This document shows positions 1-64,000 of a stretch of 64,000 nucleotides of DNA, one piece after another. The notes below the pieces were generated by a model. That model had not been told where the DNA came from. It ran no database searches and saw only the letters and a list, made by a program, of their open reading frames with translations. Position 1 is the first letter of the stretch, and every line of letters starts with the position of its first letter. The DNA lies in NCBI GenBank assembly GCA_015521615.1, contig WANW01000059.1, positions 802 through 64,801 of the forward strand. Direction: 5' to 3'. Made by a program: the position numbers and the translations under genes. The DNA comes from Candidatus Hydrothermarchaeota archaeon. GTDB taxonomy: Archaea > Hydrothermarchaeota > Hydrothermarchaeia > Hydrothermarchaeales > BMS3B.

Positions 1-176
1 ACCCCTCGCATCCTATCACCTCAATTGAGTAGAATGAGGATGTAGTATAAAAAGATTTTTAGGCTTTACTTTTCAAGCGCTTTTGGCAAAAAGTGTACAT
101 GCTCCACAGGAAGAAACTGTAACTCGATAGACAAGCTTTAAAGCAAAAAGAACAAAAATGAAGATGTAATTTGTTT

Positions 177-266
177 GCGGCGGGGTAACCAAGATCGGTC
201 AAGGTGACCGATTGAGGATCGGTGCTCGGACCAGAGCGCGCGGGTTCAAGTCCCGCCCCCGCCGCA
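177..266 (+). tRNA. tRNA-Leu (anticodon GAG), type II with a long variable arm. Ends are approximate; the best acceptor pairing is 179-185/257-263.
   Basis: Cloverleaf read directly: anticodon stem ACCGA/TCGGT with loop TTGAGGA, 16-nt variable arm, T-arm GCGGG-TTCAAGT-CCCGC, 7-bp GC-rich acceptor stem. CCA is not encoded. Confidence 0.8.
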
Positions 267-425
267 TGAATACCTTTGTTGTATAGGGGTATAAAAAATT
301 TACCATTTTTTCTCCAGCACCAACCGGGACTGATATTACTTTTATACTTTTCCGGCGCTCTCGGGCAACGCCTAAATATGTGCGTTGCTGCATATATGCT
401 ACCTTTCCACCAAGGAGGGGTTGAG

Positions 426-671
426 ATGAAGAATGTGCGAATAATAATAACATCCGGTGATGGAAAGACGCATGTGACCGAGGTCAGGTCCTCGGTCTGG
501 CTTGAGAAGGCAGGGATGCGGAAGTGCAACGGTAGCTACATCCTTGATCTCGCCGTTGCCAAGGTGGAGATGCCAGAGGATGTGGGCTACGAATTCGTTG
601 AGGATCTTGCATTGCTTCTCTCATACCGGGAGCGCAAGAAGCTCGGGGAAGCGCTGCTAGCAAGCATTTAA
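426..671 (+). CDS. Small hypothetical protein (81 aa) between tRNA-Leu and the integrase.
   Basis: ATG preceded by a GGAGGGG Shine-Dalgarno-like motif. The longer ORF-track start upstream lacks an RBS. Confidence 0.4.
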   Translation: MKNVRIIITSGDGKTHVTEVRSSVWLEKAGMRKCNGSYILDLAVAKVEMPEDVGYEFVEDLALLLSYRERKKLGEALLASI

Positions 672-703
672 GCGTTTGCACTCTAATTTTTTACTGAGCA
701 GTT

Positions 704-2116
704 ATGGCAGAGAAAGACTTCTTTAAGTACAGGAAGCGATATCAACGGGAGCTGAAGTTGCTCGAAGAGGCTGACATCCACCCCAACAACAAGAGGCTTA
801 TCAAGGAATTCGACAGGGCTTGCCGGGCGGGAACCTTTGGAAAGAAGCTTGACTATCCATCTGCACAGGAGCAGCTCAACACCCTGCGGAGGTTCTGTCA
901 ATTTTTTGAGAAAGACCTGTACTGGGCTACTCAGCAAGACTTCGACGAAGCTTTTGCCAAGATTGAGGAACACTTTGAGAATTTAAGAAGAGAGCGCCAG
1001 AAGAGGGGGCTTGATGAGAAGATTTCGGGGGATTGGGCTATTTATCGCTTCAAAGTTACAGTTAAGAAGTTTATGCGCTGGCTGAGATGGGCGTACTGGT
1101 ACCCAGAGGGTTACCCCGGCAAGGAGAAACTTGACCCAGCTGAAATATTCTGGAAGACCGGTTTTGCCAGGCGTAAAAAACCCCTCTACCCTCTTGAGGT
1201 TGCTCACATCTACGCCGAAACGCCCAAATCAGAACTCCGTGATAGGTCCCTTCCACCATGGCGTGAGATTGGTAAGATCTGGGATAAGCTGGCGAGTGCA
1301 GCTGCGAACCTGCGGGATAAAGCCATCTTCAAGTGTCAGAAAAAGAAAGGCCCACGTGTCGGGGGGCTTGGCTCCATGCTTTTTGGGGATTTGGAAGAGC
1401 TTGATATAGGTTACAAGTTTTACATCAGGGACAAGAACAGAGAAAACGTGGTCGCCACCCCTATTTATGACGATTTGGAAGACATAGAGGCCATCAGGGC
1501 CTATCTGCTTGAAAGGGAGGCAATGCTAAGGGACTGGGGATATGATCCCTACGACCCAAAGCTTCCCCTCTGGCTCAAATACAACCAAAATAAGCCCGTG
1601 ATGATTGACTACCAGGACATTCGCAACGCTATCAAGAGGGCAAAAGACCGCTGGAACAAGCTGCACCCTGAGGACCCAATCACATACCGCCTCTATAACC
1701 ATCTCACGCGCTTCTATGCCGAAGGTGTGGATCAGAAGATCAAGAAAATCCCAGATAACATTCGAAGGAAGGAACGCGGCTGGTCCCCTACCTCGCCAAT
1801 GCCCGGTAAGTACGGGGCTATGATTGAGGATGTCGATATAGAGGAATTCTACGAGGAGAAGGCTGGGATAAAAGAGACCGAGGAGCAGAAAAAGAAAAAG
1901 AAGTGCTTCCGCTGCGGGTTTATCAACGAGGCACACTTAGAAAAGTGCTTCCGCTGTGGAACATGGCTTGATCCAAAGAGGATATTAGAGATAGAAAATA
2001 TGAAGGTGGCCGCCTTAGAAAGGAGGATGGAAATTTTGGAGGAGGTTGTCAGAATACTGGCTGGCAATAATGTGGAAGCTGTAGTTTCTTCTGATGCACG
2101 GCCTCCTAAGCTGTAG
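704..2116 (+). CDS. Tyrosine-recombinase-like integrase (470 aa) with a C-terminal C4 zinc ribbon.
   Basis: C-terminal half carries a K-x-x-R-x-x-V-x-x-P-like beta-hairpin (DKNRENVVATPI), an H-x-x-R box (NHLTR), and a candidate catalytic Tyr downstream. It ends with CFRCG...CFRCG. The stop codon TAG (2114-2116) is embedded in a tRNA-Arg 3'-half fragment. Confidence 0.55.
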   Translation: MAEKDFFKYRKRYQRELKLLEEADIHPNNKRLIKEFDRACRAGTFGKKLDYPSAQEQLNTLRRFCQFFEKDLYWATQQDFDEAFAKIEEHFENLRRERQKRGLDEKISGDWAIYRFKVTVKKFMRWLRWAYWYPEGYPGKEKLDPAEIFWKTGFARRKKPLYPLEVAHIYAETPKSELRDRSLPPWREIGKIWDKLASAAANLRDKAIFKCQKKKGPRVGGLGSMLFGDLEELDIGYKFYIRDKNRENVVATPIYDDLEDIEAIRAYLLEREAMLRDWGYDPYDPKLPLWLKYNQNKPVMIDYQDIRNAIKRAKDRWNKLHPEDPITYRLYNHLTRFYAEGVDQKIKKIPDNIRRKERGWSPTSPMPGKYGAMIEDVDIEEFYEEKAGIKETEEQKKKKKCFRCGFINEAHLEKCFRCGTWLDPKRILEIENMKVAALERRMEILEEVVRILAGNNVEAVVSSDARPPKL

Positions 2117-2144
2117 ATCGGGGGTTCAAATCCCCCCGGGCCCG
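2098..2144 (+). other. 47-nt fragment equal to the 3' half of a tRNA-Arg(CCU), from the anticodon stem-loop through the T-arm and acceptor 3' strand. Candidate att core (attR).
   Basis: Anticodon stem ACGGC/GCTGT with loop CTCCTAA (anticodon CCT), T-arm GGGGG-TTCAAAT-CCCCC, acceptor 3' strand CGGGCCC plus G. No matching D-arm or 5' acceptor strand occurs upstream, so this is not a complete tRNA gene. Confidence 0.6.
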
Positions 2145-2400
2145 CTTACCTTATTTTTCCGTTGCCTCTGGAGGATTGGTGCACGAGTACCCCATAAGAT
2201 CTTCAGCTGCTGGCAGCACAGCCACCGGGACGATAGAAGCCAAAGAGAAGCTGCTCAAAGGCTATGATGAGTTGAAAAAGGAGACCAAGGAGGAGCTGCT
2301 CAGGGAGTTGTTGAAGGAGTAGAGCAGATTATGTTACCTGTAACATAAGTTGTAACAAATCATTTCCCTGTAAAATATGTTAACTCGGAAAGCCGCTTAT

Positions 2401-2418
2401 GAAATAATATTATATTTC
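2401..2418. promoter_or_regulatory. Near-palindrome GAAATAATATTATATTTC (14 of 18 self-complementary), downstream of the same regulator gene. Related to the 2886-2905 site.
   Basis: Shares GAAAT...ATTTC arms and an AATATT core with the perfect palindrome. Confidence 0.35.
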
Positions 2419-2518
2419 GAGTAATTGCAAAAAAGAAGCCCGTTCAAAAATTCCTACGAAATTTTTCCTCACTCATCTAAGATAGGTGCCCCAAAAATTC
2501 GAAAGAAGCATAAATAAA

Positions 2519-2785
2519 TTATAAATTTTCCATATCGAGAAAGTCTTCAACCTTTTTGACGTAGTAACGCTTTTTCAGCCTCCCCTTCTCCTCGACAACC
2601 TCCACTCTGAGGTCGTCCTCCAGTCTTCGCAGGCTACCCTGTACCTTGCCCGTGCTCCAGTTGAGCGCTTTAGCTATCTCATAGAGCGTTTTCCCGGGGT
2701 TAGCTTCCAAGTAGTGGAGGAGCTCCATGTCGGTCATCCTACCTATCAGCTCCCTCTTCTTTATCGCTCTAACAGTCCTTGGCAT
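2519..2785 (-). CDS. Small winged-helix transcriptional regulator (88 aa).
   Basis: wHTH-like sequence (TLYEIAKALNWSTGKVQGSLRRLEDDL). Flanked by AT-rich DNA and palindromic sites. Confidence 0.55.
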   Translation of the reverse strand: MPRTVRAIKKRELIGRMTDMELLHYLEANPGKTLYEIAKALNWSTGKVQGSLRRLEDDLRVEVVEEKGRLKKRYYVKKVEDFLDMENL

Positions 2786-2885
2786 GCTCAGCCTCCACTT
2801 TAATTACTTTAAGGTAATTAAAGTTATGCATAGTATTTAAACTTTTCGGATAAAATATAAACAAAATAGAAAAACTTATATATAC

Positions 2886-2905
2886 GAAATATAATATTAT
2901 ATTTC
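2886..2905. promoter_or_regulatory. Perfect 20-bp palindrome GAAATATAATATTATATTTC, about 100 bp upstream of the wHTH regulator start. Putative operator.
   Basis: The sequence is its own reverse complement. Confidence 0.5.
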
Positions 2906-3381
2906 ATGAATGACATCAAGTCAAGCTAAAACCTTCAGAGAAAGCAACTCTCCTTGTCCTGTATAAAGTATGTAAAGGGTCTCTTAAATGTCACGTTCCA
3001 ATTGAAGCTATTCAGGCTAAGTTTAAAAACATGAGAGACACGTGCCGGTGAAGGCGCTTCGCATACTGGCGAGGCTGGGCCTTGTGGTCAGGCATCCAAC
3101 TAAGGGAGGGGTTACTTACCAGCTCACTCGCATCGGAAAAGAGTATGTGGAGACGCAGTTAAGAGAGTTTCTTTAAATAGCTTCTGGTTAAAGGTAGCGT
3201 TCAGAAAAGACTTCTTTTTGGAACACCCAAAACGGCGAGGGCGCTCAGTACCGGAAGCATCTACCGCGATTGGGCGGTGGTTTTGGAACTTTTTAATCAC
3301 GGGTGTGAATGTAACTCTTATATACTCCTTCAAGGATACGGAGGTGAAACCTATTTATACAGACCTTTTTAATTTAGTTCT

Positions 3382-3849
3382 ATGGGCATCTACGGAACTA
3401 AGGCCAGCCTGTACTCTGATTTATCCCTCACGCTGGAATTTCTCGTAACTGCTATGTTCTTCACCGGTTACTATTTTGCCAGGAAAAGGAATTTTTCATT
3501 GCATCCTAAGTTTATGGCGACTGCTTTTATGCTGGACATTGCCTTTCTTGTAAGCTACATGATAAAATCACTCGCCGAAGGAAGGACTGAGTTTGCTGGG
3601 CCCGCCTTAATCTATAAGCTTGTGTATCTTCCAACAGTGATATTTCACTCAATAATATCCATAGTTGTGCTTTTATTAGCGGCTTTCATGGTTTACAATG
3701 GCATAAGAAACTTTGACAGAGAAAAACTGAGCATGAAACCAGAAAACGTGCTAAAGCACCGGAAATTCGGTAGGATAACATTGACCACATGGGTACTCTC
3801 GTTCATGTCAGGTCTCGCGGTTTATCTCCTTCTATATGTCCTGTACTGA
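3382..3849 (+). CDS. Integral membrane protein of about 4 TM helices (DUF420-like).
   Basis: Hydrophobic helices in the translated ORF. Size and pattern resemble DUF420 proteins. Confidence 0.45.
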   Translation: MGIYGTKASLYSDLSLTLEFLVTAMFFTGYYFARKRNFSLHPKFMATAFMLDIAFLVSYMIKSLAEGRTEFAGPALIYKLVYLPTVIFHSIISIVVLLLAAFMVYNGIRNFDREKLSMKPENVLKHRKFGRITLTTWVLSFMSGLAVYLLLYVLY

Positions 3850-3937
3850 CTTCACAAAAGGTGCCTCCGCTTTGTCTGTTTGTTGTCAAAAAACAGATAA
3901 ATTTATTAATCTGCACTCCGAGAATTAATAGATACCA

Positions 3938-4441
3938 ATGTGGAGCGAGATAGAAAAACACTTCAGGAAATTTCCAATGCAGAAGCGGGTGGCACTCTTT
4001 CTCCTTCGCAAGGGCTTCCAGGTAAATGAGCACGCCCGTGTCTGCGTGGGCGGGATAGATATACCCCATACCCAGGTAGCAAAGGAACTTGGCATAGATC
4101 GCCGCGTCGTTGATGCAACGGCAGAGAGGATTAGAAAGGAGGAGAGTCTCTACAGGATATTCAGTAACCTTGACTGTGTGGCTTTTCTCCGTGACGTGGC
4201 ACCAATACTGGGGCTCAACGTAGTGATAATAACGCCGGACGATGCCTCGAAGCCCGGGATAATAGGTAGAGTGGCCTCCAAGATTTCTGAGTGGGGCATA
4301 CCAATAAGGCAGGCGATAGCGGACGACCCGTACCTCTTTGAAGAACCCAGGCTGACAATAATAACCGAGGGGGAATTACCCGGGGAGCTTATTAAGGAAT
4401 TAAAGGCGCTCGACGGGGTAAAGAGGCTGACAATAATTTAG
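3938..4441 (+). CDS. ACT-domain regulator of amino acid metabolism (COG2150-like). The start may be ATG 3977.
   Basis: N-terminal HTH-like region plus C-terminal ACT-like domain. Architecture matches the archaeal COG2150 family. Confidence 0.5.
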   Translation: MWSEIEKHFRKFPMQKRVALFLLRKGFQVNEHARVCVGGIDIPHTQVAKELGIDRRVVDATAERIRKEESLYRIFSNLDCVAFLRDVAPILGLNVVIITPDDASKPGIIGRVASKISEWGIPIRQAIADDPYLFEEPRLTIITEGELPGELIKELKALDGVKRLTII

Positions 4442-4474
4442 CTTTTTCCATGTCATCTTTGAGGATACGGGGAA

Positions 4475-5431
4475 ATGAAAATCTCACTGGGACTTACAAC
4501 GAGCATGCCCGTGATGCAGGGTGTAAAGCTTGCAAGGCTTGCAGAGGAGCAGGGTTATACGAGAATATTCGTGGGCGAGGATGCACTATCCCGCGAGATT
4601 TTCACATACCTGGCAACTATTGCCGTTAAAACGCAGGACATCCCCCTAGCTTCAGGAATATTATCCCCTTATCTCAGAAGCCTTGTGTTTATCATCTCAG
4701 CCACAGCGGGGCTGCAGATGATTACGGGAAACCGCTTTTCCCTTGGTTTAGGTGTCGGGGGCATTCCTGAGGTTGTGAAGCTTACAGGTAAGGAACCACG
4801 CAATGTGGTGGAGGTGATGAGGGAAACCGCAGAGGTGGTGCGCAGAGTATTCAGAGGCGAGGAAGTCACATATGAGGGCAGAAAGGCATGCCTCAAGGGC
4901 TACAGGCTTCGCATAGAGGATGTCGCTTTGCCTGAGATTCTATTTGGTGTGCGCGGAAAAAAGCTCCTTGCCCTGGCAGGTGAGGTTAGCGACGGTGTAA
5001 TCTTCAGCGGCCCAGATGAATACCTGAGGCAGGCAATTGAAGTGGTTAGAAGAGCAACGAAAAAGGCAGGAAGAAGGTTTGTGAATATGCACAGGGTGGT
5101 GTGGAAAGGCTTTGTTCTTGGCAACAACATAAAAAAAGCAAAGCAGATAACGGCAACGATGATTGCAAGCTCACCCGGGGAGGTGCTCCGCATGCTGGAG
5201 CTTGAGGAGGTGGCGGAGGAAATAAAGCGCGCTTTTCTCAGACGCGAGTACGCCCTCGCAATAAAGCTTGTACCAGACAGAGCCCTGCGTGAGTTCTGCT
5301 TTTTTGGCACAAAAGAGGAGATTCTGGATGCGATGGAAGAACTCCACCGGCATGGATTTGAGGAATTTATTGTAGGACCACCCTTCGGCGACTCAGCTAC
5401 AGAGGTGGTGCGCAGCTTTGGTAGCGCCTGA
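4475..5431 (+). CDS. Luciferase-like monooxygenase (LLM) family F420-dependent oxidoreductase, Mer-like.
   Basis: TIM-barrel LLM signature pattern throughout, with similarity in pattern to methylene-H4MPT reductase. Confidence 0.65.
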   Translation: MKISLGLTTSMPVMQGVKLARLAEEQGYTRIFVGEDALSREIFTYLATIAVKTQDIPLASGILSPYLRSLVFIISATAGLQMITGNRFSLGLGVGGIPEVVKLTGKEPRNVVEVMRETAEVVRRVFRGEEVTYEGRKACLKGYRLRIEDVALPEILFGVRGKKLLALAGEVSDGVIFSGPDEYLRQAIEVVRRATKKAGRRFVNMHRVVWKGFVLGNNIKKAKQITATMIASSPGEVLRMLELEEVAEEIKRAFLRREYALAIKLVPDRALREFCFFGTKEEILDAMEELHRHGFEEFIVGPPFGDSATEVVRSFGSA

Positions 5432-6293
5432 GCTTGGAATCAACTTCAACGGTAACCTGAGCAGGGAAGAAGTTGCGGCAAAGGCGAGGGCGGCTGAGCG
5501 CAATGGTGTTCGCTACCTGTGGGTGGGTGAATCAAAGCCACTGGTGCACCCTTTCCCGATAATGACACTCCTTGCGGAGAGCACAACGCATGCCACAATA
5601 GGATCTGCGATACTCTCGGCGATGAGCAACCGCTGCTTCCACATCGCAAAGGCATTTAGGGTGCTCAGGGAGGCATATGGACAGCGCTTTATCGCAGGTA
5701 TCGCTCCCGGGGACTTGCATGGGCTGAAGGTTGAGTGCATCGCAAGCAGGGGTGTGGTGGCACGCCTCGAGAAGTGCATCTCCAGAATAAAGGGGGTGGT
5801 ACCCGTCTTTGTTGGAGCCTCGGGACCAAAGCTGATAGAGCTGGCCAGTATTAGAGGTGAGGGTGTGATACTCAACTACGCTCACCCAGAGTTCATAAAG
5901 TGGGCTCTCCGCCATGTAAGGAGGGAGAGGTACCTCGCCTGCATAGCACCTGCGCTTGTTCTGCCAGATAAAGAAAATATGGCAGAGCTCATGGGTGCAG
6001 CTGCTGTGGTAGCGAGTGGCGCAAATCCCGTGTTTATTGCAGATATGGGCATTGAAGAGAAGGTAACTGAAATCAGAAATATGGTTAAGCGAGACAGATG
6101 GGATGAGCTTGCAGAGCATGAGAACTTCCTTCTGGAATACTTCACCATCTCCGGAAGTGTTGACGAGGTGGTGGAGAGGATAGAGGAGCTGGCAAAGCTG
6201 GGCATGAAGCAGGTCATCCTCGGCTCACCCTTTGTTAAGAGCATTGCGTTTGAGAAAATAATAAATAGCATAAGCGAGAGGCTAGGCGTATGA
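5418..6293 (+). CDS. Second LLM-family F420-dependent oxidoreductase (tandem paralog).
   Basis: LLM-like sequence. Overlaps the upstream gene by 14 nt and the downstream gene by 4 nt (ATGA). Confidence 0.6.
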   Translation: MVAPELGINFNGNLSREEVAAKARAAERNGVRYLWVGESKPLVHPFPIMTLLAESTTHATIGSAILSAMSNRCFHIAKAFRVLREAYGQRFIAGIAPGDLHGLKVECIASRGVVARLEKCISRIKGVVPVFVGASGPKLIELASIRGEGVILNYAHPEFIKWALRHVRRERYLACIAPALVLPDKENMAELMGAAAVVASGANPVFIADMGIEEKVTEIRNMVKRDRWDELAEHENFLLEYFTISGSVDEVVERIEELAKLGMKQVILGSPFVKSIAFEKIINSISERLGV

Positions 6294-7108
6294 GAATAGT
6301 AATAGCTCACAGCCCAGATCCAGACGACGCCTTTATGTTCTATGCCCTCGCGACAGGTAAAATAGAGAGCGAGTTTGAATTTGTGGATGTGACCCATGAC
6401 ATAGAGACGCTAAACAGAAAGGCAATGCAGGGTGAGTACGAGGTCACGGCTATATCAATCCACGCGTATCCCTACCTGGCGGAGCGCTATGCCCTGCTCA
6501 ACTGCGGGGCGAGCATGGGGGATAACTACGGCCCAATCGTTGTCGCCAGGGAAAAGCTGGATTCTCTGGAAGGGAAGCGCATCGCCATACCGGGGAAGCT
6601 TACCTCAGCTTATCTCGCCCTGAAGCTGTATGAGCGCAACTTCTCTCCTGTGGAGGTACCCTTCGACCGCATCCCCGAGGCGGTGGCAGGTGGTGAAGTC
6701 GACGCTGGTTTGCTCATCCATGAGGGACAGCTCACCTACCCTGAGCTTGGCCTTGTGAAGGTGGTGGATCTCGGAGAGTGGTGGCATGGTGAGACCTCGC
6801 TCCCCCTGCCTCTGGGTGGCAACGCCATAAGGCGAGACCTTGGCGATGAAACAATGCGCAGAGTAGCTTCTTACCTCAAGCAGAGCATACGCTATGCCCT
6901 TGAGCATGAAGAGGAAGCCCTGGAATATGCGCTGCAGTTTGGACGGGGGCTTGACAGGGAGAAGAACAGAAAGTTTGTAAGGATGTACGTCAATGAGTAC
7001 ACCCTCGACTACGGCGAAAAGGGCAGGCAGGCTATAAAGCTGTTCTTAAAGAGAGGTTATGAGGAGGGAATACTCCCGAAATACGTTGAACCCGAGTTTA
7101 TAGGGTAG
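6290..7108 (+). CDS. MqnA/MqnD-family protein (periplasmic-binding-protein-like fold, futalosine pathway family).
   Basis: N-terminus IVIAHSPDPDDAFMFYAL resembles the conserved S-P-x-D-x-F motif of MqnA/MqnD. Length about 270 aa. Confidence 0.45.
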   Translation: MRIVIAHSPDPDDAFMFYALATGKIESEFEFVDVTHDIETLNRKAMQGEYEVTAISIHAYPYLAERYALLNCGASMGDNYGPIVVAREKLDSLEGKRIAIPGKLTSAYLALKLYERNFSPVEVPFDRIPEAVAGGEVDAGLLIHEGQLTYPELGLVKVVDLGEWWHGETSLPLPLGGNAIRRDLGDETMRRVASYLKQSIRYALEHEEEALEYALQFGRGLDREKNRKFVRMYVNEYTLDYGEKGRQAIKLFLKRGYEEGILPKYVEPEFIG

Positions 7109-7367
7109 CTATCCCCTCCTCCACATACCCTTTAATAAGCCTGAGCAGCTTTTCCTTATCCTCCTCGCCAAGGGTTTCAAACATCTCAATAAAATACCCG
7201 AAGATCTTTTTTACTGGTATTCTCAACTCTCCCACGTCAGAATCAAGAATGACATAGTCCTCACCCTCTATCTTCCTGATTTCCTTGGCCTTAAAAACAG
7301 AAAAGAGAAATTCCTCCTCACTCACATCCTCCTTCTTCGGCAGAAATACCCCAATACCTTCGCTCAT
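7098..7367 (-). CDS. Small hypothetical protein (89 aa).
   Basis: ORF with plausible composition, convergent with the upstream operon. Confidence 0.3.
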   Translation of the reverse strand: MSEGIGVFLPKKEDVSEEEFLFSVFKAKEIRKIEGEDYVILDSDVGELRIPVKKIFGYFIEMFETLGEEDKEKLLRLIKGYVEEGIATL

Positions 7368-7470
7368 GCATAACCCTGGATGGCGTGGTTATATAACGCT
7401 TGCGCTTGCCACCAGACACCCAGCATCAGGGATGAGAAATGGTGCAGCGCCCCTATATGAAAAACTTTAA

Positions 7471-8538
<1,068 letters not shown>

Positions 8539-8544
8539 GCGGGT

Positions 8545-9450
8545 ATGCTAGAGGTTGAGCTCTGTGGAATAAAGCTAAGAAACCCCACCATGCTGGCGAG
8601 CGGCATCTTGGGTACAAGCGGTGCCGCTCTAAAGCGCGTTGCACTGAGTGGAGGGGCAGGTGCAATTGTAACCAAATCTATAGGGCTTACACCGAGGGAG
8701 GGTCACAGAAATCCTACTGTAGTTGAAATAAATGGCGGACTTATAAGTGCAATTGGCCTAGCGAACCCGGGCTATGAGGAGTTTGGTGATGAGATTCGTG
8801 TGGCCAAGGAGGGCGGCGTTCCCGTAATAGGGAGTGTTTATGGGTTCAACTTCGCAGAGTATGCCGCCGTTGCTGAGACGCTGCAGAAGTACGGTGTAGA
8901 TGCAATTGAGCTGAACATCTCTTACCCCAATGTGGGTAAAGCTGGTGCCTTCTTTGGGTACAGCGAGGAACTTAGCCATGAGGTGGTTAAGGAGGTAAAG
9001 AAGCGGGTAAGCTTACCTGTGTTTGCGAAGCTCACTGCGGGCGCGGGGGATATTGTAGCAATAGCCAAAGCGTGCGAAGAAGCTGGTGCAGATGCGATTA
9101 CAGCGATAGGTGCGCTCCGCGCCATGAAGATAGACCTCATCACAGGAAAGCCGGTGCTGGGCAACGAAGTGGGCGGTTTATCAGGGCCGTGTATCAAACC
9201 CATCGCCCTGCGCTGCGTCTATGAGATAGCACGTGAGGTGGATATTCCCGTAATAGGATGCGGTGGTATTACCACAGGGGAGGATGCAGTGGAGTTCTTC
9301 CTGGCGGGCGCGAAGGCAGTACAGATAGGTACAGCGGTGCTATACCGCGGCATAACCGTCTTTAAAAAGGTTTCTCAGGAGATTAAGGAATATCTGGAAG
9401 AGAATGGTTACTGTAGTGTTGATGAGATAGTAGGGCTGGCGCTGAGGTAG
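8545..9450 (+). CDS. pyrD: Dihydroorotate dehydrogenase catalytic subunit (class 1B).
   Basis: TIM-barrel DHOD motifs; 301 aa; followed by its electron-transfer subunit. Confidence 0.85.
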   Translation: MLEVELCGIKLRNPTMLASGILGTSGAALKRVALSGGAGAIVTKSIGLTPREGHRNPTVVEINGGLISAIGLANPGYEEFGDEIRVAKEGGVPVIGSVYGFNFAEYAAVAETLQKYGVDAIELNISYPNVGKAGAFFGYSEELSHEVVKEVKKRVSLPVFAKLTAGAGDIVAIAKACEEAGADAITAIGALRAMKIDLITGKPVLGNEVGGLSGPCIKPIALRCVYEIAREVDIPVIGCGGITTGEDAVEFFLAGAKAVQIGTAVLYRGITVFKKVSQEIKEYLEENGYCSVDEIVGLALR

Positions 9451-10253
9451 TGGCAATGCATGAGATGCAGGTTGTAGAGATAAAGAAGATAATAAAGGAA
9501 ACGAAGAGGATAAAGACCTTCATCCTGGATCTGGATGTGAGTGCAATCCCGGGGCAGTTTGTAATGGTCTGGCTCCCGGGAGTGGATGAGAAGCCCATGA
9601 GCGTCTCATATACAAAGGGCGATCTGGGAATAACTGTTCTCCGCCTGGGTGATTTTACGAGGCGGCTATTTGAGCTCAGCCCGGGGGATGTGCTTGGCAT
9701 ACGTGGACCAATGGGCAGGGGCTTTAAGGTATATGGCGATAAACTCCTTCTCGTAGGTGGTGGGGTAGGTGTTGCACCACTTGCCCCGCTAGCCGAAGAG
9801 GCGCTCAGAGATGGGAAGGAGGTCACAGCGATAATCGGGGCGATAACAAAGAGTGAGCTTCTTTTCGTGGATCGCATTGAGCGTGCAGGCGGCAGGGTGC
9901 TTATCTCCACCGACGACGGCAGCGCTGGCAAAAAGGGCTTTACCACCGACGTGCTGCGGGAGCTTCTAGAGGAGGAAACCTTTGACCAGTGCTTTACCTG
10001 CGGCCCCGAGATAATGATGGCAAAGGTGCTGGATATTACCAGGGAGAAGAATATTCCCACTCAGGCCTCGCTCCACCGCTACTTTAAGTGTGGGATAGGC
10101 ATATGCGGACAGTGTGTGCTCGACGGAATAGGACTGCGCGTGTGCAAGGAAGGGCCCACCTTCAGAGATAAAGAACTCAGAAAATCGCCTGAGTTTGGGA
10201 GATACTGGCGCAACGCCGCAGGACAGAAGATATACTTTGGAGGTAAGAAGTAG
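9450..10253 (+). CDS. pyrK: Dihydroorotate dehydrogenase electron transfer subunit (FAD/NAD-binding with a 2Fe-2S cluster).
   Basis: Ferredoxin-reductase-like fold and a C-terminal CGIGICGQC cysteine cluster. Confidence 0.8.
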   Translation: MAMHEMQVVEIKKIIKETKRIKTFILDLDVSAIPGQFVMVWLPGVDEKPMSVSYTKGDLGITVLRLGDFTRRLFELSPGDVLGIRGPMGRGFKVYGDKLLLVGGGVGVAPLAPLAEEALRDGKEVTAIIGAITKSELLFVDRIERAGGRVLISTDDGSAGKKGFTTDVLRELLEEETFDQCFTCGPEIMMAKVLDITREKNIPTQASLHRYFKCGIGICGQCVLDGIGLRVCKEGPTFRDKELRKSPEFGRYWRNAAGQKIYFGGKK

Positions 10254-10264
10254 AGGTGAGAAGG

Positions 10265-12068
<1,804 letters not shown>

Positions 12069-12468
12069 TTTCTAAAATTGCAACTAATTTTTCCTCTTTT
12101 TGCAATCATCCAGCTCAAGCAATTTAACAAACAGCAGCAAGGATACCGATGATGGTGAATACTTTTCCTGCACTCGCGAAAGTTTTTTATTTAAGAGCGT
12201 AAATCACTATTTATCACCCGGGGGTTACCTAAAAAGGATACATGCTGTTGCGGAGGTTGACTATGATAGATGCATATATGACAATTTTATAAAAGAGATG
12301 AAATTAGAGTAAATATCCTAAAGAAGATTGTGAATGTTCCATTTTATATTGCTGAGAACAATCGTTATGGAAATAAAACTTATAGTAAGTTTTCAAACAA
12401 TGTCAATATTCAGTAATTACATCTCTTTCAAAAATTAGGCTAAAGATAATTACTGTCAAAATTTTATA

Positions 12469-12551
12469 CGCCGGGGAGGAGATTTGAACTCCTGAGCGCA
12501 GAGCGCACCAGATCTCAAGTCTGGCGCCTTTCCGGGCTAGGCTACCCCGGC
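12469..12551 (-). tRNA. tRNA-Ser (anticodon TGA), type II.
   Basis: Read on the minus strand: acceptor GCCGGGG/CCCCGGC plus discriminator G, anticodon stem CCAGA/TCTGG with loop CTTGAGA, 14-nt variable arm, T-arm AGGAG-TTCAAAT-CTCCT. Confidence 0.85.
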
Positions 12552-12592
12552 ATACTCAACGTAATTGTGGTGAATAACAAATGTAAAATAAA

Positions 12593-13588
12593 TTAGGTGG
12601 TCTTTCCCTTCCAGCCTCTCGGATAGGTTCCTGGAGACATGAGCACCCGTGTCGTCTTGACTGCTATTCCTGAGTTTTCTGTTAGTATGGTCTTTGTGTC
12701 AAGCTTTGCCTTGCCGAGTGCTATAAGCTCGCCCTTAAGGGTGAACATCGCCACAAGATCGCCCGGGTTTAGCTCGCTGTCCACCTTAACTATACCGGGT
12801 ATCGCAAGATCTGCGCCGTGGCAGAGCGCATCTACCGCAGAATCGCGCACCACCACCTTAGCGAGGTGCTTCACCGCAAACTCTACAGGCAAAATTGCTT
12901 TGCGCAGAAAGCTCTCATCGCCGTCTTCACGCCAGAAGTGGTAGGCGTCGCAGAGATCATGAAGCGTGACCAGCGTCTCCTCTGTAAAGCTACCGCTCTT
13001 GGTACGGCGAAGCTCCAGCATGTGCGCCCCAACGCCAAGCACCTCACCCATGTCATGGCACAGTTTGCGTATGTATGTGCCCGCCTCACAGCCCACACGG
13101 AAGAGAACATCCCTTGCATCGACCTCCAGAAGCTCCAGGTAGTAAATCTTGCGAGTGCGCAGCTGACGCTTCACTGCGCTCTTTACCGGCGGTCGCTGCA
13201 CTATTGTGCCGGTGAACTCGGTGAAGACCTCTTTAAGGCGGGACTCAGAAACATCACCATGGAGGCGCATCACGCACACGTACTCCTTGCCTGCTGGAAG
13301 AAGCACTTGGAGTATCCTAGTAGACTTCTCGAGACCAATGGGTAAAACCCCGGAAACCTTGGGGTCTAGGGTGCCCCCGTGGCCAGCCTTCTTCACATTG
13401 AGCATCTTCTTAACCCAAGCAACAACCTCATGCGAGGTGGGGCCACGGGGCTTATCCAGATTCACAAACCCGTAGGTTATGTGCTCCTCAATGGTTCTCT
13501 CAGAGGGGCGCTTCCCAAACTTATCGCTGGTCTTCGCCTTAGCGCGAGTTATCAGTTTCCTCTCAATCTCAGAAGGTAGCTTGTTCAT
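12593..13588 (-). CDS. cbf5: tRNA pseudouridine synthase Cbf5 (H/ACA RNP catalytic subunit, TruB plus PUA).
   Basis: TruB catalytic motif region ([13 protein letters not shown]) and a C-terminal PUA-like domain. Confidence 0.85.
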
Positions 13589-13827
13589 GCCTCAATTCCT
13601 GCTTCCTTCAGCGCCTTCTCAATCTCCTCCTTGGAGGCGCCCTTCTTTATATTCAGCACAACATCAAGGGGCTCAAGGTGCTTAACGTTGCACCTTCGAC
13701 GCTTTATCCAGGGCGAGTCCACAAGCACAAAGTTCTTGTCTATCTGCTCGACCACAACAGCCTTCTTACCAGCTTCCCTGCCTGCAAGCTTCACACAAAC
13801 TCTTCCAACTTCAAACATGCCAATCAC
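13585..13827 (-). CDS. rpl14e: 50S ribosomal protein L14e.
   Basis: Typical L14e sequence and size (80 aa). Confidence 0.8.
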
Positions 13828-13854
13828 CTCACTTCTTTCCAGAGCCGTCCCTCT

Positions 13855-14427
13855 TCAGTCGCCTTCCGAGCTCATCCCTGCTCTGGAGCTGGTTTTACCC
13901 TTATAATAGGGTGACAATGATATACACAGAGAGATTATCTCAATAACGTCTTCAGCTTCGTAAAGGCTGGTGTTCAGCACAATATCATATGGGGATAAAT
14001 CATGTAGATCAATCCCGTAAATTTCACGGTAACGCTTTGCCTCACTCTTCTCCCGCAGCTTTGTTTCCTTAAGCGCCTGCTCATAGCTTATGCCCTCACG
14101 CTTGGCAACACGCTCCGCCCTGACCTCAAGCGGTGCCTTAAGCCATATCTTGATCTCAGCCTCGGGGAGTAGCCAGGCGGTGAGTCTGCCATCCACGACG
14201 GCATTTCCACGCTTTGCAAGTTCCACCTGGCGTTCATCAACAAGGCGGTCCACCTCGTGGTGCTCCTCCGCATACTTTGAGAACTCCGCCAGTGTCATAC
14301 CTCGCTCCTTTGCAAGTGCCCTGAATACCTCGCCCGCACTGATGTGGCACAACTTGAAGCGTGAAGCTATTGCTCTAGCTACTGTTGTTTTTCCAGAGCC
14401 TATTGGGCCGCTAACGGTTACTATCAT
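13855..14427 (-). CDS. cmk: Cytidylate kinase (archaeal type).
   Basis: P-loop GPIGSGKTT; archaeal Cmk size and context. Confidence 0.8.
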   Translation of the reverse strand: MIVTVSGPIGSGKTTVARAIASRFKLCHISAGEVFRALAKERGMTLAEFSKYAEEHHEVDRLVDERQVELAKRGNAVVDGRLTAWLLPEAEIKIWLKAPLEVRAERVAKREGISYEQALKETKLREKSEAKRYREIYGIDLHDLSPYDIVLNTSLYEAEDVIEIISLCISLSPYYKGKTSSRAGMSSEGD

Positions 14428-14690
14428 TCTCCTCTCACAAGCCTCTTAATCTCAGCACGCATGCATGCTGAGCATAGATAGCCGCCATAGGGGCGCGAAA
14501 CCCTGCGCTGGGAGCGTGGAAGCTTGCGAATTTCAGAGCTCCTCCCCCGGGCAACACCATGCAGCTCACGCTTGCATATAGCACACTTCGCATAGCCCGG
14601 ACGCTTCTTCCTGAAGTGAATTACCAGCCTTCCTCCAGGTGTTCGCTTTGCAACCCTTTTTACTGAGCGTGATCTTTTGTTTGGCTTCAT
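14424..14690 (-). CDS. rpl34e: 50S ribosomal protein L34e.
   Basis: C4 zinc-ribbon L34e pattern; 88 aa. Confidence 0.8.
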   Translation of the reverse strand: MKPNKRSRSVKRVAKRTPGGRLVIHFRKKRPGYAKCAICKRELHGVARGRSSEIRKLPRSQRRVSRPYGGYLCSACMRAEIKRLVRGE

Positions 14691-14750
14691 GGCACATCAC
14701 CTATTTTTGAGTTTTTGTGTGTTTGTGATTATATGATATAAATATTGCTG

Positions 14751-15263
14751 CTATGGTCCTTCAATATTCAGAATCTTCTTAAGCAGCGGTGATACCGCAA
14801 AGGAGCTGAGGATATACCAGCCGAACCAACCCAGGGTATTACCATACTTGGGTAGCTCAAAGGGTAGCGTAACGACTGTTACATCTGGTGGAACAGTATA
14901 CCTGAGCCAGGAGAAGACGAGGAAGATGGGTATCATGGTATACAGCATTGGCTTGAAGGCATTCCCCATCATTTCCCTCTGCACCGCCATCATCTCCTTG
15001 TTAATCTTTGCCATCTCCTTGGTATTCCCCGCCTTCTGCGCTTTCTTCAGCTTTTCCTGCAGCACCTTCATCTTTTCTTTTACTTTCCGCATCTTGCGCT
15101 GGTCCACAACACGCGCTGTAACTACGGTGATGAACAGGGATATCAATGTGGAGATTATGAAAATACCCAGCATATAGCCGGTGCTCTCGCTGGATGTGAG
15201 ATGAAAGAGTAACCCTAGCGTTGAGTCCATAACCGCATACACTGGCTCAAGAAGCGCTGGCAT
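14751..15263 (-). CDS. DUF106 membrane protein (archaeal Oxa1/YidC/EMC3-like insertase).
   Basis: Three TM helices plus a coiled-coil loop. Conserved location between adk and L34e in archaeal ribosomal clusters. Confidence 0.6.
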   Translation of the reverse strand: MPALLEPVYAVMDSTLGLLFHLTSSESTGYMLGIFIISTLISLFITVVTARVVDQRKMRKVKEKMKVLQEKLKKAQKAGNTKEMAKINKEMMAVQREMMGNAFKPMLYTMIPIFLVFSWLRYTVPPDVTVVTLPFELPKYGNTLGWFGWYILSSFAVSPLLKKILNIEGP

Positions 15264-15264
15264 C

Positions 15265-15825
15265 TTACATCGCCTTCACAAGCTGATCAACCGCCTCTTC
15301 AAGGCGATTGTCGTGATTCTCCACAATGATTACAGTAGCGCCCGTAAACATGGCATATGCCATGGCCGCTGCGCGGTTCATCTCCTGATGAAGTGCTATC
15401 TCCTCCACACTATCTTCGTCCCTCACCCGCGTGGCATCGCTGGTTCGGCGCCTCTGAATCTCCTCGGGCTCTGCTTCAACAAGCACTATCTGCGTGGGCT
15501 TGAGTTCCTCCAGCACCCAGCGTGGCAAACCCGGCAGGAAACCCGCAGGAGTTTTAACAGTGCAGTGAGTGTCCACAATAACATTGGCAACTTCTGCTCG
15601 CTTTGCTATGGCCATCGCTGCAAGCTTCTGTATGCGCTTCTGCACCTCCGGCGGAAGCTTTCGCATTTCATCACGGTTCTCGACAAGCTTCTCCTCGCTT
15701 GCAACTTCGAACATCTTGTCCCCAAAATTTATTATCTCAAACTCCTCTTCCAGCTTCTCCAGCGCTGAGTTCAGCACTGTTGTTTTTCCTACACCGGGTA
15801 TGCCTGTAACAACAACACACTTCAT
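15265..15825 (-). CDS. adkA: Adenylate kinase (archaeal AdkA type).
   Basis: P-loop GIPGVGKTT; archaeal adk immediately downstream of secY. Confidence 0.8.
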   Translation of the reverse strand: MKCVVVTGIPGVGKTTVLNSALEKLEEEFEIINFGDKMFEVASEEKLVENRDEMRKLPPEVQKRIQKLAAMAIAKRAEVANVIVDTHCTVKTPAGFLPGLPRWVLEELKPTQIVLVEAEPEEIQRRRTSDATRVRDEDSVEEIALHQEMNRAAAMAYAMFTGATVIIVENHDNRLEEAVDQLVKAM

Positions 15826-15836
15826 TACTCAACCTC

Positions 15837-17216
15837 CTAGAACAGGTCGCCAACCACTTTACGAAGCATTGGGTGGATCTCCATTATCTGCTGCTTGGCG
15901 ATTTCCTCATACAGGCGATACAGAATGCCAACTGTGAGAAGAACACCTGTGCCTCCGCCCAGTGCCCCGGTAAGGTCACCAAATGCTGCGAGCGCACCCA
16001 CGGCAGCGCCTCCGAGCACGGTTACAGCCGGGATATAGCGCTGAAGCACGCGCTCAATTATGCGTATATCCCCACGGAAGCCAGGGATCTTCATTCCTCC
16101 CTGCTGAAGCTGCCTGGCTACCGTCTTGGCATCCATGCCTGCAGTCTCAACCCAGAATATAGAGAAGAGTATTGAGAGGGAGATGAGCAGTATGGCAAAT
16201 ATAACAGCATGCACCGGGTCAAAGTCTGCCCTGTAAATTGGTGTGGGAAATGTGAAGTACTTTACTATACCCGTTGCAGCCCCCGTGGCCTGGTCTATAG
16301 TACCAAGGATAGGATAACCGATGTTCTGCAGCACCGTCGCCCATAGCTGGACGTTTGCCATCAATATGCTGGCGAAGATTACAGGAATATTACTGGCATA
16401 TATGAACTTTATGGGGTACCTGCCACGAGCGCCACGGAACCTGCCGTAGGTTAGGGGAATCTCAACGCGCATGCTCTCAAAGTAGACCACCACGGCAAAC
16501 ACAACAAAGGTGCCCAGCAGTGGGATGAGGGAGTAGAAGTCTGGATAGCCTTTAAAGAGGGTGTAAAAGAACTTTGGGATTATACCAGCAGGTGCCCCGC
16601 CTGTAAAAAAGGGATTAAAGCTCCGCCAGGCTATCTGCTCACACACACCCGCGACGATAAACAGCCCTATTCCAGAGCCAAAACCCCAGCGCGAGACAAC
16701 CTCATCCATGTATATTAGCAGCGCACCTGCAACAAAAAGCTGGGCGATTATAAGAAACTGATAGAACGGGTCGTTACCCTGCGCTGGGAGCGCACCCATA
16801 AGCACCATTACTGTAGCCTCAAAGAGTGTGAAGAAGAGGGACAGAAGCTTCTGTGTACCCATGTAAATTGCCTTATCTCTGGGCTGACTCAGGTCCAGGT
16901 CAATCAGCTTTCCACCCACAAGAATCTGAAGAATTATAGAACCGGTTACTATGGGGCCAATACCGAGAGTCATCAACGTACCAAACTTGCTCGCCATTAT
17001 GGTTTGAAGATTTGCAAAATAATTCACCGCCCGATCGTGATCCAGACCATAAAGCATGGTATTTGCTAGCAGGAGGTACACTATAAGTACAAGAACCACC
17101 CATTTGAGGCGGTCCTTAAAGCTGAGTATTACCCGAGGACGTTCCACCTCAGGCAGACTCGTAAGAATGCCTTCAAATTGGTGCAGAATGCCCATTACGG
17201 CTTCACTCTCCGTCAC
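15837..17216 (-). CDS. secY: Preprotein translocase subunit SecY.
   Basis: Ten TM helix pattern; conserved position after L15. Confidence 0.85.
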   Translation of the reverse strand: MTESEAVMGILHQFEGILTSLPEVERPRVILSFKDRLKWVVLVLIVYLLLANTMLYGLDHDRAVNYFANLQTIMASKFGTLMTLGIGPIVTGSIILQILVGGKLIDLDLSQPRDKAIYMGTQKLLSLFFTLFEATVMVLMGALPAQGNDPFYQFLIIAQLFVAGALLIYMDEVVSRWGFGSGIGLFIVAGVCEQIAWRSFNPFFTGGAPAGIIPKFFYTLFKGYPDFYSLIPLLGTFVVFAVVVYFESMRVEIPLTYGRFRGARGRYPIKFIYASNIPVIFASILMANVQLWATVLQNIGYPILGTIDQATGAATGIVKYFTFPTPIYRADFDPVHAVIFAILLISLSILFSIFWVETAGMDAKTVARQLQQGGMKIPGFRGDIRIIERVLQRYIPAVTVLGGAAVGALAAFGDLTGALGGGTGVLLTVGILYRLYEEIAKQQIMEIHPMLRKVVGDLF

Positions 17217-17677
17217 GCCGGGGGAGTATCCTCCCGGGTAACCAGCTCTATTGCCTCGCCACCTGCCTCAGTTATCTTCTCTACAGCACGCGAAGAAAAC
17301 CTTCTCGCTCTGACGACAAGCGCATGGGTAACTTTGCCTGTGCCTAACACCTTCTCCACACCTAGCTTTGTAACATCGATCTCTATCTTACCGTCCACCT
17401 CTTTCGCTATGCCCCTAGCTACAAGCTCCTCGGCAATCTCGTCCAGCTCGCCCACATTTATTGTCTCGTAGATATCCTTAACTTCCTCAGGCACGTCAAA
17501 GCCCCTGCGCCCGAAGTAGTCCGGGGCATACTTGATGACCCATGTCCACTTGCCCTTATGCGTGCCCGCCATTCCTGTACCACCGCGGTTGCCCGAGCCT
17601 CTAGCTTTTTTGTGCGAGCCTCTTCCCACGGTGCGTGAGCCCCGCTTCTTGCGTATCTTCCTGTTTTTCAGCGCCAT
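17213..17677 (-). CDS. rpl15: 50S ribosomal protein L15 (uL15).
   Basis: Sequence and position. Confidence 0.85.
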   Translation of the reverse strand: MALKNRKIRKKRGSRTVGRGSHKKARGSGNRGGTGMAGTHKGKWTWVIKYAPDYFGRRGFDVPEEVKDIYETINVGELDEIAEELVARGIAKEVDGKIEIDVTKLGVEKVLGTGKVTHALVVRARRFSSRAVEKITEAGGEAIELVTREDTPPA

Positions 17678-18144
17678 TAGCGCATCCTCCTCAGGAGTTC
17701 CCTCATTGCCTCGCCTCTATAGCCAAGAGCTCCGCCCTCAACAAAGCTGCGCTTTATCCCGCGGTAACCCTTTCGCGGAGGGTGAAGGCGGAACACCGGC
17801 TTCAGCTGAGGTATGTCACTCAGCTCAGCCTTGAACTCGACAAAGGCCTTGGCAAAGTCATCTATACTCTTAAATTTGGTGTGCTCCTTCACGTAAGCAT
17901 CGGTGAGCCTCTTACCACCCACAAGCTCGCCCCTGTTGCGGAGTATGAGTGCCACTTCCTCAGGGGTGACCTCACCCCAGGTTATGTAATCCTTTGCCTT
18001 CTGGAGCATGCCCTTAAACGTGGGACGATCGTCTATGAATACACAGTGATTTACGCGAGTAAGTCTTAGCATTCTGAGAGTATCCTCAACCTCCCGGGGC
18101 ACACCGACCTTGCCCCGAACCCTGACCACAGCCAGGCGCTGCAT
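17677..18144 (-). CDS. rpl30: 50S ribosomal protein L30 (uL30).
   Basis: Sequence and position. Confidence 0.85.
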   Translation of the reverse strand: MQRLAVVRVRGKVGVPREVEDTLRMLRLTRVNHCVFIDDRPTFKGMLQKAKDYITWGEVTPEEVALILRNRGELVGGKRLTDAYVKEHTKFKSIDDFAKAFVEFKAELSDIPQLKPVFRLHPPRKGYRGIKRSFVEGGALGYRGEAMRELLRRMR

Positions 18145-18798
18145 TTACTCCACCACCTCACCTTCAACCAGGCTCACTGCTCTGGCTTCGCTCTCTGTAA
18201 GCTTCATGCGCGTGGTATTGCGGAGTGCCTCATAGGTTGCCTTGGCGGTATTTATCGTCGTGCGAGTCTGCCCGAAGGTCTTGCTCCACACATCTGTAAT
18301 ACCTGCCAGGGTGAGGATTTTCTTGCTCACCGCGTTGGTCACCAGGCCGACGCCACGGGGCGCTGGTAAGAGGGTAACACGCACACTGCCCGCTCTACCG
18401 GTAACCGCAAAGGGCACGCTATGCGAAGTTCCACAGCCGCACTCCCAGCTTCCACATCCTCTCGCTACCTGGATTAGATTTAGCTTGGCATCGCGAATAG
18501 CCTTGCGTATCGCAGGTCCAACCTCCTTGGCAACGCCCTTACCAAGACCAACGTAGCCATTCTTGTTGCCCACAGCCACAGTTGCGCGGAAGCGGACTCT
18601 TCTTCCAGACTTGTGCATTCGCTGCACTATGTTTATGTCAAGAACCTCTTCGGTGATGTCAGGTAGAAGAACATCTACAATCTCGGGCTCCATTATCGGC
18701 AGACCCAGCTTGAATATCTCACCTATCTTGGTGATCTCTCCATTCTTAACCATTGCGCCTATGCGCGTTTTTGGTTCCCACTCAATCTCTTCTGGCAT
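18145..18798 (-). CDS. rps5: 30S ribosomal protein S5 (uS5).
   Basis: Sequence and position. Confidence 0.85.
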
Positions 18799-18801
18799 GC
18801 T

Positions 18802-19374
18802 TCACGCACCTCTTATCTTTGCAAGAACCTCATCGAAGTGCTCGGGCAGCGCTTCAGGGTCAAGACCGCGCTTGAGATAATCACTAAAGCGTGTCTTCTT
18901 CTCCTCGCCAAGCAGTTTTGCATAGCTTGCGATGTGCTCCCCGCGTATGCGCTCCATGCTGGGAAATACCTCCTCATTGGCGGGTATCTCCACGCCTGCG
19001 TCGATTATACCCTTAAGCGCTGCAAAGGCTTTGCCACCTGCAATTGGGCGGAGAAGCCCCAGATCAAGCACCGCCTCGGTGATACCTTTATCAAGGGCGC
19101 GCTTTCCCAGGAGATAGCCTACAAGGTAAGCTGCACATAGGTTAGAGGTGCCACCCTTCCAGCCAAACTTCACCAGCTCTTTGGAGTGAGCTGACACACG
19201 TGTTATATCGCCTTCTGGTGAGTACTCAACCATCTGCGCTATCACATGCTTATTTGTAAACCTGAGCACAGCACGGGGCTTGCCTGAAAGCAGAAGCTTT
19301 AACCTGCGCCTATAGTCAGTTTTGCCTTCCCTTCTTCTCCTGAAGGGCACTCGATATCTCGCACCAGTTGCCAT
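18802..19374 (-). CDS. rpl18: 50S ribosomal protein L18 (uL18).
   Basis: Sequence and position. Confidence 0.85.
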
Positions 19375-19381
19375 GAAACAA

Positions 19382-19831
19382 TCACCTCTCAGTAAGATTA
19401 TGCTCCGCTATGTAGCTTCGAAGGTGTGCTCTGCTTCTAAACGCTCCGCCTTTTGCCATGCGGTAGAGCTTGCGGTAGTTGCTCCTGCTGAGCTCGCCAC
19501 TGTCGCGCAGCTCACGCAGCATTTTGCGCAGGGCACGAATCGTCGACATCCACCGCTCCTTCTTTGCATAACGTGCATACTTTGCACCCTTTCTGCTCCC
19601 ATGTCCGCGCCTGCGACCCTTCTTCTTCTGCAGCGCCAGCTTCTTTCTGCGGTAGCCGCTTATTCCGCGTTTCTGTTTTGCACGTATTACTCCTTCTTTG
19701 ATGAGTCTCCTAACATCGTCGCGGGTAACCGCTTCGCCAACCTCATCGGTGGCCTCAGGGTCTATCCATATCCTGTTTTCTCCTGCCTTAAGCAGTGCTG
19801 CAGCCAACCTTCGCTGTGTGCGTAGCGTCAT
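19382..19831 (-). CDS. rpl19e: 50S ribosomal protein L19e. Start placed at the internal Met [11 protein letters not shown].
   Basis: Conserved L19e N-terminus (RLAA..L..G.NR.W.DP). The longer ORF-track start would overlap L32e. Confidence 0.8.
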
Positions 19832-19835
19832 GATC

Positions 19836-20198
19836 TTAAGCCTCCGCAGGTGGATTAAGGACCTTGATATCCAGCTCCTTCGCCCTTTCAACAATCTGGA
19901 GACGCTTCTTTTTCCCAACTCCAGCGGCGATACGCACCGCTTCTACGCTTGGATCTACATTCTCAAGCTCTTTCACATTGTGCACCAGGACCTCACGATA
20001 GCCAGAAGGGTGGAGTCCACGGAGAGATGCATCATTACCATAACCTATACTTGGCGAAAGGAACTTACCCTTCTTGTGCAACCTCGTCTTGTTGTGTCTT
20101 CCACGGGGCCTTCGCCAGGAGCTTCTCCTGAGCTTTTTGTGGCGATGATAATCCACTCGCTTAAAATCTGGCTTTTTCTTTGTCCTCATCAGCACCAC
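19836..20198 (-). CDS. rpl32e: 50S ribosomal protein L32e.
   Basis: Sequence and position. Confidence 0.85.
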   Translation of the reverse strand: MVLMRTKKKPDFKRVDYHRHKKLRRSSWRRPRGRHNKTRLHKKGKFLSPSIGYGNDASLRGLHPSGYREVLVHNVKELENVDPSVEAVRIAAGVGKKKRLQIVERAKELDIKVLNPPAEA

Positions 20199-20765
20199 CT
20201 ACACGGGTACGCCATCTCGCTCAACGAGATAAATCCCATCCTGAAACACTCTAGGATCACGATTCCTCACGCGGGTTAGCTGTTCTATTCTTGCGACCGT
20301 CTGTCCCACTTCCTCTTTATTGATTCCCTCGACGGTTATCTCCTGACCTGAAACCTTAACAACACAGTTGCCGAATATCTCCGTCTTCCTGGGGACCTTC
20401 TCTCCCAAGAAGTTCTCAACTATCACCTCTCTACCCTGAACCTTAACGGTTATGGGGAAATGAGAATAGACCACCTTCATCTTGTATGTAAAGCCCTGAG
20501 TAACACCCTTAATCATGTTGCGGATGTGGGCGGCATATGTGCCAATCATGGCACGCTGCCTCTTCTTCGGGAAACTCGCCTCTATGATTACCCTGTTGTC
20601 GACCTTGTAGAGCCTTATCCCCGGATATGTGAGACGCTTCTGAAGCTCACCCTTCGGGCCACGCACCACTACTGTATCTCCCTGCAGCTCTACATTCACG
20701 CCTTCAGGAATTTCCACTTCTTCTCTGAGCAGCGGTATTGCCATGAGCATCACCTCAGTAAACAT
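20199..20765 (-). CDS. rpl6: 50S ribosomal protein L6 (uL6).
   Basis: Sequence and position. Confidence 0.85.
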
Positions 20766-21153
20766 AGGCGAGAAGTCTGCCGCCTATTCCACGCTCCTTG
20801 GCTTCGTAATGACTCATCACTCCCTGAGAGGTGGAGATTATGATGACACCAAAGCCGCTCGCGGGCAAAAAGCGCTTCTCATACTTCTCAATATTATCCT
20901 TGCCAACAGCATAGCGCGGACGAATAACACCACAGTCGTTTATCTTACCGGTAAGTTTCACCTTAAACAGCCCTGCTCTGCCATCATCGACGAACTCATA
21001 CTCCTTAACATAGCCATGCTCCTGCATAACCCTGAGCACCTGCGCTATTATCTTGGACGCCGGCTTAATTACGCACTCAAGCTTGCCATTGTACTCACTG
21101 TTCTTTATTGTTGATAGGGCATCTGCCAGTGTATCAAAGCGCATCGTCACCAC
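20755..21153 (-). CDS. rps8: 30S ribosomal protein S8 (uS8).
   Basis: Sequence and position. Confidence 0.85.
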
Positions 21154-21155
21154 TC

Positions 21156-21299
21156 CTATTCGTACTTTTTAAATCCTATCTCCGGGGCAACCTCGCGGAA
21201 GCAGTGTCTGCATATGTAAAGCCCGTACCTTCTTATCACGGGCCCATGAGAACCACACCTTCTGCACTTCCTCGCTCCTTTTCCTATCTTCTTCGCCAC
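21156..21299 (-). CDS. rps14: 30S ribosomal protein S14 type Z (uS14), 47 aa, GTG start. Not in the ORF track.
   Basis: Manual translation of the minus strand gives [47 protein letters not shown], with the C-x2-C...C-x2-C zinc motif. It sits exactly between L5 and S8. Confidence 0.85.
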
Positions 21300-21301
21300 G
21301 G

Positions 21302-21811
21302 CTACGCCTCCACCTCAACGTTGAAGGTTTCCTTAATAAAGTTGATCGCCTCTTCCCTAGTAACGAGGTGTTTTTTGCCAACCTTGCTCTTCTTTAGCTT
21401 GCGGTGCTTCACCCTGTAGCCCGGACGCTCTATGGCAACACACACGTCCATACCGTAGATACCCACCATGGGGTCATACTTTACGCCGGGCAGGTCTATG
21501 TGCTCCCGTATGCCGAAGGCGAAGTTGCCCTGCTCGTCAAAGCTGCTCGCCTTAATACGGTTATCCACAGCAGCAAAGGCATCACGCAGGAACTTCATCG
21601 CTTTTTCACCGCGAAGAGTTACCTTGCATCCTATGGCCAGGCCTTTCCTTATACCGAAGGGCTGAATGGTACGCTTTGCTATGGTCTGCACTGGCTTTTG
21701 TCCGGTAAGCTCCTCCAGGAGCTTCTCACCTTTAGCCAGACGTTCTCCTGCTTCGCCAATGCCCATATTCACAGTAACCTTGGCTATGCGAAGCCTGCGC
21801 ATGGGGTTCAA
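21302..21811 (-). CDS. rpl5: 50S ribosomal protein L5 (uL5).
   Basis: Sequence and position. Confidence 0.85.
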
Positions 21812-22548
21812 TTCAGCACCTCCGGAAGAACTGACTCTTCCTCACCTATTACAAACACGTAGTCCTCGATGGTCTCAAACTCTTCACCATCCCTCGTAAG
21901 AACCACAACGTTTGGTTGCGGCGAGCGCACCTTCTTTATCTCCTTAATCTTGGCAACCTCGCCCATGTGGCTTCCGCCGATGATATAGGCCAGGTTTCCT
22001 TCCTTGTAGCGAAGGTGCTTTACTATGCTCCCGCTATTCAGGTCAAGAAGCACCGTATCCTTGGTGGAGTACACATCCTCCTCCGGCTTCGTGGGATCCT
22101 TTACGCGGATGAGGATATTCCTGCCGTCATGGAGGTTGAGCTGGATATGCCCGCCTTTAACGACAGTCTTGTTGTTTATCCTGCACAGCTTTACACCTGC
22201 ACGCTCCTCGGGCAGGTCTTTTAGCACAAGCCTGCCCTTTGTATCAAACAGCACAACCTTGTATACCCCCGCCTCTGGAATGTGGATTATGTCCATCAAA
22301 CCCACAGGGAATTTATGGTCCTTGCGCGGCCTTCCATCGACGAAAATCTTACCAGCCTTGATTATCTTCTTTGCCTCACGCGAGTTCCTGGCATAGCCAA
22401 GCATGTCCCTTACCACTAAAAGAAGCGCCATACTGCGCTCCTGTGGATGTGGACCTGGGCGGGGCTTCACTATGAATTTACTCTCCCTTCTCGGGATCTT
22501 CACCGCCTTTGGTGCTGTTAAACGCTTTGCATGCTTGCTCATGAGCAC
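21808..22548 (-). CDS. rps4e: 30S ribosomal protein S4e.
   Basis: Sequence and position. Confidence 0.85.
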   Translation of the reverse strand: MLMSKHAKRLTAPKAVKIPRRESKFIVKPRPGPHPQERSMALLLVVRDMLGYARNSREAKKIIKAGKIFVDGRPRKDHKFPVGLMDIIHIPEAGVYKVVLFDTKGRLVLKDLPEERAGVKLCRINNKTVVKGGHIQLNLHDGRNILIRVKDPTKPEEDVYSTKDTVLLDLNSGSIVKHLRYKEGNLAYIIGGSHMGEVAKIKEIKKVRSPQPNVVVLTRDGEEFETIEDYVFVIGEEESVLPEVLN

Positions 22549-22907
22549 TACCTCTCAAGAATTTCCTTTCTTTCCTCGTCTTTAAGCTCCAGTTTTACTA
22601 TTTCCACATTAGAAGGATGAACAGGATAGAGGCGCTCGCTGCCATCGCTGCGCTGCACCGTCACGCCGGTCACAAAGATGCGCATCCTCTTCAGATCCAC
22701 TCTCTCAACCACACCCTCATGCCCTCGGAAGTCGCCACGCAGCAGACGAACAGTGTCGCCCTTGCGCACGGGCAGGCTTCGCTTCCCATACTCTTCACGA
22801 AGCTCCTCGCTCAGGTGTGCACTCACCAGCTTCTGTCTGCGATGCAGTGGCGCGCGAAACAGCGCCTTCCTCTGTTTTCTCGGTTGCTTGCTCGGCATGA
22901 TAATCAC
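22548..22907 (-). CDS. rpl24: 50S ribosomal protein L24 (uL24).
   Basis: KOW motif; position. Confidence 0.85.
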
Positions 22908-23327
22908 CTAGACTATTATGCTGGCAACACTCGCTATCTTCGACCAGCGCTCCGCCGCCTCCTTTGCGACGGGGCCTTTAATTTCACTGCCCTTGGGGTC
23001 GCCCTTCTCGTTTGTTATCACCGCTGCGTTATCTTCAAACTTGACCCTCGTGCCGTCACGGCGGCGGTATTCCTTGCGCTGGCGTACTATTACAGCGCGC
23101 ACAACCTGCTTGCGCATCTCGGGTGTGCCCTTCTTAACCGAAGCTACCACCATGTCGCCCACACCGGCGCTGGGGTAGCGCCTTCTCGTACCCTTGAATC
23201 CGATAACCTGGATTATCTCTATCTCCTTTGCGCCCGTGTTGTCCACCACATCGAGGCGAGCACCGCTTGGAAGTGCCCTTGTAACGTTAGCCTTGATGCC
23301 CTGCATCTCACTCTGCCTCCTTTTCAA
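22908..23327 (-). CDS. rpl14: 50S ribosomal protein L14 (uL14).
   Basis: Sequence and position. Confidence 0.85.
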
Positions 23328-23631
23328 TCACCACAAAACTCTTCGCCTTGCTTATCGGCCTGCATTCCATAATCTTTACCCTGTCACCCACCTTTGCGGA
23401 GATGCAGGGTGGATTGTGCGCAAGGATTCTGCTCCTTCGCTTCTCGTATCTTTCGTATTTCTTAATGTAACGAAGGTAATCTTTTTGGACTACAACACTG
23501 TTGTGCATGCCGTTGCTAACCACTTTACCTTCTATAATCTGCCCTCTAACCTTCAGGTGCCCGTGGAAGGGGCAGTTTTTGTCATCACAGCTTTTTTCCG
23601 GGGGCTTTACATCAACGCCTATATCGCGCAT
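23308..23631 (-). CDS. rps17: 30S ribosomal protein S17 (uS17).
   Basis: Sequence and position. Confidence 0.85.
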
Positions 23632-23637
23632 ACTTTT

Positions 23638-23901
23638 TCACCTTTTTATCCTGTCTTCTGGTCTTGCTATGAGGGCTTTACCCTCAACCTCAAGCACGCG
23701 ATTGCCCACACGAAAGCGAAATGTGGCTATGGCTTTAGCCACTTTTTTGCGCTTACCCTCAACCTCGAGGGTGAGCATATTCCTGGTCTCATCCACCACC
23801 ACGCCGCGAAGCCCTACCAGCGTAGGGTCGGTGGCGGCCACGATTTCGCATTCGAGGCCAATCAGCTCGTGCTTTGTTATATATTTTGCCCGGAGATTCA
23901 T
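23638..23901 (-). CDS. rnp1: RNase P protein component 1 (Rpp29/Pop4).
   Basis: Sm-like Rpp29 fold sequence. Conserved position between L29 and S17. Confidence 0.75.
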   Translation of the reverse strand: MNLRAKYITKHELIGLECEIVAATDPTLVGLRGVVVDETRNMLTLEVEGKRKKVAKAIATFRFRVGNRVLEVEGKALIARPEDRIKR

Positions 23902-23914
23902 AACGGCTCAGTAA

Positions 23915-24115
23915 CTATGAAGATTTTTCATTGATTATTGTCATTATTCTGGCAATTGTTCTGCGAAGCTCACGCACCCTGCCCGGATTCTCGGGTACGC
24001 CCACCGCAGTTGCCTTTGAACGCTCCCTGAGGAGTTCCATTCTAAGCTCTTCCAGCTTATCCTTCAGCTCTTCCACGCTCATATCCCTAATCTCACTTGT
24101 CCTGAGTATCGCCAT
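23915..24115 (-). CDS. rpl29: 50S ribosomal protein L29 (uL29).
   Basis: Sequence and position. Confidence 0.85.
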
Positions 24116-24117
24116 AA

Positions 24118-24933
24118 CTATGCCTCCTTGCTCTCACTGCTTTTCTCAGGCTGTTTCTCCTCTGACGTCTCCGATGAAGTCTCCTCTGCAGCTTCTTTCT
24201 TCTCAGCCTCCGCATCCTCTTTGCCTGCCTCCTCCTTGCTCTCCTCCTCTGCGATCTCCTCCTGGAGCTGCTCCACCACCTGGGCTATCTCCTCCTTTTC
24301 TTCCTCCTCTTCACCCTTGGAAGGTACTTCTACTTTAGGCTCCTCCTTGAATATGATGTCGTCAGGCAGGCGTGTGCCAGGAGGCATTATCTTTACCTTT
24401 ACGCCTATAACTCCCGGCTTGGGTGCAGCAACAGCATAACCCTCCTTCACATACAGCATCGCCGGCTCGCCGCAGTGTTTCAGATAGCCATCGACGAACT
24501 TCACAGTCTTCGCTCGCTCACCTGTAAGCTTGCCGGAGATAGTTATCTCTGCACCTCTGGCACCGGCTTCCATTATTCTGCGCAGCGCTGTATAGGCTGC
24601 CCTGCGGAAGTGTATTCCTCGCTCAAGAGCATTGGCTATGCTCCTCGCCATAACATTTGGATTAAGCTCAGGCACCTCAAGCTCATTTACCTCAACCTGG
24701 GGGTTGTCCAGCCCAAAGCGGGTTTTGAGGATGGTGGTAAGCTTACGTATCGCCTGCCCCTTGCGACCTATCACAAGGCCAGGACGCTGCACATGCACAA
24801 TAACACGTGTACCAAGAGGTGTGCGCTGGATGTCTATCTCACCACAGCCAGCGCGCTCCAGCTCACGCTGCAGGAATTCCTTCACCTCAAACTTGCGGAT
24901 ATTGTCCTCGATGAACTTCCTCTCCAGCGCCAT
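24118..24933 (-). CDS. rps3: 30S ribosomal protein S3 (uS3) with a C-terminal acidic E/K-rich extension of about 60 aa.
   Basis: KH domain plus S3 C-domain, then a low-complexity EEEEEKEE...KEA tail. Confidence 0.85.
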
Positions 24934-24937
24934 GAAA

Positions 24938-25408
24938 TCACCTTTCCTCGAGAATCACTTCCATATGTGTGGTTGGAGTGTTGTGAGGCGTAGCCCTGCC
25001 ATAGGCGCGGGGAAGCCAGCCTCTAATTACAGGACCACGCTGTGCCGCAATATGTTTTATAAACAGCCTCTCAGGGTCCAGGCCCTTGTACTCGGCATTC
25101 GCCTGGGCACTCTCCAGGAGCTTGAGCACCTGTCTAGCCGCCTTCTGGGGATATCTACCAGCGTAGGCCTTGACCAGGCCCCTGCGGTGGGCAACACCCT
25201 TCTTGAACCTGCGCAGGGGCAGAGGGCGGCGCATGGCTATTATATCCTCAAGATAGCGCTTGGCCTTCTCAAGCTTCATACCGCGGAGTTCTCGCGCTAT
25301 CTCTATGCTCCACTTGGGCGATATTCGCATAGCCCTGCCCATAGCCCTGGCGATTTTTTCTTCGTTTTCAACCCTGAATGAGTAGCCCAGCTTCGCCACG
25401 GAAATCAC
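24938..25408 (-). CDS. rpl22: 50S ribosomal protein L22 (uL22).
   Basis: Sequence and position. Confidence 0.85.
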   Translation of the reverse strand: MISVAKLGYSFRVENEEKIARAMGRAMRISPKWSIEIARELRGMKLEKAKRYLEDIIAMRRPLPLRRFKKGVAHRRGLVKAYAGRYPQKAARQVLKLLESAQANAEYKGLDPERLFIKHIAAQRGPVIRGWLPRAYGRATPHNTPTTHMEVILEER

Positions 25409-25804
25409 CTACTTAAGCGGCACATACATTGAGCTTCGTGTCGCTCCCATACCGGGTGAGCCGTGCTGCACCCTCTTGCGGGTAAGGGAGAACTCACCAA
25501 GGTAATGGCCTATCATCTCGGGCTTTACTTCCACGCGCGTCCAGTCCTTGCCATTGTGCACCTCGAAAGTCAGGCCAACCATGTTGGGCAGGATTATCAT
25601 GTCCCTCGCATGGGTGCGAAGCTTAACCTTCTCACCATTGAGGGCCTTCTTCACCTTCTCCATCAGCTTCTTCTGCAGAGGAGTTAGTCCGCGCTTCAAC
25701 GAGCGCCTCTGCCGCGCGGGAAGAAGCTCTATAAGCTCGTCTATGCTCATCTTCTGAAGCTCTTCAAGGGTGTAACCGCGATATCTAAACTCCTTCCTTG
25801 CCAT
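25409..25804 (-). CDS. rps19: 30S ribosomal protein S19 (uS19).
   Basis: Sequence and position. Confidence 0.85.
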
Positions 25805-25806
25805 AT

Positions 25807-26526
25807 CTATCGCCTCCCGGTCCTGCGGGCTGAGATAAGGCCAACCTTCTTGCCTGGAGGCATTCTGCGCGAGATGGTGGTGGGCTTACCGGGTGAATGT
25901 GAGCCACCGCCGAAGGGATGATCCACAGGATTCATGGCTACCTTCCTAACAACTGGCCAGTACTTGGCCTTGGAGCGCAGCATGTGGAAACGCTTACCTG
26001 CCTTCATAATTGGCTTATCCCTTCTACCGCCTCCAGCAACCACACCAATTGTAGCCCTGCACCTGGAATCCAGGGTCTTAAGACTTCCGCTGGGGAGCTG
26101 GATTATGGTTTTTGCTCCCTCATGGGAGACCACAAGCCCATAGGCACCTGCACTGCGAATAAGCTTGCCTCCATCGCCCGGGTGGTTCTCAATGTTGCAG
26201 ACCGGCGTACCTTCAGGGATATTTCCCAGGGGGAGAACATTACCCGGAGAGATAGCAGCATGAGCACCAGCTTCAATGGTGTCGCCAACCTTAATCCCCT
26301 CCTGAGCAAGAAGATACATCTTTTCTCCCCCCTCAAACACAACCCTTAGAAGAGGCGCGGTGCGCGCGGGGTCGTGTAGTATATCTATTACCTTTCCCAC
26401 AACTTTTCCATTTTTCTCCTTCTCGTCGTACTTGCGATACTTGAGCTCGCAGCGATAGCGATGAGAGGGTGCCCTGAAGGTTATGCTTCCCTTACCACGG
26501 CGCTGTGAAATTATCCGCTTGCCCAT
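25807..26526 (-). CDS. rpl2: 50S ribosomal protein L2 (uL2).
   Basis: Sequence and position. Confidence 0.85.
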
Positions 26527-26535
26527 TTCAATCAC

Positions 26536-26796
26536 CTAGAATATACCTATTCTCGTCGCCACCTCGTCGGCGCGATACTCGGGTGCCAGCCTGACGTATG
26601 CCTTCTTCACACCCTTTGGATTTATTGAAGTGTTAACTTCTTCCACCTTTACTTCATACAGCTTCTCCACGGCTTCCTTCACCTGCTTCTTGTTGGCCTC
26701 TCTTCTAACAATGAACACAAGCTTATTCTCATTCTCAAGCATCTTCATCGACTTCTCCGTAACATCCGGGGAAATAATTATTTCGTGGGGGTTCAT
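26536..26796 (-). CDS. rpl23: 50S ribosomal protein L23 (uL23).
   Basis: Sequence and position. Confidence 0.85.
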   Translation of the reverse strand: MNPHEIIISPDVTEKSMKMLENENKLVFIVRREANKKQVKEAVEKLYEVKVEEVNTSINPKGVKKAYVRLAPEYRADEVATRIGIF

Positions 26797-27578
26797 GCTC
26801 CAAACCTCTCTTCAAGCACCTTTAAGGCATTTTCGGTATAAAGAGTAAGCCTTCCAGCGTGTGTGCCGGGAGCAAGGTCTTCTGTACTCAGATTGCGCGC
26901 AAGCACGACGTCCACGCCTGGCAGGTTACGCGCAGCTTTTACTACGCCCTTATCGTCACCAACCACGACAAGAACACTCTTTCTATTCTTGTATCTCCTT
27001 CCGCGGCGCTTGCCAACACCCGCACGAACTTTGCGCTTTGAAGCGCGCTCAACATCGTCGAGAAGCTTGAGGGAGGCAAACACCTCCTTTACATCCTTAA
27101 CCTTGGAGAGCTCTTCAAAGGCGTTCTCCACCACAACTGGAAGCTCTATATCCTCAGGCACCCGATGGCCTCTTGCAATAACAAGCTCCTTATTTGCGGT
27201 TGCTGCAATCGCAGAGGCTATGGCTTTGAGCCTCTCCTTGCGATTGATCTTTTCATATATTCTCTTCTCAACCTTGGGCGGATGCGCCCTTCGACCGCCT
27301 ACCGCCATGGGCACAAAAGCTGCTCTGCCAGCAGCAGGGTATCGAGAGCCCTTCATGCGGGGCACACGGGAGACACCATGCCCCGGACCCCAGGACTCGG
27401 CGGATGTGCGCTTACCTGCGTACCAGTCACTGCCATAAGGCTGCAGGCGATGAGACTGCTGGACTATTACAGCACGCTTTATAATATCGGGACGGTACTC
27501 TGTGGTAAACACTGCGGGAAGTTTTATCTTCCCCTTGACCTTACCATCGAGAGAATAAACAGTAGCTTCCATCTTCAC
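26793..27578 (-). CDS. rpl4: 50S ribosomal protein L4 (uL4).
   Basis: Sequence and position. Confidence 0.85.
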
Positions 27579-28570
27579 ACACCCTGCTTGGACTCAAGAC
27601 TTATGTAGGTAAGCTGGGGCTTGCCCTCTGGTAGATGCTCTGGCGGGCGTATAGCCGGACGGAAACGTACAAGCCTCTTTCTCGGACCAGGTATAGAGCC
27701 CTCCAGGATTATATAATCACCGCGCACAATACCATAGCCCAGGAATCCACCTCTGGGTGTTACCTCCTCACCCTTATCACCAATCTTAAGAATGCGCTTA
27801 TTGAACTCGGTGCGGTGGTGGTAGCCCATCTGACCGCTCTGAGGCACAGTCCACATCATCGCTGAGGGGTGCCACGGCCCAAGCGTGCCCGCGGTACGCC
27901 TGCCCTTGCGCGTCTTGTGGTGCAGAATCTTCACACCCCATCTGCGCACCGGGCTCTGGAATCCCTTGCCCTTTGTAACCGCCATTACATCTACGAACTC
28001 ACCTTCCTCGAATACATCGCCTATCCTTATCTCGCTGCCCAGCTTCTCCTTTGCATACTCAAAAGCCTCGCTAAGATTGCCGGACACCAGGTATTCCATA
28101 ACCTCTGGCTTCTTCTTCCCGATGCCGGTAACTCTCGGCTGGGTATGAACAAGAAGGCGAACCTGCTCCGCTTTCTCCAGATAAGACTCCAGGTCTTCCA
28201 CACCCTTCTCCAGCTTCTTGGGCAGAGGAAGCCTCCTTGCAAGCTCGGGGGCGAGATCCTTCGCCCATGCCTCGCTCAGAGTGCGCAGCCCGAAGGTATT
28301 CCTCTCGTAGAGCCTCACCCCAAAAACTTTGAGCGGAGGAGCCTCAACTACAGTTACCGCCTTGGTTATCTCCTCTCCATGGGTAAGGCTGTGCGGGTAG
28401 TCGTCAATGAGCACAACATGAGTCATTCCCGCCTTGTAGCCCGCAAAACCCTGCATTCTCACCCTATCTTCAACTACCCAGTTCTTTATCTTGGGCACCG
28501 GCGAAGCTGCACGCTTGCGCGGGCTGAATCCAAGGCTTCCGCGATGCGGATGATGCGCTCTCTTTCCCAT
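27575..28570 (-). CDS. rpl3: 50S ribosomal protein L3 (uL3).
   Basis: Sequence; first gene of the cluster. Confidence 0.85.
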
Positions 28571-28758
28571 TTCTTCACCTCATCACAATCTGGTGCCTTC
28601 TCTTCAAGAGTTGCACCCAGAACAAAACCCCCCGAGCTAGAAAGCTCAGAGGGGATGGCTTACTGAAAAGATGTATTACTGATATATATAGATTTCGTTT
28701 CACTCTGCTATTAAGACCTGTGATGTGGGTTTGGGAAAGCAGTAACGTGTGTAATGGT

Positions 28759-29388
28759 TTATATAAAAGCATACACTGCAGCGCTGCCTGCAAGAGGAAT
28801 GAGAAAGTTGTCGTCCACGCGCAAAGGGAGCGACTCCACCAGCATACCTGCCGCTGCTGCTGCAAAAGCGAGGGCCGCAGCCTGCGATACTCCAACGCTA
28901 CAGAAAATGGTGAGGTAAAGGAGAACACCTAAAAACGCATAACCTGCGCCTATAAGCGAGCCTTCCACACTTTTCTTGCTGTTATAAGGCAACCTTCGCC
29001 TGCCAAGCTTTTTCCCCGCAAGGGTAGACATCGAATCGCCCAGTGCGAGAACCAATATGCCAGAGCCCACGACAAAGAAGGGTGCACCAAGCAACGAGCC
29101 GAATACCACCATTGTGGCTAGGACTCCAGAGAAGAATCTGAAGGTGCCCTTGCCAGGGGAATGCTTTTTAACATCCTCTCGCTCGGCGATGTCCACCAGC
29201 GTGGCAAATACCGGCAGGCGAATCCCCCGCTTATAGAGCAGGGCAATGCAGTAGCCAATAAGCAGCATCCCCGCAACTAGTGCCTCGGGAGCAAGCCAGG
29301 AGGAGAAGCGCTCATAGAAGAACTGAAGGTAGAAAGGCGTAACTGCCCCGCTCATGTGGATAAGCTGTCTTCTGGTCTCTAAGTCCAT
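28759..29388 (-). CDS. Polyprenol/dolichol kinase-like membrane protein (CTP-dependent, CdsA superfamily).
   Basis: Multi-TM protein with a conserved C-terminal block (GKKLGRRRLPYNSKKSVEGSLIG) typical of the cytidylyltransferase/dolichol kinase superfamily. Confidence 0.45.
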   Translation of the reverse strand: MDLETRRQLIHMSGAVTPFYLQFFYERFSSWLAPEALVAGMLLIGYCIALLYKRGIRLPVFATLVDIAEREDVKKHSPGKGTFRFFSGVLATMVVFGSLLGAPFFVVGSGILVLALGDSMSTLAGKKLGRRRLPYNSKKSVEGSLIGAGYAFLGVLLYLTIFCSVGVSQAAALAFAAAAAGMLVESLPLRVDDNFLIPLAGSAAVYAFI

Positions 29389-30600
29389 TCAACCACCCGC
29401 CATGAGAAAGCTGGGCTTGAAAATACTGAAAAGAAGGATGAGCACCATCGCAGTGGATACATAAGCAGAGAGCCTTTCAGCATCGCTCGCGGCTAAGAAC
29501 TTCTCGAGAATAAGGCGGAATATGTGGTGCCCGTCCGTAGCAGCGATGCCAAGATGGAGCGGAGCAAGGTTAACAAAACCAATCGCCTGGTTGAGCAGGG
29601 CAATCCAGTAGAGCGAGTAGAATATAACCAGTGGGAGCACCAGGCCAAAATAATGTCTGAACTCATCCTTCACCGGAAAGAATGGTCTAACGCCTATGAA
29701 CCCGCGCTCAGGGTTATCTTCCCGCGAGGCTGTTACAAGGTCGAAACTGCCCCTGTCGGTGACTATTGAAATCCTCTCCCCCGGCCTTAGCTCCATCACC
29801 ACACGATAGAAGTCCTCTATGGTGTCAATCGCCTCATCCTGAATCTTTTTAATAACCATACCCTTCTCCAGAACCTGCGACGCCGGCGAACCCTCAACCA
29901 CGTCAATTATCTGCACTCCTCCACCCGAGGTTTCAAACACCGCAGAGATGTAGAAGGGTATTGCCAGGGTAACAAGAAATGCAACAAGGAGATTTGCCGC
30001 TGAGCCCGCGGAATAAACCCTGAGCTGGCTTAACCAGGAGCTGTTCTTCAGCTCATCCTCATCAGGCTCCACAAATGCGCCTACCGGGAGGACACCCACC
30101 AGAGCCACGCCCAGGCTTTTGATGGATATGCGCTCTGCTGTTGCAATAATGCCATGGGCAAGCTCATGCACCACAAGCACAGATATCAAGCCTATTATTC
30201 CATACCAGAAGGGGATGGTATAGCCCGGGACAAGAGGCTTGGGCTGCAGAAGGTCTATACGCTCAACAAACAGGAAGTAAAGCCCAAGAATGAGCATGCC
30301 CACCATGAAAAGCGTGCCAGCGATTCCAACCAGCGCTACAGGATAACCCACAGCTCGCCAGAACCTTACATGTCCCGCTATTTTGAATATCAGTCTCTTG
30401 CCCCGCTCTGTCTTGATTATGAGCAGAATCGCATGCCTGTCTATATTCAGCTTTCCCTTTTCTGCAACCTCAAGAATAACCAGCCATAGAAGTGCTGAAC
30501 CAATCAGAAAAACCTCGAGCTTGGAGGGCTCTTCCTCCACGAAGGTAATCCATAGGGCGGAGAGGGTAGCGATTATCACAAACCACTGCCAGTTACGCAT
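29389..30600 (-). CDS. Site-2 protease (RseP-like membrane zinc metalloprotease with a PDZ domain).
   Basis: HELAHG zinc motif within a TM helix; PDZ-like region; multi-TM. Confidence 0.7.
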   Translation of the reverse strand: MRNWQWFVIIATLSALWITFVEEEPSKLEVFLIGSALLWLVILEVAEKGKLNIDRHAILLIIKTERGKRLIFKIAGHVRFWRAVGYPVALVGIAGTLFMVGMLILGLYFLFVERIDLLQPKPLVPGYTIPFWYGIIGLISVLVVHELAHGIIATAERISIKSLGVALVGVLPVGAFVEPDEDELKNSSWLSQLRVYSAGSAANLLVAFLVTLAIPFYISAVFETSGGGVQIIDVVEGSPASQVLEKGMVIKKIQDEAIDTIEDFYRVVMELRPGERISIVTDRGSFDLVTASREDNPERGFIGVRPFFPVKDEFRHYFGLVLPLVIFYSLYWIALLNQAIGFVNLAPLHLGIAATDGHHIFRLILEKFLAASDAERLSAYVSTAMVLILLFSIFKPSFLMAGG

Positions 30601-30639
30601 TGCGACACCTTTTTATTTTCTCAGGTTTGAATACTATCC

Positions 30640-30960
30640 ATGTACGCTGTAATATATATTACGGCAAAAGATGCCATCCAGGCAAGGGAGATTGCCCGCA
30701 GGCTGGTAGAGGAGAGACTCGCCGCATGCGCAAATATTATAGAAAGGGTTAACTCCATATACTGGTGGCGCGGTAAAATTGAAGAAGAAGAGGAGGCTTT
30801 TATAATAGTTAAAACTTTAAAAGAAAAGGTTCCCGCGATAGTAAAGCGGGTGAAGGAGCTTCACACCTACGAAGTTCCGGAGATTATAGCCCTCGAAATA
30901 ACAGAAGGCAGCAAAGATTACCTCCACTGGCTTAGAGAGGAGACAGGAGGAGATACATAG
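30640..30960 (+). CDS. cutA: Divalent-cation tolerance protein CutA.
   Basis: CutA1 fold sequence; about 105 aa. Confidence 0.8.
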   Translation: MYAVIYITAKDAIQAREIARRLVEERLAACANIIERVNSIYWWRGKIEEEEEAFIIVKTLKEKVPAIVKRVKELHTYEVPEIIALEITEGSKDYLHWLREETGGDT

Positions 30961-30976
30961 ATCTAGAGGTTTGAAC

Positions 30977-32053
30977 ATGAAAATTGAGGAACTGAAGGAT
31001 TTTATAGACTCTCTTGGCGATATGGTGATAATAATAAGTAAAGACAGGAAAATACTCGCGGCGAATGAGGCCCTTTTGAAGAGGTGTAAATTCAGACAGA
31101 ATGAGATAGTAGGCAGAAACTGCTACATGGTGAGCCACTGCCTCAAAATTCCGTGTCCTGAGGATGTTGTGTGCCCCCTCGATGAGGTAATTGCGACCGG
31201 GAAGGTAAAGAGGGTTGTGCACACCCACTACACCAGAAATGGGAAGAAGATGGTGGTTGAGATATCTGCATCCCCCCTTAAAAAAGATGGGGAAATAATT
31301 GGAATTATAGAGATAATCCGTGATATAACTGACAGCTACAGCTTTCAGGAGGGTCTTAAAGCCAGTCTTGAGAAGTTTAAGAAAACCATGGAGATTAAAG
31401 AGTTATTCAGCGACATCCTGACCCATGACCTCCTAAATGTGGCCAATATAATACTTCTCCAGAGCGAGATACTCCTTGAAAGAGAAACATGCGAGGACAC
31501 AAGGGAAGACCTGAAGAGGTTGAAGAAGAACGTGGAGAGACTGGTTAACATGATTGAGAGTGCGGCGAGATATGCAAGGCTTCACAGTATTGAAAGCCTT
31601 GACTTCAGGGAGATGGACCTCACAAAGCTTCTCAAGGGTGTGGTTTCTGCCTTTGAAGAGGCCGCAAAGGAGAAGAACATAAAAATAGAAGTTATGGTTC
31701 ATTCCCCAAGGTTAGCTATGGTTAATCCGAATATAGAGTCCGTGTTCTATAACCTGATTTCAAATGCAATTAAATTCAGCCCTCCGGGAAAGAGGGTGGT
31801 GGTGGACATAATAGATGAGAAGGATACATATCTGATTATGGTAAAGGATTATGGCCCAGGAGTGCCGGATAAGGATAAGGAAAGTATATTTGAGCGCTTC
31901 AAACGGATAGAGAAGGGTGCCGTGAAGGGCACCGGCCTGGGTCTGGCGATCGTGAAGCGGGTGGCAGAACTCCACCACGGCAGAGCCTGGGTGGAGGACA
32001 ACCCCGAGGGAGGGAGCATCTTCTACGTGAGAATACCAAAGAAGCAGAGGTGA
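30977..32053 (+). CDS. Sensor histidine kinase with an N-terminal PAS domain carrying a Cys-rich motif.
   Basis: PAS region, then HisKA (SDILTHDLLN) and HATPase (GTGLGLAIVKRVAELHHG). PAS contains C-x5-C-x4-C-x5-C (CYMVSHCLKIPCPEDVVC). Confidence 0.75.
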   Translation: MKIEELKDFIDSLGDMVIIISKDRKILAANEALLKRCKFRQNEIVGRNCYMVSHCLKIPCPEDVVCPLDEVIATGKVKRVVHTHYTRNGKKMVVEISASPLKKDGEIIGIIEIIRDITDSYSFQEGLKASLEKFKKTMEIKELFSDILTHDLLNVANIILLQSEILLERETCEDTREDLKRLKKNVERLVNMIESAARYARLHSIESLDFREMDLTKLLKGVVSAFEEAAKEKNIKIEVMVHSPRLAMVNPNIESVFYNLISNAIKFSPPGKRVVVDIIDEKDTYLIMVKDYGPGVPDKDKESIFERFKRIEKGAVKGTGLGLAIVKRVAELHHGRAWVEDNPEGGSIFYVRIPKKQR

Positions 32054-32057
32054 AGCC

Positions 32058-33668
32058 ATGGCAGCGCTTTTTTGGGCAGACCAGAAGGCAGAGGAGATAG
32101 TGCAGCGCAAAAAGTTTCGTTACATTGATAGAGAGATTCCGAGCTTTGAACGCTTTGTTGTTAAGACGAGCGCAAGCATCTCTGGCGTTCTCCACATAGG
32201 CAGACTGAGCGATACAATACGCGGCGAAAGCGTGGTGCGAGCACTGCGCGACGCAGGCTATGATGCCGAGCTCATCTGGGTGGCAGAGGATATGGACCCG
32301 CTGCGCAAGATTCCGGAGGGTGTGCCAAGGGAGCTTGAGGAGTACATAGGCACGCCGGTAAGCACCACACCTGACCCCTGGGGCTGCCATTCCAGCTATG
32401 CGGAGCATCACATAGCGAGTTACTTTGAAGTGATGGAGGAGTTCATCGAAGTAAAACCCGAGAAGTACTCAATGCGCGAAGAGTACCGGCATGGAAGCTT
32501 CCGCCCGTTTATCAGAAAGCTTCTTGAGAACTTGGAGCTGGTGATTGAAATTCAGAACAGGTACAGGGACAAGCCGCTTGAGAAGGGCTGGAGTCCCTTT
32601 ACGCCGGTGTGCAAATCCTGCGGCAAGATCATAACTCCACGCGTGGAGCGTTATGAGGAGGGAAAGGTGTACTACCGCTGCGAGGACTACGCCTTTGAGA
32701 AGCACGTGGCCAGAGGATGTGGCTACGAAGGCATCGCGGACCCCCTCCGCGACGAGGGCAAGCTGATGTGGAAGAGCGAGTGGGCGGCACAGTGGGCGCG
32801 CTGGCGCGTCGCAAGCGAGGGCGCGGGCAAGGAGTACGTAGTGCCGGGAAGTGCGTGGTGGATAAATGCCGAGATATGCGAGCGCGTTCTGGGCTTTCCC
32901 ATGCCTGTGCCCATCTTCTATGAACACCTGATGATAGATGGGCAGAAGATGAGCGCCTCTCTGGGCAACGTGGTCTACCCGCATGAGTGGCTGCGTGTGG
33001 CTCCTCCGCAACTTCTGCGCTTTCTGTACAACAAGAAGCTGATGAAAACGAGGAGCTTCTCCTGGAAGGAGCTCCCAAAGCTGTATGACGAGTATGACCA
33101 CGTGGCGAGGGTGTACTACGGCATTGAGAGCGTGGAGAACGAGCGAGAAGCTGAACATCTGCGCAGGCTGTACGAAATGTCGCAGATAGGCAAACCCCAG
33201 CCCGCGCTTCCATTGCCCTTTTCGCACGCCGCAATGGTGGCCCAGCTTTTCACAGGCAGAGAAGCCATAATCGCAAGTCTGAGACGCTCTGGGCACTACT
33301 CCCCCGAGCTGGAGGAGGAGCTTTTGAAGCGCATTTCCTATGCGAGGGAGTGGGTTGAGCGCTATGCACCCGAGATGAGACTATCTCTATTGGAGGATGT
33401 GGGCGAGGTTAAAGAGAAGCTCAGCAAAGAGCAGCGCAGGTTCCTGCACTTCCTCTACGAGTGGCTTTCTCAGGGCGAGCGCTCCGGTGAGGAGATACAG
33501 GAGAAGATTTTCTCCCTCGCCAGGGAGATGAACCTGAGTGCCTCCAAGGCCTTCGGTGCGATTTACCTCGTAACCTTGGGCACAACACGCGGTCCGCGTG
33601 CGGGACCATTCCTCGCCTCTCTCGAAAGGCGGTGGCTCCTTACCAGGCTGAAGGAGGCCAGCGAATAA
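32058..33668 (+). CDS. lysK: Lysyl-tRNA synthetase, class I.
   Basis: Class I HIGH-like region (SGVLHIGRL) and KMSKS variant (KMSASLGN); about 536 aa, typical of archaeal class I LysRS. Confidence 0.8.
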   Translation: MAALFWADQKAEEIVQRKKFRYIDREIPSFERFVVKTSASISGVLHIGRLSDTIRGESVVRALRDAGYDAELIWVAEDMDPLRKIPEGVPRELEEYIGTPVSTTPDPWGCHSSYAEHHIASYFEVMEEFIEVKPEKYSMREEYRHGSFRPFIRKLLENLELVIEIQNRYRDKPLEKGWSPFTPVCKSCGKIITPRVERYEEGKVYYRCEDYAFEKHVARGCGYEGIADPLRDEGKLMWKSEWAAQWARWRVASEGAGKEYVVPGSAWWINAEICERVLGFPMPVPIFYEHLMIDGQKMSASLGNVVYPHEWLRVAPPQLLRFLYNKKLMKTRSFSWKELPKLYDEYDHVARVYYGIESVENEREAEHLRRLYEMSQIGKPQPALPLPFSHAAMVAQLFTGREAIIASLRRSGHYSPELEEELLKRISYAREWVERYAPEMRLSLLEDVGEVKEKLSKEQRRFLHFLYEWLSQGERSGEEIQEKIFSLAREMNLSASKAFGAIYLVTLGTTRGPRAGPFLASLERRWLLTRLKEASE

Positions 33669-33699
33669 TTTATATACCAGAGCATGAGGTTTTCAAAGC

Positions 33700-33912
33700 A
33701 TGGCAATTAGGCCGGAGACAATGCTCAGAAACTCCCTTGGAAAAAAGGTGAGGATAACCACCCGTACCGGCAGGGAGTACGTGGGCATCCTCAGAAGCTA
33801 CGATGAGCTGGATAACCTGTACCTCGAGGATGTTGAAGAGGTGGACGGTGAGCTTAAGCTGAAAAAAGCAATTTTCAAGGGCGGAAACATAACTTTTGTT
33901 ATGAGGGTATGA
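33700..33912 (+). CDS. Sm-like (LSm) archaeal protein.
   Basis: Sm1/Sm2 motif pattern (VRITTRTGREYVGILRSYDELDNLYLEDVEE...KGGNITFV). Confidence 0.7.
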   Translation: MAIRPETMLRNSLGKKVRITTRTGREYVGILRSYDELDNLYLEDVEEVDGELKLKKAIFKGGNITFVMRV

Positions 33913-33913
33913 A

Positions 33914-34483
33914 ATGCGCACCCTGATAGCGTTGCTTCTCATCATCCTCCTTCTGGGCTGCACAACCAGTGAAAAGACAGGAGAAAGTCCGCAATCCACC
34001 ACTTCACCGCCACCCGCAACCGTTCCAGCACAGGAGCAGGAAAAGACTTACAGGAGCGATAAGCTCGGCTTTGAGGTCAGCTATCCCGCAAGCTGGCGCG
34101 TCGTTGAAGATAAGGTGGGCGAAGCTGAGCTCGTCTTTTTCCTCGCACCCAGGGGCAGCTATGGCACAGCTAATATAAACGTGGCGAGAGAGGAGAGCAA
34201 CCTCAGTCTTGCAGAATATGCAGAGGAAATGAAGAGCAACATCGCCTCACTACTTAAAAACTATACCCTGCTGGACGAGGGTGAACTGCGTCTTAAAGGT
34301 TACGAAGCGCATGAGCTTGTATATACATACGTACAGGGACCTTACACCATTAAAAACCACGCGGTGTTCGTGAAGGCAGGAAACAGCATCTACCTAATAA
34401 CCCTCGCTTCCCTCCCAGAGGAGTTTGAAAAGAACGAGGAGGTTTTTGAGAGGTTCCTGGAGAGCTTCAGAGCTAATCCCTGA
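33914..34483 (+). CDS. Secreted lipoprotein (PsbP/DcrB-like fold).
   Basis: Signal peptide with lipobox LLLGC, then a Thr/Pro-rich linker. Confidence 0.5.
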   Translation: MRTLIALLLIILLLGCTTSEKTGESPQSTTSPPPATVPAQEQEKTYRSDKLGFEVSYPASWRVVEDKVGEAELVFFLAPRGSYGTANINVAREESNLSLAEYAEEMKSNIASLLKNYTLLDEGELRLKGYEAHELVYTYVQGPYTIKNHAVFVKAGNSIYLITLASLPEEFEKNEEVFERFLESFRANP

Positions 34484-35591
34484 CCATGAAGTCCTCGAGA
34501 ACGTCCTTCGCCTTCTCCCGCTTCTCCTGGTGCTGGACCAGGAAGCGCTCTACTTTTTCGGCGAGGTACTTCTTGCACTCGCCGCACAGCAGCTCTCCAT
34601 GGGTGCACGCGTTGTAGCGCTCTTTTATCTTTTCATCATCATCTTCGAAGATGTAGTACAGGTACTGATAGACGGAGCACACGCTTGGCCGGCCTCCAAG
34701 CTCGCGCTGCAGCTTCGCCGTCTCCCTGCCGCCTGTGAAGGCGTTCATTATCTTGCGTCTGGCCTCGCGGGGAGAGTCGGTGGTGTAGATGCTGCTCTCG
34801 GGCTTAGAGGCCGACATCTTGTCTCCGCCGAGAAGCGAGGGGAAGAACTTGCAGTGAATCAGCGCTGGCTTTGGGTAGCCGAGATGCGGTGCAGCGTCGC
34901 GGGTTATCCTGAAGTGGGGATCCTGGTCTATGGCGCAGGGGATAAGCACCGGCACCGCTTTACCCTGACGCTCGCTCTCAAGGAAGCAGGGCGCTGACTG
35001 CATGCTGGTGAAGAAGATTAAGCCTATGTTGGTGTCGTTTTTGAATCCGAAGACCGCCTTGGCTGTGGAGAAGGTGGTGCGCTTCGCCACCTTGAGCGCG
35101 AGCCTGTACTGGGACTTTATGTACTCGGTGTTGAGAAATATCTCCGTCTTCTTGGCATCGAACCCCAGAGCTATTACGTCGAGGGCATTCTCGTAGGCGA
35201 ACCTCCGCGTATCTTCGAGGGTGAGCTCTGGCTTGAATAAAAACTTCTCGTCATCGGTGAGCTGGAAGAGCAGCTTGGCGCCGAACTTCTCCTGAAGCCA
35301 GCGGGTGAATATCCAGGGCATGAGGTGGCCAAGGTGGGTGTGACCGCTTGGTCCGCGCCCGGTGTAGAGCACAAAGGGGTTGCCCCTCTCGTACTCGCTC
35401 AGCACCCAGTTGAGGGAGCGGTGGGAGTAGAATATCCTCCTGCGCAGCATCAGGTGGAGCTCACCCGTTAGTCTGCGGAACCTCTCCAGCAGGGCATCGT
35501 CTATGGGAGAGGTGCCGAACTTCTCTATGAGCTTGTCGTAGTCAACCTCGCCTACAACTTCCCAAGGGGTAACCACGAAGTCCTCTGGCAT
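34473..35591 (-). CDS. trpS: Tryptophanyl-tRNA synthetase (archaeal/eukaryal type).
   Basis: N-terminal FVVTPW motif, HIGH variant GHTHLGH, KMSAS. TyrRS cannot be fully excluded. Confidence 0.7.
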   Translation of the reverse strand: MPEDFVVTPWEVVGEVDYDKLIEKFGTSPIDDALLERFRRLTGELHLMLRRRIFYSHRSLNWVLSEYERGNPFVLYTGRGPSGHTHLGHLMPWIFTRWLQEKFGAKLLFQLTDDEKFLFKPELTLEDTRRFAYENALDVIALGFDAKKTEIFLNTEYIKSQYRLALKVAKRTTFSTAKAVFGFKNDTNIGLIFFTSMQSAPCFLESERQGKAVPVLIPCAIDQDPHFRITRDAAPHLGYPKPALIHCKFFPSLLGGDKMSASKPESSIYTTDSPREARRKIMNAFTGGRETAKLQRELGGRPSVCSVYQYLYYIFEDDDEKIKERYNACTHGELLCGECKKYLAEKVERFLVQHQEKREKAKDVLEDFMVRD

Positions 35592-35660
35592 AGCTTGGGG
35601 TTAAGCACTTCGGAAATATAAAGGCTGTGGTTGGCGACGTTACCCCGCACACCTACTTAA

Positions 35661-37211
35661 ATGATTGTTAAAGAGCGCAACACCGTAATCAAAAGCATCC
35701 GCGGCAAGCTGCGCGTGGCGCTGGTGTTTCCCAACCTGTACCGCGCCGGCATCGCAAACCTTGGGATGCAGATACTCTACGACCTGCTCAACTCCCGTGA
35801 AGATATTTACGCGGAGCGCTTTTACTTAGACGTGGAAAGGAGCGTTGAGACGCGCTCCCCTCTCAGGGACTTCGACGTAATCGCCTTCTCCTGGCAGTTT
35901 GAGCTCGACGCCGTAAACATACTTGAGATTCTCAGGCGAAGCGGCATACCAGTAAGGCGGGAGCGCAGAGAGCAGGTGGTAATCGCCGGCGGCCCGTGCT
36001 GCGTTAATCCTTCTCCTCTTGAGCGCTTCGTGGATGCCTTCTTCATAGGAGAGGCAGAGGCGGGCATCCTTGAGGTAATCGAGGCTGTGAGGGGGAGGGG
36101 TAAAAGGGAAGCGCTCGAAGAGCTTGCACAGCTGGGCTATGTCTACGTGTCAGGGGTGAACGAAGGTGCCAGGCGGGTGTACATGCGGGACCTCGACGCC
36201 TACTTTCCTGTAGCGCAGGTGCTCAGCGAGGCGGGAGCCTTTGGCAGAAGCCTGCTCGTGGAGGTAGCGAGGGGCTGCGCTCGCGGCTGCAGGTTCTGCA
36301 TGGGAGGCTACATCTTCCGCCCCCGCAGGGAGCGCAGCATTGCAAGGCTGGAAGAGATTATAACAAAGGGCATCGAGATTAGCAAACCTGAGAGAATTGC
36401 CCTCCTGGGAGCGAGCATCACCGACCACTCGCGCATAGATGAGCTGGCGGAGATTTTAAAGCAGCTCAACCTTGAGATCGCGGCACCATCGCTGCGCGCA
36501 GACACGCTTACCAGGAGCTTTGTTGAGGCGCTGGTGAAGAGCGGCCAGCGCAGCATAACCTTTGCACCAGAAGCGTGCGAGCGGCTGCGCTACGCGGTGA
36601 ACAAGGACATGAGCAACTCCCAGATTCTCGCCGCCGCAAGGCTGGCGGCAGAGTCGGGTATAAGAAACCTGAAGCTCTACTACATCCTGGGCTTTCCCGG
36701 CGAGGGGGAGGAGCACATCAGAGCGCTCGCCGATGAAGTGAAGGTGCTCAAAAGGGAAACAAAACTGAACCTCAGGCTTTCTGTAAATCCGCTGATACCC
36801 AAGCCACACACAGCGATGCAGTGGACCCCCTTCCCGGAGCCACGCAGTCTCAGGCTAAAGATGCGCATGCTGCGCAGGGCACTCGCAGGCTATGCAAGCG
36901 TGGAGAGCGAGAGCATTAAAGGTTCGATGCTTCAGGCAATAATAGCCAGGGGCAACTCCCGCCTGGGAGATGTCCTCGAGAGGGTGCTGGAGTACGGTGG
37001 CGGCTTCTCCGCCTGGAAGCGCGCCTTCAGGGACGCGGGGCTGAGAATGGACAACTACCTACGGGGAATAGATACAGACACCAGCCTGCCCTGGGAGAAA
37101 GTGGATGTACTGGTGAGCGAGCGTTACCTCCGGGAGGAGCACCAAAAATTTTTAGAAGGTAAAATCTCTCCTGCATGTTCACCTGAATGCAGGCGATGTG
37201 GCGTCTGCTGA
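35661..37211 (+). CDS. Radical SAM protein (B12-binding-like N-terminal domain family, TIGR03960-like).
   Basis: C-x3-C-x2-C motif (CARGCRFC); 516 aa. Confidence 0.65.
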   Translation: MIVKERNTVIKSIRGKLRVALVFPNLYRAGIANLGMQILYDLLNSREDIYAERFYLDVERSVETRSPLRDFDVIAFSWQFELDAVNILEILRRSGIPVRRERREQVVIAGGPCCVNPSPLERFVDAFFIGEAEAGILEVIEAVRGRGKREALEELAQLGYVYVSGVNEGARRVYMRDLDAYFPVAQVLSEAGAFGRSLLVEVARGCARGCRFCMGGYIFRPRRERSIARLEEIITKGIEISKPERIALLGASITDHSRIDELAEILKQLNLEIAAPSLRADTLTRSFVEALVKSGQRSITFAPEACERLRYAVNKDMSNSQILAAARLAAESGIRNLKLYYILGFPGEGEEHIRALADEVKVLKRETKLNLRLSVNPLIPKPHTAMQWTPFPEPRSLRLKMRMLRRALAGYASVESESIKGSMLQAIIARGNSRLGDVLERVLEYGGGFSAWKRAFRDAGLRMDNYLRGIDTDTSLPWEKVDVLVSERYLREEHQKFLEGKISPACSPECRRCGVC

Positions 37212-37286
37212 TTGCCGAACAGAAGATTTTATATGTGCTATTAAATAAAAATTAACATCTATACAAAAACTACTGAGAGAAAAAAG

Positions 37287-37958
37287 ATGGCAAGAATATT
37301 GGTAGCGGACGATGAACTCATAACACTGCGCGGGCTCGAAAGGGTGTTGAGAAGGGAGGGGCACGAGGTAGTTACTGCTGAAAATGGAGAGGAGGCCCTG
37401 AAAATCCTGAAAGAGAGGAAGGTGGATATTCTAGTAACCGACATAAAGCTGCCGGGGATAGATGGGCTGAAACTGCTTAAGTGGGTTAAGCAACACCTCC
37501 CAGACATTAAAGTTATCATGATAACCGGCTACTCCAGCATAAAAGGTGCTGTTGAAGCGATGAAGCGCGGGGCGAGTGACTACATCGCAAAGCCCTTCAG
37601 CCTGGAGGAGATAAAGGCTTCTATAAAAGCAGTGCTTGAGGAGGAGACGCATATCGCAATCCCATCTGGCGGACTCTCAAAGCAGGAGTTTGAACTAATC
37701 ATACGTGCCCTGAATCACCCTATCAGAAGAGAAATACTCAATCTTCTGCGCACTTCTCCAAGAAGCTTTACAGGAATATGGCGCAACACCGGGATAAAGG
37801 ACCCGACTGCTGTGAGTTTTCACCTTAAGAATCTTAAAGCAACTGGAATAGTAGAGCAGGATAAGAATAAGGTGTACTCCCTATCCCCCCTGGGAAGAAA
37901 GGCCGCCTCCCTCATGAATATGGTGAAGGTGGAAGAGGAACACACACAGCCTATTTGA
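37287..37958 (+). CDS. Response regulator with receiver domain plus C-terminal ArsR-like winged HTH.
   Basis: Receiver motifs (VADDE...D...K); C-terminal HTH (HPIRREILNLL...VSFHLKNLKATGIV). Confidence 0.75.
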   Translation: MARILVADDELITLRGLERVLRREGHEVVTAENGEEALKILKERKVDILVTDIKLPGIDGLKLLKWVKQHLPDIKVIMITGYSSIKGAVEAMKRGASDYIAKPFSLEEIKASIKAVLEEETHIAIPSGGLSKQEFELIIRALNHPIRREILNLLRTSPRSFTGIWRNTGIKDPTAVSFHLKNLKATGIVEQDKNKVYSLSPLGRKAASLMNMVKVEEEHTQPI

Positions 37959-38128
37959 AGTTGGCTTCAATAACAAATGGTTACTAAAACCAAATAGGCT
38001 TTTTTATTTGAGAGAAATTTCCAAAAAAATATATAAAACCCATAATGCAAGAAGTATACCAGGGTTGGGGAGGGGGGCCCACTATAAATCGGGGCTAAAT
38101 TTTTATTCTACCAATCCATAATTGAAAA

Positions 38129-38785
38129 ATGATGAGGATACTTGTTATCTCAGATATTCATGGAAGACTCGCAAAGCTGGATAGAATAGAGGGTGAGCTT
38201 CCAAAAGCAGATGTCGTTGTATTAGCTGGCGACATAACAAACTTTGGCGGGCGAGACGAAGCGAGGGAGATTCTCAAGCCACTAATGAACCTGTCGAAGC
38301 ACCTTTTTGTGGTGCCCGGAAACTGCGACCTGCGAGAGGTGAATGAGCTTCTAAAGGAGTTAAAGGTGAGCCTTCATGGCAGGGGCAATGTTGTTGATCG
38401 GGTGGCATTCTTTGGCGCTGGAGGTTCAAATCCCACACCCTTTGCCACCCCACAGGAGTATACTGAGGAACAACTTAAGGAGCTACTCGCGAGCGGTTAT
38501 TCTGCAATTAAGGAGCACAGCATAAAGGTACTTGTTGCTCACCCACCACCCTTTGGAACAAAACTCGACCTAACCAGCTCCGGTGTACATGCTGGTTCAA
38601 GAGCTGTGAAGGAATTTATAAAGGAGAATAAACCAACACTTACGCTGTGTGGACATATCCACGAAGCAAGAGGTATTGCAAAGGTGGCCACAACAACAGT
38701 TGTAAATCCCGGCGCCTTCCACATGGGGTATGCAGTTGTAGAGCTGGATGAAGACAAAATTGAGGTTAAGCTAAAGGAATATTAG
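38129..38785 (+). CDS. Metallophosphoesterase (calcineurin-like).
   Basis: DIHG, GDITNFG, GNCD and GHIH motifs. Confidence 0.7.
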   Translation: MMRILVISDIHGRLAKLDRIEGELPKADVVVLAGDITNFGGRDEAREILKPLMNLSKHLFVVPGNCDLREVNELLKELKVSLHGRGNVVDRVAFFGAGGSNPTPFATPQEYTEEQLKELLASGYSAIKEHSIKVLVAHPPPFGTKLDLTSSGVHAGSRAVKEFIKENKPTLTLCGHIHEARGIAKVATTTVVNPGAFHMGYAVVELDEDKIEVKLKEY

Positions 38786-38811
38786 GCGATAAAAATAAAA
38801 AGAAGACAGGT

Positions 38812-39192
38812 TTACTGTTCAGAGGCTATTTTCTTGAGCACATTCTCAATCTTTGACACCAGCACAGATTTGGGTACCGCTCCGACAAGACCGTCAATAG
38901 GCTCGCCCCTGTAGAAGAACCCCAGGGTTGGAATGCTCATTACACCGTAGCGCATCGCCACGTCACGATTCTCGTCGGTGTTCAGCTTCACAAACTTCAT
39001 TCTGCCCTTGTACTCTGCTGCAACCTCTTCGAAAACTGGTGAGAGCATCCTGCAGGGACCGCACCATTCTGCCCAGAAGTCCACCACCACAGGTATCTCA
39101 GACCTGAGCACCAGCTCGTCCCAGTTTTCAGTCGTAGCCTTGTACAGGTTCTCTCCGATTTCTTCAATCACCGCAGTCATAACCATTATCAC
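38812..39192 (-). CDS. trx: Thioredoxin.
   Basis: WCGPC active site. Confidence 0.8.
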   Translation of the reverse strand: MIMVMTAVIEEIGENLYKATTENWDELVLRSEIPVVVDFWAEWCGPCRMLSPVFEEVAAEYKGRMKFVKLNTDENRDVAMRYGVMSIPTLGFFYRGEPIDGLVGAVPKSVLVSKIENVLKKIASEQ

Positions 39193-39213
39193 CTCCTTTA
39201 AGCTTTTTATAAT

Positions 39214-39603
39214 TCAGTGACTGTGATGTGCATGCGAATGGTGATGGTGATGTCCGCTATGGATCCTCTCGGGCTCGTGCTTAAGCTCGCCTTTCGCAAA
39301 TTTTTCAGCTGCCTCTCCTGCAGGTATGGCACCTGTTACAATAACTTTCTTATCTTCTGCTATCAGATGAGAGTATGCACTTCTTCCAATACCAGCTGAT
39401 ATGACGACTTCTACATCCTCCAGCACCGGTAGTATCGCCTCATGGAAGTGCCCGTGCCCCTGAGCCTTGGGGTTAGCTCTCGCCTCTACAAAGCTGACAC
39501 TTTCATTGGCCACATTATATATCAGGAAATACCTCGCCCTTCCAAAGTGCTCACTCACCCTTGCGCTTTCCTCTGCAGTGTCCACAGCAATCGCTATCTT
39601 CAT
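39214..39603 (-). CDS. NifX/NifB-like (COG1433/DUF134) dinitrogenase FeMo-cofactor-biosynthesis-domain protein with a poly-His C-terminal tail.
   Basis: N-terminal KIAIAVD...HFGRARYFLIY pattern of the NifX/NifB C-domain family. Tail HSGHHHHHSHAHHSH. Confidence 0.6.
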   Translation of the reverse strand: MKIAIAVDTAEESARVSEHFGRARYFLIYNVANESVSFVEARANPKAQGHGHFHEAILPVLEDVEVVISAGIGRSAYSHLIAEDKKVIVTGAIPAGEAAEKFAKGELKHEPERIHSGHHHHHSHAHHSH

Positions 39604-39712
39604 ATTTCCACCTACTTTACTTAACGCTTCTAACCTTATAAAAGATATATGTTATATATTGTGTCACATAATTGAACATAAACTTTATCTATGCACATTG
39701 TTACTCTCTGGC

Positions 39713-40264
39713 ATGCGCGAAAGCCTGGAGACGATTGCTGGGGAGATAGATAAATGCACCAGATGTGTGCTTGGCAGGAGCAGAAACCATGCAGTACCCG
39801 GGGAGGGTAACAGGAATGCGAGGCTCATGCTAATAGGTGAGGCTCCGGGGAGGGAGGAGGATGAGAAGGGCAGGCCTTTTGTAGGGCGCGCCGGAAGACT
39901 TCTCACCCAGGTGCTGAATGATGCCGGATTAACGCGGGAGGAGGTGTTTATAACCTCTGTCATAAAATGCAGACCGCCCAACAACAGGAGACCAAGGAAG
40001 AAGGAGATAAGAGCCTGCCTGCCCTATCTCAGAAAGCAGATTACGGCGATTAACCCACGCGTGATTCTGCTTCTGGGAGGAGTTGCCGCTGAGTCACTTC
40101 TTGGAATCAGGAAGGTGGGTGAGGCCAGGGGAAAGCCCATCAGGAAGGACAGAGTATATCTGATAACCTACCACCCCGCAGCAGTGCTGAGAAATATAAA
40201 CCTTCTCTCCAGCCTGAGCGAGGATATTCGCCTGGCAAAAAAACTTGCCTACAGCGAAACCTGA
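39713..40264 (+). CDS. udg: Uracil-DNA glycosylase, family 4 (Fe-S).
   Basis: C-x2-C near the N-terminus, GEAPG motif and downstream family-4 UDG pattern. Start placed at ATG 39713 rather than the long ORF-track start. Confidence 0.8.
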   Translation: MRESLETIAGEIDKCTRCVLGRSRNHAVPGEGNRNARLMLIGEAPGREEDEKGRPFVGRAGRLLTQVLNDAGLTREEVFITSVIKCRPPNNRRPRKKEIRACLPYLRKQITAINPRVILLLGGVAAESLLGIRKVGEARGKPIRKDRVYLITYHPAAVLRNINLLSSLSEDIRLAKKLAYSET

Positions 40265-41148
40265 CGCAACAGACGGGCCATTCTGCAAAGAATATCTCTA
40301 CGTGTAATAATTCCTATAGCGTCACCGCGGTCATCAATAACAATAAGCCTGCTCACATTGTTCTGCTCCATCACAGCTATCGCCGTAGAGAGAGCTGCAT
40401 CCTTGTGAATGGTTATTAAGGTGGTACTCATTATCTCCTTGACCTTGCTGTCCTCCTTGCCCTCCGCCAGAGCACGGGCTATGTCAGTATTTGTAATAAT
40501 GCCCACTGCCTTTGTGCCATCCATAACAGGAGCGCCGCGAATACCAATGCGGGTGAAGAGCGCTGCGGCATCGCGAATGCTTGCCTCTGGAGAGATGGAC
40601 TTTATGGTATGTGTTGCAACATCATAAACCTTCTCCTTGGGAACAGAGACCATCTCAAGGATGTCGATGAGTAGCACATTGTCTATATCATCGCGGCCCA
40701 CCACCTTACCACGAATAGCGAGCCTGTTAACAGGGGTTGGGCCTATGAGGACAACCTTACCTACCGGTATCTGCTTCAGGTCACCAAGTGCGTGAACAGT
40801 CGCACGGCACTTCTCAGGGTCATGAATTGTTATCAGATCTATTCCGGTTACAGTCACATCCTCCACAGGTTTGCCGTCTATGCGAATTGGCACAGCCACC
40901 TCACGTTCAAGCTTCTCGTAGTTAAGAATAGAATAACACTCTGCTGTGGGGCGATAACCGCCCTTTGGTCCCGGAACACCCTCCACAAGGCCCAGACTGC
41001 GAAGTGACTGCATCTGATTACGTATTGTGCCCGGATTCTTGTGTATGAGCTCGGCTATATCCTCACCCTTAACCGCCTCTCCTCCTGACTTGTGGTAAAG
41101 CTCCACCAGTGCCATTAAAACTTCTCTCTGAACAGGTGTGAGTTTCAT
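40249..41148 (-). CDS. CBS-domain transcriptional regulator (N-terminal wHTH plus four CBS domains).
   Basis: N-terminal HTH-like region followed by repeated CBS motifs. Confidence 0.6.
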   Translation of the reverse strand: MKLTPVQREVLMALVELYHKSGGEAVKGEDIAELIHKNPGTIRNQMQSLRSLGLVEGVPGPKGGYRPTAECYSILNYEKLEREVAVPIRIDGKPVEDVTVTGIDLITIHDPEKCRATVHALGDLKQIPVGKVVLIGPTPVNRLAIRGKVVGRDDIDNVLLIDILEMVSVPKEKVYDVATHTIKSISPEASIRDAAALFTRIGIRGAPVMDGTKAVGIITNTDIARALAEGKEDSKVKEIMSTTLITIHKDAALSTAIAVMEQNNVSRLIVIDDRGDAIGIITRRDILCRMARLLRQVSL

Positions 41149-41233
41149 GGTCTTCCCCTTATAAAGTAGTACAAAGTTATTATTAATGATTAACTATGAT
41201 AGATATTTATATAAACTTTTAGGAAGTTGTGAA

Positions 41234-42229
41234 ATGAATTTCAAACGTGTGCCCAGGATACTCGATTCTAAAGAATTGATGGACTACGCTTTTTCGAGAG
41301 CCTCCAGGGAGGCCAGAAAAGTCTCTGCCCCCGGAGCAAGGTTGCAGAGGGTTAAGAAACGAGAAGAGCGGCGAATAATTATAGCAGGTTCTTCGGTAAG
41401 GCGGTATCTGAACAGAATACTTATGAGAATCCCACGCATCGAAGAGCTAACTCCTTTTTACAAAGAGCTTATAGAGGTCATGGTTGGGATGGAGAGATTC
41501 AGCCACAGTCTGCGCTCACTCAGGTGGCTGGTGAATAAAATTGAAAGGCTTGAAGGAGAATATACCCGCAGGGTGCGCTCGGCGAGAAGCGAGGAGGAGG
41601 TCCACAGCTACAGAAGAGAGTTCTACGGCAGGCTCGCCTCGCTGCTTCGCAAGATTGAGTCAGAACTCCTGTTCCTGAGAGAGGCCAGAGAGAGGCTCAA
41701 AAACCTGCCAAGTGTTGAGGACACTTTCACAGTTGTTATTGCAGGCGCGCCGAATGTTGGTAAGTCCTCGCTTCTGCGCCGCCTTACCGGAGCAGAGCCC
41801 AGGGTGGAAAGCTACCCCTTCACAACAAAGCAGCTCCTGCTGGGCTACTTTGAACACAATCACAGAAGGGTGCAGGTAATAGATACTCCTGGTTTGCTTG
41901 ACCGCAGCTTTGAAGACATGCGCCGGGAGGAAAGGCAGTGCATCCTTGCATTAAAACACCTGGCAAACCTGGTGATATTTCTGTTTGACATAACAGAAAC
42001 CTGTGGTTATCCCCTTGAGGAGCAGCTTCACATTTACAGGGGTATTGAACAAGGCTTCGACGTTGATGTAATCCCTGTGATTAACAAGGGTGACCTTCTA
42101 ACAGAAGAAATGCTCCGGGAGGCAAAGAAAACTGAGCCCCTGGATAGGGCACTGGTATGCTCTGCAAAAGAGGGTAAAGGCATAGCTGAAATAATAAAGA
42201 AGATAAATAAAGCTATGGACAACAAATAG
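41234..42229 (+). CDS. Nog1-family GTPase (archaeal).
   Basis: G1 GAPNVGKSS, G3 DTPG, N-terminal Nog1-like domain; about 330 aa. Confidence 0.75.
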   Translation: MNFKRVPRILDSKELMDYAFSRASREARKVSAPGARLQRVKKREERRIIIAGSSVRRYLNRILMRIPRIEELTPFYKELIEVMVGMERFSHSLRSLRWLVNKIERLEGEYTRRVRSARSEEEVHSYRREFYGRLASLLRKIESELLFLREARERLKNLPSVEDTFTVVIAGAPNVGKSSLLRRLTGAEPRVESYPFTTKQLLLGYFEHNHRRVQVIDTPGLLDRSFEDMRREERQCILALKHLANLVIFLFDITETCGYPLEEQLHIYRGIEQGFDVDVIPVINKGDLLTEEMLREAKKTEPLDRALVCSAKEGKGIAEIIKKINKAMDNK

Positions 42230-42293
42230 TTTTAAATACAAATTCTATATAATATTAAAATAGTTAATCGTCCATAATTATGGAGGAGTGAAA

Positions 42294-42683
42294 ATGGCCA
42301 AGATTATGGTTGTTGATGATGAACCTGAGATGGTATTCCTTATTAAAAAGATTCTGGAAGAGGGGGGGCATGAGGTAGAAACTGCTTACTCAGGGCAGGA
42401 GGCGCTTGACAAGCTTGAGTCAGGCAGCAGACCGGACCTTATACTCCTCGACGTTATGATGCCTGGTTTGAATGGATGGGAGGTAAGCAGAAAAATTAAA
42501 GAGAAGGAGGATACAAAAGACATCATCGTGGCCATGCTCACGATTAAAAGTGAGGATGAGGATAAGGTAACCAGCCTTGACGAGGGCCTTGCTGATTGGC
42601 ATATCAGCAAACCTTTTAGGAATGAAGAATTGCTCCGCACCGTTAACTGGCTTTTGGAAAGGCCTATAAAAAGGGAGCAGTAG
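42294..42683 (+). CDS. Single-domain response regulator (CheY-like receiver).
   Basis: MAKIMVVDDEP...D...K receiver motifs. Confidence 0.75.
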   Translation: MAKIMVVDDEPEMVFLIKKILEEGGHEVETAYSGQEALDKLESGSRPDLILLDVMMPGLNGWEVSRKIKEKEDTKDIIVAMLTIKSEDEDKVTSLDEGLADWHISKPFRNEELLRTVNWLLERPIKREQ

Positions 42684-42695
42684 CGGGCGATTACC

Positions 42696-43466
42696 ATGGG
42701 TGTCTCCATTACAATATGTTCTGGAAAGGGTGGAACAGGTAAGACTACCATTTCAGCGAATCTCGGTGTTGCGCTTGCACAGTTTGGAAAGGAGGTTCTA
42801 ATTCTCGACGCAGACATAGAGATGGCAAATCTGGAACTCATTCTCGGCCTGGAGGATGTAAAAACAACCCTCCACCATGTCCTGGCCGGAGAGGCGGACA
42901 TAAGCGAGGCGATATACGAAGGTCCAGCCGGGGTAAAGGTTGTTCCTGCGGGTATATCACTGGAAACGCTTAAGAAGGCCGACCCTGACAGGCTTGATTC
43001 TGTACTGGAGGCGCTGAAACAGGTTGAAATTCTGCTGATAGATGCGCCTGCAGGGCTGGGGAGGAGTGTTCTAACAGCACTCTCTACCGCACAGGAAGCT
43101 ATACTGGTGGTGAACCCTGAGATCTCAAGCATGAGTGATGCTCTGAAAACAAAAATTATAGCAAAAAAACTGGGCACCCATGTGCTTGGCGCGGTGCTGA
43201 ACCGCACCACCTTTGATAGCAGCGACCTCACCGTAAAGGAAGTGGAGATGATTCTGGAGACACGCATCCTGGCGGTTGTGCCCGAGGACCCGGAGGTGCG
43301 AAGAAGCGCTGCCTTTGGTCAGCCCTTTGTTATCCGTGCGCCAAACTCCCAGGCTGCACAGGCAATTAAGAAGCTTGCTGCAGATCTGATAGGGGAGGAG
43401 TACATACCACCTCAGCCCAAGGAATCCTTTATGAAGCGTCTCATTAAGGGGCTGTTCGGCAGGTAG
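42696..43466 (+). CDS. MinD/ParA-family P-loop ATPase (archaeal MinD-like).
   Basis: Deviant Walker [10 protein letters not shown]. Confidence 0.8.
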
Positions 43467-43504
43467 ATAGCCCTCATATATATTGTGGTGATGGTGGGCG
43501 AGTT

Positions 43505-43921
43505 ATGGATTATGAAACCTTCGACCATGAGGCAGATATAGGTATAAGGGGGTATGGGGAAACCCTGGAAGAGGCCTTTGAAAACGCAGCCAGAGCCATG
43601 TTTTCTGTTATGGTGGACCTGAGCAAGGTTAAGCCGGTGAAAAAATTTCACATAGAGGCTGAAGCGCCGGATGTGGAGGCACTGCTTGTAGAGTGGCTTA
43701 ACCAGCTTCTTGCCATCGCCGACCTGGAGGGTTACCTGTTCTCAGACTTCAGGGTTAAAATCTCAGAGGATGGCACCCACCTCGAAGGTTACGCCATGGG
43801 CGAGCCCATAGACAGGGAGAAACACGAAATAAGCGTGGAGGTGAAGGGTGCGACCTATTCCATGCTTGAAGTTGATAAAGAGGATGGAAGATATAGGGCG
43901 CAGTGCGTCGTCGACGTTTAG
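43505..43921 (+). CDS. Archease.
   Basis: Conserved archease N-terminus (FDHEADIG); 138 aa; immediately upstream of rtcB. Confidence 0.85.
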   Translation: MDYETFDHEADIGIRGYGETLEEAFENAARAMFSVMVDLSKVKPVKKFHIEAEAPDVEALLVEWLNQLLAIADLEGYLFSDFRVKISEDGTHLEGYAMGEPIDREKHEISVEVKGATYSMLEVDKEDGRYRAQCVVDV

Positions 43922-43932
43922 AGGTGGTGGAG

Positions 43933-45363
43933 ATGGAGCTGAGGTCTCTTGAGAGGAAGAGCGAGTATGAGTGGGAGATACCCAGAACAGGGGACATGAA
44001 TGTCCCCGGTAAAATCTTTGCGTCACGCAGGCTCATTGAGGAGATGGACGACAAGGTTAAGGAGCAGATAACCAATGTCGCCTGCTTACCCGGGATTCAG
44101 AAGGCTGCACTTGCAATGCCGGATGCACACTGGGGTTACGGCTTTCCGATAGGTGGCGTTGGCGCCTTTGACCCAGAGGAGGGTGGCGTTATCTGCATGG
44201 GTGGTATAGGCTTCGACATCTCCTGCGGTGTGCGAACACTACGCACAGGGCTTAGCCTGGAGGATGTTAAGCCAAAGATTGAGCAGCTGGCGGAAGCGCT
44301 GTTTCGCAAGGTGCCGGCAGGACTCGGAAGCAAGGGTAAGCTGCATCTCAGCATGAGTGAAATTGACGATGTGCTCCGCGGAGGTGCTGTATGGGCGGTG
44401 GAGCAGGGGTACGGCTATGAGGAGGACCTGGAGTACATAGAGGAGCAGGGCAGAATGGAGGGTGCAAAGCCGGAAAATGTCTCCCACATGGCAAAGAAGA
44501 GGCAGCTCCACGAGGTGGGAACCCTGGGCTCGGGGAACCACTACCTTGAGGTACAGTATGTTAGCGAGGTTTATGATGCTGAAGCTGCAAGAGTTTACGG
44601 TCTGGAAAAGAACAGCGTGGTCATCTCGGTGCACTGTGGCTCCCGCGCTCTCGGGCACCAGATAGGCATGGACTACATAAAGGAACTCTACAAAGCTGCC
44701 AAAAAGTACGGAATCCCGATTAAGGACCGCGAGCTCGCGTGTGCCCCCATAAACTCCCCGGAAGGGGAGAAGTATTTCTCCGCCGTGGCAGCCGGGATAA
44801 ATTGCGCCCTGGCGAATCGTCAGGTTATATCTCACCTGGTGAGGCAGGTCTTCGAGGAGGTTATGCCAGAAGCGAAGGTGGAAATGCTCTATGATATAAG
44901 CCACAACACCTGCAAGGTTGAGGAGCACCTCATAGATGGAGAGCGCAGAACGCTGTATGTGCACCGCAAGGGCTCCACCCGTGCTTTAGGTCCGGGGAGA
45001 AAGGAGATCCCCCGTGCCTACCGCGACGTGGGGCAGCCCGTGTTGATAGGCGGCACCATGGGCACCTTTTCCTTTATACTCAGGGGCACAGCTGAGGGGC
45101 TTGAGAAGGCCTTTGGAAGCGCCTGCCACGGAGCTGGCAGGGCAAAGAGCAGGAGGCAGGCGAAGCGGGTATTCAGGGGAGAGCGCATTATTCAGGAGCT
45201 CAGGCAGAGGGGTATAATAATAAAAGCACATTCATATGCAGGCGTCGCCGAGGAGGCACCGGGAGCATACAAGAATGTGGAAGAGGTGGTTGACGCTGTG
45301 CACAACGCTGGCCTGGCAAAGAAAGTGGTGAAGCTGAGACCCCTTGCATGCATAAAAGGATAG
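43933..45363 (+). CDS. rtcB: RNA-splicing ligase RtcB.
   Basis: RtcB metal-binding motifs (SGNHY, H...CHGAGR); 477 aa. Confidence 0.85.
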   Translation: MELRSLERKSEYEWEIPRTGDMNVPGKIFASRRLIEEMDDKVKEQITNVACLPGIQKAALAMPDAHWGYGFPIGGVGAFDPEEGGVICMGGIGFDISCGVRTLRTGLSLEDVKPKIEQLAEALFRKVPAGLGSKGKLHLSMSEIDDVLRGGAVWAVEQGYGYEEDLEYIEEQGRMEGAKPENVSHMAKKRQLHEVGTLGSGNHYLEVQYVSEVYDAEAARVYGLEKNSVVISVHCGSRALGHQIGMDYIKELYKAAKKYGIPIKDRELACAPINSPEGEKYFSAVAAGINCALANRQVISHLVRQVFEEVMPEAKVEMLYDISHNTCKVEEHLIDGERRTLYVHRKGSTRALGPGRKEIPRAYRDVGQPVLIGGTMGTFSFILRGTAEGLEKAFGSACHGAGRAKSRRQAKRVFRGERIIQELRQRGIIIKAHSYAGVAEEAPGAYKNVEEVVDAVHNAGLAKKVVKLRPLACIKG

Positions 45364-45417
45364 GTTTAAATAGCAGACGTTAATAAAGCTACAGTTACTA
45401 AAGAACGTGGTAATGAA

Positions 45418-45780
45418 ATGGCAAAAATTATTTTTGTAGATGACGAGCCTGACATAGGATTGCTCGTTACAAAGATTTTGGGAGACTTCGGGCACGATAT
45501 AAGGTGGGTATCCAGCGCAAAGGAATGCTTCGAAGCTCTTGAAGAGTATGAGCCTGACCTGGTGATAATGGATATATTTATGCCAGGTACCAATGGCGTT
45601 GAGGCGGCAAAGGAAATAAAGGCACAGCATCCAGAAATACCTGTGCTGATGTTCTCCATAATGTACATAGCCGAAGATATAGACGAGGCAATGCAACTCT
45701 CAGGTGCCGATGACTTCCTCGGCAAACCCTTTGAGAGGAAGGAGCTTCTTGAGAAGGTGGAGAGACTCCTAGAAAGCTGA
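45418..45780 (+). CDS. Single-domain response regulator (CheY-like receiver).
   Basis: MAKIIFVDDEP...D...K. Confidence 0.75.
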   Translation: MAKIIFVDDEPDIGLLVTKILGDFGHDIRWVSSAKECFEALEEYEPDLVIMDIFMPGTNGVEAAKEIKAQHPEIPVLMFSIMYIAEDIDEAMQLSGADDFLGKPFERKELLEKVERLLES

Positions 45781-45782
45781 GG

Positions 45783-47012
45783 ATGGGGGGAAGTGTGCCA
45801 GGTATAGGCGAGGCTGAGATTTTAGAGACAATTTTAACACTGTGTCTCCTGATATTCGCAGCCAAAGGTGGTGGAGAGATTGCTCAGCGCTTTGGCATTG
45901 CGGCAGTTGTTGGCGAACTCCTGGCAGGAGTGCTCCTCGCACCTACATTGCTGGGCAGCGCGGAGCTTTTTGGCCACAGGCTGGTAATTATAAACCCCAC
46001 TGTCAAGGTATTCGCCGAAATTGGAGCAATTCTCCTACTCTTCCTTATAGGGCTTGAGATGAAGTTCGCAGATTTCAGGAGAACCGGTATAACAGCTGTG
46101 GGCGTGGCACTGGGAGGTATATTTTTCCCCTTTATCCTGGGATACTACTTTGTGCTGCTTGCAGGTGGCACAGCCCAGGAGGCAATGCTTATAGCCGCCG
46201 CTCTCACCGCAACGAGCATCGCAATAACCGCAAAGACGCTCTATGATATGGGTAAAGATAGAACCCTTGAAAGCAAAATAATAATCAGCGCAGCTGTGTT
46301 TGACGATGTTCTGGGACTGGTGGTGCTTGCAGTGGTGCTTGCGGTGATTCAGAGCGGTGGTATAACCCTTGGTGACACCGCCATAATCGCCGGCAAGGCC
46401 ATAGGCGTGTGGATACTTCTGACCCTCACCGGGATTTTTATCTTCTCACGAATAGTTACAACGACTGCACCATTTATAAAGACAAAGGGCAGCCTTGAGG
46501 CCCTAGCGGTGGCCTCATGCTTTGGCTTCGCCTATATTGCGGGTATCGCAGGCCTGGCACCAATTCTTGGGGCTTTCGCCGCCGGCATGGCCATAGCCGA
46601 GACAAATCTTATCAAGAGCATTCACAGGTTCATAGAGAAGGTGAATTTTATGATGGCTCCACTGTTTTTTACAGTTATAGGCACGCAGGTTGACCTGACA
46701 TCACTCAACGTAACCTCTCTGGGATTTGTAATTATGCTATTTTTAATAGCGGTGTTCAGCAAGGTTGTGGGCTGCGGTTTGCCGGTATTTCTCTCCACCA
46801 GAAGGCTCAGGTGTTCTGCAATTGTTGGCGTTGCCATGGTCTCACGGGGAGAGGTGGGACTCATAATCGCCGGTATAGGTGCCACCTCGGGCATTCTATC
46901 TCCAGAGGTCTTCTCGGCTGCTGTGCTTGTAATACTCGCAACCACAGTACTTGCCCCGGTAGCCCTTAAAAGACTTTTCGCAACCACAGATAACCTTCAT
47001 ATCAGGACATAA
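45783..47012 (+). CDS. Monovalent cation:proton antiporter (CPA2/Kef-type).
   Basis: About 12 TM helices with typical Na+/H+ exchanger family composition. Confidence 0.7.
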   Translation: MGGSVPGIGEAEILETILTLCLLIFAAKGGGEIAQRFGIAAVVGELLAGVLLAPTLLGSAELFGHRLVIINPTVKVFAEIGAILLLFLIGLEMKFADFRRTGITAVGVALGGIFFPFILGYYFVLLAGGTAQEAMLIAAALTATSIAITAKTLYDMGKDRTLESKIIISAAVFDDVLGLVVLAVVLAVIQSGGITLGDTAIIAGKAIGVWILLTLTGIFIFSRIVTTTAPFIKTKGSLEALAVASCFGFAYIAGIAGLAPILGAFAAGMAIAETNLIKSIHRFIEKVNFMMAPLFFTVIGTQVDLTSLNVTSLGFVIMLFLIAVFSKVVGCGLPVFLSTRRLRCSAIVGVAMVSRGEVGLIIAGIGATSGILSPEVFSAAVLVILATTVLAPVALKRLFATTDNLHIRT

Positions 47013-47099
47013 TCCCAAAATTATTTATACTCGAAGCTCTCTTTGGGTTTATTGTAATTGTGTCCAAACTGTGCACAGTTGCAGGCAGGTGGTATTGAT

Positions 47100-48011
47100 A
47101 TGGAGGAGTACGATATCATCGTCATTGGAGGTGGGCCTGCAGGCCTGAGTGCTGGATTGTATGCTGCCCGTGCCAATAAACGCACACTGATTCTTGACAA
47201 GCCCGGAGAGGGTGCCCTCAAGAAGGTTGAAGTTCTGGATAATTATCTTGGTTTTCCTGATGGGATAACCGGGAAGGAGCTGCTTGAGCTGGGCAGACGC
47301 CAGGTGGAGCGCTTCGGCGCAAAAATCCTGGAGGAGGAGGCGATAGCAATTAAGCCCGGTGAGGATGGTCGCTATATCGTTGAAACCGCAGAGGCGAGCT
47401 ATTCCTGCGAAGGGATTATTATCGCCACCGGCGTAAAGCACGAGAAGCCCAGGGTTAAAAATCTGGAGAAGTTCGAGGGACGGGGCGTAAGTTACTGCGT
47501 GACCTGCGATGGCTTCTTTTTCCGCGATGCCCGTGTGGGTGTGCTCGGCAACCGCGACTACGCGGCCAAGGAGGCTGTTGAGCTTTTGAATTACACAAAC
47601 AAGATAACCATTTTCACCAACGGAAAGGAGCTTGAAGTAAGGGAATCACTGAAAAAGAAGCTGGAAGAAAATGGCATTGGGGTGGTTAAGGAGGAGATCG
47701 AAGAGCTTGTTGGCGAGGAGACACTTGCAGGGGTAAAGCTGAAGAGCGGCGAACTTCATGAGCTTCGTGGTTTGTTCGTCGCCGTGGGTACGAGCGGTGC
47801 CACCGACTTTGCGCGCACCCTGGGCATAGCGGTGGAGGGCTCGGCTATAGTGGTGGACAGGAACCAGAGCACCGGCATACCCCGAGTTTATGCTGCCGGT
47901 GACTGCACAGGTGGCAACCGTCAGGTGGCTGTTGCAGTGGGCGAGGGCGCAAATGCAGCGATCAACCTGATAAGTGAACTAAAAGGTACAAAGCATGTGG
48001 ATTACCATTAG
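47100..48011 (+). CDS. trxB: Thioredoxin-disulfide reductase.
   Basis: FAD motif GGGPAG, redox-active CxxC (CVTCDG), NAD(P) motif. Confidence 0.8.
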   Translation: MEEYDIIVIGGGPAGLSAGLYAARANKRTLILDKPGEGALKKVEVLDNYLGFPDGITGKELLELGRRQVERFGAKILEEEAIAIKPGEDGRYIVETAEASYSCEGIIIATGVKHEKPRVKNLEKFEGRGVSYCVTCDGFFFRDARVGVLGNRDYAAKEAVELLNYTNKITIFTNGKELEVRESLKKKLEENGIGVVKEEIEELVGEETLAGVKLKSGELHELRGLFVAVGTSGATDFARTLGIAVEGSAIVVDRNQSTGIPRVYAAGDCTGGNRQVAVAVGEGANAAINLISELKGTKHVDYH

Positions 48012-48023
48012 GGGGTAAGGCAG

Positions 48024-48386
48024 ATGAAAAACCTTCCAGATCTCAAAACCCCCTTCCGGGAGATGTCTGTAATAGATATTATGCGCTGCATGTTCGGCCT
48101 GAAGAGCTTTGAGACCGAGATCTACCTGGAGCTGGTGAACAAGGGCTCACTCACAGTTAATGACCTCGTCGCAAAGTTCGGCAAGGATAGAAGCACAATA
48201 CAGCGGGCACTTCAGAACCTTACTATTGCTGGCCTTATATACCGGGAGCAGAAGAACATCAAGAATGGTGGCTACTACTATGTCTACCACGCCGCACCCT
48301 TCGATGAAATAAAGGACACAATGAAGGCAAGCATCCTAAAGTGGTGCGAAGCTGTTATAAAATGGATTGACGAGCTCAATCCCTAG
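48024..48386 (+). CDS. Winged-helix transcriptional regulator (TrmB/MarR-like).
   Basis: HTH-like region LTVNDLVAKFGKDRSTIQRALQNL. Confidence 0.45.
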   Translation: MKNLPDLKTPFREMSVIDIMRCMFGLKSFETEIYLELVNKGSLTVNDLVAKFGKDRSTIQRALQNLTIAGLIYREQKNIKNGGYYYVYHAAPFDEIKDTMKASILKWCEAVIKWIDELNP

Positions 48387-48613
48387 TAATCCGCCGCAAC
48401 CAGAGTTTTTGTGGAGGTAACCTCTGGTATTGACCTTATCCTGTCCACCGTCTGATTCAGCTCTCTGAGGGACTCTGCCTCTATTATTGCTATGAAGTCA
48501 TACTCCCCGAAAAGCTGCATCGCCTCCCTCACGCCTTTAACCTGAGGCAGTTTTTTTCTAACCTGCGCTTCTCCGCCCACCTCCACTCGAATGAGGCAGA
48601 TACCCTTGACCAT
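48383..48613 (-). CDS. Stand-alone RAM/ACT-like domain protein (Lrp/AsnC C-terminal domain homolog), 76 aa.
   Basis: beta-alpha-beta-beta-alpha-beta pattern typical of the Lrp/AsnC ligand-binding domain. The longer ORF-track start is unsupported. Confidence 0.5.
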   Translation of the reverse strand: MVKGICLIRVEVGGEAQVRKKLPQVKGVREAMQLFGEYDFIAIIEAESLRELNQTVDRIRSIPEVTSTKTLVAADY

Positions 48614-48697
48614 AGCAAGATATTGATTCAGGATATTAAAAATTTTATGATAGGATTGGCTTACAACGGCATTTCTCTGCGATATTTGGGTGGTTAC

Positions 48698-49078
48698 ATG
48701 AGGGTTGAGGAGATAATGACCAGAGAGCTGGTGTATGTTAATCCGGATACCAGTGTGGTGGAAGCCGCGAAGCGGATGAAAAGTGCAAATATACATGCTG
48801 TACTTGTACTGCAGGAGGGGAGGCTTGTGGGAATAGTTGTAGACAGAGACCTGGTTCTCAAGGTACTGGCAGAGGAGCGCAATCCCAATGAAACCATGAT
48901 CAAAGAGATAATGACAGAGAACCCAATTACTGTGGAACCGGAGACTGATGTTATAGAGGCAGCAAGACTCATGAAGGAGCACCGAGTTTCCCGTCTGCCT
49001 GTTGTAGAGCAGGACGGCAGGGTTGTGGGCATCGTTTCTGAGGTCGACTTCCCCACAATTATCAGCAAACTGGAGTGA
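48698..49078 (+). CDS. CBS-domain pair protein.
   Basis: Two CBS motifs. Confidence 0.7.
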   Translation: MRVEEIMTRELVYVNPDTSVVEAAKRMKSANIHAVLVLQEGRLVGIVVDRDLVLKVLAEERNPNETMIKEIMTENPITVEPETDVIEAARLMKEHRVSRLPVVEQDGRVVGIVSEVDFPTIISKLE

Positions 49079-49097
49079 ACCAAAATTTTATTAAGGA

Positions 49098-49406
49098 GTG
49101 GTAAAATTTTCGCTCATGGATCTGAGCAAACTGCCCTTCGACATCAAGAGCATTAAGCCGGGAGAATTTGCATACCTCACAAAGAGGAAGCTGAAAAACA
49201 GAGAGGGCGAGGAGAAGGGGGAGATAATTCTCTGGAAGCGCAGGGAAAGCGAGGAGAGCGAGTTTGTGCTTCACTGCCCCTTCTGTGGTGAGGAGAACAC
49301 AGGCAAAGTTGTGCTCAAGCGGAGACCCTACCGCGTGCGCTGCCCCAGCTGCAACCGCAGCATAGCCCTGCCCAAGCTAGCTGACCAAGCAAAAAGAGAG
49401 GGTTAG
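49098..49406 (+). CDS. Zinc-ribbon protein, hypothetical.
   Basis: C-x2-C...C-x2-C. Confidence 0.4.
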   Translation: MVKFSLMDLSKLPFDIKSIKPGEFAYLTKRKLKNREGEEKGEIILWKRRESEESEFVLHCPFCGEENTGKVVLKRRPYRVRCPSCNRSIALPKLADQAKREG

Positions 49407-50092
49407 CATGTGATTTTCTCACACGCCTGCGCGATAGAGCAGTGTTCACAGGCCGCACCACTGTTGCGGCCCGGTCTAACCTCGCCCCTGAGTATACCCA
49501 CCGCCCTGTTAAGTATGGGCAAAAAGGTTCTGACACTGTAAATTTTAGGCTGCGAAGCAAAAAGCACCTCTCCCGTTAAGCGATGCCTCTCAATAACCAT
49601 GTACTTTACCTCCAGGTGGGAGAACACCCTGCCCAGCCAGTGTGTAACCCTTCCAAAGGCATACCCCGCCAAACCTGCCTTTAAAGCATGGCAGTAGCCC
49701 GCGAGCTGGTACTCATGGCTCTTTCTTAGCTTCCCGAGGCTGCGAAGGACAAACTTCTCTTCCATTACCAGAGCCTCGCTACCGCGCTTCACGAGCCTGT
49801 CCACCTGGCCGCGAAAGGAGTAACCATCATGAACAAATACCACCCTGAGTACCTCCCTGGGAAGCACAATCACGCTCGCAGAGTCGCTCAGCTTCTCCTT
49901 AAGAGCAGGGATTTCATCACTTTCGAATCGCTTTGCTTTGTCAAGCTTTCTCAAAACCGAGTGCTGCCTTGCTCCGGCGCACATTGCCCTGCTCGGCGCA
50001 GGTTTAACTCCCAGCACCTGCGTAATGTAGAAGTAGCGCTCGCAGTATCCCAGCGAAGCTAAGGCGCTGATGGGCACACTTCTGCATGGCAT
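49403..50092 (-). CDS. Cas4-like PD-(D/E)xK nuclease with Fe-S cysteines (solo, no CRISPR context).
   Basis: N-terminal Y-C-x-R-Y motif (LGYCERYFY), central D...E-x-K (VMEEK), C-terminal C-x2-C-x5-C (CEHCSIAQAC). Confidence 0.55.
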   Translation of the reverse strand: MPCRSVPISALASLGYCERYFYITQVLGVKPAPSRAMCAGARQHSVLRKLDKAKRFESDEIPALKEKLSDSASVIVLPREVLRVVFVHDGYSFRGQVDRLVKRGSEALVMEEKFVLRSLGKLRKSHEYQLAGYCHALKAGLAGYAFGRVTHWLGRVFSHLEVKYMVIERHRLTGEVLFASQPKIYSVRTFLPILNRAVGILRGEVRPGRNSGAACEHCSIAQACEKITC

Positions 50093-50147
50093 GCATATTG
50101 ATAAGAAGCAGGAGTATTATTATCAGCGCTAGAGCGCAGGAAAAGTG

Positions 50148-51422
50148 CTAGAGCCCAAAAATCTCAGACAGAGTTTTTCCCGCCTTAATCTCAGCCTTAT
50201 ATCTGCGCTCTTTCTCAGCCACTTCTTTCGCCTTCGCCAGCACTTGCCGTGCAAGTTCCTTTGGCACAACAACCACGCCCACGTCGTCAGCAACGATTAT
50301 ATCTCCCGGGCTGACCTTCTGTCCGCCGCAGGCTATGCTCACCTGAAGCTCACCATGACCATGCGGTTCGCCTGCATTGGGCACAACACTTCGCGCCCAC
50401 ACCGGAAAGCCCAGTCTTACTATATCATCGCTGTCTCTTACTGCTCCATCTATCACAACGCCCTTAATTCCACGCTGCATCGCACTGAGTGTCGCCAGCT
50501 CACCCCACACGGCGATCTCCACACCCTGGGCATCGACGACAATTATATCGCCAGCTTCTGCGAGATCAACAGCCTTCACAACCTTGCCCCAGTCTCCCCC
50601 AAGGGTCCTCACTGTAAACGCCCTGCCAGCAATCCTCCTGCCCTTAACAATGGGCCTTAAACCACGCATTGCACCAAAACGCTTCATGGCGTCGCTTATA
50701 AAGGGCGTCGGAAGAGCCTCAAAACCCTTAACAATCTCCTCATAGCTGAGCTCCCTCTCCGGCTCGGGCTTTGCAGCGGCCACTCCTGCAAGCGAGCAGA
50801 GCTCCCGCGTTGTGGCAACCACGTCCTTCGCCTTTGTTATAGCGCTCCCAACGACAAATATCTCTGCCCCAGCCTGCTTAAGTATGGGGAGCGTCTCCTT
50901 ATTTATGCCCCCGGCCACTGCTATCGGCAGGCCAACGCTCTGCTTTATCCTTCGCAACTCCTCCAGCGAGGTGTTCACCTTTTCCAGCTTCACCTTCTGG
51001 ATATCCTTGGGTGTGTGAATCAAAAGATAGTCAACGCCAAGTTTTTCCAGTTCTCTTGCCCTGCGAAGCTTATCTTCAACGCCTATGAGGTCAGCCATTA
51101 TCTTAACCCCATGGGCTCTGGCAGAGTTGACCGCGCGCTTTATTGTGAAGTCGCTGGCTACGCCCAGAACAGCCACCACATCGGCACCGTTCTTTGCCGC
51201 CATCTCCACCTCCAGGTCGCCTGTATCCATGGTTTTCATGTCAGCGACAATCACACAGTGCGGGAAGCTCGCCTTAAGCCTCTTTACCGCAAGCATGCCA
51301 TGGTTTTTTATCAGCGGCGTCCCGGCTTCGAGCCAGTCCGCACCTCCGCGAACAGCCTCACCTGCGATGGTCAGCGCATCTTCAATACTGAGCAGATCCA
51401 GAGCAACCTGAAGGTGGGGCAT
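50148..51422 (-). CDS. Fusion protein: N-terminal 3-hexulose-6-phosphate synthase (HPS, OMPDC superfamily) plus C-terminal RraA/MenG-like domain.
   Basis: N-terminal half aligns in pattern with HPS (QVALDLL...AGTPLIK...ADMKTMDTG...). C-terminal half carries RraA-family motifs (ISDAM...G...VIDG..RD...FPVWA). Confidence 0.65.
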   Translation of the reverse strand: MPHLQVALDLLSIEDALTIAGEAVRGGADWLEAGTPLIKNHGMLAVKRLKASFPHCVIVADMKTMDTGDLEVEMAAKNGADVVAVLGVASDFTIKRAVNSARAHGVKIMADLIGVEDKLRRARELEKLGVDYLLIHTPKDIQKVKLEKVNTSLEELRRIKQSVGLPIAVAGGINKETLPILKQAGAEIFVVGSAITKAKDVVATTRELCSLAGVAAAKPEPERELSYEEIVKGFEALPTPFISDAMKRFGAMRGLRPIVKGRRIAGRAFTVRTLGGDWGKVVKAVDLAEAGDIIVVDAQGVEIAVWGELATLSAMQRGIKGVVIDGAVRDSDDIVRLGFPVWARSVVPNAGEPHGHGELQVSIACGGQKVSPGDIIVADDVGVVVVPKELARQVLAKAKEVAEKERRYKAEIKAGKTLSEIFGL

Positions 51423-51506
51423 GTTATTTAATTTGCCCGGGCGGGATAAATAAATTTGCATCCAGTCAAGCTAAATTTTATATACGCCAGTGCCCAGAGT
51501 GAGAGC

Positions 51507-51992
51507 ATGCCCCTCAGCCTGTTAGAGAGGATAGCACAGGCGATTTACTTCTTCCTGCCAGCGTACGTCGCAAACACACTGCCCGGAATCTTCGGCGGGG
51601 GCACGCCCCTCGACTTTGGAAAAAAATTTGTTGATGGCCGTCGCCTGCTTGGCGATGGTGTGACGATTCGCGGCACCGCCGTTGGAATTGCCGGTGGCAG
51701 CCTTGTGGGTGCAATGCAGGGCGACCTTCTGCTCGGCTTTGCCCTGTCCTTCGGCGCTCTGGCTGGGGATGCGGTGAGCAGCTTCCTCAAGCGCCGCATG
51801 GGCTTTGAGAGGGGCGCACCTGTACCACTGCTCGACCAGCTCAACTTTGTGGTCGGAGCTCTGCTGCTGGCAAGCCTTCTTACAGAGATACCACGCGACT
51901 ATGTGATAATACTCTTCCTGATAACACCCTTCGGGCACCTAACAGTCAACCGCCTTGGATACCATCTGAAGATTAAGGATGTGCCGTGGTGA
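51507..51992 (+). CDS. carS: CDP-archaeol synthase.
   Basis: Close similarity in pattern to Archaeoglobus CarS (GGGTP.DFGK.FVDG.R.LGDG.T.RG, F.KRR.GFERG, KDVPW). Confidence 0.8.
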   Translation: MPLSLLERIAQAIYFFLPAYVANTLPGIFGGGTPLDFGKKFVDGRRLLGDGVTIRGTAVGIAGGSLVGAMQGDLLLGFALSFGALAGDAVSSFLKRRMGFERGAPVPLLDQLNFVVGALLLASLLTEIPRDYVIILFLITPFGHLTVNRLGYHLKIKDVPW

Positions 51993-51996
51993 GGCT

Positions 51997-52509
51997 ATGA
52001 GTAAACTCGCAGAGCTTCTTGCTAAGTATGCGGTAATGCGGGGCGACTTTGTGCTCGCCTCCGGCAAGAGGAGCAGCTACTACATAAACATTAAAAAGGC
52101 ATACACAAGGCCAGAGGTGCTCCGCGAAATAGTCGCAGAGATGGAGAAGAAGCTCAGCAGCCTCGACTATGACTACCTCGCCGGCGTTGCTGTTGGTGCC
52201 GTGCCAATAGTGGCGTGCACCGCCCTTGCTGTTGACAAGCCTTTCCTTATAGTGAGGAAGGAAAAGAAGGGCTATGGCACAGGAGCCAAGATTGAAGGAG
52301 AGTGGGAGAAGGGCAAACGTGTTGTGCTCCTCGAGGATGTTACGACCACCGGGGGGAGCGTAATCAGTGCAGCCACTGCTCTAAGAGGCGAAGGATTAAT
52401 ATGTAAGGACGTGATAGTAGTGGTTGACCGCGAAGAGGGCGCCGAAGAGGCTTTGAGGCAGGCGGATCTCAGGCTTCTCCCGCTGCTGAGGGTTTCTCAA
52501 CTGTTATGA
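51997..52509 (+). CDS. pyrE: Orotate phosphoribosyltransferase.
   Basis: PRTase motif VVLLEDVTTTGGS; about 170 aa. Confidence 0.8.
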   Translation: MSKLAELLAKYAVMRGDFVLASGKRSSYYINIKKAYTRPEVLREIVAEMEKKLSSLDYDYLAGVAVGAVPIVACTALAVDKPFLIVRKEKKGYGTGAKIEGEWEKGKRVVLLEDVTTTGGSVISAATALRGEGLICKDVIVVVDREEGAEEALRQADLRLLPLLRVSQLL

Positions 52510-52510
52510 G

Positions 52511-53380
52511 GTGCGTAGCATGGATGTACCTTCTGCTCTGCTTAAGGGTTTGGGCGTGCTTCTTGTGTTCATTGGCCTAGTTGGCATGCTGGGCAGCCTT
52601 TACGGCATAAAGGCCGTGCATGATTATGACTTTGGCTCGCCATCGCAGGAGGTTCGGCAGGACATATCCCAGGCAGGGGAGAAGATGCAGGAGCGCAGAG
52701 AGACGGTGCACTCTGCGCTGGAGGCGAGCAAACAGAACATGACCCTCTCCGGTGAGGAGCTTAAAGAAGCCAGCGAGAGTGTGGCTGAGGCGAGCACAAG
52801 CGTATACGCCGCCTCCACCAAGCTGAATGTTGCCGCCCAGGAGCTGCGCACCGCCTCTGCGTACAATGATGATGCCGCTGAGTACCTCCGTGAGGCGGCA
52901 GACAGGCTTAAAGCCTGGGCAGATAGCTACTCATACAACGGCACTGCCCTGCCGCGCAAGTATGAATTCAAGGCGGCTGTGAGCAGGATTAGCGACGCAA
53001 GCCTGAAGCTCCAGAGTTCAAGCACAAAGCTCGCTGCCACTGCAGACAAGCTCGAGGCGACCTCCGCAGAGCTTAGCTCTACTGCAGCGAAGCTTCAGCG
53101 CACCTCTGAGGAGCTTACCAATGTGAGTGAAAGGCTCTCTGCAACTGGTGAGAGCCTGGGAGAGCTTCGCTCACCTCTGGGCGGGCTGATCGACGACTTC
53201 ACAAACGCGCTTAGCAGCGCCACCGCAAGCATAGAAACAATAACAAAGGCGTCCAACAACATAAAGAGCGGACTTTACCTTTTGTTCTCATACCTGGTGC
53301 TTTTCCACTTCATTCTGTTCCTTCTTGGCATTGCTTTAATAGTAATAGAGGTGAATCTCTTCCATGTAGGAGGTTATTGA
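52511..53380 (+). CDS. Membrane-anchored coiled-coil protein (N- and C-terminal TM segments), hypothetical.
   Basis: TM helices at both ends with a long Ala/Ser/Thr/Glu-rich helical middle. Confidence 0.45.
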   Translation: MRSMDVPSALLKGLGVLLVFIGLVGMLGSLYGIKAVHDYDFGSPSQEVRQDISQAGEKMQERRETVHSALEASKQNMTLSGEELKEASESVAEASTSVYAASTKLNVAAQELRTASAYNDDAAEYLREAADRLKAWADSYSYNGTALPRKYEFKAAVSRISDASLKLQSSSTKLAATADKLEATSAELSSTAAKLQRTSEELTNVSERLSATGESLGELRSPLGGLIDDFTNALSSATASIETITKASNNIKSGLYLLFSYLVLFHFILFLLGIALIVIEVNLFHVGGY

Positions 53381-54709
53381 ATGAAGGTGCTTGTGGTTGG
53401 AGGCGGAGCGAGGGAGCATGCTATAGCGGAGGCACTTAAGCGAAGCCCGCAGGTTGAGCTTTACTCCGCGATGAGCAACGCTAATCCAGGGATAAAGCGG
53501 CTGAGCGAAGAGGTGTTGCGTGCAAAAGAGACTGACATTGAGGCGATTAAAAAATTCGCTTTAAAAAACAACATTGAACTTGCCGTGATAGGCCCTGAGG
53601 CTCCGCTCTGTGCAGGACTTGCAGATGCGCTGCTCGGCGAGGGCATTGCCTGCGTGGGTCCAAGAAAAGCTCTTGCAATGGTGGAGTGCAGTAAAGAATT
53701 CTGCCGCAACCTCATGGCGAAGTACCGCATACCCGGAAGCCTCACCTATGCTACCTTCGACGACGCTAAAGAGGCGGCCAGCTATATAGACGCTTTTGAT
53801 GGCGATGTTGCGGTCAAGCCAGTTGGACTAACCGGCGGCAAGGGTGTTAAAGTTGTGGGTGAACAGCTGAAAGATAAGAAGGAGGCGAAGGCCTACGCTC
53901 GAGAGGTGATAGAGCGTGGAATAGGCGGTGGCAAGGTGGTCATAGAGGAGCGTGCCCTTGGCGAGGAGTTTACAGTCCAGGCTTTTGTTGACGGGCGCAA
54001 TGTCATAGCAATGCCCGCGGTGCAGGACCACAAGCGCGCCTTTGAGGGCGATAAAGGGCATAACACCGGCGGTATGGGCTCCTATTCCCAGAGTGATGGC
54101 TTGCTGCCCTTCCTGACTGAGGATGACTACAGCTTCGCGGTGGAGGTGATACGCAAGACAGTTGCGGCCCTGAGAGAAGAGACCGGCGAGGGTTACAAGG
54201 GCATACTCTACGGCCAGTTCATGAAGGGTAAGGAGATAAAGCTTATAGAGTTCAACTGCCGCTTCGGCGATCCGGAGGCCATGAATGTACTCACCCTGCT
54301 CGAGAGCGACTTTGCGGAGATCTGTGCAAGAATAGCTGAGGGCACCCTCTCTGGGAAGCATGTGAGCTTTGCGAAGCTCGCATCGGTATGCAAGTATGTG
54401 GTGCCCAAGGGTTACGGGGTGAATCCAGCGCCTCCTGCCAAGATAAGCATAGATGAGGAGGCGATAAAGCGAGAGGGCGCTACGCTCTACTACGCGGCAG
54501 TTAATGAGGAGAATGGCGAGATATACACAACCACATCGAGAAGCGTTGCAGTGGTGGGCGTTGCGGAGAGCATCGCCGAGGCTGAGGCGATAGCCGAGCG
54601 TGCCATAGGTCATATCAAAGGTGAGCATATATATCACAGAAGCGACATAGGCAAGCAGGAGCTTATTGAGGCGAAGCTTGCCCGCCTTAAAGCGCTGAGG
54701 GGTGAGTGA
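53381..54709 (+). CDS. purD: Phosphoribosylamine-glycine ligase.
   Basis: ATP-grasp PurD pattern; 442 aa. Confidence 0.85.
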   Translation: MKVLVVGGGAREHAIAEALKRSPQVELYSAMSNANPGIKRLSEEVLRAKETDIEAIKKFALKNNIELAVIGPEAPLCAGLADALLGEGIACVGPRKALAMVECSKEFCRNLMAKYRIPGSLTYATFDDAKEAASYIDAFDGDVAVKPVGLTGGKGVKVVGEQLKDKKEAKAYAREVIERGIGGGKVVIEERALGEEFTVQAFVDGRNVIAMPAVQDHKRAFEGDKGHNTGGMGSYSQSDGLLPFLTEDDYSFAVEVIRKTVAALREETGEGYKGILYGQFMKGKEIKLIEFNCRFGDPEAMNVLTLLESDFAEICARIAEGTLSGKHVSFAKLASVCKYVVPKGYGVNPAPPAKISIDEEAIKREGATLYYAAVNEENGEIYTTTSRSVAVVGVAESIAEAEAIAERAIGHIKGEHIYHRSDIGKQELIEAKLARLKALRGE

Positions 54710-55617
54710 TGCACATTTTATCTTTTCTTGACCTGAAAGACATAATAAATGAGGTCTTTGAGAGCGCCGCCAAGCTTAAAGCAGAGGCAAAGCGGAGCGA
54801 GTTTAAGGAGATTCTGAAGGGCAGAACACTGGCGATGATATTTGAAAAGGCTTCCACGAGAACCAGGGTGAGCTTTGAGGTGGCGATGACACAGCTGGGT
54901 GGACATGCGCTATACCTGAGCCCAAAAGATATGCAGCTTGGTAGAGGCGAAACCATCGCCGATACCGCTCGCACGCTTAGCAGGTACGTGGATGCTATAA
55001 TGATACGCGCCTACCGCCACAGCGATGTTATTGAACTTGCGAGACATGCAAGCGTGCCGGTGATAAATGGCCTTACAGATCTGGAGCACCCCTGCCAGGC
55101 GGCAAGCGACTTTTTTACAATGAAAGAGATAAAAGGCTCGCTCCGCGGAGTAAAGCTCGCTTACGTTGGCGACGGAAACAACGTATGCCATTCCCTGTTA
55201 CTTGGTTCTGCTCTGCTTGGCGTTAACTTCTCCTGCGCCACTCCACAGGGGTATGAGCCCCAGCAGGACATAGTACAGCAGGCCATGTCTCTCGCGAGGG
55301 ATAGCGGCGCCCAGATTGAGATACTCAACGACCCGGCAGAAGCTGTGCAGGACGCAGATTTTATATACACCGATGTGTGGGTGAGCATGGGGCAGGAGAG
55401 CGAAGCCGAGCAGCGCATGCGTGCCTTCCGGAGCTATCAGGTCAATTCAGAGCTGCTCAGGCATGCACCTCATGCTAAGGTGATGCACTGCCTGCCAGCG
55501 AAGCGAGGTTATGAGATAACCGATGAGGTTATTGACGGCGAGGCCTCTATAGTCTGGGAGCAGGCCGAGAATCGCCTCCACGTGCAGAAGGCGATTCTGG
55601 TAAAGCTTATTGGCTGA
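54706..55617 (+). CDS. argF: Ornithine carbamoyltransferase.
   Basis: STRTR carbamoyl-phosphate motif and HCLP ornithine-binding motif. Confidence 0.8.
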   Translation: MMHILSFLDLKDIINEVFESAAKLKAEAKRSEFKEILKGRTLAMIFEKASTRTRVSFEVAMTQLGGHALYLSPKDMQLGRGETIADTARTLSRYVDAIMIRAYRHSDVIELARHASVPVINGLTDLEHPCQAASDFFTMKEIKGSLRGVKLAYVGDGNNVCHSLLLGSALLGVNFSCATPQGYEPQQDIVQQAMSLARDSGAQIEILNDPAEAVQDADFIYTDVWVSMGQESEAEQRMRAFRSYQVNSELLRHAPHAKVMHCLPAKRGYEITDEVIDGEASIVWEQAENRLHVQKAILVKLIG

Positions 55618-55618
55618 A

Positions 55619-56518
55619 TCAAGCCTTAGCCTCCACCCTGTGGATCGCCCAGTATACCAGGGCCAGACTGAGGAGCAGACCCGCTATAGCAAGAATCTCA
55701 GTAATCTTCTCCGGGGAGAGGGACAGTATGAGAACCTTGCGTATAACCGCCGCAAGGGCAACACTCACAAATACCTTTAAACTGAGCACACCGCCGCGCA
55801 GGCGCTTTATTTCCCCATCCAGAAGCTCTGATACAGCATAGAGAATGAGCACAGTACCCATAAGGCTCAGCACGCCCTTCTCCAGCAACATTGTGCCATT
55901 AATTATCATAAACATCTCATAAAGTATCCAGAATATCAGAAATAACCCTGAAATTAAAAGAGAAAGTATTATGAAGATGTCAAAACCGTAGGATATGCGC
56001 TTTATTCCCCCTATGAGAATTCTCTGATATTTCCCGAGAGGCAGATACAGCTTCAGCTCCTCTTCCCGGTAAGAACTCAGCATCACATCCAGATTCAAAT
56101 CCAGGAGTTTTTCAACAGAACTCATAACTTTATCCCTATCTTCTGAACAGCCAAGCTCAAATGTGAGCTTTTCCAGGATAAACCGCCTTATAAAATTCAT
56201 TGTAACTGTCATGTAGTGAGGAGGAAGCCCTATCTTGACATGCACCTCTCCTATCCTGTAGAGAGATTTAACATATTTATCGTCGTATTCCCCATAAAAA
56301 ATGGTTTCAAACCAGTTCTTTAACTTTTCACCATGCCTTTTCAGCACTTTTTCATCTGGTATATACTTCTCCACATCCTTAAAGGTTGCAAGATAGTTAT
56401 GAAGCTCCTGAACAAACTCTGTACTGTACTTTTTTCCAAAATCCCTCATCTTTTTCAGATTTTCTTCATCCTCCACTCCCCAGTTGTAATAAGCCTTAAG
56501 TTCTTCAATATCTTCCAT
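55619..56518 (-). CDS. Sensor-globin (protoglobin/globin-coupled-sensor) domain fused to a C-terminal multi-TM membrane domain.
   Basis: N-terminal 150 aa match the sensor-globin pattern (Y.D.YV...RIG..H...GLPP.YM). C-terminal 150 aa form about 4-5 hydrophobic helices. Confidence 0.5.
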   Translation of the reverse strand: MEDIEELKAYYNWGVEDEENLKKMRDFGKKYSTEFVQELHNYLATFKDVEKYIPDEKVLKRHGEKLKNWFETIFYGEYDDKYVKSLYRIGEVHVKIGLPPHYMTVTMNFIRRFILEKLTFELGCSEDRDKVMSSVEKLLDLNLDVMLSSYREEELKLYLPLGKYQRILIGGIKRISYGFDIFIILSLLISGLFLIFWILYEMFMIINGTMLLEKGVLSLMGTVLILYAVSELLDGEIKRLRGGVLSLKVFVSVALAAVIRKVLILSLSPEKITEILAIAGLLLSLALVYWAIHRVEAKA

Positions 56519-56618
56519 ACAGGTAATTTAATATGACCACAGATAAACCTTTGCTGCAAAAATCCTAAAAGCCTGTGGGATAACTGCGATACATTTTTAA
56601 GCATCGAGTTTAACCAGA

Positions 56619-57356
56619 ATGAATATGAGCAGATTGAGGATTCTCAGCTCTGGAGAGTGGGATTTGCTCGCTGTTGTTGCGGCGAGCTTGATAGGCATTA
56701 TAGCCCACGTGCTCAACCTGATTCCAGAGGGCTATATAATCTCACTGATACTCCTGCTTCTTGCACTACATGCCCTGCACGAGATTGGACATGACATGAA
56801 GTTCGACGAAGCGAATGCGGCGCTCCTGAGCATGGAAAGAAGGCTCACCAGCATCGAACCAGAGGTGAAGGTTATTACAAAGGACCACTTCAAGCACGGG
56901 GAGGCTCTGGCAAAGAGAAACAGAGGCACCTTTGTGTGGTTCAACACCCCAATGACGGTGATGCGCTCTCAGGAGGCCTTTGACCTGATGCTGAGGCCCG
57001 CTATTGAAAGCAGAAATACAAAGAGGGTGGAGTTTATCCTCAAACCAGAGCAGAAGGACTTCTTCGACACCTTCGTCTGGCCAAAGATACAGGCATGCAG
57101 AGGTAAGGAAAAGGTCTCCTACCCCACATTTGTACCTATAAAGGAGAACTTCGCATTTAAGATGATAGACGCCAGTGAGAATGAAGAGGCAAAGGAGTTT
57201 CACCTCACCTTCCTAGATAGCCCCTTTACAATAACCAGAGAATGGGAGGACGGGAGCAAGGTGGTACACCCGAAGATAATATTTCACGTCCTGCCCAGAA
57301 GTGAGCTTTCAAAGGAACTTAAAGAGGTCTACCTGCAGTACGCCGTCACCACCTAG
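56619..57356 (+). CDS. Membrane-anchored hypothetical protein (2 N-terminal TM helices plus a soluble domain).
   Basis: ORF with N-terminal hydrophobic helices; divergent from the sensor-globin gene. Confidence 0.4.
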   Translation: MNMSRLRILSSGEWDLLAVVAASLIGIIAHVLNLIPEGYIISLILLLLALHALHEIGHDMKFDEANAALLSMERRLTSIEPEVKVITKDHFKHGEALAKRNRGTFVWFNTPMTVMRSQEAFDLMLRPAIESRNTKRVEFILKPEQKDFFDTFVWPKIQACRGKEKVSYPTFVPIKENFAFKMIDASENEEAKEFHLTFLDSPFTITREWEDGSKVVHPKIIFHVLPRSELSKELKEVYLQYAVTT

Positions 57357-57616
57357 AGAAGGCGGTGCACCTCTGTAATCTCAACCTCTCCCACTTCAGG
57401 GATAGAGCGGAGCGCCTTCTCAATGTTGTCAGCCGCACCTTCAGCATCAGCCACAACAAACCTGGCGACAATTGCAACCAGACCAAAGGCAATGGGCTCC
57501 TTATCGGCGGAGTTGAATCTCGCTTCCTTTATGCCCTTCACTTTTTCCAGAAGTTCGTCTATATTTACCTCTACATCCTTCGGCATTATCTTTGCAGTAA
57601 CCAGAACTTCAGTCAT
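57353..57616 (-). CDS. ef1b: Elongation factor 1-beta (aEF-1beta).
   Basis: Conserved aEF1B sequence; 87 aa. Confidence 0.8.
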   Translation of the reverse strand: MTEVLVTAKIMPKDVEVNIDELLEKVKGIKEARFNSADKEPIAFGLVAIVARFVVADAEGAADNIEKALRSIPEVGEVEITEVHRLL

Positions 57617-57625
57617 AACTTCACC

Positions 57626-57787
57626 TCATGGACCTTCAAAGCCGCACTCACAGCGATACCTTCGCCCTAGCTTGCGGCAGCGCTCACAGCGCACAATCAT
57701 GGCATCGCACTCCGGGCAGGGAAACTTTACGCTGCCTCCGCCCACTTTAATGTAAGCTCCGCAGGATATGCAGGTTAATTCTTCCAT
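57626..57787 (-). CDS. Small Zn-ribbon protein (COG2888-like) upstream of aEF-1beta, 53 aa. Not in the ORF track.
   Basis: Manual translation gives MEELTCISCGAYIKVGGGSVKFPCPECDAMIVRCERCRKLGRRYRCECGFEGP, with four CxxC pairs. The stop is 9 nt before the ef1b start codon, with GGTGA in the gap. Confidence 0.65.
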   Translation of the reverse strand: MEELTCISCGAYIKVGGGSVKFPCPECDAMIVRCERCRKLGRRYRCECGFEGP

Positions 57788-57862
57788 AACATACCTCCAT
57801 TAGTTAATGAGATGTAAAAGCCTTCCTTTTTATGCGAGATAACAAGGGAAAATATTACTACG

Positions 57863-59158
57863 CTACCCTTTGAGCACCACGCTGTTCTGAGGCACAACCT
57901 TTGAAAGCTCCTCAAAAAACCCCGGAAAGGATATGGAGGCGCACTCTATGCCGTGCACAACACTTCCACCCTCCGCGGCAAGTGCTGCTATACTAAGCGC
58001 CATCGCCAGGCGATGGTCACCATGGGTGTGCACCTCAGCACCACGCAAACTGACTGTGCCTTTTATCTCCATACCATCTCTGCGCTCTTTTATCTCCGCC
58101 CCAAACTTCGCAAACTCCTGCGAGCAGGTTGCGATGCGGTCACTCTCCTTATAGCGCGCATGTTCCACATTCTTTATAACTGTTTTTCCCTCCGCCTTGA
58201 CAGCGAGCGCGGCCACCGTAGGCAGCAGGTCAGGGGTATCCCCCAGGTCCACCTCTACACCGCGCAGCTTCCCGGTACCGCGGACCCTTACCCAGCCTTT
58301 TCCTGACTCCACACTGGCTCCCATCTCACGCAGAATCCCAAGTATCGCTCTGTCACCCTGCTTTGAGTCAGGATTCAGGTTTTCCACTGTAATCTCGCCT
58401 CCGGTTAAGGCAGCGAGAGCCAGGAAATAGGAGGCTGAGGAGTAATCACCCTCCACCCTGTAGCTTCTTCCTCTGTAAGTCCTGCCAGCGGTAACCCGGA
58501 AGCTTTCATATGCGTGATTTTCAACCTCAGCACCAAAGGTGCGCATAATCTCCAGGGTTATGTCCACATAGGGCTTTGACTTCAGTGGCGAGGTCAGCAC
58601 CACCTCCACATCGGTCTCTGCATAGGGTGCAACTATCAGCAGCGCAGATATAAACTGCGAGCTAACATCGCCTCGAATCCTCGCAACTCCGCCATGAAGT
58701 GAACCACCCTTAATCCTCACAGGCGGACATCCATTACCCGGTATACTTTCGCCATGCACACCGAGCATTGCAAGGGCATCCAGGAGTGGCTGAATGGGAC
58801 GGCGACGAAGCGAGGCATCACCTGTTAGCACAGACTCACCATCCAGTGAGGCAACACCTGTAAGCAGGCGCAGCGTGGTGCCAGAATTTTTGCAGTCCAC
58901 CTCCTCTTCAGGAGTCGCCAGCCTGCCTCCGCTTCCCTCCACAATGGCTACCCTCTCATCCTCCTCAACTATACTCACCCCAAAGCTCCTCATCCCGGCT
59001 ATAGTTGCCATGGTATCCTCTGACACCAGATAATCATATATCCTGGAGCTACCCCGTGCTAGGCCAGCCACAACAAAAGCGCGGTGAGTGTAGCTCTTTG
59101 ATGGTGGCGCAGCCACACTTCCGTGCACCTTTTCCACACCGCTAATTATCGCCTTCAT
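57863..59158 (-). CDS. aroA: 3-phosphoshikimate 1-carboxyvinyltransferase (EPSP synthase).
   Basis: N-terminal PPSKSYTHRA motif and EPSPS fold pattern. Start may be 59188 or 59158. Confidence 0.8.
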   Translation of the reverse strand: MKAIISGVEKVHGSVAAPPSKSYTHRAFVVAGLARGSSRIYDYLVSEDTMATIAGMRSFGVSIVEEDERVAIVEGSGGRLATPEEEVDCKNSGTTLRLLTGVASLDGESVLTGDASLRRRPIQPLLDALAMLGVHGESIPGNGCPPVRIKGGSLHGGVARIRGDVSSQFISALLIVAPYAETDVEVVLTSPLKSKPYVDITLEIMRTFGAEVENHAYESFRVTAGRTYRGRSYRVEGDYSSASYFLALAALTGGEITVENLNPDSKQGDRAILGILREMGASVESGKGWVRVRGTGKLRGVEVDLGDTPDLLPTVAALAVKAEGKTVIKNVEHARYKESDRIATCSQEFAKFGAEIKERRDGMEIKGTVSLRGAEVHTHGDHRLAMALSIAALAAEGGSVVHGIECASISFPGFFEELSKVVPQNSVVLKG

Positions 59159-59229
59159 AGCAGCACCGCTACGATTATATACCCTCAAAGGATAATATCT
59201 TTCCGGTATTAAAAGCTAGGGGTTGAAGG

Positions 59230-59511
59230 ATGCTCGAAAACCTCAGGAATGAGATTGAACTTCTGCGCAGGCATGTTCGTGTACTTCGCATGGTAAAGCA
59301 GCACGAGCCTGTGGGTATAATAAAGCTCTCAGAGCTTAGCGGCATACCCCAGCACAAGGTGCGCTACTCACTGCGTGTTCTGGAGCAGAAGGGGATAATA
59401 AAGCCCTCACCGCAGGGCGCTGTTACCACGCGCAGAGCTGAGAATTTTCTAAAAACTCTGCCTGAGGAGATAAAGAGACTGAAGGAGGAGCTGGACTCCT
59501 GCCTTGAGTAG
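59230..59511 (+). CDS. Winged-helix transcriptional regulator, hypothetical.
   Basis: HTH-like LSELSGIPQHKVRYSLRVLEQKGII. Confidence 0.45.
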   Translation: MLENLRNEIELLRRHVRVLRMVKQHEPVGIIKLSELSGIPQHKVRYSLRVLEQKGIIKPSPQGAVTTRRAENFLKTLPEEIKRLKEELDSCLE

Positions 59512-59985
59512 CTACTCTTCCTCTTCACCCTCTTCGAAGTTTATCTTGTACTCCTCTTTTGAGACCGACGCTGTTTCCATCACCTTATCCGAGACATAAA
59601 CAGGCGCACCTGTGCGCACCGCCAGAGCTATGCTATCACTGGGGCGTGCATCAAATTCAAACTCATTGCCATTTGACCTCACTATAAGCCTGGCAAAAAA
59701 CACCCCCTCGCTCAGGTCATCTATGAGCACGCGTTCTATCTTGGAGTTGAGCCCTTCAAGGATGTTAACAAGCAGGTCATGGGTGAGCGGGCGTGGGTAT
59801 GGAACCTTCTCCAGCGCCGTCTGAATCGAAAAGGCCTCTGCAGCACCGATGTAGATGGGCAGAATCTCTTCCCGGTCGTTCTCCAGGAATACCACGGGCG
59901 TTACACCCTCTGGCACAGGGGACATAAATACCCCGACAACACGAACACGCTGGAAACCATCAATCTTTTCTTCAACCTTTTCCAT
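59512..59985 (-). CDS. Bifunctional nuclease family protein (DUF151).
   Basis: DUF151 pattern (PVV.L.....LPI.IG..EA..I). Confidence 0.65.
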   Translation of the reverse strand: MEKVEEKIDGFQRVRVVGVFMSPVPEGVTPVVFLENDREEILPIYIGAAEAFSIQTALEKVPYPRPLTHDLLVNILEGLNSKIERVLIDDLSEGVFFARLIVRSNGNEFEFDARPSDSIALAVRTGAPVYVSDKVMETASVSKEEYKINFEEGEEEE

Positions 59986-60038
59986 AAGAGTCCCCTAGTT
60001 AACTTTACAAGCTTTTAGCTTATTAACGTTTTGCATAA

Positions 60039-61613
<1,575 letters not shown>

Positions 61614-61630
<17 letters not shown>

Positions 61631-62168
61631 ACTCGCCTTTGTCACCGGGAATGAACACAAGTTCCGTGAGGCTGAGGAGATTTTAAAGGGCGTGGTAAGG
61701 CTTCACTGGAGGCGGGAGAGCTACCGTGAGGTGCAGGCTGAAACGCTGGAGGAGGTGACAAAGGAGGCGCTCAGGGAAATACCCGGCGACAGTTTCTTTA
61801 TCGAAGATGCTGGCTTATTTATTCATGCACTCAACGGCTTCCCGGGAGTTTATTCCGCTTACGTTTTTAAGAAAATAGGCAACGAAGGAATTCTGAGGCT
61901 GCTAAAGGGTGAGAAAAACAGAGGGGCAACCTTTCGCTCTGTGATAGGTCTTAAGCTCAGGGGGGAGGTGAGGCTCTTTACAGGCGAGGTTTACGGCAGG
62001 ATAGCAACCGAGGCAAGGGGTAGAGAAGGCTTCGGCTACGACCCTATTTTTATCCCCACAGGGCACGACACAACCTTTGCAGAAGACCCGGTGCTAAAAC
62101 AGAAGGTATCACACCGCAGGCGCGCCCTCCAGGAGCTCGCTCGATACCTGACTAGCCACCCTCCCTGA
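61614..62168 (+). CDS. Non-canonical purine NTP pyrophosphatase (RdgB/HAM1).
   Basis: FVTGN.HK motif; about 184 aa. Confidence 0.8.
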
Positions 62169-62514
62169 AACTCTCTATTGCAGTGGTGAGATTCCTGGAA
62201 AGTTCACTCACATTATCAGAAACGTTACTCTCCGGAGCTATTTTGTTGATTATATCAGCTATCATCCTGAATTTGTCCACCAGCCTCTCCAGCGCCTCTG
62301 CAACATCCTGCCTGTAACTCTGCTCCAACTCCTGTGAGCGAAGTGAATATTCCTCCTCACCAATCTCACCCTGAATCCGTGCTCTGAGAAGCTCTGACTG
62401 TGCATCTACCATTTTGCCTGTGGACAGGGTTATTGTATACACAACCCCCGCAAACAGTGCTGCAATGCCAACAGCAAGGACCAGATATGATTTGCCCAGC
62501 ATGCTTCCCCTCAC
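62152..62514 (-). CDS. Membrane-anchored hypothetical protein (N-terminal TM plus helical domain).
   Basis: ORF with an N-terminal hydrophobic helix. Confidence 0.35.
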   Translation of the reverse strand: MRGSMLGKSYLVLAVGIAALFAGVVYTITLSTGKMVDAQSELLRARIQGEIGEEEYSLRSQELEQSYRQDVAEALERLVDKFRMIADIINKIAPESNVSDNVSELSRNLTTAIESFREGG

Positions 62515-62646
62515 AGATAGTCCTCTATATTACTTTTAATGGGGTGGTATTAAAAGGTTGGCAACCGCTGGCATAATGAACATTTTCGGGAAAAAGAATA
62601 TTTATCATTATAAATAATGACGGTTTCTCAACGGAGGTGTTTTAGA

Positions 62647-64000
62647 TGGAAAACCCAAGTGTGCACGAGACTATAAACCAGATGTACCAGGAGGTCAGAA
62701 AAGATGGTATCTCTAACGTAGCTGATCGCTACGAAGCGCAGAGCAAGAAGTGTACCTTCTGCCTCCGCGGGCTCAGCTGCCAGCTGTGCAGCATGGGTCC
62801 ATGCAGAATAAGCGAGAAGGCGCCCTATGGCGCCTGCGGCATTGATGCAAACGGCATAGCCATGCGCAACATGCTTCACAGGAACATAATGGGCGCAGCC
62901 GCCTACTCCTACCACGCTGTTGAGGCTGTTAAGACGCTTAAGGCTACCGCCAAAGGCAAGACGCCCTTCAAAATATCCGTGCCCGAGAAGCTCATCGCCT
63001 TTGCCCAGGCTCTGGGCATAGAGACGGAGGGCAGAGATATAAACGAGGTTGCGGTGGAGGTCGCTGACTTTGTGCTTGAGGACATGAACAGGGACGCCGA
63101 GGAGCCCAGCAGGCTGGTGGAGATCTTCGCTCCCGAGAAGAGGAAGGAGCTCTGGAGGGAGCTGGGCATCTTCCCGGGGGGCGTGCTGCACGAGATAATG
63201 GTCAACGCCGCCTCCAGCATGACCAACGTGGACAGCAACTACGTCTCCCTTGCCCTGAAGGCCATGAGGATGGGCATTGCCACCGCCTTCCAGGCGCAGC
63301 TCAGCCTTGAGGTGATTCAGGACGTGCTCTTCGGCGTACCAAAGCCGCACAGGGGCTACGTTGACCTGGGCATAGTTGACCCGGAGTATGTGAACATCGC
63401 CGTGAACGGGCACGAGCCATTTGTGGGTGCCGCCCTGATTGAGCTGGCAAAGAGCGAGGAGGTGCAGGCAAAGGCGAGGCAGGCCGGTGCAAAAGGGCTG
63501 AAGATAGTGGGCTCCATTGAAACCGGGCAGGAGTTGCTGCAGCGCTACAGCGTGGACGACGTGTTTGTTGGCCTAACGGGCAACTGGATAACCCAGGAGT
63601 ACCTGCTCGCCACCGGCGCAATAGACGTGTTCGCCATGGACATGAACTGCTCCCTTCCGAATCTGGCGGAGTACGCAGAGAAGTACGGCGTCACCCTAGT
63701 GCCGGTGTCCAAGCTGGTGAGGATGCGCGGCGTGGAGGATAGCATTGACTATAAGCCAGAGCTGGTGAAGGAGCAGGCGGAGAAGCTGATTGAGCTGGCG
63801 ATAGAGAACTTCAGGAAGAGGAAGGACAAGCCCGCGAGGGTGCCAAAGCGCAGGCAGGAGGTTGTGGTGGGCTTCTCCATAGAGAGCATCCTTGAGGCTC
63901 TCGGTGGAAGCCTGGAGCCCCTGCTGGAGGCGATAAAGAGCGGTGACATCAAGGGTGTGGTTGCCCTGGTGAGCTGCACCACCCTGAGGAACGGTCCTCA
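62647..64000 (+). CDS. cooS: Ni-dependent carbon monoxide dehydrogenase catalytic subunit (CooS-type), 5' partial. The gene runs off the window end.
   Basis: N-terminal cysteine clusters CTFCLRGLSCQLCSMGPCRI typical of the CooS B/D-cluster region. The open frame continues to position 64000 with no stop. Confidence 0.8.

Follow-up and report, generated by a model that had tools for sequence, protein, structure and literature searches.

The stretch of Candidatus Hydrothermarchaeota DNA analysed here (the window, 64,000 nt) holds, with a probability of about 80%, the int-proximal junction of an element integrated at tRNA-Arg(CCU) by a divergent Xer-like tyrosine integrase. The host, an uncultivated deep-sea archaeon, is close to Candidatus Pyrohabitans (Hydrothermarchaeota). 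The window would open within the integrated element, whose integration module, consisting of orf81, the integrase gene and the att core, would occupy about 345-2146. Recombination of the element with the chromosomal tRNA-Arg(CCU) would leave element DNA up to position 2100, the core at 2101-2146 and untouched chromosome beyond. Strand exchange probably occurs around the anticodon loop, with the arms of the anticodon stem as putative core-type binding sites. The int reading frame continues for 16 nt within the core, where the tRNA sequence supplies its TAG stop, so that the enzyme is complete in the integrated state. The full tRNA-Arg (attL) would lie to the left of the window, probably at a distance of tens of kb. 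The outcome is like that of lambda, pNOB8 and SNJ2 (type II) and not the suicidal one of SSV; it is an unusual variant of ordinary tRNA-targeted integration rather than a new mechanism.

The integrase gene is located at 704-2116 on the plus strand (470 aa, ATG start, TAG stop). Its stop codon (2114-2116) lies within the 46-nt core (2101-2146, plus strand), which is identical at 46 of 46 positions to the 3' part of live tRNA-Arg(CCU) genes. The core extends from the last bases of the 5' strand of the anticodon stem to the discriminator, plus 2 nt beyond the tRNA. It begins 13 nt ahead of the stop codon and contains int codons 467-470 together with the TAG. A first-pass annotation, made from the sequence alone, had already placed the int stop inside a tRNA-Arg(CCU) fragment at 2098-2144, where inspection reveals an anticodon stem (ACGGC/GCTGT), a loop (CTCCTAA, anticodon CCT), a variable loop, a T arm (GGGGG TTCAAAT CCCCC), the acceptor 3' strand (CGGGCCC) and the discriminator G. 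The ORF and the fragment are both real; the boundaries need correction, since the block of identity is 2101-2146. The 5' half, said to be missing, is not called at the fragment by ARAGORN or Rfam, and the preceding 60 nt bear no relation to the 5' half of the gene in empty-site contigs. Complete tRNA-Arg(CCU) genes with the same 3' part, for which a search had been suggested, do exist: a 42-nt pattern from the fragment matches in eight genome contigs, and ARAGORN finds the complete gene in seven of them. Within the window, the fragment occurs a single time (0 expected by chance).

This fragment is the att site left by integration into tRNA-Arg(CCU). It is of the attR type, with the element to the left and the chromosome to the right, because same-strain empty sites match the window from 2101 rightwards. 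Two contigs represent such sites. L017 is 99.95% identical to window positions 2101-12174 (4 mismatches and 1 gap in 10,074 nt), and L021 is 99.93% identical to positions 2101-7427. Both carry the full tRNA-Arg(CCU) with the native upstream genes PEGA and Ftr, and in both the similarity to the window ends exactly at 2101. They supply the uninserted relatives with which a comparison had been proposed, and they agree with the polarity first read from the tRNA. The full tRNA-Arg and its flank are likewise present in the more distant relatives L004, L009 and L010.

To the right of the core, positions 2147-2240 represent the native 3' flank of the chromosomal tRNA-Arg (B' arm), which is conserved in the empty-site genomes. 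It is followed by a strain-variable island (2241-3198), which is chromosomal in this strain, as the empty-site contigs have it too. On the minus strand, the island harbours a winged-helix gene for 88 aa (2519-2785), and a palindromic motif occurs on either side of this gene, at 2404-2419 and at 2885-2905. A 92-nt conserved non-coding segment (3199-3289) lies just upstream of a DUF420 gene; the complete related element described below has this segment at its far end, overlapping the 3' end of a serine recombinase gene.

The orf81-int-core cassette (about 345-2146) recurs with 84-97% identity in three other host backgrounds and is joined to four mutually unrelated chromosomal right flanks: that of the window, a flank that is 98% JdFR-16-like (L011), MutL/MutS (L023) and UbiB (L033, L012 and L001). 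In every copy, chromosomal DNA lies to the right of the cassette and element-like genes lie to the left, namely ORFans and genes for HTH_17/excisionase-like proteins, ParB, HNH, MCM, an S8 protease, a serine recombinase and HicAB. Between three host backgrounds with different flanks, the integrase shares 98-99% protein identity, which points to recent transfer, and the cassette is shown to be mobile between host lineages.

The recurrence of the cassette also bears on the possibility of an assembly chimera, in which an episomal or elsewhere-integrated int-core-P' segment was misjoined to the tRNA-Arg flank at the 46-nt identity. The exact junction of the window is supported by one assembly, short-read contigs do break in the core (L022 begins at window position 2118, and L001 and L032 end in or near the core), and a related P' arm resembles the native flank for 40 nt more. 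However, three assemblies made independently (L033, L012 and L001) contain the analogous UbiB junction, and the MutL and JdFR-16-like junctions lie inside contigs of 89.6 kb and 41 kb. A chimera is accordingly improbable.

To the left of the cassette, the window begins with element DNA (1-91), of which positions 1-89 align to an intergenic or 5' region in L012, L033 and L001 that adjoins the secreted-protein gene flanking the cassette there. At the right end of this part, an imperfect 22-nt direct repeat occurs for the first time (70-91, ACTTTTCAAGCGCTTTTGGCAA). Its second copy (346-368, ACTTTTCCGGCGCTCTCGGGCAA) marks where the cassette shared by the different elements begins on the left, and homology to the window begins at 344 in L011 and at 346 in L012. 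Flanked by the two copies is a variable insertion of ~255 nt (about 92-345) with a complete tRNA-Leu(GAG) at 179-265 on the plus strand, a gene noticed earlier and called by both ARAGORN and Rfam (54.4 bits). The insertion is missing from L011, L012 and L023, and L001 has a different type-II tRNA there. The tRNA-Leu(GAG) is therefore part of a variable insertion inside the element and is not the att partner of the Arg fragment, which partly solves the puzzle that its 3' sequence, differing from that of the fragment, had posed. Between the insertion and int lies orf81 (426-671, plus strand), a small ORF co-oriented with int and 33 nt upstream of it. It is conserved together with int (86-99% aa identity), has no Pfam, PHROG or NCBIfam family match, and gave a single-sequence structure model too poor for use (pLDDT 49). 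It is a candidate accessory or directionality factor with a presumed helper role.

The attL of the window's own copy is absent from the window, which the first-pass annotation had given as one possibility. The source contig of the window (66,301 nt), in which the identical protein P0175 is encoded, breaks off within the element and probably begins where the window does. Among the other copies, L011, L012 and L023 have no full tRNA-Arg within 10 kb upstream of int. L013, a distant relative, has a tRNA 3' fragment about 90-140 nt past the int stop. The window might contain a decayed or rearranged remnant, no longer mobile, whose attL and most of whose cargo disappeared or were relocated through deletion or through recombination among copies of the element. 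The break of the contig inside the element would fit this explanation, as would the differing immediate left neighbours of the cassette and the situation in L012, where ~8 kb of element-like genes without a tRNA-Arg are followed by radical-SAM and LEA_2 genes. Against it stand the intact int with its high protein identity between host backgrounds, the coexistence of occupied and empty alleles at 99.9% identity, and the existence of one complete copy of 34 kb that has genes for replication and partition. A remnant is thus unlikely, albeit an explanation of real weight.

That complete copy is found on JGI contig Ga0314848_000226 (41 kb), the only complete relative, where the element has a length of about 34 kb and carries genes for MCM, ParB and a serine recombinase. 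A complete tRNA-Arg(CCU) with an intron is located about 34 kb from the int-core and is an ambiguous candidate for attL. The outer junctions of the insertion map next to each other on the downstream side of the tRNA, ~1 kb from it, at points that correspond to about 3291 and about 3309 in the window; therefore, this copy may have entered by another route, and the int-core there may be an uncut attP. The structure of Ga0314848_000226, not the window, is also the basis for a tentative and rather doubtful reading of the family, in which the episomal attP includes an intron-bearing version of the tRNA-Arg 3' part, and one crossover delivers the intron and a new 3' exon and trims int. The crossover would occur in an 11-nt identity of the anticodon loop (GCCTCCTAAGC) and would give the host tRNA-Arg(CCU) a bulge-helix-bulge intron of 39 nt and a 3' exon whose T stem is compensated (GCGGG/CCCGC). 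The integrase would lose 13 codons, passing from a 483-aa episomal form (tail PPKPRVGKTNSLRRRKL) to the 470-aa integrated form (tail PPKL). If this is true, the element is a vector of tRNA introns, integration disrupts the att sequence against competing elements and remodels the C terminus of the integrase, and the complete relative is a possible natural case of tRNA-intron delivery by a mobile element.

The integrase itself belongs, by its aligned relatives and predicted fold, to the tyrosine recombinases, as a divergent Xer-like family with a C-terminal zinc ribbon. An N-terminal helical (SAM-like) domain is followed by the catalytic domain, the zinc ribbon (C401/C404/C415/C418), a long C-terminal helix and a disordered tail. 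The catalytic residues R218, K244, H333-x-x-R336, W360 and Y370 occur in the conserved order. Across 41-46 aligned relatives, R218, R336 and Y370 show no variation, and conservation is at least 90% for K244, W360 and the four cysteines. The recombinase hallmarks and terminal zinc ribbon seen earlier are demonstrated by these relatives, not by Pfam on the window protein, which has no PF00589 match even at E <= 1, whereas 35 of the 41 aligned relatives match (best 5e-24). The family is rare: only two close homologues and 316 distant ones were found among 5.8 billion proteins. The window protein falls below every threshold of the curated families, and tblastn yields weak matches to the integrases of Humcor1 and BJ1, two viruses of haloarchaea. 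Among the matches of the family profile are XerA (4a8e, at 2.5e-31) and XerD. The AlphaFold2 model (pLDDT 86.6, pTM 0.74) has XerA (5hxy), lambda Int (1z19), XerH and Cre as best Foldseek matches (probability 1.00), besides IntI4, so that the recombinase fold on which the first-pass annotation depended is well supported, with XerA, lambda Int and Cre as the closest predicted folds.

Such closeness to XerA and XerD, together with a weak match to the NCBIfam XerA equivalog, might suggest a domesticated cellular Xer-like gene beside a degenerate tRNA pseudogene. However, this match (NF040815) reaches 15.7 bits against a cut-off of 220, the gene is missing from same-strain contigs, was found in very few metagenomes and is accompanied by element genes wherever it moves, and all 46 nt of the fragment agree with the live tRNA. 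Domestication is hardly credible on these grounds. A XerA chromosome-dimer resolvase was rejected on the NF040815 score and the absence of the gene from same-strain contigs.

The codons that overlap the core encode the C-terminal tail. The relatives P0002 and P0003 (53-54% identity) stop before it, the tail of P0173 differs, and residues 465-470 have a pLDDT below 50. The alignments and the model thus predict a dispensable tail. As the overlapping codons belong to a non-conserved, disordered part, the overlap of int and core is probably incidental.

The first-pass annotation had seen in this overlap the signature of SSV-type integration, with attP in int and att at the extreme 3' end of the gene; such a system would have a fusellovirus-like integrase. 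Core and int ORF do share 16 nt, and integration targets a tRNA-Arg 3' half, as it does in SSV1 (PMC3293823, PMC8371274). However, PF16795 (Phage_integr_3), the mark of the suicidal integrases of SSV, pTN3 and pT26-2 (PMC8371274), is matched neither by the window protein nor by 41 relatives, and no SSV integrase is among the PDB profile matches listed at E <= 0.01 or the best 50 Foldseek matches. The full-length gene (470 aa) adjoins chromosomal DNA in four integrated contexts (window, L011, L023 and L033/L012), just as the annotation had expected int to stay intact, and is never split into Int(N) and Int(C) pseudogenes. Membership of the SSV-type family is refuted, the label has to be dropped in view of the relatives' PF00589 matches and Xer-like fold and profile, and suicidal integration of this kind is very improbable.

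To our knowledge, the phylum Hydrothermarchaeota is known from metagenomes only. As far as searched, neither an integration module nor an att site had been described before for a mobile element of this phylum: no paper found mentions one, and a 2021 review of archaeal tyrosine recombinases does not include the phylum. The integrase also defines a lineage that is rare and missed by curated profiles, with a zinc ribbon and coiled coil at the C terminus. The module is intermediate between the two textbook archaeal classes, as att overlaps the ORF and the gene survives integration, an arrangement that bears on the possible origin of suicidal integrases. The 99.9%-identical occupied and empty alleles and the four host backgrounds provide attB, attR and a candidate attP for high-temperature biochemistry.

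Among known systems, the myxophage Mx8 has its attP within the 3' end of int and a tRNA target, and integration alters only the C-terminal end of Int. Mx8 is a bacterial phage with an unrelated integrase lineage, and for the window element, the integrated form is the only form observed. In Caldiarchaeum subterraneum, a recombinase-bearing insertion of 1.8 kb in tRNA-Thr encodes an unclassified 270-aa protein adjoining the reconstituted tRNA (Sugahara et al. 2012, PMC3293823). The 1.8-kb cassette, tRNA fragments and occupied and empty alleles in the population are shared with the present case. The intron-bearing tRNA at the other border of a related element recalls the Caldiarchaeum model for an intron-containing attP; however, here it is found in the related contig only and may be of element or host origin.

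With SSV1, pTN3 and pT26-2 (PMC7253208, PMC8371274), the element shares an att overlapping the int ORF, a tRNA target (tRNA-Arg in SSV1), a core of 40-50 bp, hyperthermophilic archaeal hosts and, in related elements, MCM. It differs in that the overlap covers just the last 4 codons and the stop, without pseudogenes, and in an integrase without PF16795 that is nearer to Xer, lambda Int and Cre. In pNOB8-type (type II) integration, attP lies outside the int ORF (She et al. 2002, reviewed in PMC8371274). The 3' part of a tRNA gene as target, 40-50 bp of identity and an intact int at one element border are common to both, whereas here the core overlaps the ORF and int adjoins the displaced tRNA fragment (attR) instead of the reconstituted tRNA. 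By tblastn, the integrase has no match at E 1e-3 among 72,556 PLSDB plasmid records.

The SNJ2-type haloarchaeal proviruses have a core of 13-14 nt at a fixed short distance from the int 3' end, and small co-oriented ORFs ahead of int are integration helpers (Wang et al. 2018, PMC5861418). The present element resembles them in its XerA/pNOB8/SNJ2 domain type (PF00589, as matched by its relatives, plus an N-terminal SAM-like domain), a core overlapping the tRNA 3' end, a small co-oriented ORF ahead of int and an int left intact after integration. Unlike SNJ2, it has a negative distance, with the int ORF 16 nt into a core of 46 nt, a zinc ribbon and long C-terminal helix, and a hyperthermophilic Hydrothermarchaeota host; orf81 has no detectable similarity to any family that would link it to Orf2 or Orf3 of SNJ2. 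Of the architecture first called unusual, the run of int into the core stands as such, and the arrangement as a whole is less exotic than first thought because the SNJ2-type att core likewise sits at or just past the int 3' end (PMC5861418).

The integrase encoded in the window belongs to a rare lineage of Xer-like integrases with a zinc ribbon, and its att core takes in the stop codon of the gene. The int gene is an ATG-to-TAG open reading frame of 470 aa (704–2116). The TAG at 2114–2116 and the four preceding codons fall within the 3' half of a tRNA-Arg(CCU), which comprises the anticodon stem (ACGGC/GCTGT) and loop (CTCCTAA), a variable loop of 5 nt, the T arm (GGGGG-TTCAAAT-CCCCC), the acceptor strand CGGGCCC and the discriminator G at 2144. 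Neither ARAGORN nor Rfam calls a tRNA at this fragment of the window; their sole calls are a tRNA-Leu(GAG) (179–265) and a tRNA-Ser (12468–12552). No second copy of the fragment lies within the window. A 42-nt pattern of the fragment has matches in eight contigs from Hydrothermarchaeota-like MAGs; in seven of these the match lies in a complete tRNA-Arg(CCU), and the block of identity with complete genes spans 46 nt (2101–2146; the core). This identity to real genes bears out the first-pass annotation, which had placed the int stop inside a tRNA-Arg(CCU) 3' fragment; the 3' half is indeed present, with identity beginning at 2101 rather than 2098. A search of 2000–2144 for a concealed 5' half or for a tRNA split by an intron turned up neither.

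Contigs of the same species were retrieved via the neighbouring DUF420 protein. One of them, L017 (ENA REYS20-1 scaffold_7933), differs from window 2101–12174 by 4 mismatches and 1 gap in 10,074 nt, and another, L021, is 99.93% identical to 2101–7427. Both harbour the full tRNA-Arg(CCU), with a PEGA-domain gene and the formyltransferase gene Ftr upstream of it, and in both the likeness to the window breaks off exactly at 2101. The more distant genomes JdFR-16 (L009), JdFR-17 (L004) and L010 possess the same full tRNA and the same 100–140 nt of 3' flank. Since the empty-site matches end at 2101, all DNA to the right of it is chromosome, and int-bearing DNA has taken the place of the tRNA's 5' part. 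The attR-type junction proposed earlier from tRNA polarity is thus upheld, as the empty sites match the window right of 2101 only. A cluster listing contains a protein identical to the window integrase (P0175), encoded on a 66,301-nt contig that probably starts at the window edge.

The cassette of the small upstream gene orf81, int and the core (about 345–2146) was found in three more settings. In L011 (JGI Ga0180885_1059), it shows 95% nucleotide identity, and the flank to its right, on the DUF420 side, matches JdFR-16 at 98%. In L012, L005 and L033 (97%) and in L001 (88%), it is followed by a UbiB gene and then housekeeping genes, a junction independently recovered in three assemblies. In L023 (GCA_054014855.1, an 89.6-kb contig), identity is 84%, with MutL/MutS to the right. 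In all three settings, homology stops where the core ends. The flank 'CTACAGTTTT' of L012 and L001, considered as an episomal attP arm, was ruled out by L033, in which it is the chromosomal 3' end of UbiB. The Int proteins of the window, L011 and L012 differ by 0–5 residues in different hosts, a near-identity that indicates horizontal spread of the cassette in recent times. A further protein from the same 90% cluster, P0173 (466 aa, on a Logan contig of 1,550 nt), parts from the window integrase 10 codons before the stop and has the tail ...VEAVGFRRTK. This suggests a copy fused at its 3' end to other sequence, representing another target or another att state.

The tRNA-Leu(GAG) is ruled out as the attL of the element: its 3' end is unrepeated in the window, the right junction lies in the tRNA-Arg, and the segment that bears the tRNA is an indel with respect to L011, L012 and L023, none of which has it. 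In L012 and L033, the sequence directly adjoining the cassette aligns with window 1–89. Two copies of the motif ACTTTTC..GCGCT.T.GG.CAA lie in the window, at 70–91 and 346–368, with the tRNA-Leu between them. These imperfect 22-nt direct repeats, ACTTTTCAAGCGCTTTTGGCAA and ACTTTTCCGGCGCTCTCGGGCAA, bracket a segment of ~255 nt, and the copy at 346–368 is the start of cassette homology with L011 and L012. At the equivalent site, L001 has a different type-II tRNA with the anticodon GAA, followed by the same 80 nt. That 89-nt tRNA (L001 1100–1188) has a long variable arm and a Ser/Leu-like body and is labelled 'Phe' by ARAGORN; it may be a pseudogene or a tRNA that decodes by missense, or it may reflect a sequencing error. 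Judged by these alignments, the tRNA-Leu(GAG) segment is a variable insertion within the element, and the tRNA is not an att partner. The repeat motif seems to be a hot spot of recombination or a point at which small segments bearing a tRNA insert.

Element-like DNA precedes the cassette in every copy. A complete relative is provided by the JGI contig Ga0314848_000226 (40,984 nt; pieces L025, L027 and L030), which was walked to its end. It encodes an HTH_17/excisionase-like protein, a secreted protein, an ArsR-like regulator, a radical-SAM-like protein, ParB, HNH, an MCM helicase, a Laminin_G_3 protein, an S8 protease, an annotated antirestriction protein and a small serine recombinase. Its nearest full tRNA-Arg(CCU) lies about 34 kb from int-core and adjoins Ftr. 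In the light of this 34-kb relative, the window holds just the final 2.1 kb of an element that is probably multi-kb in size.

To the right of the tRNA-Arg flank, window 2241–3198 is an island that varies between strains. The window, L017, L021 and L010 have a winged-helix gene of 88 aa in it; JdFR-16 has a 140-aa ORF there, L030 one of 183 aa and L011 one of 149 aa. The HTH gene of the window is flanked by a perfect 16-nt inverted repeat (2404–2419 and 2885–2900) that is part of a palindrome at 2886–2905. The island ends at a 92-nt non-coding segment (3199–3289) upstream of the DUF420 gene. This segment is 91% identical to DNA at the distal end (L030 13535–13626) of the related 34-kb element, where the gene of a 205-aa serine recombinase ends inside it, with its final 10 codons and stop. 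The segment has no Rfam match and folds with z = -2.3. It may be a second attachment site.

The full tRNA-Arg(CCU) at the far end of the 41-kb contig (L030 14408–14522, minus strand) contains a 39-nt intron at the canonical position 37/38, which is missing in all eight other Hydrothermarchaeota tRNA-Arg(CCU) genes examined. A bulge-helix-bulge can be drawn by hand, with 3-nt bulges (UAA, AAA) and a 4-bp helix with one mismatch; the RNAfold minimum-energy fold has a 7 x 7-nt internal loop instead of this pairing. The T stem carries a compensated change (GCGGG/CCCGC vs GGGGG/CCCCC). The length of the intron is divisible by three, and the int frame is open through it. Downstream of the tRNA follow a native-like flank, the 183-aa ORF and the 92-nt segment. 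This arrangement fits an Int crossover within GCCTCCTAAGC in which the P' arm of the element supplies the intron together with a new 3' exon and flanking DNA that had been captured, in agreement with the model proposed by Sugahara et al. (PMC3293823); Int would in that case be 483 aa long in the episome. Two candidate attP forms are possible, int-GCCTCCTAAGC-CGCGGGTTGG and int-core-CTCACTTTTTC, the first of which is the form expected under intron delivery. The outer junctions of the insertion map to the window equivalents of about 3291 and about 3309, and this collinearity bars a clean attL call for the full tRNA-Arg. Because both junctions map there, the contig also fits a simple insertion of 35 kb that separated the 92-nt segment from the DUF420 promoter, in which case its int-core would be an uncut attP and the intron allele would be the host's. 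For Ga0314848_000226, we lean slightly towards the simple insertion; delivery of the intron with remodelling of the Int C-terminus, a proposal resting on this related contig, appears rather unlikely. The conclusion for the window would be the same under both readings, since its junction relative to the same-strain empty allele falls inside the tRNA.

Pfam, PHROGs and NCBIfam do not recognise the window integrase directly, and IMG/VR and PLSDB contain no relative; the only INPHARED matches are haloviral integrases at 22–24%. A word-indexed search yielded only two homologues (95% and 53% identity), and an exhaustive search 316 at E <= 1e-3. In alignments of 41–46 homologues, R218, R336 and Y370 are invariant, and K244, W360, C401, C404, C415 and C418 are conserved at 90% or more; H333 precedes R336 at the usual HxxR spacing. 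The family profile matches archaeal XerA structures (2.5e-31 and 1.2e-29), and an AlphaFold2 model (pLDDT 86.6) matches XerA, lambda Int, XerH, Cre and IntI4 in fold. PF00589 is found in 35 of 41 members and a SAM-like N-terminal domain in some, two domain types that occur together in the XerA/pNOB8 and SNJ2 families (PMC8371274). PF16795, carried by the suicidal integrases of SSV, pTN3 and pT26-2 (PMC8371274), is found in none of the 41, so the initial assignment to the SSV type was not sustained. The window integrase belongs with the XerA/pNOB8/SNJ2 families, with a zinc ribbon and a long C-terminal helix in addition. XerA itself is ruled out by a score of 15.7 bits against a cut-off of 220 and by the lack of the gene in the same-strain contigs.

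More distant relatives also lie close to tRNA sequences. In L013, a tRNA 3' fragment ending in an encoded CCA (about 1480–1535) follows about 90–140 nt past the stop of an integrase that is 24% identical and has the same zinc-ribbon architecture. An int gene followed by a tRNA fragment thus seems characteristic of the family, the overlap being peculiar to the lineage of the window. Complete tRNAs in the same orientation as int also occur upstream, and this tRNA-then-int arrangement recurs: in L002 (24–114), an intron-containing tRNA (anticodon CGU) lies 27 nt before the start of a 53% homologue, and in L016 (1135–1288), tRNA-Arg(UCU) and tRNA-Thr(GGU) lie 56 nt before a 27% Methanoperedens homologue, which is followed after 140 nt by a full tRNA-Leu(CAA).

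Int would bind the imperfect dyad of the anticodon-stem arms, and strand exchange would occur at the borders of the 7-nt loop. Such binding and exchange have been shown for SSV1 Int and are typical of tyrosine integrases (PMC8371274). The integrated int gene is complete because its stop codon sits in the shared core. The protein tail encoded by the core is predicted to be disordered (pLDDT below 50), is not present in relatives at 53–54% identity and is different in P0173; the overlap of int and core thus looks incidental. The conserved, co-oriented orf81 lies 33 nt upstream of int, has no match in PHROGs or Pfam, and gives a single-sequence structure model with a pLDDT of 49. By analogy with Orf2/Orf3 of SNJ2 (PMC5861418), it is a candidate integration helper.

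No described mobile elements of the phylum Hydrothermarchaeota were found in the literature. By the tests that define membership, the window integrase falls outside the SSV type. As far as can be judged from sequence, the system acts as a type II (pNOB8/SNJ2-like) tRNA-targeting integrase. The nearest described layout is that of the SNJ2 type, in which the core follows int at a short, fixed distance and small ORFs precede the gene.
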